From the IMG/VR virus record IMGVR_UViG_3300027828_000067, positions 1 to 35,920 of that record: a stretch of DNA of 35,920 nucleotides. One strand, 5' to 3'. Below the pieces are notes generated by a model that saw only the letters and a program-made list of their open reading frames with translations, had not been told where the DNA came from and ran no database searches. The translations under genes and the position numbers were made by a program. Position 1 is the first letter of the stretch, and each line of letters starts with the position of its first letter. Source of the stretch: a virus. Lineage: Duplodnaviria; Caudoviricetes. This document shows, piece by piece, positions 1 through 35,920 of the stretch.

Positions 1-112
1 CGTGCCGAAGGGTACGGTTTGCGAGTATTGCAAAGAGCCTAACGCCCCAAGTGGGCGATGTACCAACCTACTGTGTACAAACTACCTCAATAACGAGCAA
101 ACTGCACGCTAA
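1..112 (+). CDS. 3' end of a small Cys-rich protein (VPKGTVCEYCKEPNAPSGRCTNLLCTNYLNNEQTAR*), truncated by the window edge
   Basis: Frame 2 is open from position 2 to TAA 110-112; CxxC...C-x4-C; the stop lies in the TAAC core of the attC-like site. Confidence 0.55.
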   Translation, partial: VPKGTVCEYCKEPNAPSGRCTNLLCTNYLNNEQTAR

Positions 113-198
113 CGGCTCGGCTATGTTTTGAAGCCGACACCGAGAAAGTTAGATTGAAAATATAAACCAACAAAGGCTTTTAAATATAGCTTTTGTTA
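110..198 (+). repeat. attC-like inverted-repeat site (site 1)
   Basis: TAAC 110-113; arm GCTATGTTTTGAAGCC 120-135 pairs with GGCTTTTAAATATAGC 175-190 (2 G.T, 1 T.T); GTTA 195-198. Confidence 0.75.
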
Positions 199-214
199 TA
201 AACTTTTAAAAATT

Positions 215-448
215 ATGGCAAAATGTATTCGATGCGGCGATAGTATTCCGCAACCAGACAACAGAAAAATATGCAGAGATTGTATGGGAGATTGGCGTAA
301 AATGAGAGCTATAAATTATGCCTACTGTGAAAAGACCATCGGAAAAATGGAGGGGGAACAATTTGCTCCGTTCCAAAAAGAAATGAAGCGACTTGAAAAT
401 ATATGGAGGCGCAATAAAGAAAAGTGGGCGCAAATTGTGTGCGAATAA
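215..448 (+). CDS. small zinc-finger-like cassette protein
   Basis: CIRC...CRDC; lies between GTTATAAAC (195-203) and its near-complement GTTTGTAAC (458-466). Confidence 0.65.
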   Translation: MAKCIRCGDSIPQPDNRKICRDCMGDWRKMRAINYAYCEKTIGKMEGEQFAPFQKEMKRLENIWRRNKEKWAQIVCE

Positions 449-498
449 TTTTTTATTGTTTGTAACGTAGTGCTAAATAAACCTTTTATTGCAATAAA

Positions 499-699
499 AT
501 GAAGCAATTCACAGAACGTCAAGTAATTATGATTTCACCAATACAGGCTAATAGTTTGAAAATTTTGAAGTCTAAAAAAGTGAACGTTTCCCAATTCATA
601 CGTCAAGCTATAAAGGAGAAATTACATCGAGATTGGCCAGAAATAAAAGTAAAGCATCAGCGAAAAATAGAAAATGCACCAGATTGGATGTATGATTGA
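499..699 (+). CDS. ribbon-helix-helix-like small DNA-binding protein
   Basis: Strand-helix-helix pattern with NVSQFIRQAIKEKL. Confidence 0.55.
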   Translation: MKQFTERQVIMISPIQANSLKILKSKKVNVSQFIRQAIKEKLHRDWPEIKVKHQRKIENAPDWMYD

Positions 700-735
700 T
701 TTTTCTTACACTTAATCTAATTGGTATATCTTCAT

Positions 736-765
736 AAAAAATCCCCCGGATCAACAACCGGGGGA
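736..765 (-). terminator. intrinsic terminator of the late/lysis operon
   Basis: Perfect 8-bp GC stem TCCCCCGG (742-749)/CCGGGGGA (758-765), then a U6 tract on the minus strand; lies between convergent genes. Confidence 0.8.
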
Positions 766-794
766 CCAAACTAACTAAACAAAACTTATGAGAA

Positions 795-1061
795 CTACTC
801 CTCTTTTACCAACTCTTCGTATGCGTTATAAATCTTTTCAATAACTAACTTAGATTCTTCTGGGTCTAAATCTTTAATCTCAGCAATTAGCTCCTTAGAA
901 TTCTTAATACCTTTCCACACTTTAGGTAATTCCATAGCCAATCCGAAACCCTCACCCACTGAAATCTTACCGTCGTCTAATGCCTTTAGAACTTTGGCTG
1001 TTACCGATATTAAGATGTCAATATCTTTCTCAATTACTTCAATGCCTTTTTTTTCTTCCAT
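795..1061 (-). CDS. hypothetical protein, last gene of the lysis module
   Basis: 88 aa, acidic and helical, ATG start, in operon order. Confidence 0.6.
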   Translation of the reverse strand: MEEKKGIEVIEKDIDILISVTAKVLKALDDGKISVGEGFGLAMELPKVWKGIKNSKELIAEIKDLDPEESKLVIEKIYNAYEELVKEE

Positions 1062-1063
1062 AA

Positions 1064-1195
1064 CTATTTATTTTTAAGTTTTATTTTTCGATGAATTCTC
1101 CACCGTTTGTAAAATGTATATGTCGTTTGAACTGCTGGGATTATCCAGCTTCTATTTGTCCACGCGAATTTCAATATCTTTATGGCTGCGTTCAT
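1064..1195 (-). CDS. 43-aa cationic amphipathic peptide (not in ORF track)
   Basis: MNAAIKILKFAWTNRSWIIPAVQTTYTFYKRWRIHRKIKLKNK*; ATG abuts the endolysin stop and the ORF fills the gap. Confidence 0.55.
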   Translation of the reverse strand: MNAAIKILKFAWTNRSWIIPAVQTTYTFYKRWRIHRKIKLKNK

Positions 1196-1585
1196 TTAAT
1201 TCATTTGAAAATGTCCTAAATCCCAGCCCCAATCATAACCTGATTCATTCTCAGGATGTAAGGCTCGCCAATAATCGGCAAGTATTTTCCAGTGTTCCCT
1301 GTCTTTTTTTGCACTACCTAGAAGCCTACCTTTATAAAATAGATTAATGTCGTGTGCTAGCTTTTTAAGGTGCTTGCTGAACATCGTTTTAGAGCGCGTG
1401 GTACACTTTGCTAACTTCAATGTACTTCCTACCTTAATTATTGTATATCCTTCGAAATATAATACTTGTTGATCGTGTGTGCGCCAACCTTCTCCGTGCG
1501 TTATCTCATAGCCATTTTCATTAGCAAAGATTACTAATTTTGCAAAGTTTAATGCAAAGACTGATTGCTGTTCTCTAAGTGTCAT
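1196..1585 (-). CDS. endolysin, peptidase M15 family (L-Ala-D-Glu peptidase-like)
   Basis: EGWRT..QQ, SKH-x6-D and DLGHFQ zinc-ligand motifs. Confidence 0.85.
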   Translation of the reverse strand: MTLREQQSVFALNFAKLVIFANENGYEITHGEGWRTHDQQVLYFEGYTIIKVGSTLKLAKCTTRSKTMFSKHLKKLAHDINLFYKGRLLGSAKKDREHWKILADYWRALHPENESGYDWGWDLGHFQMN

Positions 1586-1860
1586 TTTAATCTTTGAAGT
1601 ATTAAATCAAGTTTACTATCCATACTTTCCACTAAGCTTTTGTCTGCCTTTTTGTCTAATTGTTCTTGTATTAATTCATAATGCTTATCAACTGATGTTA
1701 TCTCTGCTTTTTGATCCTCAAGTCGCTTTATCCTTGCTTCATCAGCACTATTTGAATCCCTGAACCCATAAGCCCAAAATCCAATAAAAACAATTAGAAC
1801 GGCTGATAATAGATTTAGCAGCCATGCCATAAACGGTCTATCTTTTAACCAGTCGCCCAT
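1582..1860 (-). CDS. single-TM plus coiled-coil lysis protein (holin/antiholin-like)
   Basis: N-terminal hydrophobic helix and C-terminal coiled coil; directly upstream of the endolysin. Confidence 0.55.
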   Translation of the reverse strand: MGDWLKDRPFMAWLLNLLSAVLIVFIGFWAYGFRDSNSADEARIKRLEDQKAEITSVDKHYELIQEQLDKKADKSLVESMDSKLDLILQRLK

Positions 1861-2191
1861 TACTATAAATTAAAAAGATTAAAATACATCCAACCACAAC
1901 TCCGCCTGCCTCATGTGATCTATTTATTTTATTAAAAATATCAATGTCAAAAAATGAATATACATTTAAAAACAATTTCAATATAGATACGCCCATTATT
2001 ATCTTAATAACAATTGATAGTATCTTGTCACGATATGACTTTAATAATAAATGACCAAACCAAAGGCAAATAAGATTCCAAACGCAAAAATAAAAACTAC
2101 CCCAAATATCAGAATCAACATCAGCAAAAATCATGTATGCAGCTACGAGTAATACTAGTATTAGTCCAAATATATTTTTTGCAGTTATCAT
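1838..2191 (-). CDS. four-TM membrane protein (possible holin)
   Basis: Four hydrophobic segments in 117 aa; in the lysis cluster. Confidence 0.5.
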   Translation of the reverse strand: MITAKNIFGLILVLLVAAYMIFADVDSDIWGSFYFCVWNLICLWFGHLLLKSYRDKILSIVIKIIMGVSILKLFLNVYSFFDIDIFNKINRSHEAGGVVVGCILIFLIYSNGRLVKR

Positions 2192-2274
2192 TTCTTTTTT
2201 GGAACTGTTGGCTTTTTTGTCGTTGGTTCTGTTTCTTTTGTGGGTAATTTCGGTTTTGTAGGTCTAATCGCCAT
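2188..2274 (-). CDS. 28-aa Pro/Lys/Thr-rich peptide (not in ORF track)
   Basis: MAIRPTKPKLPTKETEPTTKKPTVPKKK*; ATGA overlap with the next gene. Confidence 0.45.
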   Translation of the reverse strand: MAIRPTKPKLPTKETEPTTKKPTVPKKK

Positions 2275-2379
2275 AATATTACTTTTTTATGTAAAGTTAA
2301 AAATTATTTTATAAAAAAAACACATTACTTGGGTATATTTCGAGTGAGCCAGTCTATTAGCTTCCTTAATAATGATTTT

Positions 2380-3822
2380 CTATTTTTCATTGATTAACTG
2401 CTTTAATTCATACATTATAGTATTTGAGCAAGGATATTTGCCTTTTGGTTTTTCGGCTCGCTCCAGTAGGATTAATCTATCTTCCAGTTTGTCTATTTGT
2501 TTTTGCTGTTCTTTTATTGCTTCTATAAGATGTGGGATTATCGCGTCATAATCTACTGAATAATACCCATTATTATATTGTTTTACGGCTTCAGGGATTA
2601 TGTTTTGAATCTCCTGAGCTATTACCCCTGAGCTTTCTCTAGCTTTGTAGTCTTGATTGACCTTAATATCAAAAGCAGCATCCTGAGCTTTCTTAGGTAA
2701 TTGTTCGTTCGGAATCCAATCAAAAGCATAAGTATTTAATGCAAGTATTTTGCTTAGCGAACTGTGCAATGTTCTGAAATTCTTTTTCATGCGGAAGTCT
2801 GAACCTGCGGTTGTTTCGATAACAATCCCTGCTGAAGTTACTTCTAAATTATAGGCGGCTGTCCCTGTATGCGTGCCTGTTCCGTAAGTGCCAAAATAAA
2901 TCTTATTATTCGCAGCCCCATCGATAGTTATTGCTGGCTCATTGTCAGTTTCATTAAATATAGCAAAAGAACTACTCCCATTCGTTATCGAAAAATCATC
3001 ATCAGAACCATCTGTGTCATCCAAATACAGGGTTGGTATTGAATTTGTTATTCGCATATCGTTGGTAAACAATGAAGTGCCGTCAACTTGGAACTTATAT
3101 GTTGTTGCCGTTGCACTCCCTATCCTCACATTATCACCTGTTGCAGTTAGATAGGTAGTCGTACCCCCATCAGCCCAAAGACCACCCACAGCAGCCCCAA
3201 AAGTCAATTCACCATCAGATTGAATATAAACTACATTTGCTGAAGTTCCTGCGTCTAGGTCGGCTCTGACGCCTGAGCTACTAATGTATATTGATTTTGT
3301 ATCTCCCCTGAGTGTTAACTGAGCTGTATTCGCATCTACTAATAACCCCACAGACGTTCCTATTATCTGCCCATTGAATGCCGCACCGTCTTTGAAGTAC
3401 AATTGTGAAGTTGATGAGCTAATCGACTGTGCACCTGTCCATGTATTACTCGCACCCAATTGACCATACCTACCATCAATATCAATTGTATTTCCACCGC
3501 TTATAGTTATCTGACCGTTTCCTCCGTTCCAAGACAGCGTTTGAGGTGCAGTAGACGGCAGCCCAACTTTCCATACCCTGCCTTCTTCATCAATAACGAG
3601 CGTGTCACCTGTGCTAATATAGACAGTATCTATTTTATACGTTTTGATCTCGGTCTTAAACGAAACCCCATCTTCTACAACTTCAAGTGAATCAACCACA
3701 GGGTCGTAATCCACAATTGAAACCCTCCCCACATCTATTTTAGCTGCCGAAATAGCCCGTCCTTTTTTCTGTCCGTAAGTTGCAACAGATAGAAATATTA
3801 ATATGATTGTTAGTATTTTCAT
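2380..3822 (-). CDS. tail fibre protein with C-terminal peptidase S74 intramolecular chaperone and N-terminal signal peptide
   Basis: SDFRMKKN..L..I..L....FDW, GVIAQEIQ..IPEAV, VDYDAIIPHLIEAIKEQQ; G/T/S-rich beta body; N-terminus MKILTIILIFLSVATYG|Q. Confidence 0.85.
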   Translation of the reverse strand: MKILTIILIFLSVATYGQKKGRAISAAKIDVGRVSIVDYDPVVDSLEVVEDGVSFKTEIKTYKIDTVYISTGDTLVIDEEGRVWKVGLPSTAPQTLSWNGGNGQITISGGNTIDIDGRYGQLGASNTWTGAQSISSSTSQLYFKDGAAFNGQIIGTSVGLLVDANTAQLTLRGDTKSIYISSSGVRADLDAGTSANVVYIQSDGELTFGAAVGGLWADGGTTTYLTATGDNVRIGSATATTYKFQVDGTSLFTNDMRITNSIPTLYLDDTDGSDDDFSITNGSSSFAIFNETDNEPAITIDGAANNKIYFGTYGTGTHTGTAAYNLEVTSAGIVIETTAGSDFRMKKNFRTLHSSLSKILALNTYAFDWIPNEQLPKKAQDAAFDIKVNQDYKARESSGVIAQEIQNIIPEAVKQYNNGYYSVDYDAIIPHLIEAIKEQQKQIDKLEDRLILLERAEKPKGKYPCSNTIMYELKQLINEK

Positions 3823-4322
3823 TTGATTGTATCTTTTTGTGGTATTATTGAAACTTCATCTAATTTTACAACTGCAGGATAAGTCCATAACGCATCTGGA
3901 CTGGCTTTTAGCTTGTACGCTTTATCCAAGTAAAGCCATTTTTGTATGTCCTTTGGCTTGTCTGCTAATCCTTTTGTTGATCTTAAAACCTTTTGGCAAA
4001 TTGTTATTTTCCCAGATCGCCACAACTTAAAGATAGGTTTCTTTAGTGGATGGTAATTTATCCCGGCAATTACAGTATCTCTCTTGTATGATTTAGACTT
4101 GAATATATTATCAACTAATTCGAGTTTAACAAAAGGTGGGTAAGCAGTTGTTTGCATCATTATGGAGTCATTCACAACATCCCCTAAATATCTAATATTA
4201 TAGCTTCCTAAATCCAAGATAATAGGGCTCATATTTATTTTGATAGTATCTTTAGGGATAACAATCTGAGCCTGTCCGTAAACAGAAGCCAGAACGAATA
4301 GTAATATAATTAATCTTTTCAT
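3819..4322 (-). CDS. hypothetical secreted protein in the tail-fibre cluster
   Basis: Signal peptide MKRLIILLFVLASVYGQA|Q. Confidence 0.65.
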   Translation of the reverse strand: MKRLIILLFVLASVYGQAQIVIPKDTIKINMSPIILDLGSYNIRYLGDVVNDSIMMQTTAYPPFVKLELVDNIFKSKSYKRDTVIAGINYHPLKKPIFKLWRSGKITICQKVLRSTKGLADKPKDIQKWLYLDKAYKLKASPDALWTYPAVVKLDEVSIIPQKDTIK

Positions 4323-4324
4323 GC

Positions 4325-5125
4325 TTATTTATTTAATGCAAAATATTCTTTTGCGTAGTTATTAAATTTTTCAAAGTCTCCATCGTTTAAGTAGTTTTCG
4401 TAAACGTACAATAAACCGTTTCCTGAATTGTATAATTGCTTTACTCCTATTAATGACAACGCTCTGTAGTACACTGAAGTATCGTCAATATATCCTCCAA
4501 AATAATTAGTTGGAGTATTATCCGCGCTTACCCCGATGGTCACATTTTCAAGACCTATCCCAGACACAGATATAGTCCCTGTTGCAACTAAAGCTCCATT
4601 AAAATATAATTTTCTTGAAATTGCTGACTCCCACACCGCAACTATGTGAAGCCATTCACCTGAGGTGAAATTATATTGATACGCATTATCTCTAACAGTT
4701 CCGTCATAACTCCTAATAACTATATTATCGTTGACTCCTCCATTGTAGTCTAAATAAACGGAGTGATAGAATGCATCTGTTCCAGATGATGCCGAAAATA
4801 TATTGCTATTTGATGTAGTACCATTGTGCTTTACCCAGGAGCTGACACAGAAAGGATAAGATATACCAATATTGCCTATTGCTATACTATTACTAGTGCC
4901 GTTATAGCTATAGCATTTGCCGATTTTACCTGTTTGGTTAATTGTCGCCCCGTTTATTGTTCCGTCATTGGAGTTTTTAGTTTCATCAAATGCAGTTGTT
5001 CCGATTGTTTCTTCAAACTTCATGTACATTACTAGTCCATTGCGCAAGTTGACAGTAGGGAGTCTGAATTGTCCTACCGAAATAAGCGAACAAAAAACTA
5101 ATAATATCGTTATAATTCTTCTCAT
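4325..5125 (-). CDS. LamG/concanavalin A-like lectin domain protein with signal peptide
   Basis: GLVMYMKFEE, GKIGKCYSYNG, WLHIVAVW, LYFNG, FGGYIDD..VYYRALS; likely start MRRIITILLVFCSLISVG|Q. Confidence 0.85.
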   Translation of the reverse strand: MRRIITILLVFCSLISVGQFRLPTVNLRNGLVMYMKFEETIGTTAFDETKNSNDGTINGATINQTGKIGKCYSYNGTSNSIAIGNIGISYPFCVSSWVKHNGTTSNSNIFSASSGTDAFYHSVYLDYNGGVNDNIVIRSYDGTVRDNAYQYNFTSGEWLHIVAVWESAISRKLYFNGALVATGTISVSGIGLENVTIGVSADNTPTNYFGGYIDDTSVYYRALSLIGVKQLYNSGNGLLYVYENYLNDGDFEKFNNYAKEYFALNK

Positions 5126-5127
5126 AA

Positions 5128-8100
5128 TTATCTCCATTCTATTGTTACATATAAAATTTCGTCGCGTCTCTTGTAATGAATAATTGTATATGTACTTGCG
5201 TCTGGTTGGATATTACTAACTATACCCTCATCTATCGACGTAACGCCTGTTATATTCTCAGCAAAGGCTAAAGTTCTGCTACCTGTTGCATCTTGTCTTA
5301 ACTCAATGTCTCCATTACCAAAATCTGGTACGTCTTGAAATGTAATAGTAGCGTTTGTAGCAAGCACTAATTCAGCATCATTACCCAAGTCATAATCAAA
5401 AGTAATAGCTGCACCGCTTGTTAGTGTTTGCCTTGAATCTGAGCTTCCTGTATATAAAGAGTCTGCTTGCCCTTTGGTTACATACTCCGCATCGAGCACA
5501 GCGTCATCGCCCGATACTGTTCCTGAAAAATCAGCATTGCCCCAATAATCGACAGTTAACAATCTAGTGCTGTCTAAATTTTCAATTGCAAAATACGTGT
5601 TAATATTGCTTGTGTTGCCAATCCTATTCGTTATTGAGCCTATATTGTCACTACTTAGGGACCTGTTTTCGATTACAAATTTAGCTAATGACCCACCTTC
5701 GTGGAATAGATTAGTCTGATAATTTGCCAATCCCTTGCGCCTTGCTATTGTTATACCATCTTTATCAACATCAGTGCCAACATTCACCCTTATATCTCCA
5801 TCAGCTCCGTCTGACTCACTACCAAGTTCTATTCCTATGGGGCTATAATTATTAACAGCGACAACTTCTTCTAGTCCAATAGTATCAACTCGCTCTGTAG
5901 TCGCTATCGTAGAAGTATCAACTGCAATAGTTGCAGCAGAGGCCGCGTAATTTACATTTATTCCATACCCTCCTATTATTGTATCTGCTCCAGATGTTTG
6001 TTCCTCAATCAAAAATCCCACATCAATTTCAAGCTGCAATCCACCATCAACGCCTGTGCCAATAAACAAATAAACATCTCCAACCTCATAAAGCTGTGTA
6101 GTGTCTGCTGTTTCCCCTGCTACCGAAGTGGATAGAAAGTAATTCATACCAACTACCCAAGAACCTTTATCGTATAATCCTGAATGCTGATATGTAAAAG
6201 TATTAACGTCAATTACCTCATAAACTATTCCTATTACGTTGGCATTGTCTGGATTGTTCGCAATAGCCTTTGCGTTGTAATCTATCACATCACCAACTAC
6301 GAATCCGTGAGATGCTAAAGTGATTGTGTCAAGTGCTGCCTGTTTAACATCTGCCTGATTAATAGTAATTGTTTTAGGAGTCGTTTGGTTTAGAGTAAAT
6401 GTCTCAGGTGAGTTCTCGACTGCTGAGCCTTGTATGGTTACTAATCCGTCACCTATGGTTGGGGTGTTGTTTACTTGTGAATAATCAACACTGAAACCTG
6501 CTGAGTCAAATTCCGTTAAAAGAACATCCCCGGCCAATACGTTTTCTAATGCAGTGCCGTCCGCGCTTGCTCTCTGAAATGCTAATGCAATAAGACTGGA
6601 TGGTGTATCATCAAGTTGTGTGTAGTCCGTAATTCCAGAACTTCCTGTGCCACCACCCACCGTATTGTTAGGCATATATCCTCTCAAATCTAAATATCCA
6701 GTGCCTGAATTATAAGTGAAGTTGCCCCCTGATCTTCTGATTGTAAAACGTCCAATCAAAAAACCAACTCCTCTAAAGTCTCTTGGGATAGTGTAATTAG
6801 TAAAATTGTCAGGGTCTTCAACTGCTGCATCTTCCTGTAAATATCCATCACTAGGAAGATTGCACATTAAATGGCTAATCTCACCTGTCTTATTGCAAAC
6901 TCCCCAAATAACAATATTACCCCACTCATTATTCCAATTACTACCATCTGAATAAACGGTTATGTCGTTTAGATTAGTTGTATTTCGATATGGTGACACC
7001 GGGTCATTTACTATATTAATACCGTCACCAGACGACATCTCAATAGTAGGGAATGTTTGCAAGTGCATTTGCCAAACCTTGCCACCTGTAACGTCAATAT
7101 AAACGTTAGTGGGTGTGCCTAGTAGGCTAGCAGCCGTTCCGCTTTCCCATTCTGCATTCATTACTCTTATTCGTTCTGCCATATGCAAAACGTGACCGTT
7201 ATCGTCATCTGATTTAAAGTGATCGTTAATATTCTGATTTCTCAAGGCGCCGTAGTCTTGAGTAGATACGGCATCTGCTATGATTAATGTCGCCACCTTG
7301 GAATGCTCTATAATTGGATAACCGCCTGAGCTTACTTGTAGTGTTCGTGTTGCTGCATCAATGTAAGCGTATTGAATCTGTGGCGTTGTTGCTGTTCCTG
7401 AAATTAACTGTATCGTGTCTGGAACTTGGAAGTCATACCATCCGTCACTATAAACAAGCGTTAACTTGTCTGAGCCGTTCGGATTGGACAGAATGCCGTA
7501 AGAATTAATGCCGTCTGAGTAGGTTCTAAAATCAAATGTTTCCCTAATCGCGCCATCAAAATAATGCGTTATAGAGTTCCTGTAGTTTACTCCATCACTA
7601 CGCCATTGAATTATTCCATCAGTTACGCCTGTTTTTATACATAACCCAACCGGATAGTCGTAATATGGAAACTGTGGATTTTCATTTGTAAAATATCCTA
7701 ATGAATCAACATAAATAGCGCCTAGAGTTAATGTGCCTGTGTTTATATCATTGACTTTTCCTTCTATTGAAACTATTAATCCCTTAGTATATGGTGGTAT
7801 ATCTGCTGTTGTAACTCCGAAAAAGTCATGACGTTCTGTTTTTGACACGTACCTAACTGCTACTAAATCGTTAGCAATCCCATCAACACCAATTACCCTA
7901 CCATCCTTTAGCGTATCGGCAGTATTGTTGTAAACAGTAGTCAATGACTCCTGATTTACTTGCATCCTTATTCCGTTCGGCAAGTTGACGGTTAATGTAA
8001 GGTTTGCAGTGTCGGCATAAATAGTATATTCAGTTGTAGGAATTGGTATTACGTCTGGGTTAAATGTTATTGAATCAAATGGCTGTCCGAGTTGCCGCCA

Positions 8101-8538
8101 AAGCAACTCATTATCTGCGCCGTTAATCTTCCAGCGTGCAGACAAATCCAGTGTAGAGTAATCAACCGAACCAACATATTCAGCGACTCCACCCCCTACT
8201 GATTTATAGCATCTTGCTATCTGATTTGTCTGAGGTGCTTGTCCTGTTTCGTACTGGTCCCAAACTGATATTGTCGTAGATGTTGAATCAATTACTAAAT
8301 ATCTATGACCAATAAAGTCAACAACGTAATTTCCTATCTTTCGTTCAATTGCTCCGGGGTCGTTATAGTCAAAAGGTTCTGCTGCAAATTCGTAAGTTGA
8401 GTCTGTCAATATCACAACATCCGCAGGGTAAAACTTCCAGTCTATTTCCCTGTAATACTCATCTTGCAGGCTGTCTTGGATTTGCGAATATCCAACAAAT
8501 GAAAATAAAACAAATAATATAATTAATAATTTTCTCAT
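5128..8538 (-). CDS. large tail fibre/spike-like protein with signal peptide
   Basis: 1136 aa, acidic and beta-rich; C-terminal LRQDATGSRTLAF motif typical of phage tail proteins; N-terminus MRKLLIILFVLFSFVGYS|Q. Confidence 0.7.
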   Translation of the reverse strand: MRKLLIILFVLFSFVGYSQIQDSLQDEYYREIDWKFYPADVVILTDSTYEFAAEPFDYNDPGAIERKIGNYVVDFIGHRYLVIDSTSTTISVWDQYETGQAPQTNQIARCYKSVGGGVAEYVGSVDYSTLDLSARWKINGADNELLWRQLGQPFDSITFNPDVIPIPTTEYTIYADTANLTLTVNLPNGIRMQVNQESLTTVYNNTADTLKDGRVIGVDGIANDLVAVRYVSKTERHDFFGVTTADIPPYTKGLIVSIEGKVNDINTGTLTLGAIYVDSLGYFTNENPQFPYYDYPVGLCIKTGVTDGIIQWRSDGVNYRNSITHYFDGAIRETFDFRTYSDGINSYGILSNPNGSDKLTLVYSDGWYDFQVPDTIQLISGTATTPQIQYAYIDAATRTLQVSSGGYPIIEHSKVATLIIADAVSTQDYGALRNQNINDHFKSDDDNGHVLHMAERIRVMNAEWESGTAASLLGTPTNVYIDVTGGKVWQMHLQTFPTIEMSSGDGINIVNDPVSPYRNTTNLNDITVYSDGSNWNNEWGNIVIWGVCNKTGEISHLMCNLPSDGYLQEDAAVEDPDNFTNYTIPRDFRGVGFLIGRFTIRRSGGNFTYNSGTGYLDLRGYMPNNTVGGGTGSSGITDYTQLDDTPSSLIALAFQRASADGTALENVLAGDVLLTEFDSAGFSVDYSQVNNTPTIGDGLVTIQGSAVENSPETFTLNQTTPKTITINQADVKQAALDTITLASHGFVVGDVIDYNAKAIANNPDNANVIGIVYEVIDVNTFTYQHSGLYDKGSWVVGMNYFLSTSVAGETADTTQLYEVGDVYLFIGTGVDGGLQLEIDVGFLIEEQTSGADTIIGGYGINVNYAASAATIAVDTSTIATTERVDTIGLEEVVAVNNYSPIGIELGSESDGADGDIRVNVGTDVDKDGITIARRKGLANYQTNLFHEGGSLAKFVIENRSLSSDNIGSITNRIGNTSNINTYFAIENLDSTRLLTVDYWGNADFSGTVSGDDAVLDAEYVTKGQADSLYTGSSDSRQTLTSGAAITFDYDLGNDAELVLATNATITFQDVPDFGNGDIELRQDATGSRTLAFAENITGVTSIDEGIVSNIQPDASTYTIIHYKRRDEILYVTIEWR

Positions 8539-9173
8539 ACGAATATCATATATACTTTTATAACTTTATTTATTGTAGCCAAACTTTGAATTTTCAAGGT
8601 GTCTTCATCAGTTGTTATTATACCATTATAGGCTGCTGTGTTAAAGAGCTGCTGCTCCTCCGTCCCTGTTACGGCAAAGATAGAAACTTGTGCAACTCTT
8701 CTTGCTTCTCCATGCGTTACTATTAAATCTGTTCCTGAAGCCGCAATAGACCAACCAAGTGGAAGTGTTGCTCCAGATATGCGTCCAGCAACAGTGGTAG
8801 ATGCTGGTAATGTCATTTCGAATAATGTCTGTGGTAACTCTAACGCATATCTTCCATCTAAATTAACAGTGTAGTCTAAAACGGCATCTTTGTAAAATTC
8901 AAGATTACCAGTTGTGTCATCCCATACAGCAGAAGTCCAACCGCTTGCGCCGCTTGCGGAATAGGCTAAATAAATACCGTCCGACCAAGTAGCACCAAAG
9001 TCACCTGATAGTCTCATATATAAATCACCACTAGCCCAAGGGTAATGCCATGTTGCATTATCTGCGCTGAACTGTATTTGAAAACCTAAAGCATTCAAAT
9101 ATGTAATTATAGAGTTTAGCTCTGTTCTTGCGCTTAATCCGCTATCACCATCGTCTATTTCTGTAAATGCCAT
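8535..9173 (-). CDS. minor tail protein
   Basis: IDDGDSGLSARTELN N-terminus resembles phage fibre-attachment segments; located after the tail hub gene. Confidence 0.55.
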   Translation of the reverse strand: MAFTEIDDGDSGLSARTELNSIITYLNALGFQIQFSADNATWHYPWASGDLYMRLSGDFGATWSDGIYLAYSASGASGWTSAVWDDTTGNLEFYKDAVLDYTVNLDGRYALELPQTLFEMTLPASTTVAGRISGATLPLGWSIAASGTDLIVTHGEARRVAQVSIFAVTGTEEQQLFNTAAYNGIITTDEDTLKIQSLATINKVIKVYMIFV

Positions 9174-9174
9174 T

Positions 9175-11460
9175 TTATATATTTAAGTTTATTATTACTC
9201 TTTTTAATATTCCGCTTATCGTCACATCAAATGACGTTTGCGCTATTCCTGAAAAATCTACTGGTATTTTAAACCAAACAGAACCAACAGCCAACACGTG
9301 AGGCACTGATGGTATTGGTGCAATATTACCGTCACTTATTGACCCTATGCTTGGGAATGTTTCTACAGTGTCCCCTATTCCTGATTCTGAAATCTGCACT
9401 TTTGATCCAGCTGAATAAATTGGACTTTCAAGGGTATATTCTATTACGTCCGAGTCTCCATCTCTCCAAGTATCCTCATCTATCCATATTCCTTCATCAT
9501 TCCAGAATCCAGTCTCTAGAATCCATGCAGTACCATCCCATGCAGCAAATTCAACAAAAGTTCCAGAGAATATTGCAGACCTATAATCCAAATCAGCACT
9601 TATACAAATATACTCTTTAGGTAATATCTGATAATCAACAATAGTACTATCGAACTGTATATCCTGAGACAATATAGGAACTGATAGTTTAAATTGTGGC
9701 TTCGAAAATATACCTTTATAATCATCACCCATCAACTGCAGCAATGGTTTGTCTATTGCCGATCCTCTCTCGTGCCATTCCTCAGTGGCTTCACCATCCC
9801 TATTTCTATATCCGTTATCCCATGTTAATAATTTATTCAGATCATCTGGGTATTCATTCGGCAAATCACCACCAACAACGTTTATGTCTGACGGCTTGTA
9901 AATGTTACTTTGGTTTATTAATATGTTTGTTATTTCTTCGTTTCTAAAGTCCTCACCATCTCCATTTAGTAGCCTTACAGATATGTTTTTAAAGGCTGTT
10001 GTTATGAATTTATCACTTGCTGATAATGGAGAAAGTGCATTGTATATTTTTACAAAAAAAGTACCGTTGCCAGGGAATGTGTCAGCAGTGAAAGTTCCTT
10101 CGTCAAATGTTAATACACCTTCCTTTCCTGTTCCAAATACTGTTATTTGAACAGTCTGCTGTACTGTATTCCATACCAAGCTATTTCCGTTTCCGTTCTG
10201 ATTTTGTTTTAAATAAAAGGTGCCACTATCGCCAACAAACTTAAATTCACATATTATAGCCTGCTGACTTACTACTGCATTTTCAGAATAATCAGGTACT
10301 TTATCTTTTCTCCAAACACCAAACTCAAAATTAAATAATAATTTCCTATCATCAAGACTGACAATCGGGTACATCTTGCAACCTTCGATTGTTTGCGATA
10401 TGTACTGCCTTGCTGCCAATGTGTTTTGCGTTGTTATTTCTGCATATGGGAAATCCTGACCTTGTATTCGTTCAGCTATTCCTGATGTTGACAGATCCCA
10501 ATCTTCTGGGTCTCCATTATCTTTCCACTTAGAAAAATCGCTATTTAAAAGGAAACTATCTTTCCTGCCCAAGTCCTGAACCCAATTAAATTCTTTCCAT
10601 CCCGGATTAAGGTCTAGTTGTGGTGAGTTTGTTAAAATCTGACTGGCTACTGGTCTTCCAATTAAGAAAGAAGTATTTTTAGTTGTGCTTACTGTATTTG
10701 TTTTATAGCCTGTCGTCGTATAATTCCACTTCCTTACCGTTAAATCTGCTGTCGTTTCTTTTATTCTAACGATCCACCACTCAGCACCCATCTGATATAG
10801 TCTAGCACCAAAGGTTAGCATCTGGTCAGATATAGCATCGTAAAGCGTTTTGCCTTCGTATGCTGAAAGCTTTATAGTTGTTTCATATAGTGGACTGTCG
10901 TCTGTATTGTCCGTTTCATTAGAATATACGTTTATAGCATCGTTTAAATCTAACTCGGTATCTATTGTTCCGAGTGCGTTAGATAGTATCGTTAATAGCC
11001 TTGGTTGGTCGGTTGTTTCAATAGAAAGTGGAGACAATGTGTATTCTGTCATTGTTGCTGGAATTATTGTCTCTTTCAGTTCACCCAGACCGCACCTTGC
11101 TGTTATTTCAACTATATACGGAGGTGCGACATAAGGCTCTGAGAATAAATCAGGCAATACCCAACCACGCCAATCTAGGACTGAGTTTTTATAAATATCT
11201 ACACGGTGCGCCCTTGCATCTGAATCATGCAGCTCTATAAACTGAAAATCAACCTCTGATAACATTTGTATTTTAGCTTGACTACCTACTATTGGATTGT
11301 ATGGCGTTTCGTCGCTTCCAGGATAAGATATTACTAAAGGCGTTTCAGATGTTTTTATTTCTGTAGACGAGCCAGAAAAGCCATTACCAAGAATCTCTAT
11401 CCTGATAGTGTCATCATAGTAACTTTTAAATTCGTTCCAATATTTAAGTCCGTATGCCAT
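9175..11460 (-). CDS. distal tail/baseplate hub protein
   Basis: 761 aa directly after the tape measure; MAYGLKYWNEF...WRGWVLPDLFSEPY. Confidence 0.65.
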   Translation of the reverse strand: MAYGLKYWNEFKSYYDDTIRIEILGNGFSGSSTEIKTSETPLVISYPGSDETPYNPIVGSQAKIQMLSEVDFQFIELHDSDARAHRVDIYKNSVLDWRGWVLPDLFSEPYVAPPYIVEITARCGLGELKETIIPATMTEYTLSPLSIETTDQPRLLTILSNALGTIDTELDLNDAINVYSNETDNTDDSPLYETTIKLSAYEGKTLYDAISDQMLTFGARLYQMGAEWWIVRIKETTADLTVRKWNYTTTGYKTNTVSTTKNTSFLIGRPVASQILTNSPQLDLNPGWKEFNWVQDLGRKDSFLLNSDFSKWKDNGDPEDWDLSTSGIAERIQGQDFPYAEITTQNTLAARQYISQTIEGCKMYPIVSLDDRKLLFNFEFGVWRKDKVPDYSENAVVSQQAIICEFKFVGDSGTFYLKQNQNGNGNSLVWNTVQQTVQITVFGTGKEGVLTFDEGTFTADTFPGNGTFFVKIYNALSPLSASDKFITTAFKNISVRLLNGDGEDFRNEEITNILINQSNIYKPSDINVVGGDLPNEYPDDLNKLLTWDNGYRNRDGEATEEWHERGSAIDKPLLQLMGDDYKGIFSKPQFKLSVPILSQDIQFDSTIVDYQILPKEYICISADLDYRSAIFSGTFVEFAAWDGTAWILETGFWNDEGIWIDEDTWRDGDSDVIEYTLESPIYSAGSKVQISESGIGDTVETFPSIGSISDGNIAPIPSVPHVLAVGSVWFKIPVDFSGIAQTSFDVTISGILKRVIINLNI

Positions 11461-13169
11461 TACCCGATTACTCCTCTCTTAAAAGTGTTTCTTTCGTTTG
11501 ATATATAAAGATCATCGCCTTTTAATACTGCCACTAATTGCTGTCCATTGTCTTGATCGTTCACGCCTTGTCCTCCTGTCACGGCTCTTGACGTTACCTG
11601 TGTTCCACCTCCTGCGCCTGAATACCCTTGTGGCCCTTTAGATGCTAATCCAGATATTGCTCCACCTATTGCAACAAGTGCAGCACCAGCAGCAATTTTT
11701 ACTCCCGGATTCCATGCTTTCATAAAAGCAGATTCAGCAATACCGTATGATATTAGCATTGATCCGAACTGAATAAGGAAACCGCCTATTTGACCCAATA
11801 TAGCCTGAAAGAACTGGTCAAAGCCAATATCACCGCTTGCAAGTCTACCTATACCCTCTGCAAATACAGATATAAAATCAGCCATTCCTGCAGCCATCAT
11901 GCCATTCATGTCATCCACGAAAGCTTGCTCCTGCGCCAATATAGCGTCATTTATTTCATTTTGCGTTGCTAATGCCGACGCTTTCTGTCTCTCAATAAAG
12001 CCAGACATATCTTGAAGCCCACCCTCCTCTGCTACTACATTTTCAAATGATGGTGTGCCTTTGCCTTTTATCTTATCAGGAACAGCAGCGTCTTGTGTCC
12101 TTTTTAATGTCGTTAATTCTTTTATTAAATCCTTGTTGGCTTGTATTTGCCTAAGTGTCTTTTGTATCTCAGCTTCTTGATTAACACCGTAGTCACCTAT
12201 TGATTTAATTAATGCTTCGGTTTCGGCTCTTAATTCGTTTATTGTTTTTACATGGTTTCTCTTTTCTAGTGCTGCGTCCTGCTCTGCTGCTATCTGGTTT
12301 CTATACGCCTCGGACTCTTCGTCTATGTGTTTTGTTGATTTTTTACGTTCACTATTTAGTTTATTAATATCTGACGCAGCTTTCTCTATATCTCCGAATG
12401 CAATGAGCCATGCCTTTCTGAATATATTTAAATCACTCGTCAATACGGTCAGCTCTACTTTTGTCGCATCTAGGAAATTACTAGCCTTGTCGCTAATAAC
12501 TGGGTCTTCCGCTAATGCCAGTTTGAAGTCTTCCCATTGAGCCTTTAATGCTGCAACCTTAATAGCATTAGTATCTATAATCTCACCACTCTCTGCCATT
12601 GACTCAGCAGCAATCTCTCCTACTGCTTTTGCTACATCTCCAACGGTAGACCCAGCATGGCCAACCCCTTCTAGTTTTTGGCGCAATTCAACTGCAGATA
12701 TGCCTAAATTATCTAGTATCAATGGAGACTTCCTGCCGATACCCAATACTATTGAGTTAACTAAATAATCTACAGATTCGCCTGTCTCTTGCGCTCTCTT
12801 AGTGGCAAATTTAAACAACGTTGCAAGCTGCTCTACTGGTATCTTAAAATTGTGCGCCATTACAGCACGTTTCATTAATTCCAACTCAGAAACAGTACCT
12901 GCCACCGCAAGCTTCATGTCATTTAAAAGCTTGTCATCCCCAATGCGGTTGAATGCAGCCCTAACACCTTCCGCAACGCCACCAAGCTCTAATAATTCTT
13001 TGCCGAAAGAAACGATCTGACCAACAGCAAAAGCACCCGCAATTAAACCGCCTATCTTTGAAATCCCTTTACCAAAGGTTGAAGTCTTTTTCCCAGACTC
13101 TTTTAATTCAGAATTGTACTGCTTGTTGTCTAGTCTGAGTTTTACAAATAAATCTGATAGCTTACCCAT
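11460..13169 (-). CDS. tail tape measure protein
   Basis: Ala/Gly-rich helical protein, LFVKLRLD N-terminus, hydrophobic C-terminal segments; follows the chaperones. Confidence 0.85.
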   Translation of the reverse strand: MGKLSDLFVKLRLDNKQYNSELKESGKKTSTFGKGISKIGGLIAGAFAVGQIVSFGKELLELGGVAEGVRAAFNRIGDDKLLNDMKLAVAGTVSELELMKRAVMAHNFKIPVEQLATLFKFATKRAQETGESVDYLVNSIVLGIGRKSPLILDNLGISAVELRQKLEGVGHAGSTVGDVAKAVGEIAAESMAESGEIIDTNAIKVAALKAQWEDFKLALAEDPVISDKASNFLDATKVELTVLTSDLNIFRKAWLIAFGDIEKAASDINKLNSERKKSTKHIDEESEAYRNQIAAEQDAALEKRNHVKTINELRAETEALIKSIGDYGVNQEAEIQKTLRQIQANKDLIKELTTLKRTQDAAVPDKIKGKGTPSFENVVAEEGGLQDMSGFIERQKASALATQNEINDAILAQEQAFVDDMNGMMAAGMADFISVFAEGIGRLASGDIGFDQFFQAILGQIGGFLIQFGSMLISYGIAESAFMKAWNPGVKIAAGAALVAIGGAISGLASKGPQGYSGAGGGTQVTSRAVTGGQGVNDQDNGQQLVAVLKGDDLYISNERNTFKRGVIG

Positions 13170-13453
13170 TACTTTTTATTTTTACCGATTTTCTTATAAA
13201 ACTCTAGCCTGTCGTCCATGTCCATTGTTTCCACGCAGTCAATATCTAACGGCCACAAATCCTTTGGCTTTTCTGCTGCTACCCCTTTCTTTCGATTGAT
13301 ATTTGCCATTAGCGTAAATAAATTTCTATGGTTTGCGCTTGCTAAATCCCTTAAAACTACAAAGCCTCTTATCTTTGCGCTTAATTCCCCACTTGTCAAC
13401 CTCCAAAACTCATCAACACCCAACCCTAATTCACCAAGGGCTAAATTATACAA
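13169..13453 (-). CDS. tail assembly chaperone C-terminal extension (gpGT-like, reached by -1 frameshift)
   Basis: LGLGVDEFWRLT motif; no ATG start; the -1 frame is open back to the A9 run. Confidence 0.75.
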   Translation of the reverse strand: MYNLALGELGLGVDEFWRLTSGELSAKIRGFVVLRDLASANHRNLFTLMANINRKKGVAAEKPKDLWPLDIDCVETMDMDDRLEFYKKIGKNKK

Positions 13454-13464
13454 GTCAGAAAAAG

Positions 13465-13851
13465 TTAACGCCTCACCACTTTTTTTTTACCCGGCATCTT
13501 TTTATATCCAAGCTTCTCAGACTTCATGTAACAATCTACAATTTTACTAGTGACTTCTTCTCCTGCTTCTGACATGGCAAGTGATAAGCCTTTTTTAGTA
13601 AAATTATCTCTTACCCTACGTTCTATGCAGTAGCTTTGTGCCCCTGCGTATAACGTCTCTAATACTATTACTGCCTGACTAGTCTCTTTTAACCATTTCG
13701 AATGCTGAGGTAAATCAATATTGTTATTTTGAAGCAACTGAAACAAACTTCTTTGGTCGAATGAAAAACCAATCTTGCGCTTAATATAAAAGCGTATAAA
13801 ACCCCACCGTATAGGATAGGGTAGTTTTATTTCAATCGTTCCGTTACGCAT
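13465..13851 (-). CDS. tail assembly chaperone (gpG-like)
   Basis: Between the major tail protein and tape measure; ends GGT AAA AAA AAA GTG. Confidence 0.7.
   Translation of the reverse strand: MRNGTIEIKLPYPIRWGFIRFYIKRKIGFSFDQRSLFQLLQNNNIDLPQHSKWLKETSQAVIVLETLYAGAQSYCIERRVRDNFTKKGLSLAMSEAGEEVTSKIVDCYMKSEKLGYKKMPGKKKVVRR
13480..13488 (-). other. programmed -1 frameshift slippery site (A9)
   Basis: A -1 shift gives ...GKKK-SGEALTFSDLYNLALG and joins the two chaperone ORFs. Confidence 0.75.
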
Positions 13852-14281
13852 TAACTGTTTTTGTAATTGCACCATCAAATGTTAAGTCACACGAATAAGT
13901 CATTCTGTCATTGTCTGGAATATCTTCTGTTAAGTTTCCGATTAATGCACTTCCTGCGATATTTACAGCACCTATTACTGCGGTACCTCCGGGTGCATCA
14001 TATTCTGTAATCACTACGGCCACCTTTGTACCTGCGACAATAGCATCATGTAAAATCTTCCAAGTTTCCTCGGTTGCTGTCCCGTCCGTTGTGGCAATTG
14101 AGCTAATTGAAAGAGTGTCCGCGATACGTCCATACTCAAAATTAGATGCTCTCCCGCTTGCTTTCGAACTCACTTCGATTAAATTAACCGCAGTTGCAAG
14201 GGATGAACTCAATTCCCCTACTAGCTCGCTACCGTCAATAGTTGTTAGAACTGCTGTTCCTACCTTGTTAGTTGTTGCCAT
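13844..14281 (-). CDS. major tail tube protein
   Basis: 145 aa; IEVSSK and TYSCDLTFDGAIT siphophage tube pattern; position. Confidence 0.8.
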   Translation of the reverse strand: MATTNKVGTAVLTTIDGSELVGELSSSLATAVNLIEVSSKASGRASNFEYGRIADTLSISSIATTDGTATEETWKILHDAIVAGTKVAVVITEYDAPGGTAVIGAVNIAGSALIGNLTEDIPDNDRMTYSCDLTFDGAITKTVNA

Positions 14282-14305
14282 CTTTTAAAATTTAATTATT
14301 ATTCT

Positions 14306-14334
14306 ATGACTTTTGTCATGTTTCTACAAATTTA
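14306..14334 (-). promoter_or_regulatory. Bacteroidota-type promoter (TAAATTTG) with a downstream ATGAC-N4-GTCAT box
   Basis: CAAATTTA at 14327-14334; palindrome at 14306-14319. Confidence 0.55.
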
Positions 14335-14346
14335 CAATATTTTAAC

Positions 14347-14754
14347 TTAATTCTGATCTTCTATTTCGAAATTAACTCTTATTATAGCCACATCAACTTC
14401 CTGACTGTTTAGCAAATCTTCTGTTTCCGAAGTGTCTATTAATGTGGCTGCCATTATATTGAAGCCTCCACCTATCGCAAATGGCGTTACATTAGTTATT
14501 ATTTGCTTTACCTTATCGATATTAGACCACATCGCGGTCTTGTCTGTCAAGTCTTTATATACTAATTCAATTGACACATCGTAAGAGTACATAAATTGCT
14601 GCTTACTTCCGTTCTCAGAGTCTATTATTTCCGTGACATGAATAAACGGATAGGTGACACCTTTGGGAACCTTCGTATAGAAAGTTAAGCCTGTCGATTT
14701 TGCGTCAATGGCTGTTTTTAATGCTGTTATTAATTCTGTTCTGCAATCTCTCAT
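14347..14754 (-). CDS. tail terminator/completion protein (DUF3168-like)
   Basis: VPKGVTYPFIHV motif; position. Confidence 0.7.
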   Translation of the reverse strand: MRDCRTELITALKTAIDAKSTGLTFYTKVPKGVTYPFIHVTEIIDSENGSKQQFMYSYDVSIELVYKDLTDKTAMWSNIDKVKQIITNVTPFAIGGGFNIMAATLIDTSETEDLLNSQEVDVAIIRVNFEIEDQN

Positions 14755-15281
14755 CTAAATAGTCCTCTCGCTATATTTTTAATAATACTAACCCCTTTCT
14801 TGGTCAGTTTCTTTTCTACTCGTTTAGCCGCTTGATTAAATCTTTTATTATAATCTACACTATTTACTGCATGCCCTAGGAATGAGTCCAACTTCTCTAT
14901 CTTTTCTCCGTAAATTACATTTGTCCCAACCGCACCCTCTGCACCATGCAGGGTAGTATTCAAACCCCTATCCCCACTGCCGCCCTCGTGAAATATTTTT
15001 GGGTTTCTTTTATCTTTACCCCCCGGATAAGTATAAGATCTACTATTTGATGATCTTTTTGCAAATATTTGCCTTGGCGTTTTAACAAAAAAAGAATTTC
15101 TAAGCCTAGACGTCACAATATGCTTATCTGATTTTATTTTCTTTTGTGCAATTAATTTAATGTCGAATAAAATCTCAACAATAGCCCTAAACACCTCTTC
15201 TGGGTATAGCGTTCCCATTAGTCTAAACTTGGACGATAATTGTTTCTGACTTGCTGTATCGACATTAAGTTTTACTCCCAT
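14751..15281 (-). CDS. HK97 gp10-like neck/tail component
   Basis: VTSRLRNS and VGTNVIYG..IE motifs; basic. Confidence 0.7.
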   Translation of the reverse strand: MGVKLNVDTASQKQLSSKFRLMGTLYPEEVFRAIVEILFDIKLIAQKKIKSDKHIVTSRLRNSFFVKTPRQIFAKRSSNSRSYTYPGGKDKRNPKIFHEGGSGDRGLNTTLHGAEGAVGTNVIYGEKIEKLDSFLGHAVNSVDYNKRFNQAAKRVEKKLTKKGVSIIKNIARGLFR

Positions 15282-15610
15282 TAGTCAGTCCTTTCGTTTG
15301 CCAACACTTTAACTACTCTTTTATTTTCGTCAATCTCCAAAATGGTTATTACCCTGAACGATCTGCTTTCATATGTCAATACAGTTTGTTGTGACACTTC
15401 ATTTCCTTTTTCGTATCTAAATGTAAACTCATACCCGCGCTGACCTAATGCAAGCCCGTTTAATAGACTTTCTGATTGACTCAAAGGTTTTGCCCCGCAC
15501 CACGTTTCAGTATCGCTTGAAGCACCTTTCGTATAGCCGCCTGTAGCAGTTGGAGTATTGGCTCCGTAGCTTGTTATTGTCATCCTTCTATTTAGTTTAC
15601 CTATTTCCAT
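15281..15610 (-). CDS. head-closure/head-tail adaptor (SPP1 gp16-like)
   Basis: IGKLNRRMTI...FTFRY...YESRSFRVITI. Confidence 0.8.
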   Translation of the reverse strand: MEIGKLNRRMTITSYGANTPTATGGYTKGASSDTETWCGAKPLSQSESLLNGLALGQRGYEFTFRYEKGNEVSQQTVLTYESRSFRVITILEIDENKRVVKVLANERTD

Positions 15611-15830
15611 TATGGCCTATGTTCTCTATTTGCAATATCAAGATCAAACAAATCATGTACCAGCTCCTTTATCTTAATTAATAGTTCTCCCATTAGTAAA
15701 ATATTAATTTAATAAGATAACTCAGTACAAATGAAATCGCGATTACTATGGAAACAAACTTCAGTACTCGCATTCTCGAAGTACGTACTCTTTCTGATCC
15801 TGGATCCGTTCTTTTTACGTGTTCACGCAT
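15610..15830 (-). CDS. two tiny coupled ORFs: 15693-15830 (45 aa, one TM) and 15610-15693 (27 aa)
   Basis: TAATG stop/start overlaps link both ORFs to the head-closure gene. Confidence 0.4.
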
Positions 15831-15831
15831 C

Positions 15832-16356
15832 TTAATAGCTTTTAAATTGGCTCAAATAATTATAGAAGTTATCAGCAAGCTTAACCAGTCCGCCCTCGAA
15901 AGTATTACCTCTCTTCTCGTAAGTCTCAGCTATGCTTTTTAACATCGCTAATTTAACACCTTCAGGACAAGTGCCTACTGTTGTATAGGTAACCTTTAGC
16001 CCTTGGTCCGCAATTCCAGATGTATCAAAGCTGGCTATTTTAATTAGCTTCTGATTAAGTCCAGTTTCTAAATAATCAGCAACCTCAGAACCATCAACAA
16101 TGACTTCCGTTATTTCATCATGTGCAGGATATGGTAACTTGATCCAATCGCTTAAGATTTCAGAGTCCTCTTCGAAATATTCAATAGTCTTTGCAATTAA
16201 AGATAATCCACTAGCCTCTTCTGCTAGTTCTCTAACCTGCTTAATTAATGAAGTGATTAAAGTATCTTCATCTGAAAAATCAACCTTTAGCCATGACTTA
16301 ACCTCAGCTTGTGTTACTGGCTCGCTTCCTGTCACTAATGAATATCTTATTTGCAT
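15832..16356 (-). CDS. head-tail connector (HK97 gp6/SPP1 gp15-like)
   Basis: EPVTQAEVKSWLKVDFSDEDTLITSLI...ETYEKR. Confidence 0.85.
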   Translation of the reverse strand: MQIRYSLVTGSEPVTQAEVKSWLKVDFSDEDTLITSLIKQVRELAEEASGLSLIAKTIEYFEEDSEILSDWIKLPYPAHDEITEVIVDGSEVADYLETGLNQKLIKIASFDTSGIADQGLKVTYTTVGTCPEGVKLAMLKSIAETYEKRGNTFEGGLVKLADNFYNYLSQFKSY

Positions 16357-16359
16357 AGC

Positions 16360-16533
16360 TTATTTTTTCGAACGTTTTCCTATAGGTTCAATTTTCTTTT
16401 TGCGCTTAATTGGCTCTATCTTTTCCCAATAGCCTTCCTTTAGCATGTGCCTTACGGTAAAAGGGTCTTTGCTTTTTTGCTTACTACCTTTCTTTACTCC
16501 GCAATAGTCTTTAATTACTTTAAATTCTTCCAT
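16360..16533 (-). CDS. 57-aa basic protein (not in ORF track)
   Basis: MEEFKVIKDYCGVKKG...RSKK*; fills the gap before the connector gene. Confidence 0.5.
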   Translation of the reverse strand: MEEFKVIKDYCGVKKGSKQKSKDPFTVRHMLKEGYWEKIEPIKRKKKIEPIGKRSKK

Positions 16534-16552
16534 AACTTAAATATTAACTTGT

Positions 16553-16591
16553 GCGTAGGGTGGAATCGAACCACCCTTTCACCATATACGC
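16553..16591 (-). ncRNA. tRNA-like mini-structure (T-arm plus acceptor-like stem)
   Basis: Minus strand GCGTA-N10-GGGTGG-TTCGATT-CCACCC-TACGC; no D or anticodon arm. Confidence 0.4.
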
Positions 16592-17046
16592 TAATTTTTC
16601 TTACTATAAGCGTAGGCTCTAGGTATTGTAACGGCTGTCCCTGTCTGGATGTAGATAAGTTTTAAGTATGGGTTCATATAGTCACCCAATGCTATTTCTT
16701 CTGTATCTAATCCATCAGCTGTTAAACTTGCCACCGTGATAGTATCACCTGTACTTACGTAATTAGCTCCATCTGGAGAACGATAAGTAATAAGTGTTCC
16801 GCCTGCTGTTCCAGAAACAAAGTCACTGTATAAATTTATATTTATATCCTGTGTTTGCGTTCCTTGTACTCGGAATACGAATTCCAAAGTATCAGCATTT
16901 GTTAAAGTGTCTGCTGTAGTTCCCCAAACATACTTATAGTATTGTTTAGAAATCTTAGCATCGGTGTCTACTTCTGTTGGTGTAGTCTGTGCCATTAACA
17001 CAACACTAACCAAAATCATTGAAATTAAAAAAACTAATTTTTTCAT
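16591..17046 (-). CDS. signal-peptide-bearing beta-rich protein directly after the capsid gene (possible decoration protein)
   Basis: MKKLVFLISMILVSVVLMA|Q; Thr-rich. Confidence 0.65.
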   Translation of the reverse strand: MKKLVFLISMILVSVVLMAQTTPTEVDTDAKISKQYYKYVWGTTADTLTNADTLEFVFRVQGTQTQDININLYSDFVSGTAGGTLITYRSPDGANYVSTGDTITVASLTADGLDTEEIALGDYMNPYLKLIYIQTGTAVTIPRAYAYSKKN

Positions 17047-17064
17047 TTTACTTGCAATTAAAAA

Positions 17065-18291
17065 TTAAACACCTGAGTCTAGCGAAGCGATAGCAGCAGT
17101 AATATCATCAACAAAAATCAATGATAACTTATCAGGTGTTTCAACAACTACCTGTGAGCGAACAAACATTACTGCTGTCCAAGCATCGTTAATAAAGTCA
17201 GAAGCATTCATTTGGCTAAACTTAACCTCTGCTGAACGTTTAGTCCAGTACTGAAGCTTCGAAGTGTCTGCAAGCAACATGTCACCAGCGGTAACACGGT
17301 TTGAACGAATAACTGTTAATCCTGAAATTGAATAACTTCCGTTTACATCTTTAACAAATAAATATTGACCATCGGTTGCTTTTGCATACTTAAATCGGTT
17401 AAAGTCGGTTGGGTTCATCCATAAAATGTTTGAACCTCTAAAGTTTGATTTCTCTGCTTGAAGGATCATGTCATCCACTAAGTCGCCAATATTGGCTTTT
17501 TCAATAGACGCAGCGCTTCCAGTAGTAGCAGCACTATATGCTGTTGCATGGCCTTTAATACCGTATATATGCTTCGGATTAACACCATCCGATCCATCGC
17601 CGTCATAAGATTCACCGTCCACAAACAATGTAGCTTTCTCAACCATTTTAGCACGGAAAGCAGAAGCAATATAATTGGCGTCTTCCAGCATCTCTTCTGT
17701 AATAGGAAGTTTAGCCGAAATTTTAGCCATTTCGCGATATTTCTCAACAGCAGTACCAGTGTCAGCGGTTGCCTGTCCTGTTCCTTCTGTCACATAACCT
17801 ACATTCGAAGTATACGCACCGTCTACCCAAAGTACTCGGTTTCTGTCTTGCCCGATCATCCCGTTAACCAAATAAGGCAAGAAAGCCATTTGATTCTCAG
17901 GTGCAAAATTGATTGCATATCGCTGCTGTGTTCTGTTCACATCGCCTGTGATAATCGAAGTATCTACTTTAACCTCAAAAATATTGTTCCCTTTTGGGAA
18001 ACCATCCTTAACGGCTTGTTTATACTTGTCAGACTTAACCAACTGAGCAATTGATTCATCAAAAGACATATCTTCGTCTTTTTTCTCAATAGCCAAATTA
18101 GCTTTTTTAAGATCGGTTGCAATCTTATCCAATTGCTCTTGCATCACGCCTTTCTCAGCTTCCATTTTTTCAAGCTTACCTTCAAGCTCTGTTTTAACCT
18201 CTGCTGATTTAGCATTAGCTTTTTCTTCAATAAGTTTATCAATGGCTTCTTTGTGATCTGCCAAAGCAACTTCTAAATCTTTCTTTTCCAT
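17065..18291 (-). CDS. major capsid protein, HK97 fold with delta domain
   Basis: N-terminal coiled coil, VTEG, KISAKLPITEEMLED, GDG, MNPTDF, DGQY. Confidence 0.92.
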   Translation of the reverse strand: MEKKDLEVALADHKEAIDKLIEEKANAKSAEVKTELEGKLEKMEAEKGVMQEQLDKIATDLKKANLAIEKKDEDMSFDESIAQLVKSDKYKQAVKDGFPKGNNIFEVKVDTSIITGDVNRTQQRYAINFAPENQMAFLPYLVNGMIGQDRNRVLWVDGAYTSNVGYVTEGTGQATADTGTAVEKYREMAKISAKLPITEEMLEDANYIASAFRAKMVEKATLFVDGESYDGDGSDGVNPKHIYGIKGHATAYSAATTGSAASIEKANIGDLVDDMILQAEKSNFRGSNILWMNPTDFNRFKYAKATDGQYLFVKDVNGSYSISGLTVIRSNRVTAGDMLLADTSKLQYWTKRSAEVKFSQMNASDFINDAWTAVMFVRSQVVVETPDKLSLIFVDDITAAIASLDSGV

Positions 18292-18294
18292 TAT

Positions 18295-18987
18295 TTACCA
18301 GTTTAAAATATTATTAAGTTCATCTTTAGTTATGAGCGGCTTATCTTTATCCGTGCTATCTTTCTTTAGAGGTGTCTCTTTAGATTCAAGCGGCAAACTC
18401 ATTACAAGTGCTTTTAACTTCATTATTTCGTATTTCTTTTCGTTGTTCTTTTCAATTGCTATTAAGCTGTCAAACTCATCTGAAATAACATCAGCGTTTG
18501 TTTGTCCATCGGCTTTCATGCTTTCAATAAATGCCTGTTCGTTTGCTGCCACAGTAACCAAGCTAACTTCATATAGCTTAATTTCGGTCAATAGAGTAAC
18601 ATCTTCGCCTCCTACCTCTCCTGCCTTTGCATCAACAGTAGAATAACCGATTGACATTTCTTTTAAAATGCCCTCTCGAATCTTGGTTTTAATATCACCC
18701 TCTGAGTCAGATATGCGAACCTTTAGGAACAGCCCTTTGCCGTCCTCTTTGATCTCTTGTATCTTTCCTATAGGGTTACGGATATCATGCTGTAAACAGA
18801 AAGCAATACGCTCTCCGCGTTGCTCTATTGTCTTAGTGAATGCACCGTCAACGATTACATCTTTATAGCTATCAATATTACCCTTGACGGCTCCATGCCC
18901 TTCAATTATCAGCTCTTTGTCTGAGTCTGCTTTCACCTCAAAAGGGATGTTTAAAAACTTTAATTCTCTTTTCATGACTTTTATCAT
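18295..18987 (-). CDS. HK97-family prohead protease
   Basis: IEGHGAV..NIDSYKD..GAF, LQHD, MSIGY, LYEVSLVTVAAN; the real start may be the second Met. Confidence 0.93.
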   Translation of the reverse strand: MIKVMKRELKFLNIPFEVKADSDKELIIEGHGAVKGNIDSYKDVIVDGAFTKTIEQRGERIAFCLQHDIRNPIGKIQEIKEDGKGLFLKVRISDSEGDIKTKIREGILKEMSIGYSTVDAKAGEVGGEDVTLLTEIKLYEVSLVTVAANEQAFIESMKADGQTNADVISDEFDSLIAIEKNNEKKYEIMKLKALVMSLPLESKETPLKKDSTDKDKPLITKDELNNILNW

Positions 18988-19017
18988 GTTTTATATTAAT
19001 ATCTTATTCTATATTTG
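18974..19017 (+). promoter_or_regulatory. promoter TATATTTG with an upstream ATGAC-N4-ATCAT box
   Basis: Box 18974-18987, 22-nt spacer, -7 element 19010-19017. Confidence 0.6.
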
Positions 19018-19030
19018 TACTACTCGAGCG

Positions 19031-19139
19031 AAACAAATCGACAGTGCGGCAAAATTGAAAGCCACTGCTTAGTAGCTTCGGATAATGGTAGCAGTCATAC
19101 CGATAATGCAGGAGTAGATACCTGCCTGTTGATTTGTTT
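19031..19139 (+). ncRNA. candidate structured leader or ncRNA
   Basis: 14-bp closing stem AAACAAATCGACAG/CTGTTGATTTGTTT enclosing hairpins, including GCAGG-N8-CCTGC. Confidence 0.45.
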
Positions 19140-19180
19140 TTAATTCAATCAACCTTATTTCAATAATTAAAGAACGTATT

Positions 19181-19510
19181 ATGAAAGAACAATTTACATT
19201 TGACAAACAGCGAATATCTTGCTCAATGAAAGTTTCAAAAGACTTTATTAATGAAGCAAAAATAACATCTGAATACTTAATGATTCAAGATGAATTAGCT
19301 TTTAGACTTGATACTTTCGTTTACCAACAACTACTCGAAGAAAAAGAGCTTGTTTATTATTTTCAACGCCCTAAGTTCTTTGAATGGCTGCTTAGAAAAC
19401 CAAGAACCGCAAAGTTTAAATTTGTCGCAAAAGAAACTCTAACTAATCCTCCTAAAATGGATAACACAAGAGTATTCTACAACATAAATCCTATTCATAA
19501 TTTCAAATAA
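19181..19510 (+). CDS. moron-like hypothetical protein, opposite strand within the head module
   Basis: 109 aa; own promoter; converges on the minor head gene. Confidence 0.65.
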   Translation: MKEQFTFDKQRISCSMKVSKDFINEAKITSEYLMIQDELAFRLDTFVYQQLLEEKELVYYFQRPKFFEWLLRKPRTAKFKFVAKETLTNPPKMDNTRVFYNINPIHNFK

Positions 19511-20279
19511 CTTCGTACAATGTTGTACACCTACAATTTATAACCTCAGCAGCAACTCCTTTCGGGTCGCCTACAAATCTCATTACATTGCCATTACCCA
19601 TACTAAACACTTCATCTTTGGCAATTCCTTTCGGGTAATTCTCCTCTGCAAATACATGGCTGTCTCTGATATTCTTTAGCCCACTTGTTGACCAGAACTT
19701 TCTATACTCCAGCCCTGTGCTCTCGATCCCGTCTTGACTGGCTTGGTTACTTCCTGTAATCATTTCTGTTTGCGCTATCATCTTAGAACGACTCCTGCCA
19801 ATGTCTCCTAAGCTATCAGTAAGGTTATCTCTAATCAGACGAGATATTTTGTCTATTCCAAAACCTTCTTCTACTCCTTGTTGCATTGCGCTCTCAATGG
19901 CTCCTCTGATATACTTTTCAGTTGTTGCTGTTATGCTTGTAACTCTTGCTCCCGTCTCAGTCAATGCAAAGTGTCTGAGACTATCCATAAACACGCTTTC
20001 GTAAAAGTCACTCTCCGCATCCTTCTGACTAAAAGCATTGTCCCGATACATTAACCCTATATTCGCAAACAAAGGGTAATAATCCTTCATAAACTCCTGG
20101 ATAGGTGTTTTAGATACGCTTAAGTTATCCAGAATGAAACTCGGAGAATACACACCCACTAAATCAAAGACCGCTTTATATTGTTGTTTAATGGCGTTAA
20201 ATGCCATCTTAACCCCTCGGTTCTCTATCCTGTTCCGAGTTCTTATTATTCGCCTTTCAAATGTCTTTTTCCTTGCCAT
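19503..20279 (-). CDS. minor head morphogenesis protein (SPP1 gp7/Mu gpF-like)
   Basis: RSKMIAQTE, KFW, RDSH, MRFVGDP...EVINCRC. Confidence 0.9.
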   Translation of the reverse strand: MARKKTFERRIIRTRNRIENRGVKMAFNAIKQQYKAVFDLVGVYSPSFILDNLSVSKTPIQEFMKDYYPLFANIGLMYRDNAFSQKDAESDFYESVFMDSLRHFALTETGARVTSITATTEKYIRGAIESAMQQGVEEGFGIDKISRLIRDNLTDSLGDIGRSRSKMIAQTEMITGSNQASQDGIESTGLEYRKFWSTSGLKNIRDSHVFAEENYPKGIAKDEVFSMGNGNVMRFVGDPKGVAAEVINCRCTTLYEVI

Positions 20280-20349
20280 ATAAAAACTTAAAAACCTTTT
20301 CAGTTGAATAAGCCTGATAAATTGAATACCATCTTGGACTTATAATAGC

Positions 20350-20379
20350 CAAAGTTAATAAAACTATGACATTTATCAT
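20350..20379 (-). promoter_or_regulatory. promoter TAACTTTG with an ATGAC-N4-ATCAT box
   Basis: CAAAGTTA 20350-20357; palindrome 20366-20379. Confidence 0.5.
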
Positions 20380-20405
20380 AGTAAATAACAAAAGTCCTAT
20401 TCTAT

Positions 20406-20783
20406 TTATAATTCCCATACTAATGTAATCTTTAATACTTCTTGATCTGGTGCTTCAATTTTAACATCTATCAACTCCTTTTTACCAAAATCTTTAATGT
20501 CCATCAATATGTCTGTTGAATATATTGCTAATGAATGACTATCACCTATCCATACCGAATAATCAAAATATGATTCAAGCGAACCAATTATATCCAACTC
20601 TAAATTACTTTTGTTAATCCTGAATGAAAGTTCATCCATTTGACTACCATTTACCTTAATTACAAGACTCTTACAGTCTCTCCACTTCCTAGAATATACC
20701 TCCTTAAATGTCATCGGCTCTTTCTCCGGTGGTGGTGGTGGCGTTCTATGTCCTCTAAATTTAAACATTTTAATAATCCCCAT
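20406..20783 (-). CDS. hypothetical protein with an N-terminal polyproline run
   Basis: 125 aa; RTPPPPPEK; overlaps the portal stop. Confidence 0.55.
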   Translation of the reverse strand: MGIIKMFKFRGHRTPPPPPEKEPMTFKEVYSRKWRDCKSLVIKVNGSQMDELSFRINKSNLELDIIGSLESYFDYSVWIGDSHSLAIYSTDILMDIKDFGKKELIDVKIEAPDQEVLKITLVWEL

Positions 20784-22083
20784 TATTTTTTTCTTCTAAA
20801 TTAGAATCTAAATTCAACTCATCCAAAAGCACATCGGACTGGCTAAATATAGGCTGATCCATTTGGTCGTCTTTTACTTTATCTTTGCCTGTTGCTTCTC
20901 TTATTTCGTTAGCTGTCCATTTAGCTCGGGTCATCCAGTCCACTTTCTCCTTAATTCCTGACTGCAATTCCTCAACGCCTGAATAATCCATGTCATAGAA
21001 ATATCCTGCTTCTCTGTATTCATCAACACAATCAATCAAAAACATATTTAGATGCGTTGCAAATGTATCATTGTGTGGGATTAAGGCATCTGTCCATGCT
21101 GCTTTCCTTGCCTCCACTATATTGTTATACGTTGAGCCTTCAGGATCGTTCAATAGGGCTACTGGTAATTGATAAACGTTAGCTAATATCCTTCTGCCGT
21201 CCTGTGTTGACTCTATAATTTTTAAGTCTGCTGTTGATATACCAAGATTGATAACTCCGAACTTATCTTTTAATACTTTCGCGCTTCCTTGCTTGCCTTT
21301 CTTTGATAGGTTGTTTATCTCCTTTTCAAGCTCTGTCCTCTGCGGGTCAGACATTGTATTCCAACTCTCTACCCCATCACGATATAAAAAGTATGCTGGA
21401 CCTTGGTTCTCAAATTGCTTTGCCTCTGTTTTAGCTGCTTGTATTTGTTTACTTAAAATATCTACAGCGGCCTTTAACGGACTTTGCCCGAAAAGTGTTT
21501 CATCGGTATAAAATAAAGGGTTAAAGTATTTTACATGATGAACCTCTTCAGGATAGAATTTGCTGTTCACAGATGAACTAATTAGCTTATACCCATCCAC
21601 AGGAGCAGTTAGCTTGTTATCCCCCTGTATTATCTCAATGTCATTACTAGGTAGGACATACAGCTCTTTTGTTTTGCCTTTATTTAATCCTGAATCTAAT
21701 ACTGGCTTATACCAGAAACTATTACCAGTAGTCAACAGATATACAGTGTATGCCTCCCTTAATTGAGCCATTGTCATTTGCGGATTAACCTTAAACATAA
21801 ACTTATTAAGCTCATGCCCTTCCACATCTATAATATCGCCTGATTTTGTCTTTTGCCTTAAAACTACTTTGGCTTGCGTTGACATAGTTACATAACGCCT
21901 GATAATCGAATACACATCTGCTGTACCTTGATAGCCGTCTTTAATGTATGAATCTGCATTGTCTTGTATCTCTGTGATATTGCCAGCCCTTAGCATGTTG
22001 CGGAAAAGTGCATTAACATATTTATCGTCTAGTGGCTCAACGCCTTTGAGTAAATATTTAGCAATCGCTTGTCTTATTCCCAT
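20770..22083 (-). CDS. portal protein (HK97 family)
   Basis: VYSII, LLTTGNSF, EEVHHVKYFNP, GQSPL, TYNN, TANEIRE. Confidence 0.93.
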   Translation of the reverse strand: MGIRQAIAKYLLKGVEPLDDKYVNALFRNMLRAGNITEIQDNADSYIKDGYQGTADVYSIIRRYVTMSTQAKVVLRQKTKSGDIIDVEGHELNKFMFKVNPQMTMAQLREAYTVYLLTTGNSFWYKPVLDSGLNKGKTKELYVLPSNDIEIIQGDNKLTAPVDGYKLISSSVNSKFYPEEVHHVKYFNPLFYTDETLFGQSPLKAAVDILSKQIQAAKTEAKQFENQGPAYFLYRDGVESWNTMSDPQRTELEKEINNLSKKGKQGSAKVLKDKFGVINLGISTADLKIIESTQDGRRILANVYQLPVALLNDPEGSTYNNIVEARKAAWTDALIPHNDTFATHLNMFLIDCVDEYREAGYFYDMDYSGVEELQSGIKEKVDWMTRAKWTANEIREATGKDKVKDDQMDQPIFSQSDVLLDELNLDSNLEEKNNGDY

Positions 22084-22086
22084 TAT

Positions 22087-23226
22087 TTATATGAATAAAG
22101 ATTCTTCCTTGATTTCATTCCTTAATCCCAAACTAAACGCATACCTTAAAGCATCAATCCCGTGATTCCACATATCGACAGGTTTGTTTAAAAAATTGCC
22201 GTCTCTGTCTTTTTGCCATTTATAATGCTTATATTCTTTCCAAACGTTACTACTGCTCCGAGTCAATAAAACATTATGACGCTTTAAATAGTCAATTCCT
22301 TCCATTATGCTACCCGGCTTCTTATCTGCTGGTATAGCATTAATACCCATTAGTTTTAGCTCCTGAATACTCTTGGGCTCTGCACTATCACAAATAACTA
22401 TCTCGCCATTATAGCCCTTTTGCTTTATCATTTTGGCAATATCAGCGTTAGTTAACTCAATTTGATAAAGAACTTCATCTACAAAGATACTATTTTTTTC
22501 TTTAGCAACTTTAACTATCGAAGTCGGATCATTCGAGAATCCAAAGTCTAACCCGTACCAAAAATCTATATTTGGAAATAACTCTAGCTCCTGCCAGTCC
22601 CTGAATACCTTGCCGGCGTATAAATTACCTACTAACCCAAGACCATAAACTTTATACCATTCTGGATCAGTGGTCATGTACGCCTCTATCTCGTCAATTG
22701 CCGACTGAGGACATGCTTCATTGTCTTTATATGTAACTATCTCGAACGATGTGTCAGGCTTCCCTTTGTATCTCTCATGCGCCCAAAACTCAGCATCTGG
22801 ATTGTAGTCGATATAAACAGTTTCACGGGTACGCATTATTAACTGTCTTGCTGTTTCCCATTTAACCCTGTTAGCCTCATTTATAAACAGTATATCCCTA
22901 CGTCCACCCCTTGCTTTTGTTTCGTCATCCAATGCGAAAAACTCAAATGTCCAATTGCCTATTGTTCTTTCTATTGGCTTCTTTGTTCCTGCGTCAACTA
23001 TATTGTCACTTGCTAGAATGTTTTTATAATCACGATATGCACCCTTTTCTATATTAGGCAGGGTGTCAGTTACTATTGATATAAGCTTAGTCTCCTTTGA
23101 CTCTGTTGCTTGTAGTATAAGTTTTTGAAGTATTGAAAATGTTTTAGAAGCACTTGAAGAACCTTGAACGATTCTTACACGTCCAAGCATTGCTGCAATC
23201 TTATTGAATGATGTTGTTAAAATCAT
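22087..23226 (-). CDS. terL: terminase large subunit (PBSX/Terminase_3-like)
   Basis: Walker A-like GSSSASKT, ILFINEAN, DYNP, GLDFGFSNDPT, DSAEP, NHGIDALRY. Confidence 0.93.
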   Translation of the reverse strand: MILTTSFNKIAAMLGRVRIVQGSSSASKTFSILQKLILQATESKETKLISIVTDTLPNIEKGAYRDYKNILASDNIVDAGTKKPIERTIGNWTFEFFALDDETKARGGRRDILFINEANRVKWETARQLIMRTRETVYIDYNPDAEFWAHERYKGKPDTSFEIVTYKDNEACPQSAIDEIEAYMTTDPEWYKVYGLGLVGNLYAGKVFRDWQELELFPNIDFWYGLDFGFSNDPTSIVKVAKEKNSIFVDEVLYQIELTNADIAKMIKQKGYNGEIVICDSAEPKSIQELKLMGINAIPADKKPGSIMEGIDYLKRHNVLLTRSSSNVWKEYKHYKWQKDRDGNFLNKPVDMWNHGIDALRYAFSLGLRNEIKEESLFI

Positions 23227-23723
23227 TTATTGAGTGCTTCTTTTAGTTCATCAGGTGTTAGTGTTGTTATTATGTTTGTCTTGGGAGACATTGATCCATC
23301 GCCGCTTCTATGATCTTTCGCGTCTGCTAGTCCAAGGTCTCTGGCTATTATGTTGGCACTAAACGCTCCAACCGCTGCACCTTCAAACTTCTGTTTATAA
23401 ATTGTTTCCTCTATACGCGTAATGATGTAACTAAAATCTTTATCACCTTCAGGCAATTGCTTTTTAAAGTTATTGAAATACTTCGTGTTGCAATCTAAAT
23501 ATAAACACAACCCATGCAATGTAAAAGGTCGCTCTGTTGGCGTAGTCTTTATGTCTATATTCTCTCCTTTGATTGTTGTCTCAACCTTTTCCCAGGGATT
23601 ATCTTCACACCATTGAAAGTATTCACATGCAGCGTCCCACATCAATTCAGGCGTAGCAAAGAGCTTATCTCTTCCGTGTTTACTCCTTAATTTCCAAAAA
23701 CTATTCCCTCTCGGTGCTGCCAT
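23223..23723 (-). CDS. terS: terminase small subunit (P22 gp3-like)
   Basis: MAAPRGNSFW.LRSKHGR...CEYFQW...NP, GLCLYL, QKFEGAA..F.ANIIARDLGL. Confidence 0.9.
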   Translation of the reverse strand: MAAPRGNSFWKLRSKHGRDKLFATPELMWDAACEYFQWCEDNPWEKVETTIKGENIDIKTTPTERPFTLHGLCLYLDCNTKYFNNFKKQLPEGDKDFSYIITRIEETIYKQKFEGAAVGAFSANIIARDLGLADAKDHRSGDGSMSPKTNIITTLTPDELKEALNK

Positions 23724-23750
23724 TACCAATCAATTAAATCTTCCATTATG

Positions 23751-23758
23751 CAAATATA
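23751..23758 (-). promoter_or_regulatory. putative late promoter -7 element TATATTTG
   Basis: Exact TAnnTTTG about 28 nt upstream of terS. Confidence 0.55.
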
Positions 23759-23768
23759 ATTAAAATAA

Positions 23769-24182
23769 CTAATACCTTTTCTTATTTCCCCCTTTAATAT
23801 TATTTCTCTTTATGCCCTTGTGCGGAATGGTAGAAATGAACTTTTCTTTTCCGTTCTTTTTCTTTCTGATAATTCCCGATACAAGATAAACCCTTGTTTT
23901 TTGAGTTTCGATGTAAATATAGGATTTGTTTTCATTGCAAAGATCAACGGCATTTGTTTTCATTCCCAAGTGTGATGTTATGAAAGAATCTATTTTTATC
24001 GTATCGGAAGATGTTATATATTTAGGGCAGCTCCATCCGTTAGAGGCCCCTACCATGTAGGTCTTTTTCTCCTGTGCCTTCCCGTCAAATACATACCATA
24101 GCAGAAATATTGCCATTAGTGATATGACTATTAAGATAGGTATCAATGCTAATTTTTCGCTTTTCTTGTTTTTCATATTCAT
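23769..24182 (-). CDS. membrane-anchored or secreted hypothetical protein
   Basis: N-terminal hydrophobic helix; basic C-terminus. Confidence 0.55.
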   Translation of the reverse strand: MNMKNKKSEKLALIPILIVISLMAIFLLWYVFDGKAQEKKTYMVGASNGWSCPKYITSSDTIKIDSFITSHLGMKTNAVDLCNENKSYIYIETQKTRVYLVSGIIRKKKNGKEKFISTIPHKGIKRNNIKGGNKKRY

Positions 24183-24220
24183 TTATATTTAACTATCTGT
24201 TATTTCAAATTTTAAACAAA

Positions 24221-24451
24221 TTACTGAGGAAACGAAATATATTTTCTATCCTCTATTTTAACACCATTTAATTTGTCCGCTTGGTAATTAATTGTTCGAG
24301 GTGACTTTCCTGTTAAATTAGAAAAAGTAGAACAACTTACTATTTGACAAGCATTGATTATTGTTTGCGCAATTACGCAAGCTTTCTCAGGATTTGCAAA
24401 ACATAAATCCTGTAATCTTTCAATTTCCTTTGATGTAAGTTTCTTATTCAT
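24221..24451 (-). CDS. small HTH-like protein
   Basis: VSCSTFSNLTGKSPRTINY helix-turn-helix pattern. Confidence 0.5.
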   Translation of the reverse strand: MNKKLTSKEIERLQDLCFANPEKACVIAQTIINACQIVSCSTFSNLTGKSPRTINYQADKLNGVKIEDRKYISFPQ

Positions 24452-24476
24452 AGTCTTTTATTTATTTGCGCATTTG

Positions 24477-24506
24477 CGCATTGTGCATACCGATACCGTT
24501 AGCGGT
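24477..24506 (-). repeat. attC-like half site (site D)
   Basis: C-N11-GTTAGCGGT on +; no partner arm found. Confidence 0.5.
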
Positions 24507-24609
24507 AAGCTGAAAAATATAATAATTCATTTGTGCTTAATTTAGGCTGCATCGCTTTTAACGAAACAACCAACCGCTAACAAAGCGCAAATTGCATACT
24601 ATCCAGCAT

Positions 24610-24810
24610 TTAATCAACGGCATCGGTTAAGTCCGTTTCTTTAGTTTCCCCTCTCGCTTTGCTTTTTGCAAAAGCATAGAATTTGCATAGTGCATTTTCG
24701 TAACGTTTTTTCGCTGATGAATTAGCGTAACTCATTTCGTTTAAACCAAAAAATTCTGAAATTTCTTTATTTGAAATTCCTAGCTCTTTTTTAAGTTCCT
24801 TAATATTCAT
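24610..24810 (-). CDS. XRE-like HTH protein
   Basis: IKELKKELGISNKEISEFFGL. Confidence 0.65.
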   Translation of the reverse strand: MNIKELKKELGISNKEISEFFGLNEMSYANSSAKKRYENALCKFYAFAKSKARGETKETDLTDAVD

Positions 24811-25049
24811 TTTGTTAAAAGATTAAGTTCGGCATTAATAATATAAACAGGAACATCAATTATAAATTGTTCAATAAGAATCAACCTATTTTTTGAGTTA
24901 AAGAATATTATTTCGCCATCTGACTCAATGTTTTTTACACAAAAAATATTTTTTGAATATTGGTAAACAATTAATCCATACATGGCAGAATCGCCATACA
25001 TTTTTTCTGTATGGCGAAGATTTAGTTTTGTAATTATTTTTTTATTCAT
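24807..25049 (-). CDS. hypothetical protein
   Basis: 80 aa; coupled to both neighbours (TAATG and ATGA-type overlaps). Confidence 0.55.
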   Translation of the reverse strand: MNKKIITKLNLRHTEKMYGDSAMYGLIVYQYSKNIFCVKNIESDGEIIFFNSKNRLILIEQFIIDVPVYIINAELNLLTK

Positions 25050-25228
25050 TATAATGAATCTTCAAATTGTTCGTATTCTGATTCTGTCATTCTTTCTTCA
25101 AGTACATTAAGTCCGCAAGAAAAAACTATTATTGAACCTTCATCTTCGCTATTCATTGCAACTTTAACGTCATTAATAAGTTGTTCTGTTGTTCTTGCTC
25201 TTAGTTTGCTTTCGATTAAGTTTTTCAT
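25049..25228 (-). CDS. 59-aa acidic protein (not in ORF track)
   Basis: MKNLIESKLRARTTEQLINDVKVAMNSEDEGSIIVFSCGLNVLEERMTESEYEQFEDSL*; follows a promoter. Confidence 0.6.
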   Translation of the reverse strand: MKNLIESKLRARTTEQLINDVKVAMNSEDEGSIIVFSCGLNVLEERMTESEYEQFEDSL

Positions 25229-25254
25229 TTTGTTTTGTTTTAATTATTATACTT

Positions 25255-25318
25255 CAAATATAAGCATTTACTTAATACTGTACAAGTGTTTTATAATTTA
25301 TTTTAAGTATTTACTTAA
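25255..25318 (-). promoter_or_regulatory. promoter TATATTTG with two palindromic operators
   Basis: CAAATATA 25255-62; TAAG(C/T)ATTTACTTA at 25261-74 and 25304-17. Confidence 0.65.
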
Positions 25319-25438
25319 TTATTCTTATAAAATGTAAAAAATGATACAAAAACCCCACCCAAAAACTAAAGAAACTACTACCAGCATTTAATCAAAGTCC
25401 GTGAAGTACGCAACTTGCGCGAACCGTTACCAACCATA

Positions 25439-25714
25439 CTACTCACTCCATTTCTTGCAAATATGGGAATGTGGGTCTGTAATGCCTTTAATGTCCAGCG
25501 ATACGAAGCAACTAAATTGCTCATGTTTTGGCTTTGTGCTCTCGTACATACAGTATTTGCAAGTGTAGCAAGTACGGTTGGTAACACAAGGTAAATTTAA
25601 TACTTCGTTTACTGCACTTTTGATAATTTGATAGCACTCACTTGTGCTTAATCCAGTTCCTACTTCGCTTTTTAAGTTTCTTGCGTGTCGTTCAATTACT
25701 TCTGCTTTATTCAT
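25439..25714 (-). CDS. chimeric-looking small protein spanning an attC-like core, Cys-rich C-terminus
   Basis: Starts inside the site B loop; codon 44 (GTT, Val) is the core; followed by CYTCKYC...C...C. Confidence 0.6.
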   Translation of the reverse strand: MNKAEVIERHARNLKSEVGTGLSTSECYQIIKSAVNEVLNLPCVTNRTCYTCKYCMYESTKPKHEQFSCFVSLDIKGITDPHSHICKKWSE

Positions 25715-25769
25715 TTTTATATAATTTTGTGGTTAATAATTTGTACTAAACTTACCAACACCGTTGAGA
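25571..25769 (-). repeat. attC-like site B
   Basis: GGTAAC 25580-85; arm GGTAAATTTAATAC 25590-25603 vs GTACTAAACTTACC 25743-56; GTT 25763. Confidence 0.75.
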
Positions 25770-25819
25770 ACAATAGCGTTACGCTCCGTTGCTCTCCGCT
25801 TCACTACAAATCCAACCAT

Positions 25820-26023
25820 TTAAAGTTTAAAGGCAGTAGCTTCTCCTTTGTAATTATAAGTAAAACCGTACGTCTCGCCACATTCGCATTTAACTTTGGT
25901 AAATCCGCATTTATTGCGGTTGCACTTATTGAGTAATTTGTCATCTGCATCCCATTCCGTAACATGACAGAATGGGCATTCATAATCTATTTTTGCAAAA
26001 CTGATGCTTATAATTTTATTCAT
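25820..26023 (-). CDS. small zinc-ribbon cassette protein
   Basis: CPFC...C...C...CEC; likely start MNKII; the frame stays open upstream to 26194 through the site A core. Confidence 0.6.
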   Translation of the reverse strand: MNKIISISFAKIDYECPFCHVTEWDADDKLLNKCNRNKCGFTKVKCECGETYGFTYNYKGEATAFKL

Positions 26024-26073
26024 AAGTAATAACTTTAAATTCCTTTGTATTTCTACTGTTCTAAAAACGAAAA

Positions 26074-26968
26074 TTACAACAACGTGTAAAAATAATAGCG
26101 GTTTCGGTGTTTCAATTTGACATTCTACAAGTTTGACCAAAAAGAAAAAGCCACCGCACTTTTGCCTTACAGGCAATTTGGTTTTACATTCCACAATAAA
26201 TCATCTTGTTCAACATTTATTATATATTTTCCGCTTTCATAATCAGGTCTAACATATTTTGCTGCATAATCAAACTTGTCTTTCCTTTCCATCTTATAAA
26301 CTATTCCTTCTGGTTTATCAGTTTTAAATCTATAATCAGAATGCCTATTCAATATTTCTAGTCCAGTTTCTATCGGCAAAGCCCCATATCCGCAAAATAT
26401 TAATCTAGGAGTTTCAAAGTTTTTTAACAAAAGCAAATTAAAATCCTTATAATTTAGGCGTTCATTATTAGCATTGAAATAATCAAAAACAACAAGTGGC
26501 TCATTTAGTATCTCATATTTTAAACTATGTACCTGCATCAACCACTCTCCAGTTATGCGCTCACCTTCACCTATAAAATCAAATCTATCTTTTTGCTTTT
26601 GTACCCATTCAGCAAAATAGTGATGTTGTTTGTATGGGCTTGTTTCTGCTAAATATCCAGATCGTGTCATTGCATGTATTTTACCGTCAAGTTTTGTTAT
26701 TCCAACATTGCTGCCGTCATATTTTTCAGTAACAATCAGGTAATCATGCTTATCTCTAGTTTTAATAGTCATTATTCGGTGTTGCCCTTCATGTACATAT
26801 TTATCAGTTCCACCAAGCTTAGAGCCAAGTAAGTGTGGAATACTACCATAATTTTTTCTATTTAAAGGTTTCATAAAAAATCCCTCCCTTTTTTTCTTTT
26901 TTACATTCGTTCATTTAATCAAATTTTGTAGGTTAATTCCGCTACTATTCTTACACAACACGTTAAAA
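26074..26968 (-). repeat. attC-like site A; arms enclose the RNA ligase gene
   Basis: AAC 26078-80; arm GTGTAAAAATAATAGCGG 26084-26101 vs CCGCTACTATTCTTACAC 26939-56; GTT 26962. Confidence 0.75.
26167..26874 (-). CDS. ATP-dependent RNA ligase family protein (nucleotidyltransferase domain only)
   Basis: Motif I EKYDGSN, III ITGEW, IIIa VVFD, IV EGIVYK, V AAKY; YGSIPHL N-terminus. Confidence 0.85.
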   Translation of the reverse strand: MKPLNRKNYGSIPHLLGSKLGGTDKYVHEGQHRIMTIKTRDKHDYLIVTEKYDGSNVGITKLDGKIHAMTRSGYLAETSPYKQHHYFAEWVQKQKDRFDFIGEGERITGEWLMQVHSLKYEILNEPLVVFDYFNANNERLNYKDFNLLLLKNFETPRLIFCGYGALPIETGLEILNRHSDYRFKTDKPEGIVYKMERKDKFDYAAKYVRPDYESGKYIINVEQDDLLWNVKPNCL

Positions 26969-27160
26969 AAGTGTAGGATATCCTACGGTTTGATTTTGTT
27001 CACTTACTTTATTTTCGTTAACCATTTCCCAAAAGGTTGCTGTACGGTATGTATAGCGAAGTATGTTTATGTGTCCTGCGTTGTATTTAAAGCCTTGCTT
27101 TTTCCAACGTTTAATAATTCGTTGCTTAAATCTATTTTCGCTTAGGTACCAGACTTTCAT
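26963..27160 (-). CDS. hypothetical basic protein, first gene of the cassette array
   Basis: Its TAA stop is the TAA of the TAAC core of site A. Confidence 0.55.
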   Translation of the reverse strand: MKVWYLSENRFKQRIIKRWKKQGFKYNAGHINILRYTYRTATFWEMVNENKVSEQNQTVGYPTLF

Positions 27161-27177
27161 AGTTTATTTGTTTAATC

Positions 27178-27221
27178 CAAAAATAACATATATCAACTCG
27201 TGATAATATGATACTTGTCAT
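27178..27221 (-). promoter_or_regulatory. array promoter TATTTTTG with an upstream palindromic box
   Basis: -7 element 27185-27178; ATGATACTTGTCAT 27208-21; 22-nt spacer. Confidence 0.6.
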
Positions 27222-27228
27222 GTTTTAG

Positions 27229-27792
27229 TTATTTTCTGAAACTTTTTGTAGTATTCATGATGTCATTAATATGTATTGGTTTTGAAGTCCTATCAAAATT
27301 ATCTGATTTGTATCTTTCAGATTCTTGAATTGAATTTTCAGCAGCCGTACTGCATCTTTTATTAAAATGCTCATCAAACCACGTCAATATAATTTGACCG
27401 TCAAGTCTTCCATATATTTGTCCGTACTTTCCAATCTTAGCGTTTTTGAATATGAAATTTATATCAGCTAAATTCAAATTATAATACTCATCAACTATAA
27501 GCATTGCCGTTTCGCTTGTTTGCTCATTTGTCATCTTGTTTCCAATATTAATAAATTCTCTAAGGTTAACGATCCATCCTTCAATGTAAGCCTGAATAAA
27601 ATCTTCTCCGTATGTTTTCTTAATCGTAGCGATTGTTGGCATATCAGACTTAAGCACGGCAGCGATAGAGTCAATTTTCCGGCATTTTTTCATCACTCTT
27701 AACACCGTGAAGTCTGTTGTAAATTGAACGCTTGTAAGCTTCTGTAACCCCTGAATTGGATTCCTCACTAACTGATTTTCTTTTTTGCTCAT
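27229..27792 (-). CDS. replication-associated protein (possible helicase loader)
   Basis: Follows and overlaps the initiator gene; LNLADINFIFKNAKIGKYGQIYGRLDGQ.IL.W. Confidence 0.5.
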   Translation of the reverse strand: MSKKENQLVRNPIQGLQKLTSVQFTTDFTVLRVMKKCRKIDSIAAVLKSDMPTIATIKKTYGEDFIQAYIEGWIVNLREFINIGNKMTNEQTSETAMLIVDEYYNLNLADINFIFKNAKIGKYGQIYGRLDGQIILTWFDEHFNKRCSTAAENSIQESERYKSDNFDRTSKPIHINDIMNTTKSFRK

Positions 27793-28510
27793 TTCTTGAT
27801 TTTATTAAAAGTACTTCAAAATAAGTAACTCCGTCTTTATCCTTTTTCCTTAATTTTTCTGTTGACCTGATTTGCTGCTTCCAGAAATTATCGTTTTTTA
27901 TAAATTCAAACACCTCTCTAAATTCCTCAATAGTTCGATTGTCGTTTTCCATTAATAATCGAATTGGATTAATCCAAGTTTTGAATTTTGCACTGTCTAA
28001 TGTTTTTGTCGAAATATTTAATTCTAATAAATTTGATTTAAACAACTCCATAAAAGAGTTAGCTATTTGATAATATTCTTTATCTCTATGGTCGAGGGTT
28101 GATTCATCAACTTGAGACAATAAGGTTTTATTCTTTTTTTCTTCATTAACATTAGCACTTACACTTACACTTTCATTAACACTATCACTTACATTATCAT
28201 TATCACTATCGGCTTTTTTGGGTTCGTTTGGGTTTCCAATTAACCCACTGGGTTTTTTGGGTCTGCCTCCCTTTTTACCATTCTCACGATTCCTATCAAT
28301 TATATTCTTATACTTCAATAGGTCGCGTTTAAGCGTGTTTCTAATAGTTGTAAATGATACTTTAACCATTCGATCATCTGTTGAAGGATTTAGATCATTT
28401 ACATACCTCCATAAATGCTTAGCTAATCTCCCTGCCTCGTCATCTTCAAGCTCTTCGAAAATATCAATCCAGTCAGCGTATGCTATAAATGATTTCTTAT
28501 TCTCTGCCAT
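27671..28510 (-). CDS. replication initiator (DUF6291-like N-terminus)
   Basis: KKSFIAY.DW...L.D.EAGRL; RNRENGKKGGRP; low-complexity linker; D.FW...I.S..KLR C-domain. Confidence 0.75.
   Translation of the reverse strand: MAENKKSFIAYADWIDIFEELEDDEAGRLAKHLWRYVNDLNPSTDDRMVKVSFTTIRNTLKRDLLKYKNIIDRNRENGKKGGRPKKPSGLIGNPNEPKKADSDNDNVSDSVNESVSVSANVNEEKKNKTLLSQVDESTLDHRDKEYYQIANSFMELFKSNLLELNISTKTLDSAKFKTWINPIRLLMENDNRTIEEFREVFEFIKNDNFWKQQIRSTEKLRKKDKDGVTYFEVLLIKSRNEQKRKSVSEESNSGVTEAYKRSIYNRLHGVKSDEKMPEN
28143..28263. repeat. short tandem repeats inside the initiator gene (candidate origin)
   Basis: Hexamer-period CACTTA/CATTAT/CACTAT run, then TGGGT x4 and one inverted AACCCA. Confidence 0.5.
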
Positions 28511-28512
28511 AG

Positions 28513-28935
28513 CTAACCCTCATTTGTTTTCAGTTCTTTTCCGGTTAATGCGAAGTAAATATTTTGCAGCTGGTGAACATACTCTATTATTGGCATGTTT
28601 TTTCTAACTACCCACCCGCGCTTTCTTTTGTGCACTATTACTCCGCCACGTGCCTTTGTTGACCAAGTGTATTTATCACCCCAATTTTTAAACCCGAACT
28701 TAATCAACCATTCTTCTGTTAGTGGTATAGGGTCAATCTCTTTCAGCTCAACCTCAATAGGTTCAATACCTATTAATATTTCCAAGTCACCACTAACATC
28801 TACTTTTAATATTTCAAAATGCTCGTTATTTATTAATGATGGCCTATCTTCAATGTGGCACGTCTCATTTATTTCACTTGCAGCATCTAATGTGCATTTT
28901 ACTAAATTACCTATTCTTAACTCCCGTACTTTCAT
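28513..28935 (-). CDS. conserved phage hypothetical protein
   Basis: ELRIGNLV...PIPLTEEWLIKFGF...YVHQLQNIYFALTGKEL. Confidence 0.7.
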   Translation of the reverse strand: MKVRELRIGNLVKCTLDAASEINETCHIEDRPSLINNEHFEILKVDVSGDLEILIGIEPIEVELKEIDPIPLTEEWLIKFGFKNWGDKYTWSTKARGGVIVHKRKRGWVVRKNMPIIEYVHQLQNIYFALTGKELKTNEG

Positions 28936-28950
28936 ATCCGTAATTTTAAT

Positions 28951-29064
28951 AAATAAAAAATCCGTAGCTGGCTTCGGGTCTGCACTCCCTCCACCAATTA
29001 CGGATTAAAATATTTTCGCGTTATTCTGTTGTGCAGAACGAATAACTATACAAATGTAGTTATT
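28951..29064 (-). promoter_or_regulatory. promoter TACATTTG inside a palindrome, followed by an attenuator-like leader
   Basis: AATAACTA-N8-TAGTTATT 29041-64; hairpin AATCCGTA...TACGGATT plus U-tract; CTGCAC/GTGCAG alternative pairing. Confidence 0.55.
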
Positions 29065-29075
29065 ATTTTCGAATA

Positions 29076-29492
29076 CTATCCTTCTTTGAGTGAATTATTT
29101 TCGTTGCCAAATTTCTCAAAATAAAATACTACTGGCTTTATTGTCTCCTCAACTAGTCCATATCTTTTTGCTACCTTATATTGAGTATTGACTTCGTTTA
29201 AATGGGTCATAAACCCACTAATTAGTGCCCTGAAGCTTTCTAATGGTAAAGAATGCTTGTTTATATTACAGCTAGGACAGGACGGCATTTGATTGTCAAT
29301 ATTAAGCCTCTCTGGATGCAAATAGGTCCCATCGTATATAAACTTTGATTTAGCTTTATCATACTTCATATTTCTACGAACAGGAAGTAGTTCGTCTACG
29401 TGCCACCCTTTTAATAGTTCAGTGCCACAATAGGCACATTTGCCTCCGTATTTATCGTAGATTATTTGTCTGTTTTTTTTAGAAACTGCCAT
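29076..29492 (-). CDS. HNH endonuclease-like protein
   Basis: CAYCG...WHVD...NQMPSCPSCNINK. Confidence 0.8.
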   Translation of the reverse strand: MAVSKKNRQIIYDKYGGKCAYCGTELLKGWHVDELLPVRRNMKYDKAKSKFIYDGTYLHPERLNIDNQMPSCPSCNINKHSLPLESFRALISGFMTHLNEVNTQYKVAKRYGLVEETIKPVVFYFEKFGNENNSLKEG

Positions 29493-29498
29493 AGTCGT

Positions 29499-30062
29499 CT
29501 ATTTTAAGTAGTTTTTGAGTGAATTATTTATGCTTTTATTGAGTTCATCTAGCATTATTTGCTTTTCGAAGTCGTGATACTTACCTTGCGAGTTGGCGGT
29601 CATTCTAAGCTTTTGCATAAATTCATCACCTTTGTACGATAAAAGCCAATCCATAAATTCGATAGGAGTTTTATGGGCTGAAAAACTTACACCTATATGG
29701 CATCCAACACAAAGGCAAATACCATTTATTGTTTTCCATCTAACTGATTTTTTTGCTCTTGAATAAATATGGTGAGAATTTAGATATTTTGTTTTTCCAC
29801 AATGTTCACATTTATTCCCGGCAATTAATTTAACCAATTTAGACCAAGCGTTATCTAAAGCCTTGTCAATTGATTTAACAGGCTTTTTCTTTTTTGTGGT
29901 AGCCTTGGGCTTTGTCTTCGCTTTTAATCCATTCCTGACTGCCTGTTCGTCTCCTGACAGCTTGTTCTTTAACTCACAGCTAGGACATTGCTTCCTTTTT
30001 ATCGTAGAATTAAAATAATACTTACCCATCCACTTTCCGCACGCACATTGAACTCTTTCCAT
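29499..30062 (-). CDS. NinG/Rap-like HNH nuclease
   Basis: LDNAWSKLVK, CEHCG, HHIYSR...VRW...NGICLCVGCH. Confidence 0.75.
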   Translation of the reverse strand: MERVQCACGKWMGKYYFNSTIKRKQCPSCELKNKLSGDEQAVRNGLKAKTKPKATTKKKKPVKSIDKALDNAWSKLVKLIAGNKCEHCGKTKYLNSHHIYSRAKKSVRWKTINGICLCVGCHIGVSFSAHKTPIEFMDWLLSYKGDEFMQKLRMTANSQGKYHDFEKQIMLDELNKSINNSLKNYLK

Positions 30063-30064
30063 TA

Positions 30065-30478
30065 CTATTCGTCCTTTAAGCTATACAAACTTATGACATC
30101 TTCGTATTTCTCAGCATATACCTTGTCAGTATGAACCAGTGTATTAACAGTTTCCCCCGAATGTATTACAGTTGCATGATTAAATCTGCCAGTATGCCAA
30201 GCGATGTGAGCTAGTGATACTCTTAGATGCTTTCTTGATATAGCCTGAACTAGCTGTCTCACTTCTACTATATCGCGCTCTCTAGTTCTCAGGAGAATTT
30301 TACTTACTGGCATTCCAGTTAATTTAGAGACTCTGGCTAATATCTCCTTGACACCTCCGCGCCTTATTTCATGCTTAGTTAATGGCATTGGGTCTGAATC
30401 CGAATATATTTTTATTAATCCGAATCCATTGGTAGAGCACCATGCGTCTACCTCTTGTTTTGTTAAAGTTGTTTCCAT
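30065..30478 (-). CDS. DnaA C-terminal (domain IV)-like DNA-binding protein
   Basis: RERDIVEVRQ...SLAHIA....FNHATVIHS matches the DnaA domain IV pattern. Confidence 0.7.
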   Translation of the reverse strand: METTLTKQEVDAWCSTNGFGLIKIYSDSDPMPLTKHEIRRGGVKEILARVSKLTGMPVSKILLRTRERDIVEVRQLVQAISRKHLRVSLAHIAWHTGRFNHATVIHSGETVNTLVHTDKVYAEKYEDVISLYSLKDE

Positions 30479-30635
30479 AATAATTGATTTTTAATTCGTC
30501 TCTATAAGTTGTTTCGGCAAACTCCCACGACCTGAGCCGTGGGAGAACCAAAAATCAACTAACCTCAATCTTCGTAGCTTCGAAACTACGAAGTAACTCT
30601 GGAATTACTGGAAGTCCCCCTTCCAAATATTGTAA

Positions 30636-30827
30636 TTATTTAAGTATTTTCGCAATTGAAACAATAGTCTTCCTTTGCTTTTCGTTCTCGTATGGTATCT
30701 CGTACTTAGACTTTTCGCCTATATGATTGCTCATAATGTCAACTTGATAGCTCAATGGAAGTATTTCAGAAAGATAAGTTTCGAATAACTTTCTTTTTCG
30801 CTTGTTTATGGTTATTGGTAGTTTCAT
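30636..30827 (-). CDS. hypothetical protein
   Basis: 63 aa, in operon. Confidence 0.5.
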   Translation of the reverse strand: MKLPITINKRKRKLFETYLSEILPLSYQVDIMSNHIGEKSKYEIPYENEKQRKTIVSIAKILK

Positions 30828-30829
30828 TT

Positions 30830-31039
30830 TTAGTTGAAATAAACCGTTAATTCAACGGTTTCAATCCACCGATCATCTTCAAAATACTGGATTCTGTATT
30901 TATGATCTTCTTTTTTCTTAATAAGCTCTAAGGACTTATCTTTTATCGAATCTTCTTCAGAGTCTAATTCGTGTGATCTGATTATCACCTCTCCTGTTTT
31001 CTTTACTATAAGTCGCCAAGTTTGTTTAATATCACTCAT
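30830..31039 (-). CDS. hypothetical protein
   Basis: 69 aa, in operon. Confidence 0.5.
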   Translation of the reverse strand: MSDIKQTWRLIVKKTGEVIIRSHELDSEEDSIKDKSLELIKKKEDHKYRIQYFEDDRWIETVELTVYFN

Positions 31040-31115
31040 ATCTTTTGTTTTTAAAGTAATCCGAGTCCGGCATGGTGACCGTAACCTCGGATTTAAACAG
31101 AAATCAAATTAATGA

Positions 31116-31367
31116 TTATTTTCTTTTCTCGTTATATATGGTTTTATCTTCGAGTGCTTTTTGAATATCTATTCCGTAATGCTCACAATAAGAAAGCATT
31201 ACTAAAATAACGTCGGCACATTCTGATTCGTCATTTGGCTCATTTTCCCACTCATCAATTTCTTCTCTCAATTTCAATTTAAAATCAAACAGAACAGTTT
31301 TGTCAGTTATCAAACCACGTTTTACGGTGGCTTGATAGTTTCTTTCGATTATTTCGTTTAAAAGCAT
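31116..31367 (-). CDS. MazG-like all-alpha NTP pyrophosphohydrolase
   Basis: KLREEIDE...ECADV...GIDI..AL..K...N..R. Confidence 0.75.
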   Translation of the reverse strand: MLLNEIIERNYQATVKRGLITDKTVLFDFKLKLREEIDEWENEPNDESECADVILVMLSYCEHYGIDIQKALEDKTIYNEKRK

Positions 31368-32392
31368 TAGAATAATTTTTGTTGATTATTTGACTTGTAA
31401 CGTCCTTTAACAGTTTCTAAATTCTTTACAGCTTGTTTGAAATAGCTTTCTTTCAACTCAATTCCTATGGCTTTTCTACCCATTGATACTGGACTGTACA
31501 CTTCAGACCCAACACCCATAAATGGCGTTAATACCACTTCTTTAGGATTTGAATATAATTCAACTAGCCTGTCGATAACATCTAGCTGTAATGGATGTAC
31601 ATGCTTTTCGTCGTCCTCATCTTTGCTTTCTTTATACTTTAAAACTTCATCTATCCTAATATCATCCCACGTACTACTAGCGTATCTTTGCCAAATATAA
31701 TGACTTAATTTATTGCTTTTAGGGTCTTTATGGTCAAAATATTTATTATTCATATGCTGCCACAATTCCTCCTCATTGAATTTAGTCCCCTCTGAATTAT
31801 TAAAAGCCCTTAATATATTTGGAAGAATTGGAGTAGCTCCTGCATAGTCAAATAATCCGTATGGGTGAGTTACTGGTACTTTGTTATCACCTTTCTTTTT
31901 AAATATTAAAACATAATCAGGAGAGGCCGTGAAACAATTAGTAGAATCTTCTACAATAAATTTGTGCATCAGACTCATAACCATTGTACGCATTCTAACC
32001 TTTAATGGTTCTTTCCATATTGTAATACGGTTTTTGTATTGGAACCCGTGTCTCTCATGTATCTTAATAACTTCGTGCGGAAAATCCCAATTACTACCCT
32101 TCTGGTTTATTATTTCCATTACATGAATTGCATTAATTCTACCGGGCTTTGTAACCCTTGCACATTCTGAAACTAAATATTCGTATTGTTGTAAAAATTG
32201 CTCCTTCGAATCACAGTTTGAAAAATCTCTTTCGCTAGAGCTGTAATTATAAAGACCCGCGAATGGTGGAGAATTAACAATTAAATCTACTGACTCACTT
32301 TCTAACGTTGGGAGTACTTCCATTGAATCACCATTGTAAATACTATAGTTTTCCGTGTGCTTTTGGTTGCTAACCGCTAATTTATCTTTCAT
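31367..32392 (-). CDS. N4-C/N6-A DNA methyltransferase (beta class)
   Basis: Catalytic SPPF precedes the SAM motif TPFMGVGS; H.HPLQLDVI. Confidence 0.9.
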   Translation of the reverse strand: MKDKLAVSNQKHTENYSIYNGDSMEVLPTLESESVDLIVNSPPFAGLYNYSSSERDFSNCDSKEQFLQQYEYLVSECARVTKPGRINAIHVMEIINQKGSNWDFPHEVIKIHERHGFQYKNRITIWKEPLKVRMRTMVMSLMHKFIVEDSTNCFTASPDYVLIFKKKGDNKVPVTHPYGLFDYAGATPILPNILRAFNNSEGTKFNEEELWQHMNNKYFDHKDPKSNKLSHYIWQRYASSTWDDIRIDEVLKYKESKDEDDEKHVHPLQLDVIDRLVELYSNPKEVVLTPFMGVGSEVYSPVSMGRKAIGIELKESYFKQAVKNLETVKGRYKSNNQQKLF

Positions 32393-32553
32393 GTACTTTT
32401 TATTATAATAAAATTAAATCACCATTTGAAAACTCAACTATATTTCCAGAAATTGTAAAATCAAAAACTCTGATACCTTTCCTGTAAAATGTAATTTTGT
32501 TTGTTTTTGAATCTTTTTTGATAATTGTCATTTTGTTTGTTTTTAATTATACT

Positions 32554-32598
32554 GTAAATATATTACTACTTAAATTATTAAACTATGACAAAAGTCAG
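32554..32598 (-). promoter_or_regulatory. near-consensus promoter TATATTTA with an upstream palindromic box
   Basis: ATGACAAAAGTCAG 32585-98; 22-nt spacer to the -7 element; leads into a 42-aa ORF (32403-32531) and the methyltransferase. Confidence 0.5.
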
Positions 32599-33965
32599 TT
32601 ATGTATAAATAAAGGTTTTATTATTTCTTGATTAAATTCTCTTTGTTTGATTTGATAATTTGAATTAAGCGTTGTATTTAATTTATTGAATAACTTATTC
32701 GCCTTGTCCATTTTTGCCTCCATGCTATCTATAATTCTTTTCTGTCCATCTGTGTGCACTATGTCGGCTATAACTTTGCTTTCTCTGCCATACCTCCAAA
32801 ACCTTCTTATAGCTTGGTAGTATTGTTCGTAGCTGAATGTTGGGAAGTATGTAGTATGTCCGCAATGTTGCCAATTTAAACCAAATGCTGTCATTTTTGG
32901 TTTCGTTATTAGTTTCTTTATATCACCTTTTGAAAATGATAATATTATTTCCTCCTTTTTATCAATATTCATACTTCCTTTTATTTGGTAGGCTGACTTA
33001 TCTATTTCATTTAACAGGTCGCCCTCGTCATTCCTATTACACCAATAAACGCTAGTATCATGATTATCTGCCAGTTCTACCGCTTTTTCACACCGAATAC
33101 CTACCGTTGCCTTTTCCTCTGCTCTTATCTCCTTAAAACCTTTTGCTACGCTAGCGAACATTTGCATTTGACCAGCAACTGTTAAAGGTTGTTTATTAAT
33201 TACTGTTTGATAATTAGTTACTAATTCTGGTAATACATGAAATTCATCACTAAACCCTAAGTCAGAAGGTTTACGCATTGATATAGACCAACTACTTACC
33301 CATTTAAAGAAATTATCTTCTGCATGTCCTTTCAGCAACCACTTTGTGCCTATATTCTGTGGCTTTATTGTGTCCTCATTATTGGTAAAAAATTTACCTA
33401 ACATGTCAGTATAACCTAAATACCCAAGAGCCTCGCTAGATGTTCCCAATTCTACAAAATCATTAGGTGATGGAGTTGCAGTAAACAAGTAACGATACTT
33501 TACTTTTTTCATAAAGCTAGTTATTAATGCTTTTATGGCACCGTCAAAGTTTTTCAAAATAGAACTTTCATCAAGTATAACACAATCAAAGTCATTAGGA
33601 TTTAAATAATGAAGTCTTTCGTAATTTATAAGTATTATTTTTTTATTATACTTACCATCTTTTGTATGTTGAACATCATCTATACCAAACTTTTCAGACT
33701 CTCTTAAATGCTGGTCTGCAACTGCCAACGGAGTTATTATTAATACTGGCTTATTAGTATGCATAACGTAGTTGTGAGCAATAGTTAATTCAATTAATGT
33801 CTTGCCAGTTCCGGTATCCAAAAAGTTTGCATAACGACCTTTTTTAATAGTTCGCTCAGTAATGTACTTCTGAAAGTCAAACATACTATTAGGCATCCAT
33901 TTTGTATTTATCCCGTAATCAATTTTTGAATGTTGTTTAGTCTTTAAAAAATCTTCGTATTTCAT
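32595..33965 (-). CDS. SNF2-like superfamily 2 helicase/ATPase
   Basis: DTGTGKT, LDESS, TATPSPND, GLNWQ, QAIRRFWRYG. Confidence 0.88.
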   Translation of the reverse strand: MKYEDFLKTKQHSKIDYGINTKWMPNSMFDFQKYITERTIKKGRYANFLDTGTGKTLIELTIAHNYVMHTNKPVLIITPLAVADQHLRESEKFGIDDVQHTKDGKYNKKIILINYERLHYLNPNDFDCVILDESSILKNFDGAIKALITSFMKKVKYRYLFTATPSPNDFVELGTSSEALGYLGYTDMLGKFFTNNEDTIKPQNIGTKWLLKGHAEDNFFKWVSSWSISMRKPSDLGFSDEFHVLPELVTNYQTVINKQPLTVAGQMQMFASVAKGFKEIRAEEKATVGIRCEKAVELADNHDTSVYWCNRNDEGDLLNEIDKSAYQIKGSMNIDKKEEIILSFSKGDIKKLITKPKMTAFGLNWQHCGHTTYFPTFSYEQYYQAIRRFWRYGRESKVIADIVHTDGQKRIIDSMEAKMDKANKLFNKLNTTLNSNYQIKQREFNQEIIKPLFIHN

Positions 33966-33980
33966 TTTGTAAAAATATAT

Positions 33981-34130
33981 CTATTGGTTTTTAGTTAAAA
34001 TGATATTTGTCATGTTTTTCTTTTTATATTTTGAGCAGAAAACTGAACGGTTCTTTTTGTGCCAATCTTCCCAAGCACAATTGCCTGATTTATTGCACTT
34101 GTCGCATTTGTAAGGTTTATTTATATCCAT
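33981..34130 (-). CDS. 49-aa Cys-rich peptide (not in ORF track)
   Basis: MDINKPYKCDKCNKSGNCAWEDWHKKNRSVFCSKY...; fills the gap. Confidence 0.4.
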   Translation of the reverse strand: MDINKPYKCDKCNKSGNCAWEDWHKKNRSVFCSKYKKKNMTNIILTKNQ

Positions 34131-34133
34131 TGT

Positions 34134-34457
34134 TTATTGTTCGTTTTTATAAATTGAAATAGTCGAACGAATAGAGTCTACAACTTTATAAGCTCCAGTC
34201 ATTATTCGCCTTATCTGATATATCTCAGGCACTTTAAAGTCTGCTTCTCGTTCCTTCGCTGCCCCACTCGTGCCTTTGCTTTGGAAATATGTAGACTGCC
34301 ATTTCTCGTAGGCTTCTATCCTGTATCTTTCCAAAAAGAAAAGGTTAGTTGTTAAGCTTCTTAGTATTTCTGACTGATCTTTAACTAGCTTTAATTGCAA
34401 ACTATGATAGTCGTCAATATTCTTATTTATGTTGTCAAGTATTTTTTGTAATTCCAT
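34134..34457 (-). CDS. hypothetical helical protein
   Basis: 107 aa, in the recombination module. Confidence 0.6.
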   Translation of the reverse strand: MELQKILDNINKNIDDYHSLQLKLVKDQSEILRSLTTNLFFLERYRIEAYEKWQSTYFQSKGTSGAAKEREADFKVPEIYQIRRIMTGAYKVVDSIRSTISIYKNEQ

Positions 34458-34534
34458 TGTTTTAAAATTAAGGCAGCGATGATCTGGTTAATCATATACA
34501 CTGCCTTTGGTTACATTCTATTTAACCTGTTTCT

Positions 34535-34888
34535 TTAGAACGGTAAATCACCATCTTCGTCTTCTATGGGTGCTGGGATGTCGTCAATTGGTGCCTGCGA
34601 TTCATTGCGTTCTACTAATATTACTTTCCATGCGTTTACATTATGAAAGTATTTACCATTATATTCCCTCGACTCCAAATTAAACGAAACATCTATGTTA
34701 TCCCCTAATTTGACATTTGAGATTAAATCTGTCTTATCGCCAAAAAGCGTAAAACAAATTAGCTTCGGATATTGATCTTCAGTTTCGATCACGAAGTCTT
34801 GTTTGGACCACTCTTTGCCAGCCTTACTCGTTCCGTTTTCAGGGTATAAGATTTGCTTTAATTGCCCTGTTACTTTTAGTTCACTCAT
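34535..34888 (-). CDS. DUF3127-like single-stranded DNA-binding protein
   Basis: G.SKAGKEWSKQDFVIET..QYPK.ICF..FGDK, SREYNGKYF; acidic DLPF tail. Confidence 0.85.
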   Translation of the reverse strand: MSELKVTGQLKQILYPENGTSKAGKEWSKQDFVIETEDQYPKLICFTLFGDKTDLISNVKLGDNIDVSFNLESREYNGKYFHNVNAWKVILVERNESQAPIDDIPAPIEDEDGDLPF

Positions 34889-35136
34889 TTTTTAAAATTA
34901 TGTCGTTTATTATATTTGTAATCTCTAAGTTTTTTACTTGCTTTTACGTAGTCCGATAATAGCGAAGCATGAACGGGATCATCCTTGAACATTTCCTCGT
35001 CTGCCGTTACTATTGTTCTAATGTGCTTAGTTTTTGGATATTCAAACAGCTCAATGTTTTCTTTATAGTAAGAGTCCGGAACTTCTAGCAAATGCCTTTC
35101 TCTTTCTTCTTGAAATAATCTTTCTGATGCACTCAT
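34885..35136 (-). CDS. hypothetical protein
   Basis: 83 aa between ERF and SSB. Confidence 0.55.
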   Translation of the reverse strand: MSASERLFQEERERHLLEVPDSYYKENIELFEYPKTKHIRTIVTADEEMFKDDPVHASLLSDYVKASKKLRDYKYNKRHNFKK

Positions 35137-35137
35137 A

Positions 35138-35644
35138 TTATTTGCTTAATCGTATTTTTGCATCATTTTTGTATTTTACAAACCAACCTTCTTTTTGTAA
35201 ATACTTTTGCTTAGTCCAAATTGACTGAACGTCTTCTAGCGTCTTGCAATTTTCAAACTCAATCTTGATAGATTGTTGCACAGCATGATTGCCGTCATCG
35301 TCATAAGCATTGATACCAAGCAAACTTTGAAGTGTGTATCTTCTGAAATATGTAATCGCCGAACCTACCTTTTGCGGGTCTGTTAATTTAGGCAACTCCA
35401 ATGAACTTGCAAACAATATCTCCTCATTTTCAATATCGATTATGTTCGTTATCAATATGCCATCAGTAATAGGCTGAGTTATTATAAGGCCATGATTCAT
35501 CAATGGTTCTTCTACTGTCTCCATTAATGCGTTTAGGTCAGCATATTTGCTTTTAAAGAAAGGATTTGTTGACTTCTTTAATAGCTTGTTAAACTCTTGT
35601 TTTGCTTCAGCAAATCTTGCTGTTGGTGTTTTTTTTGTTTCCAT
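35138..35644 (-). CDS. erf: ERF-family single-strand annealing recombinase
   Basis: NPFFKSKYADL, GSAITYFRRYTL..LLGI...DDDG; likely start METKK. Confidence 0.88.
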   Translation of the reverse strand: METKKTPTARFAEAKQEFNKLLKKSTNPFFKSKYADLNALMETVEEPLMNHGLIITQPITDGILITNIIDIENEEILFASSLELPKLTDPQKVGSAITYFRRYTLQSLLGINAYDDDGNHAVQQSIKIEFENCKTLEDVQSIWTKQKYLQKEGWFVKYKNDAKIRLSK

Positions 35645-35920
35645 TTTTATAATTTTAAAGTCCAATCAATTTCATTAACGTATCATAATAACCTATAAAC
35701 AATAATATTGCAACTGCTAAAACATAATGCCACCATTTTAGTTTCTCATCTCTCATGTCTTTCATATTTTATAAAGTTTTACGTTATTTATTAATTCATC
35801 TATCTCATTTATGTTGAAATGAGTTTCGCTATCATCGTCAAAGTATAGCGTGCATTCATATATTTCTAACCTGTCCATAGTTGCATTTCCGCCAAGATCA
35901 TCATAAGAGTTAGCCAGTCC

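Follow-up and report, generated by a model that had tools for sequence, protein, structure and literature searches.

How are the genes between positions 24,477 and 26,968 of this phage DNA exchanged, and is an integron responsible? A preliminary description of the window (the whole 35,920-nt stretch analyzed here) read this region as an integron-like cassette array. We consider it probable that three cassettes without a recombinase of their own form an array here, as part of an integron-like system from Bacteroidota genomes and phages. The cassettes would move in the form of folded single strands, with crossover at the 5' AAC on the strand bearing G:T pairs, and a compact Xer-type recombinase, likely from another source, would act on them. 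The system works like an integron yet falls outside the IntI/attC class, and the phage likely has a Bacteroidota host.

The three complete sites, A, B and C (Table 1), are confirmed as real. They follow one register on the plus strand (AAC, 3 nt, arm ... arm, 5 nt, GTT) and have no bulged bases in their arms, and the six A/C mismatches described previously were found exactly two per site, at arm positions 7 and 12. When all of the window was searched for this geometry, three sites were returned on the plus strand and none on the minus strand, and 30 dinucleotide shuffles of the window gave 0.03 matches per shuffle; equal frequency in shuffled sequence, which had been named as speaking against the array, was not seen. 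Since the pattern was derived from A, B and C themselves, independent support comes from the family of related sites. The strand bias of folding claimed for the sites held for A and C, whose minus-strand arms pair in isolated folds with mean probabilities of 0.92 and 0.97 across loops of ~850 nt (vs 0.43 and 0.54), and failed for B, whose arms have no predicted pairing in the isolated fold (0.01). The inner stem of C is also present in its centroid fold.

Table 1. Coordinates of the array and its genes in the window.
Feature	Positions	Strand	Remarks
Site A	26078..26964	-	AAC 26078, GTT 26962; 884 nt core to core
Site A arms	26939-26956 and 26084-26101	-	18 paired positions
Site A, putative crossover	26962/26963
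A inner module, right half	26139..26157	-	inner stem arm 26139-26149, G-rich motif 26150-26157
A inner module, left half	26890-26901 and 26882-26888
Site B	25583..25765	-	AAC 25583, GTT 25763; 180 nt core to core; 14 paired arm positions
Site B, putative crossover	25763/25764
Site C	24579..25428	-	AAC 24579, GTT 25426; 847 nt core to core
Site C arms	25405-25420 and 24585-24600	-	16 paired positions, two G:T pairs
Site C, putative crossover	25426/25427		side taken from breakpoints in related arrays
Direct repeat of C, 15 nt	24603..24617, second copy 25381-25395		just inside both arms
C inner module, right half	24635..24657	-	13-nt inner stem arm 24635-24647, G-rich motif 24648-24657
C inner module, left half	25363-25375 and 25353-25360
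Half site	24477..24500	-	5' core and left arm of a regular site; proximal array end
Cassette units	24499-25426, 25427-25763, 25764-26962		G|TT to G|TT on +
Segment of cassette C	24498..24581	-	84 nt, gene-less; ends pair over 6 nt
Segment of cassette B	25426..25585	-	160 nt; ends pair over 12 nt, one G:T at position 8
RNA ligase gene	26167..26874	-	235 aa, wholly within loop A; PF09414 E 6e-21; PHROG 548
Cys-rich ORF	25820..26023	-	67 aa; in 318-nt segment of cassette A
Gene B	25439..25714	-	91 aa; starts in loop B, reads across 3' GTT as Val44
Loop C ORFs (three)	24610..25228	-	25049-25228, 24807-25049, 24610-24810
Putative promoter of loop C genes	25255..25262	-	-7 element match ahead of the three genes
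ORF outside the array	26963..27160	-	65 aa; stop codon overlaps TAAC core of A
Second array end	111..466	+	contig start; site, ORF, closing core
Second-array site	111-197	G:T on +	84 nt
Second-array ORF	215-448		77 aa
Second-array closing core	464-466

The left arm of site A retrieved 122 sites, and an exact search of viral contigs with the left arm of C gave no matches. Among the 95 unique A-family sites with a right arm, 94 measure 116 to 122 nt and one (L056) 1141 nt; site A is a long form of this common family and has its inner module in common with L056. Loops in the family reach 1.1 kb and hold whole genes. One long candidate of 1281 nt was an artefact, dropped because another site lies inside it, and the pairing at L178:4672 may be due to chance. 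Most members of the family come from Bacteroidota genomes and from phages; of the first 80 genome matches, 74 name Bacteroidota, which agrees with the link proposed earlier. Furthermore, the larger alignment showed the anticipated covariation, with 11.5 of 12 arm positions pairing within a site vs 6.2 after arms were swapped between sites. The idea that fixed G:T wobbles replace bulged bases was likewise borne out: G:T occupies the outer fixed position in 66/66 sites and the inner one in 50/66, the fixed pair of the family lies 14 nt from the 3' GTT, and the best alignment is free of bulges in 240 of 309 related sites and has one bulge in 69. Segment ends also pair, over 6/6 positions in 227 of 286 related segments vs 5% with shuffled partners, and 183 of 253 have a G:T like that of cassette B. 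In the window, two of the three complementary segment ends described earlier stood (those of B and C), whereas those of the segment of A barely pair, GTTG/CAAC reaching just one base past the core. Short segments follow 8 of 12 long-loop sites, vs 4 of 272 short sites.

Cassette shuffling with crossover at G|TT, as claimed in the preliminary description, is supported by breakpoints. Each of the 14 strict swaps of near-identical neighbors, which come from phages as well as bacteria, has its break at the 5' AAC on the G:T strand (G|TT on the plus strand of the window), a position defined to the triplet, which the swapped neighbors have in common, and not to the exact base. In 15 pairs, representing 7 cassettes, the site and its 3' neighbor are the same and the 5' neighbor differs; the reverse case was found in none. 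At looser thresholds, one pair broke at the 3' GTT and 22 pairs had only the 3' neighbor in common. An additional 39 pairs have the same loop between two different neighbors, and therefore sites also become joined to new segments. ORFs cross the 3' GTT in 128 of 315 sites and the 5' AAC in 19, against an antisense background of 18 to 21. In the closest other phage (L002, 88% TerL), the corresponding interval consists of unrelated DNA and lacks sites, which is uninformative about the cores, and neither this phage nor L003 has cassette DNA in common with the window. A low-depth 151-nt contig matches 25353-25428, its end coinciding with the core, and a second contig begins at 24579; both come from other genomes and are hints only.

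The tyrosine recombinase that was to be sought beside such sites proved to be a 268-aa Xer-type enzyme, present in 80 viral loci with 391 sites on its own strand and 7 on the opposite one. Its best solved sequence relatives are archaeal XerA and XerCD (PDB 4a8e, 5hxy, 1a0p), with no large alignment gap. The catalytic residues are invariant among 41 aligned sequences. The dif sites used by Xer enzymes are fixed and double-stranded; the partner sites here, in contrast, vary in sequence and keep their fold. Phage arrays are located upstream of the enzyme, and an AT-rich, attI-like motif lies at most 130 nt from its start in 32 of 50 loci, vs 5 of 3974 background windows. We found no biochemistry on this recombinase in the literature.

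Under the mechanism we favor, cassettes would be cut out and reinserted as folded single strands. The cut, at the 5' AAC on the strand that carries G:T, would presumably be made by the compact Xer-type recombinase, likely supplied from outside the contig. The excised strand would fold into a dumbbell with one stem and a loop at each end, the stem being composed of the segment ends, the core, an unpaired spacer and the arms. Either loop can hold cargo, and so can the stem: the genes of C occupy the site loop, a single gene of B spans the stem, and A has one gene per loop. The G:T pairs may serve as strand markers, and resolution is probably replicative, as in integrons. The unfolded prediction for B, the partnerless half site and the barely pairing segment ends of A stand against this mechanism, as do the exceptional breakpoints noted above and the failure to find a recombinase, an attI-like motif or excision joints for this contig.

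The hairpins might instead act in RNA through G.U pairs, as processing or stability elements or as templates for RNA or reverse-transcription capture, with the recombinase working on duplex DNA. This would suit the phage segments, in which the G:T strand is the sense strand in 173 of 175, and the good fold of C (z -3.85 as DNA). However, among 47 metagenome sites of the A family, 39 have the G:T strand antisense to the neighboring gene, so that, with the opposite orientation in phages, the G:T side tracks the DNA strand rather than the mRNA; it is also antisense to the genes of two bacterial arrays checked gene by gene, and its side is fixed relative to the crossover. An Rfam scan of 23000-28500 gave four matches, all below the gathering score, and reverse transcriptase was absent from the 52 window proteins scanned. 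We judge an RNA role unlikely. Even less likely, and already weakened, is the explanation that a host IntI acts on them as on a CALIN, the sites being divergent but otherwise ordinary attC. The AAC...GTT cores, the G|TT crossover and the folded-strand G:T bias are attC traits (PMC5027507), and HattCI called one family site of Polaribacter phage P12002L as attC (PMC9892861). Against it, the window arms lack bulged bases, and GTTRRRY was met in only 28 of 354 related sites (GTTR in 350) and in none of the four window cores. The linked enzyme scores 130.5 bits against a cut-off of 265 (TIGR02249), with ~48 residues of the IntI insert region missing, and IntI was a better match than the Xer-type enzyme in 0 of 121 genome loci around A-family sites. 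Additionally, IntI1 failed to recombine P12002L_attC1, the one family-type site tried in print (PMC9892861), and IntI as the enzyme, proposed in the preliminary description, is not supported.

A third explanation concerns the present state of the window and is compatible with the mechanism we favor: the array could be a frozen relic, with cassettes collected in a recombinase-bearing ancestor and now changed just by homologous or illegitimate recombination. No tyrosine recombinase, as noted before, and no attI-like motif were found on the contig, which is ~78% complete. No excision joints were seen in the contigs of three runs, two of them perhaps the source, in which contigs drop rare variants. 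The half site described earlier does possess a 5' core and a left arm (20.3 bits on a left-arm matrix built from related sites), but of its two fixed C positions the second is missing, and no partner arm was found anywhere in the window. These signs of a recombinase-less, partly decayed copy, with the decayed segment ends of A, had been overlooked, and the window copy may no longer move. Conversely, the arms of A and C are intact and keep both G:T pairs. The complete P12002L genome, with ~11 family-type sites, and a 98%-complete record (G126) have sites and no homologue of the recombinase; thus, arrays without the enzyme are common. The enzyme could reside in a 41.6-kb contig encoding gene B, and a sample of 121 genomes from the order to which a Bacteroidales MAG belongs includes 61 with homologues. 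We regard the relic as possible, if on balance improbable. The half site was also considered as attI and rejected because it does not match the motif seen before recombinase genes.

Compared with classical integrons, as the sources covered describe them (PMC5027507, PMC4889954), the system is alike in its AAC...GTT cores, conservation of structure over sequence, self-complementary cassette ends and a crossover at AA|C of the better-folding strand; a tyrosine recombinase beside an attI-like end is here seen in relatives only. It differs in having fixed G:T pairs in place of two or three extrahelical L-box bases, an R box that is rarely GTTRRRY, a segment-side stem of ~12 bp with its own fixed G:T and an enzyme without the ~35-residue IntI insert near patch III. 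Genes of classical integrons lie on the top (non-folded) strand downstream of attI/Pc; bacterial members conform, whereas phage members are reversed. Long loops cut classical attC recombination by up to 4 logs under replicative conditions, according to PMC8946536. By the CALIN definition (at least two sites, no adjacent integrase) the window qualifies, although classical attC sites these are not, and ~22% of the genome may be missing from a contig that is ~78% complete. The rAID of Bacteroidales (bioRxiv 10.1101/471110; PMC12247911), comparable by description only, have an XerD-like recombinase and repeated intergenic motifs "reminiscent of integrons"; the descriptions covered give no hairpin, crossover or strand. 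Their layout of a 5' recombinase and co-directional genes recurs in two bacterial arrays (L317, L431). They are described as having at least two co-directional low-GC genes downstream of a 5' recombinase with >44% identity to BF9343_RS08045, whereas phage arrays lie upstream of the enzyme and the window contig lacks one. Orphan immunity cargo, an rAID trait, was absent from the window cargo and from 10 bacterial cassette ORFs, a small sample not from gut Bacteroides. The CALIN of P12002L (PMC9892861) is likewise a recombinase-less cluster in a Bacteroidota phage with methyltransferase cargo. Its attC1 sequence is a 44-nt member of the family; published pipelines called two sites, one of them family-type, where our scan finds ~11, and the working attC2 is the terminal core of the array and not a family hairpin. 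In the sections covered, the sites were treated as classical attC and no genes in loops were reported. Within literature that mostly excluded subscription journals, no paper treating this site family as a system was found, the nearest published counterparts being rAID and the P12002L CALIN.

If the mechanism holds, folded-DNA shuffling needs neither the protein insert nor the bulged bases that are considered its defining features, and standard attC models overlook the majority of these sites in Bacteroidota phages. The window is a modest, enzyme-less example of a system that would allow phages to stock accessory genes, such as methyltransferases and RNA ligase. A bolder reading, whose chances we judge a little short of even, is a second integron-type system built on an Xer-like enzyme without the IntI single-strand module. 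Its dumbbell circles could be loaded at either end, flank modules (loop repeat, inner stem, paired G-rich motifs) would capture new genes, and occasional 3' GTT exchange would make in-frame fusions. Such a system would reveal how cassettes arise, a question that integrons have yet to answer. The G-rich motifs are doubtful as a target duplication, three short cargo-less loops carrying one or two of them, and were rejected by inspection as G-quadruplexes, several having just one GG run.

Whole genes inside loops A and C and a gene start in loop B, all on the folded (minus) strand, had escaped the preliminary description; all three cargo layouts occur within 2.5 kb of the window. The upstream gene was said to stop in the TAAC core, which is so for A, the stops of the genes preceding B and C being 55 and 11 nt away. 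The flanks of site A are found elsewhere around a methyltransferase in place of the RNA ligase, and the first 42 to 46 residues of gene B recur with different back halves in 3/3 other homologues; such same flanks with different genes and same fronts with different backs are concrete substrates for studying cassette assembly. Gene B relatives in viral contigs numbered none confirmed among 14 candidates, and its likeness to Tad8 (atlas likeness 0.91) was not confirmed by the Pfam model. The Cys-rich ORF had no Pfam match. Ahead of the loop C genes lies a match to TAnnTTTG, the Bacteroidota -7 promoter element, and thus a putative promoter. The last of these ORFs (24610-24810, 66 aa) encodes a small phage protein with relatives in 24 viral loci and a weak helix-turn-helix likeness from an atlas lead, and a block similar to the loop C ORFs lies between sites in another locus (L042).

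The array that holds sites A, B and C is real and integron-like. On comparative evidence it functions as an integron does, and it lies outside the IntI/attC family on four tested features (the GTTRRRY core, extrahelical bases, the IntI insert and genes on the non-folded strand). We consider it quite probable that its cassettes, each a site with the segment that follows it, are shuffled as folded single strands by a compact Xer-type recombinase, likely supplied from elsewhere. No description of the site family as a system was found in the literature; the rAID motif figure and the preprint supplements were outside this comparison and may bear on novelty. A CALIN in Polaribacter phage P12002L was reported by Qi et al. 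2023 (PMC9892861). In this cluster, attC1 is a family member of 44 nt on the G:T strand, and attC2 is the terminal core of the array. According to that article, IntI1 recombined all of six sites except attC1, a result of one site in one assay.

The geometry of A, B and C had the register given in the preliminary description, every arm pair showing exactly two A/C mismatches at identical positions. The window held 3 such elements versus 0.03 per shuffle, under a search pattern itself derived from these sites. Further points of that description stood in part. The half site has one of the fixed C residues and no partner arm; of the complementary segment ends, the third is weaker, at just 4 nt; an upstream gene stops in the core at A only; and the predicted fold of B was poor.

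With the left arm of A as the search pattern, relatives were matched in 1 viral locus, at least 121 metagenome loci and 122 genome stretches, and Bacteroidota were named in 74 of the first 80 genome rows (other phyla in 4, none in 2). The right arm was present by threshold in 99 of at least 122 viral and metagenome sites, most of the 23 sites without this call running off the contig or scoring just below the threshold. Since 94 of the 95 unique relatives with a right arm were 116 to 122 nt long among the matches listed, site A is the long version of a short site that is common. The family also occurs in cultured Bacteroidota phages, namely Polaribacter phages Freya_10 (L179) and Danklef_5 (L181), Cellulophaga phage Ingeline_1 (L180), L025 and L418, which are possible experimental models. 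The recombinase is likewise present in Freya, Danklef and Ingeline (split in Danklef_5), and length differences between isolates reach 5 kb in Freya and 1 kb in Danklef.

Site lengths cluster near 43, 75, 83, 110 and 120 nt (309 unique sites). The classes near 43, 83 and 120 nt are spaced by steps of about 39 nt (L183-L261), and by eye the loops of A relatives show a roughly 19- to 20-nt repeated motif, possibly protein-binding repeats. Within each unbulged class, a G:T pair at a distance of 14 nt from the 3' GTT is almost invariant (32/32, 42/42, 88/90 and 70/76). Among 66 arm pairs with a 3-nt 3' spacer, like the sites in the window, 11.5 of the 12 other arm positions pair within the site versus 6.2 with swapped arms, and most positions show three or four types of pair. 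Segment ends pair at 6 of 6 positions in 227 of 286 cases, versus 5% when partners are shuffled; at position 8 they have a G:T of their own in 183 of 253. Classical attC sites have a G:T bias too (1.24 versus 0.39 per site), which the source gives as an average and not as fixed positions (PMC5027507). A one-base bulge gave the best alignment in 69 of the 309 sites; thus, bulges are not absent from the family.

The expected breakpoints at G|TT were borne out in relatives: under a 92% identity limit on 100-nt flanks, each of 8 phage and 6 bacterial swaps has its break at the 5' AAC. Furthermore, among the matches listed, 15 pairs of A relatives (7 cassettes) share the site and its 3' neighbour and differ right before the 5' AAC, and none shows the reverse. 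Under looser limits, the break was at the 5' AAC in 20 and 54 pairs and at the 3' GTT in 1 pair, and 22 pairs had only the 3' neighbour in common. Of 315 sites, 128 have an ORF running across the 3' GTT and 19 have one across the 5' AAC, the latter being the background level. The mobile unit is thus a site with the segment that follows it on the G:T strand. On the + strand of the window it runs from G|TT to G|TT, like the unit of integrons. Gene B, a 91-aa ORF, begins within its loop and reads the 3' GTT as Val44. All 3 other homologues found, compared as proteins only, are almost identical over the first 42 to 46 residues and then diverge, and GTT is in frame in 80 of the 107 genes that read through it in this way. 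Therefore, new segments also become attached to sites at or near the 3' GTT. Such joining is distinct from the usual shuffling step and may happen during cassette building or by rare use of the other strand.

The candidate enzyme is a 268-aa tyrosine recombinase just past the array of the related locus L056. It scored 130.5 bits against TIGR02249 (cut-off 265), its best score being archaeal XerA. In the alignment to IntI4 (2a3v), the profile goes directly from 178 to 211 where the chain covers 179 to 260, with the same gap in a second comparison, which places about 48 missing residues at the location of the IntI insert (described in PMC4889954). The earlier attribution to IntI was thus not sustained. 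Shewanella phage M16-3 (L182) carries a classical integron integrase and served as the comparison for the missing insert. Loci were collected with a 41-row enzyme alignment, and the site detector was applied identically to both strands. In the best 80 of 277 viral loci, 391 sites lay on the enzyme's strand versus 7 on the opposite one, mostly directly upstream of the enzyme. Of the 50 loci that include upstream DNA, 32 have an AT-rich motif starting with the core triplet at most 130 nt from the enzyme start, versus 5 of 3974 background windows. The pattern of this motif was written after examples were viewed, and we read it as the attI equivalent.

In phage arrays, as in the window, the gene is sense to the G:T strand in 173 of 175 segments, whereas the neighbour gene is antisense in 39 of 47 metagenome sites related to A (sense in 6, none in 2, among the matches listed). 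Bacterial loci have an enzyme of 370 to 387 aa followed by co-directional genes, matching the layout described for rAID (10.1101/471110; PMC12247911). A close enzyme homologue was within reach in 4 of 121 genome loci, a fifth being a weak 27% match, and a clear array was absent from about half of the 16 stretches that surround bacterial homologues. The link between enzyme and array is therefore less complete in bacteria than in the phage set.

The window is an entire linear virus record of 35,920 nt, about 78% complete, and belongs to a tailed phage whose genes lie almost exclusively on the minus strand. Replication genes occupy 27-36 kb and terminase to tail genes 2-24 kb; the cassette array sits between the replication block and the small terminase. 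As anticipated, the contig encodes no tyrosine recombinase (PF00589 in 0 of 1 records; controls 14 of 14), and no attI-like motif was found on it. The proximal site of the array, the half site, is broken, and contigs of three sequencing runs held no excision joints. Arrays without the enzyme also occur in the complete genome of P12002L (about 11 sites) and in G126. Enzyme homologues occur in 61 of the 121 genomes drawn from the order to which a Bacteroidales MAG belongs, so supply in trans is plausible. A 41.6-kb contig carrying gene B exists. By eye, the 66-aa ORF after a second array resembles the gene that follows the array of Flavobacterium phage 6H (L025). A tandem 30-nt repeat within the DnaD-like replication gene possibly represents origin iterons. 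In the closest other phage (L002, 5900-9500), the same interval holds unrelated small genes, many on the opposite strand, and no sites.

Positions of features in the window and in related loci
Feature	Location	Strand	Remark
End of second array	window 111-466	+ (opposite strand to main array)	at contig start
66-aa ORF	window 499-699		after second array
Half site	window 24477-24500		
Site C	window 24579-25428		
Promoter-like stretch	window 25216-25270		in loop C
Gene B	window 25439-25714	-	
Site B	window 25583-25765		
Site A	window 26078-26964		
Mini-hairpin	window 26167-26185		
Mini-hairpin	L056 6035-6055		
Mini-hairpin	L194		
Mini-hairpin	L197:5959		
Tandem 30-nt repeat	window 28142-28201		

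The cargo of loop A is an RNA ligase gene. In L056, the same arms and the same inner flanks (about 85 and 90 nt) enclose a methyltransferase gene in place of the ligase, and L131 has a third ORF behind the same left flank, its right arm being off the contig. Homologues of the RNA ligase are located between sites in Flavobacterium phage 6H and behind a short site in L031. Related phage arrays (L040, L056, L418) often carry DNA methyltransferase genes. Loop C contains a promoter-like element and three ORFs, and a similar block lies between sites in L042. In all three runs, many other contigs contain short matches to its promoter-like stretch, which is thus a repeated element. Loops longer than 400 nt with whole ORFs occur in 8 of 309 phage sites (one artefact dropped) and 1 of 269 bacterial sites. 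The next segment is at most 100 nt long after loops longer than 250 nt in 8 of 12 cases versus 4 of 272, a pattern to which C conforms and A does not.

Each of the long loops A and C contains an inner stem, and a G-rich motif lies inside each arm of it. With a motif pattern written after examples were viewed, 8 of the 12 long loops, which include the window's two, had this module at a minimum of 10 bp and 5 had it at 12 bp; elsewhere it was found in 9 of 97 long segments and in 0 of 147 controls at 12 bp. The module might help the arms meet across a long loop or mark the point of gene capture. Short loops of 69 to 75 nt with the G-rich motif and no cargo (L184:9635, L220:4476 and L229:3740, two side by side in the first two) are candidate blank forms of the gene-loaded module. 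In several long loops, a mini-hairpin was seen by eye immediately ahead of the right G-rich motif, overlapping the loop gene's stop codon or next to it.

Follow-up and report, generated by a model that had tools for sequence, protein, structure and literature searches.

The window analysed here, 35,920 nucleotides in all, is a linear phage contig (completeness 78%) whose genes include a terminase, a portal, a capsid, an ERF, an RNA ligase and a methylase. No match to the tyrosine recombinase family PF00589 was detected in the window at that completeness. The contig ends carry no terminal repeat, and without one a circular join of the ends was ruled out. No Rfam family reached its gathering score in the window or in eight site-rich loci, and blastn against annotated phages returned only matches of at most 52 nt. 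A motif scan placed the site motif of the hairpin family described below mostly in Bacteroidota genomes, so the host of this phage is probably of Bacteroidota type. The central features of the locus are the following.

25439..25714, minus strand: a 91-aa chimeric gene, with a loop-encoded N-module (residues 1–43) and a start-less Cys-rich body (residues 44–91)
25583..25765, minus strand: site B, an attC-like hairpin with AAC at 25765-25763, 14-nt arms and GTT at 25585-25583
25586..25714, minus strand: the N-module, a predicted two-helix hairpin (pLDDT 91)
25426..25585, minus strand: the body, 160 nt, with 15-nt complementary ends
25427..25763, minus strand: the putative mobile cassette, consisting of hairpin B and the downstream body with AA|C at both ends, probably the routine unit

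The ORF 25714-25439 (minus strand) starts at an ATG within the loop of site B, and the GTT at 25585 is its codon 44 (Val44; VLNLPC-V). The 14-nt arms of site B are paired and flanked by spacers of 6 and 4 nt. The AAC at 25765-25763 would be the routine cut (AA|C), the GTT of Val44 a secondary exchange point, and the gene-sense strand the recombining (bottom) strand. Directly upstream of site B, a tiny AAC...GTT hairpin remnant was observed (25763-25800, minus strand).

The N-module is under purifying selection, with a pooled dN/dS of about 0.37 over 6 sequences. Its predicted homodimer scored 0.63, compared with 0.11 for the best of three controls, against a score mark that 20 of 30 known pairs attained, as did 1 of 23 single chains; the model runs agreed on at least 94% of contacts, with a partner pLDDT of at least 85. 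This structural prediction supports binding by the N-module. In the body, the five Cys of the motif CxxCxxC...C...C and a Trp are invariant in all 12 aligned members, and the sole internal ATG corresponds to Met56, downstream of CxxCxxC. The structure model of the C-half was poor (pLDDT 64) and was left out of the analysis. Neither half received a name from Pfam or PHROGs, and among 45 homologues only 4 weak matches, below cut-off, were obtained. Foldseek gave no match at an E value of 0.001 or better, and the atlas matches were all below 0.9. Neither the full ORF nor the C-half alignment retrieved related loci from viral contigs, an exact search for the arm-B pattern gave no match, and a word search with the C-half recovered itself alone.

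Additional sites and genes in the window are distributed as follows.

26078..26964, minus strand: site A, 16-nt arms around an 884-nt loop, with AAC at 26964 and GTT at 26080
26167..26874, minus strand: the RNA ligase gene (PF09414), inside the site A loop
25820..26023, minus strand: the Cys-rich gene of the site A cassette (67 aa), which stands alone and starts at its own ATG
24579..25428, minus strand: site C/D, 16-nt arms around an 847-nt loop with several small ORFs, AAC at 25428 and GTT at 24581
24498..24581, minus strand: a body of 84 nt whose ends are complementary; a left arm without a partner follows at 24500
1..113, plus strand: a truncated body, with a frame open from base 2 to a TAA within the AAC box at 110-113
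111..197, plus strand: site F, a short non-coding hairpin, whose downstream gene (215-448) has its own ATG
195..480, plus strand: a body (195-466) and a terminal AAC box at 464 without partner arm, putatively attI-like
35138..35665, minus strand: the ERF single-strand annealing protein (PF04404), a candidate for a homologous-recombination route

Sites A and C/D share an architecture in which perfect or wobble-paired 16-nt arms enclose loops of 850-880 nt holding whole genes. Short direct repeats near 24597 and 25376 at site C/D suggest insertion into such loops. The preliminary description had also read the GTT of site A as Val39 of a fused frame. The triplet is indeed codon 39 of the open frame 26194-25820, but this frame opens with a GTG inside the RNA ligase gene and contains no ATG ahead of the Val. 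Furthermore, an ATG at 26023 belongs to the body itself, and all 4 homologues (66–70 aa; search limited to lengths of 36–116) likewise start there, without extension; a fusion at site A was ruled out on these grounds. Only 4 of 7 bases agree between the two ends of the site A body. At the left edge of the contig, it is plausible that a GTT start for the fragment 1-113, which is open in the expected register, lies just off the edge, as predicted from the body end; population contigs show a further 195 nt of sequence there. Contig depth falls across cassette F (111-467), from about 21 to 13 in one sequencing run (X1) and from 13 to 6 in another (X2), and population contigs contain alternative hairpins and bodies at both of its AAC ends. 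Cassette F thus appears polymorphic in the population.

The hairpin family was explored with an arm-plus-stem detector trained on loci from four motif scans and two protein scans. This detector reported 572 sites in 227 viral or metagenome sequences, compared with 9 in shuffles, and 199 sites in 121 genome loci, compared with 3 in shuffles; 448 viral sites were kept after removing duplicates and sites near locus edges. ORFs that start in the loop and cross GTT as Val were present in 4 of the 184 loops below 100 nt, in 84 of the 192 loops of 100–140 nt (a share inflated by one scan motif that enriched a coding arm family) and in 50 of the 72 longer loops. The other two frames contained 24 and 4 such ORFs at 100–140 nt and one each in longer loops, and no frame of the opposite strand exceeded 3 in the long loop classes. 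Shuffling the loop interiors gave means of 13.2 (100–140 nt) and 9.5 (at least 140 nt; maximum 17). Among the genome sites, Val crossing was found at 8 of 138. The bias holds with the arm codons excluded, by which arm stop codons alone were ruled out as its source, and it is absent from loops below 100 nt.

The loop start codons look real. Position -12 is an A in 91% of 134 loop starts and position -3 in 74%, compared with 48% and 41% of 170 out-of-frame ATGs, and the A at -3 fits the initiation described for Bacteroidetes (PMC6847099). At the other end, 124 of the 134 loop-start ORFs terminate within 20 nt of an AAC, 63 of them exactly in TAAC. A second (+1) register, which reads the core as Leu, was identified at 25 viral sites with real-looking genes (for example L287, L292, L320 and L325), and a single fixed frame was thereby ruled out. 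One Leu-register body resembles a DNA methyltransferase. Exchange between the Val and Leu registers would produce a frameshift. The suspected reading through GTT is thus non-random for Val, with 50 of 72 long loops against a shuffled mean of 9.5, but it is not the only register. The accompanying idea that Cys-rich, zinc-binding modules are the general cargo did not extend to the family and was dropped, as a CxxC occurs in only 22 of the 134 start-less bodies.

Several further observations concern the bodies and arrays. The 297 bodies lying between consecutive viral sites have complementary ends with a median length of 10 nt and a mode of 14, compared with the 7 nt of an R box. At L080, around 1440-1800, the body end recurs as a 21-nt direct repeat flanking a cassette. 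The cultured Polaribacter phage P12002L (NC_028924, L348) contains 11 family sites, several of them beside methyltransferase genes.

The two halves of the 91-aa protein have separate partners. Among 52 phmmer homologues, a count that includes three close relatives, 41 matched the N-half only (residues 1–43), 11 the C-half only (residues 45–91), and none matched both. Homology therefore breaks at the Val codon with different partners on each side, as the preliminary description had proposed, and the halves do not travel as a fixed pair. The three closest fronts (P0002-P0004, with junctions known as protein) are 93–98% identical over the first 44 residues and then continue into unrelated backs; in P0002, 43 of the first 44 residues are shared and a DUF551 domain begins at residue 47. 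Cys43 is retained in 2 of these 3 relatives with new bodies. Reciprocally, the back belongs to a body family found behind 11 fronts unlike that of site B, and these unrelated fronts mostly end in arm-like residues preceding the Val. A single body family is joined in this way to very different arms (LPC, NIGD, LLAD, TMPV and VLFG). Leaving the route aside, we consider it very likely that the halves are re-paired in frame at or beside the Val codon. This would account for a sizeable class of hypothetical phage proteins that are mosaic, with homology ending at one residue.

To locate the routine cut, 453 site contexts were compared at identities of at least 90%, the resulting pairs not being independent of one another. 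Eight pairs share the upstream body and change directly after AAC, and six share the hairpin and the downstream body but not the upstream body, while in no pair at this identity does a changed downstream body follow a shared upstream body and hairpin. The remaining pairs comprise 2 that share everything, 1 intermediate and 74 that share the hairpin alone. Near-identical phages also differ by whole AAC-bounded units (L129/L140, L139/L148 and L083/L086). Among the contig ends listed, population contigs from the two runs that contain this DNA (X1 and X2, possibly its source samples) branch at AAC boxes of the window (115, 463-467 and 25423), and the Val codon is bridged unbroken; no joints are listed for either run, nor any RNA run containing the sequence. 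With symmetric scoring, G.T pairs on the gene strand number 849, compared with 73 A.C pairs, and Qi et al. list a site of the same family in the same orientation as bottom strand (PMC9892861). Phage bodies lie on the bottom strand in 246 of 295 cases, and bodies of chromosomal arrays of the family lie on the top strand in 79 of 100. The pair counts, population branches, G.T skew and published orientation together indicate that the Val GTT is the R'' box rather than the routine crossover, and that the gene normally moves whole. The claim that G|TT is the working crossover, shuffling domains rather than whole genes, is contradicted by the 14 pairs at the AAC end against none. From these comparisons, routine shuffling carries whole genes, and half-swapping appears to be a slower second process.

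The pace of this second process can be read from hairpins of at least 80 nt. All 3 pairs at 99% identity or above retain the body, compared with 1 of 7 at 95–99% and none of 27 at 90–95%, and the upstream neighbour is kept in 0, 1 and 0 pairs of the same classes. The link between hairpin and body thus breaks more slowly than cassette order, yet fast on an evolutionary scale. In 34 of 43 coding pairs, identity ends 0–3 nt past GTT. Loop and 3-nt spacer remain together in 15 of the 43 coding pairs and in 76 of 129 non-coding pairs, compared with 11–12% by chance, and the spacer differs in 28 of the 43 coding pairs. An extrahelical base or bulge is absent from 382 of the 448 viral sites; a bulge on the R''-L'' arm is present in 18 only, and in none of sites A, B, C/D and F. 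Tyrosine recombinases adjoin arrays of this family in 6 viral loci, three of them near-identical, and in 5 genome loci; these include L139, L148, L150, L315 and L335 in phages, and L168, L174, L186, L205 and L225 in genomes. They point away from the array in phages and towards it in genomes. At L139 and L148, an unpaired AAC box adjoins the recombinase at the array end. All 7 scanned array-linked recombinases match TIGR02249 in two pieces and below cut-off, and the L150 enzyme, the sole one aligned to VchIntIA, is missing about 48 aa between the stretches that match. In class 1 assays, deletion of the extrahelical bases is described as raising top-strand recombination 50-fold and shifting it to R'' (PMC2727003).

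Reading through GTT, reciprocal partners, the frame bias and whole-gene replacement at AAC were observed in the sequences, together with a hairpin-body link lost within a few per cent of divergence. For the half swaps, we favour, somewhat above even probability, an exchange of the opposite strand at G|TT, a mechanism deduced from sequence patterns. A tyrosine recombinase supplied from elsewhere would move the hairpin and gene together, cutting at the far AAC end of a hairpin that would fold in vivo. Less often, it would cut the opposite strand at the Val codon (R'' box), and this cut would join loop-encoded fronts to new start-less backs, in frame. Strand choice may be loose because extrahelical bases are absent from most sites and the array-linked enzymes are without the IntI insertion by which such bases are read. 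Since the cassette genes lie on the bottom strand, phage transcription would enter via the hairpin, with the loop supplying the ribosome-binding context and the start codon. No near-identical genome pair differing by G|TT exchange alone was found among the 453 contexts, and no circular-permutation signature was detected in 15 body-sharing pairs, a comparison of low power in which most pairs have no called downstream site. Some swaps break upstream of the arm (L108/L112 and L103/L155), and 39 of 129 non-coding pairs share at least 8 nt past GTT, compared with 4% expected. Breaks upstream of the arm or well downstream of GTT indicate that more than one process is at work.

The same swaps could arise in other ways, each of which accounts for part of these data. 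An additional strand exchange at the L box of the hairpin 3' arm, with the spacer codon before Val travelling with the body, would explain the differing spacers, seen even between the 96%-identical loops L112/L127. Attack at this box is normally blocked by extrahelical bases and the I2 helix, according to PMC4792948, and both are missing here. We nevertheless regard it as improbable, as the spacer stays with the loop more often than chance in both coding and non-coding pairs, Cys43 was kept in two of the three closest relatives despite their new bodies, and L-box events are given as only 0.16–0.47% for attCaadA7 (PMC4792948). Recombination by microhomology between similar arms, for example by ERF, with the aligned arms keeping the frame and the swaps as a by-product, finds an enzyme encoded in the window itself. 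It also fits L108/L112 and L103/L155, which share body and arm but not loop, and P0020/P0035 and P0025/P0029, which have common arm residues and different fronts. This route seems unlikely to us when one body family sits on such different arms as those listed above, hairpin arms stay paired, and identity mostly ends within 3 nt of GTT.

The hybrids may instead record cassette birth, in which a hairpin and leader are reused and new DNA is captured behind them, the fronts being templates rather than swapped parts. Near-identical non-coding hairpins often have a leader in common that reaches as far as the ATG, although the genes behind it are unrelated (L278/L318/L322 and L288/L331/L337; the 39 of 129 pairs against 4%), which is in itself a possible trace of cassette birth. 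The long repeats at the ends of the 297 bodies (median 10 nt, mode 14) point the same way, as does the large excess in DNA of same-front over same-back pairs. We give cassette birth a low probability as the source of the hybrids, since the window's body family behind 11 fronts unlike its own indicates that existing bodies are re-paired too. The original proposal, in which G|TT at Val is the routine crossover and every shuffle makes a new fusion, retains the homology break at Val in its favour. It is highly improbable, given that the recent rearrangements are all at AAC (14 against 0) and that all 3 pairs of identical long hairpins have retained their body and none the upstream neighbour.

Returning to opposite-strand exchange at G|TT, a broader reading, which we put forward only tentatively, is that Bacteroidota phages run exon shuffling at the DNA level. 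A recombinase without the strand-selecting insertion would work both hairpin ends, moving whole genes at one and grafting folded N-modules, at site B a hairpin predicted to dimerise, onto start-less effector domains at the other. If true, new small proteins would be generated from a shared pool, and the system may show how cassettes are born. The reuse of a hairpin and leader on unrelated genes likewise bears on how cassettes are made.

Compared with known systems, site B contains the inverted R boxes (AAC...GTT), paired L boxes and unpaired central spacer of an integron attC, and the comparative evidence here matches its AA|C bottom-strand crossover with whole-cassette movement. In contrast, the two or three extrahelical bases expected on the R''-L'' arm are missing, and the insertion (I2) in the IntI catalytic domain that characterizes a complete integron was not recovered, all 7 recombinases falling below the TIGR02249 cut-off. 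An integron cassette gene usually lies on the top strand, upstream of its own attC, although this is not strict. The phage arrays of the site B family differ in having their genes on the bottom strand (246 of 295), in loops of 100–880 nt that encode proteins, and in a hairpin-body link broken within about 5% divergence. In its workings the locus resembles an integron cassette array, but it is not a canonical one, lacking both the extrahelical bases and the IntI insertion. In shufflons (Rci/PilV) and phage tail-fibre invertons, site-specific recombination also fuses a front to alternative C-termini in frame. There, double-stranded segments are inverted at one locus by a dedicated invertase behind one fixed front. 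Unlike both, the sites described here are co-oriented within each array and relatives differ by replacement rather than inversion, and variation within a pool shared by the whole population affects fronts as well as backs.

The single-strand hairpin sites, AA|C bottom-strand crossover and whole-cassette shuffling proposed here are those described for classical integrons (PMC2727003, PMC4792948). Qi et al. 2023 reported phage attC/CALINs with AAC...GTT hairpin arrays without integrase (PMC9892861), none having been found in this 78%-complete contig either, and their P12002L_attC1 is one of the 11 sites detected in the Polaribacter phage, in the same orientation. It is the only family site tested in print and showed no recombination with IntI1 (PMC9892861). 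The available text of that report makes no mention of loop-start genes or in-frame swaps (PMC9892861), both of which were found here, and no paper on either was found in the open-licence literature. IntegronFinder 2 is described as finding very few Bacteroidetes integrons (PMC9024848), and in an integron-like recombinase subgroup the insertion is said to be not fully conserved (PMC8138268). Our results suggest that Bacteroidota and their phages harbour an integron-like branch, without extrahelical bases and without the IntI insertion, that standard models would largely miss. The nearest natural parallel is ORF-11/ORF-18 of attI1 (PMC8876359), an ORF that starts in the recombination site, overlaps the crossover and serves cassettes without their own start. 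As described there, it involves short peptides, translational coupling and one fixed site, whereas many portable loops here carry fronts of 10–90 aa fused in frame. The nearest engineered parallel is the synthetic attC linkers of Nivina et al. 2020 (PMC7439510), in which the hairpin site is itself coding sequence and was proposed for module shuffling. Those linkers are engineered, whereas in the phage hairpins only one of the two arms is translated and the main crossover lies elsewhere than at the in-frame junction. If the proposed exchange is correct, these phage hairpins would be the natural counterpart of such linkers, combining a recombination site with coding sequence and re-pairing protein halves in frame.
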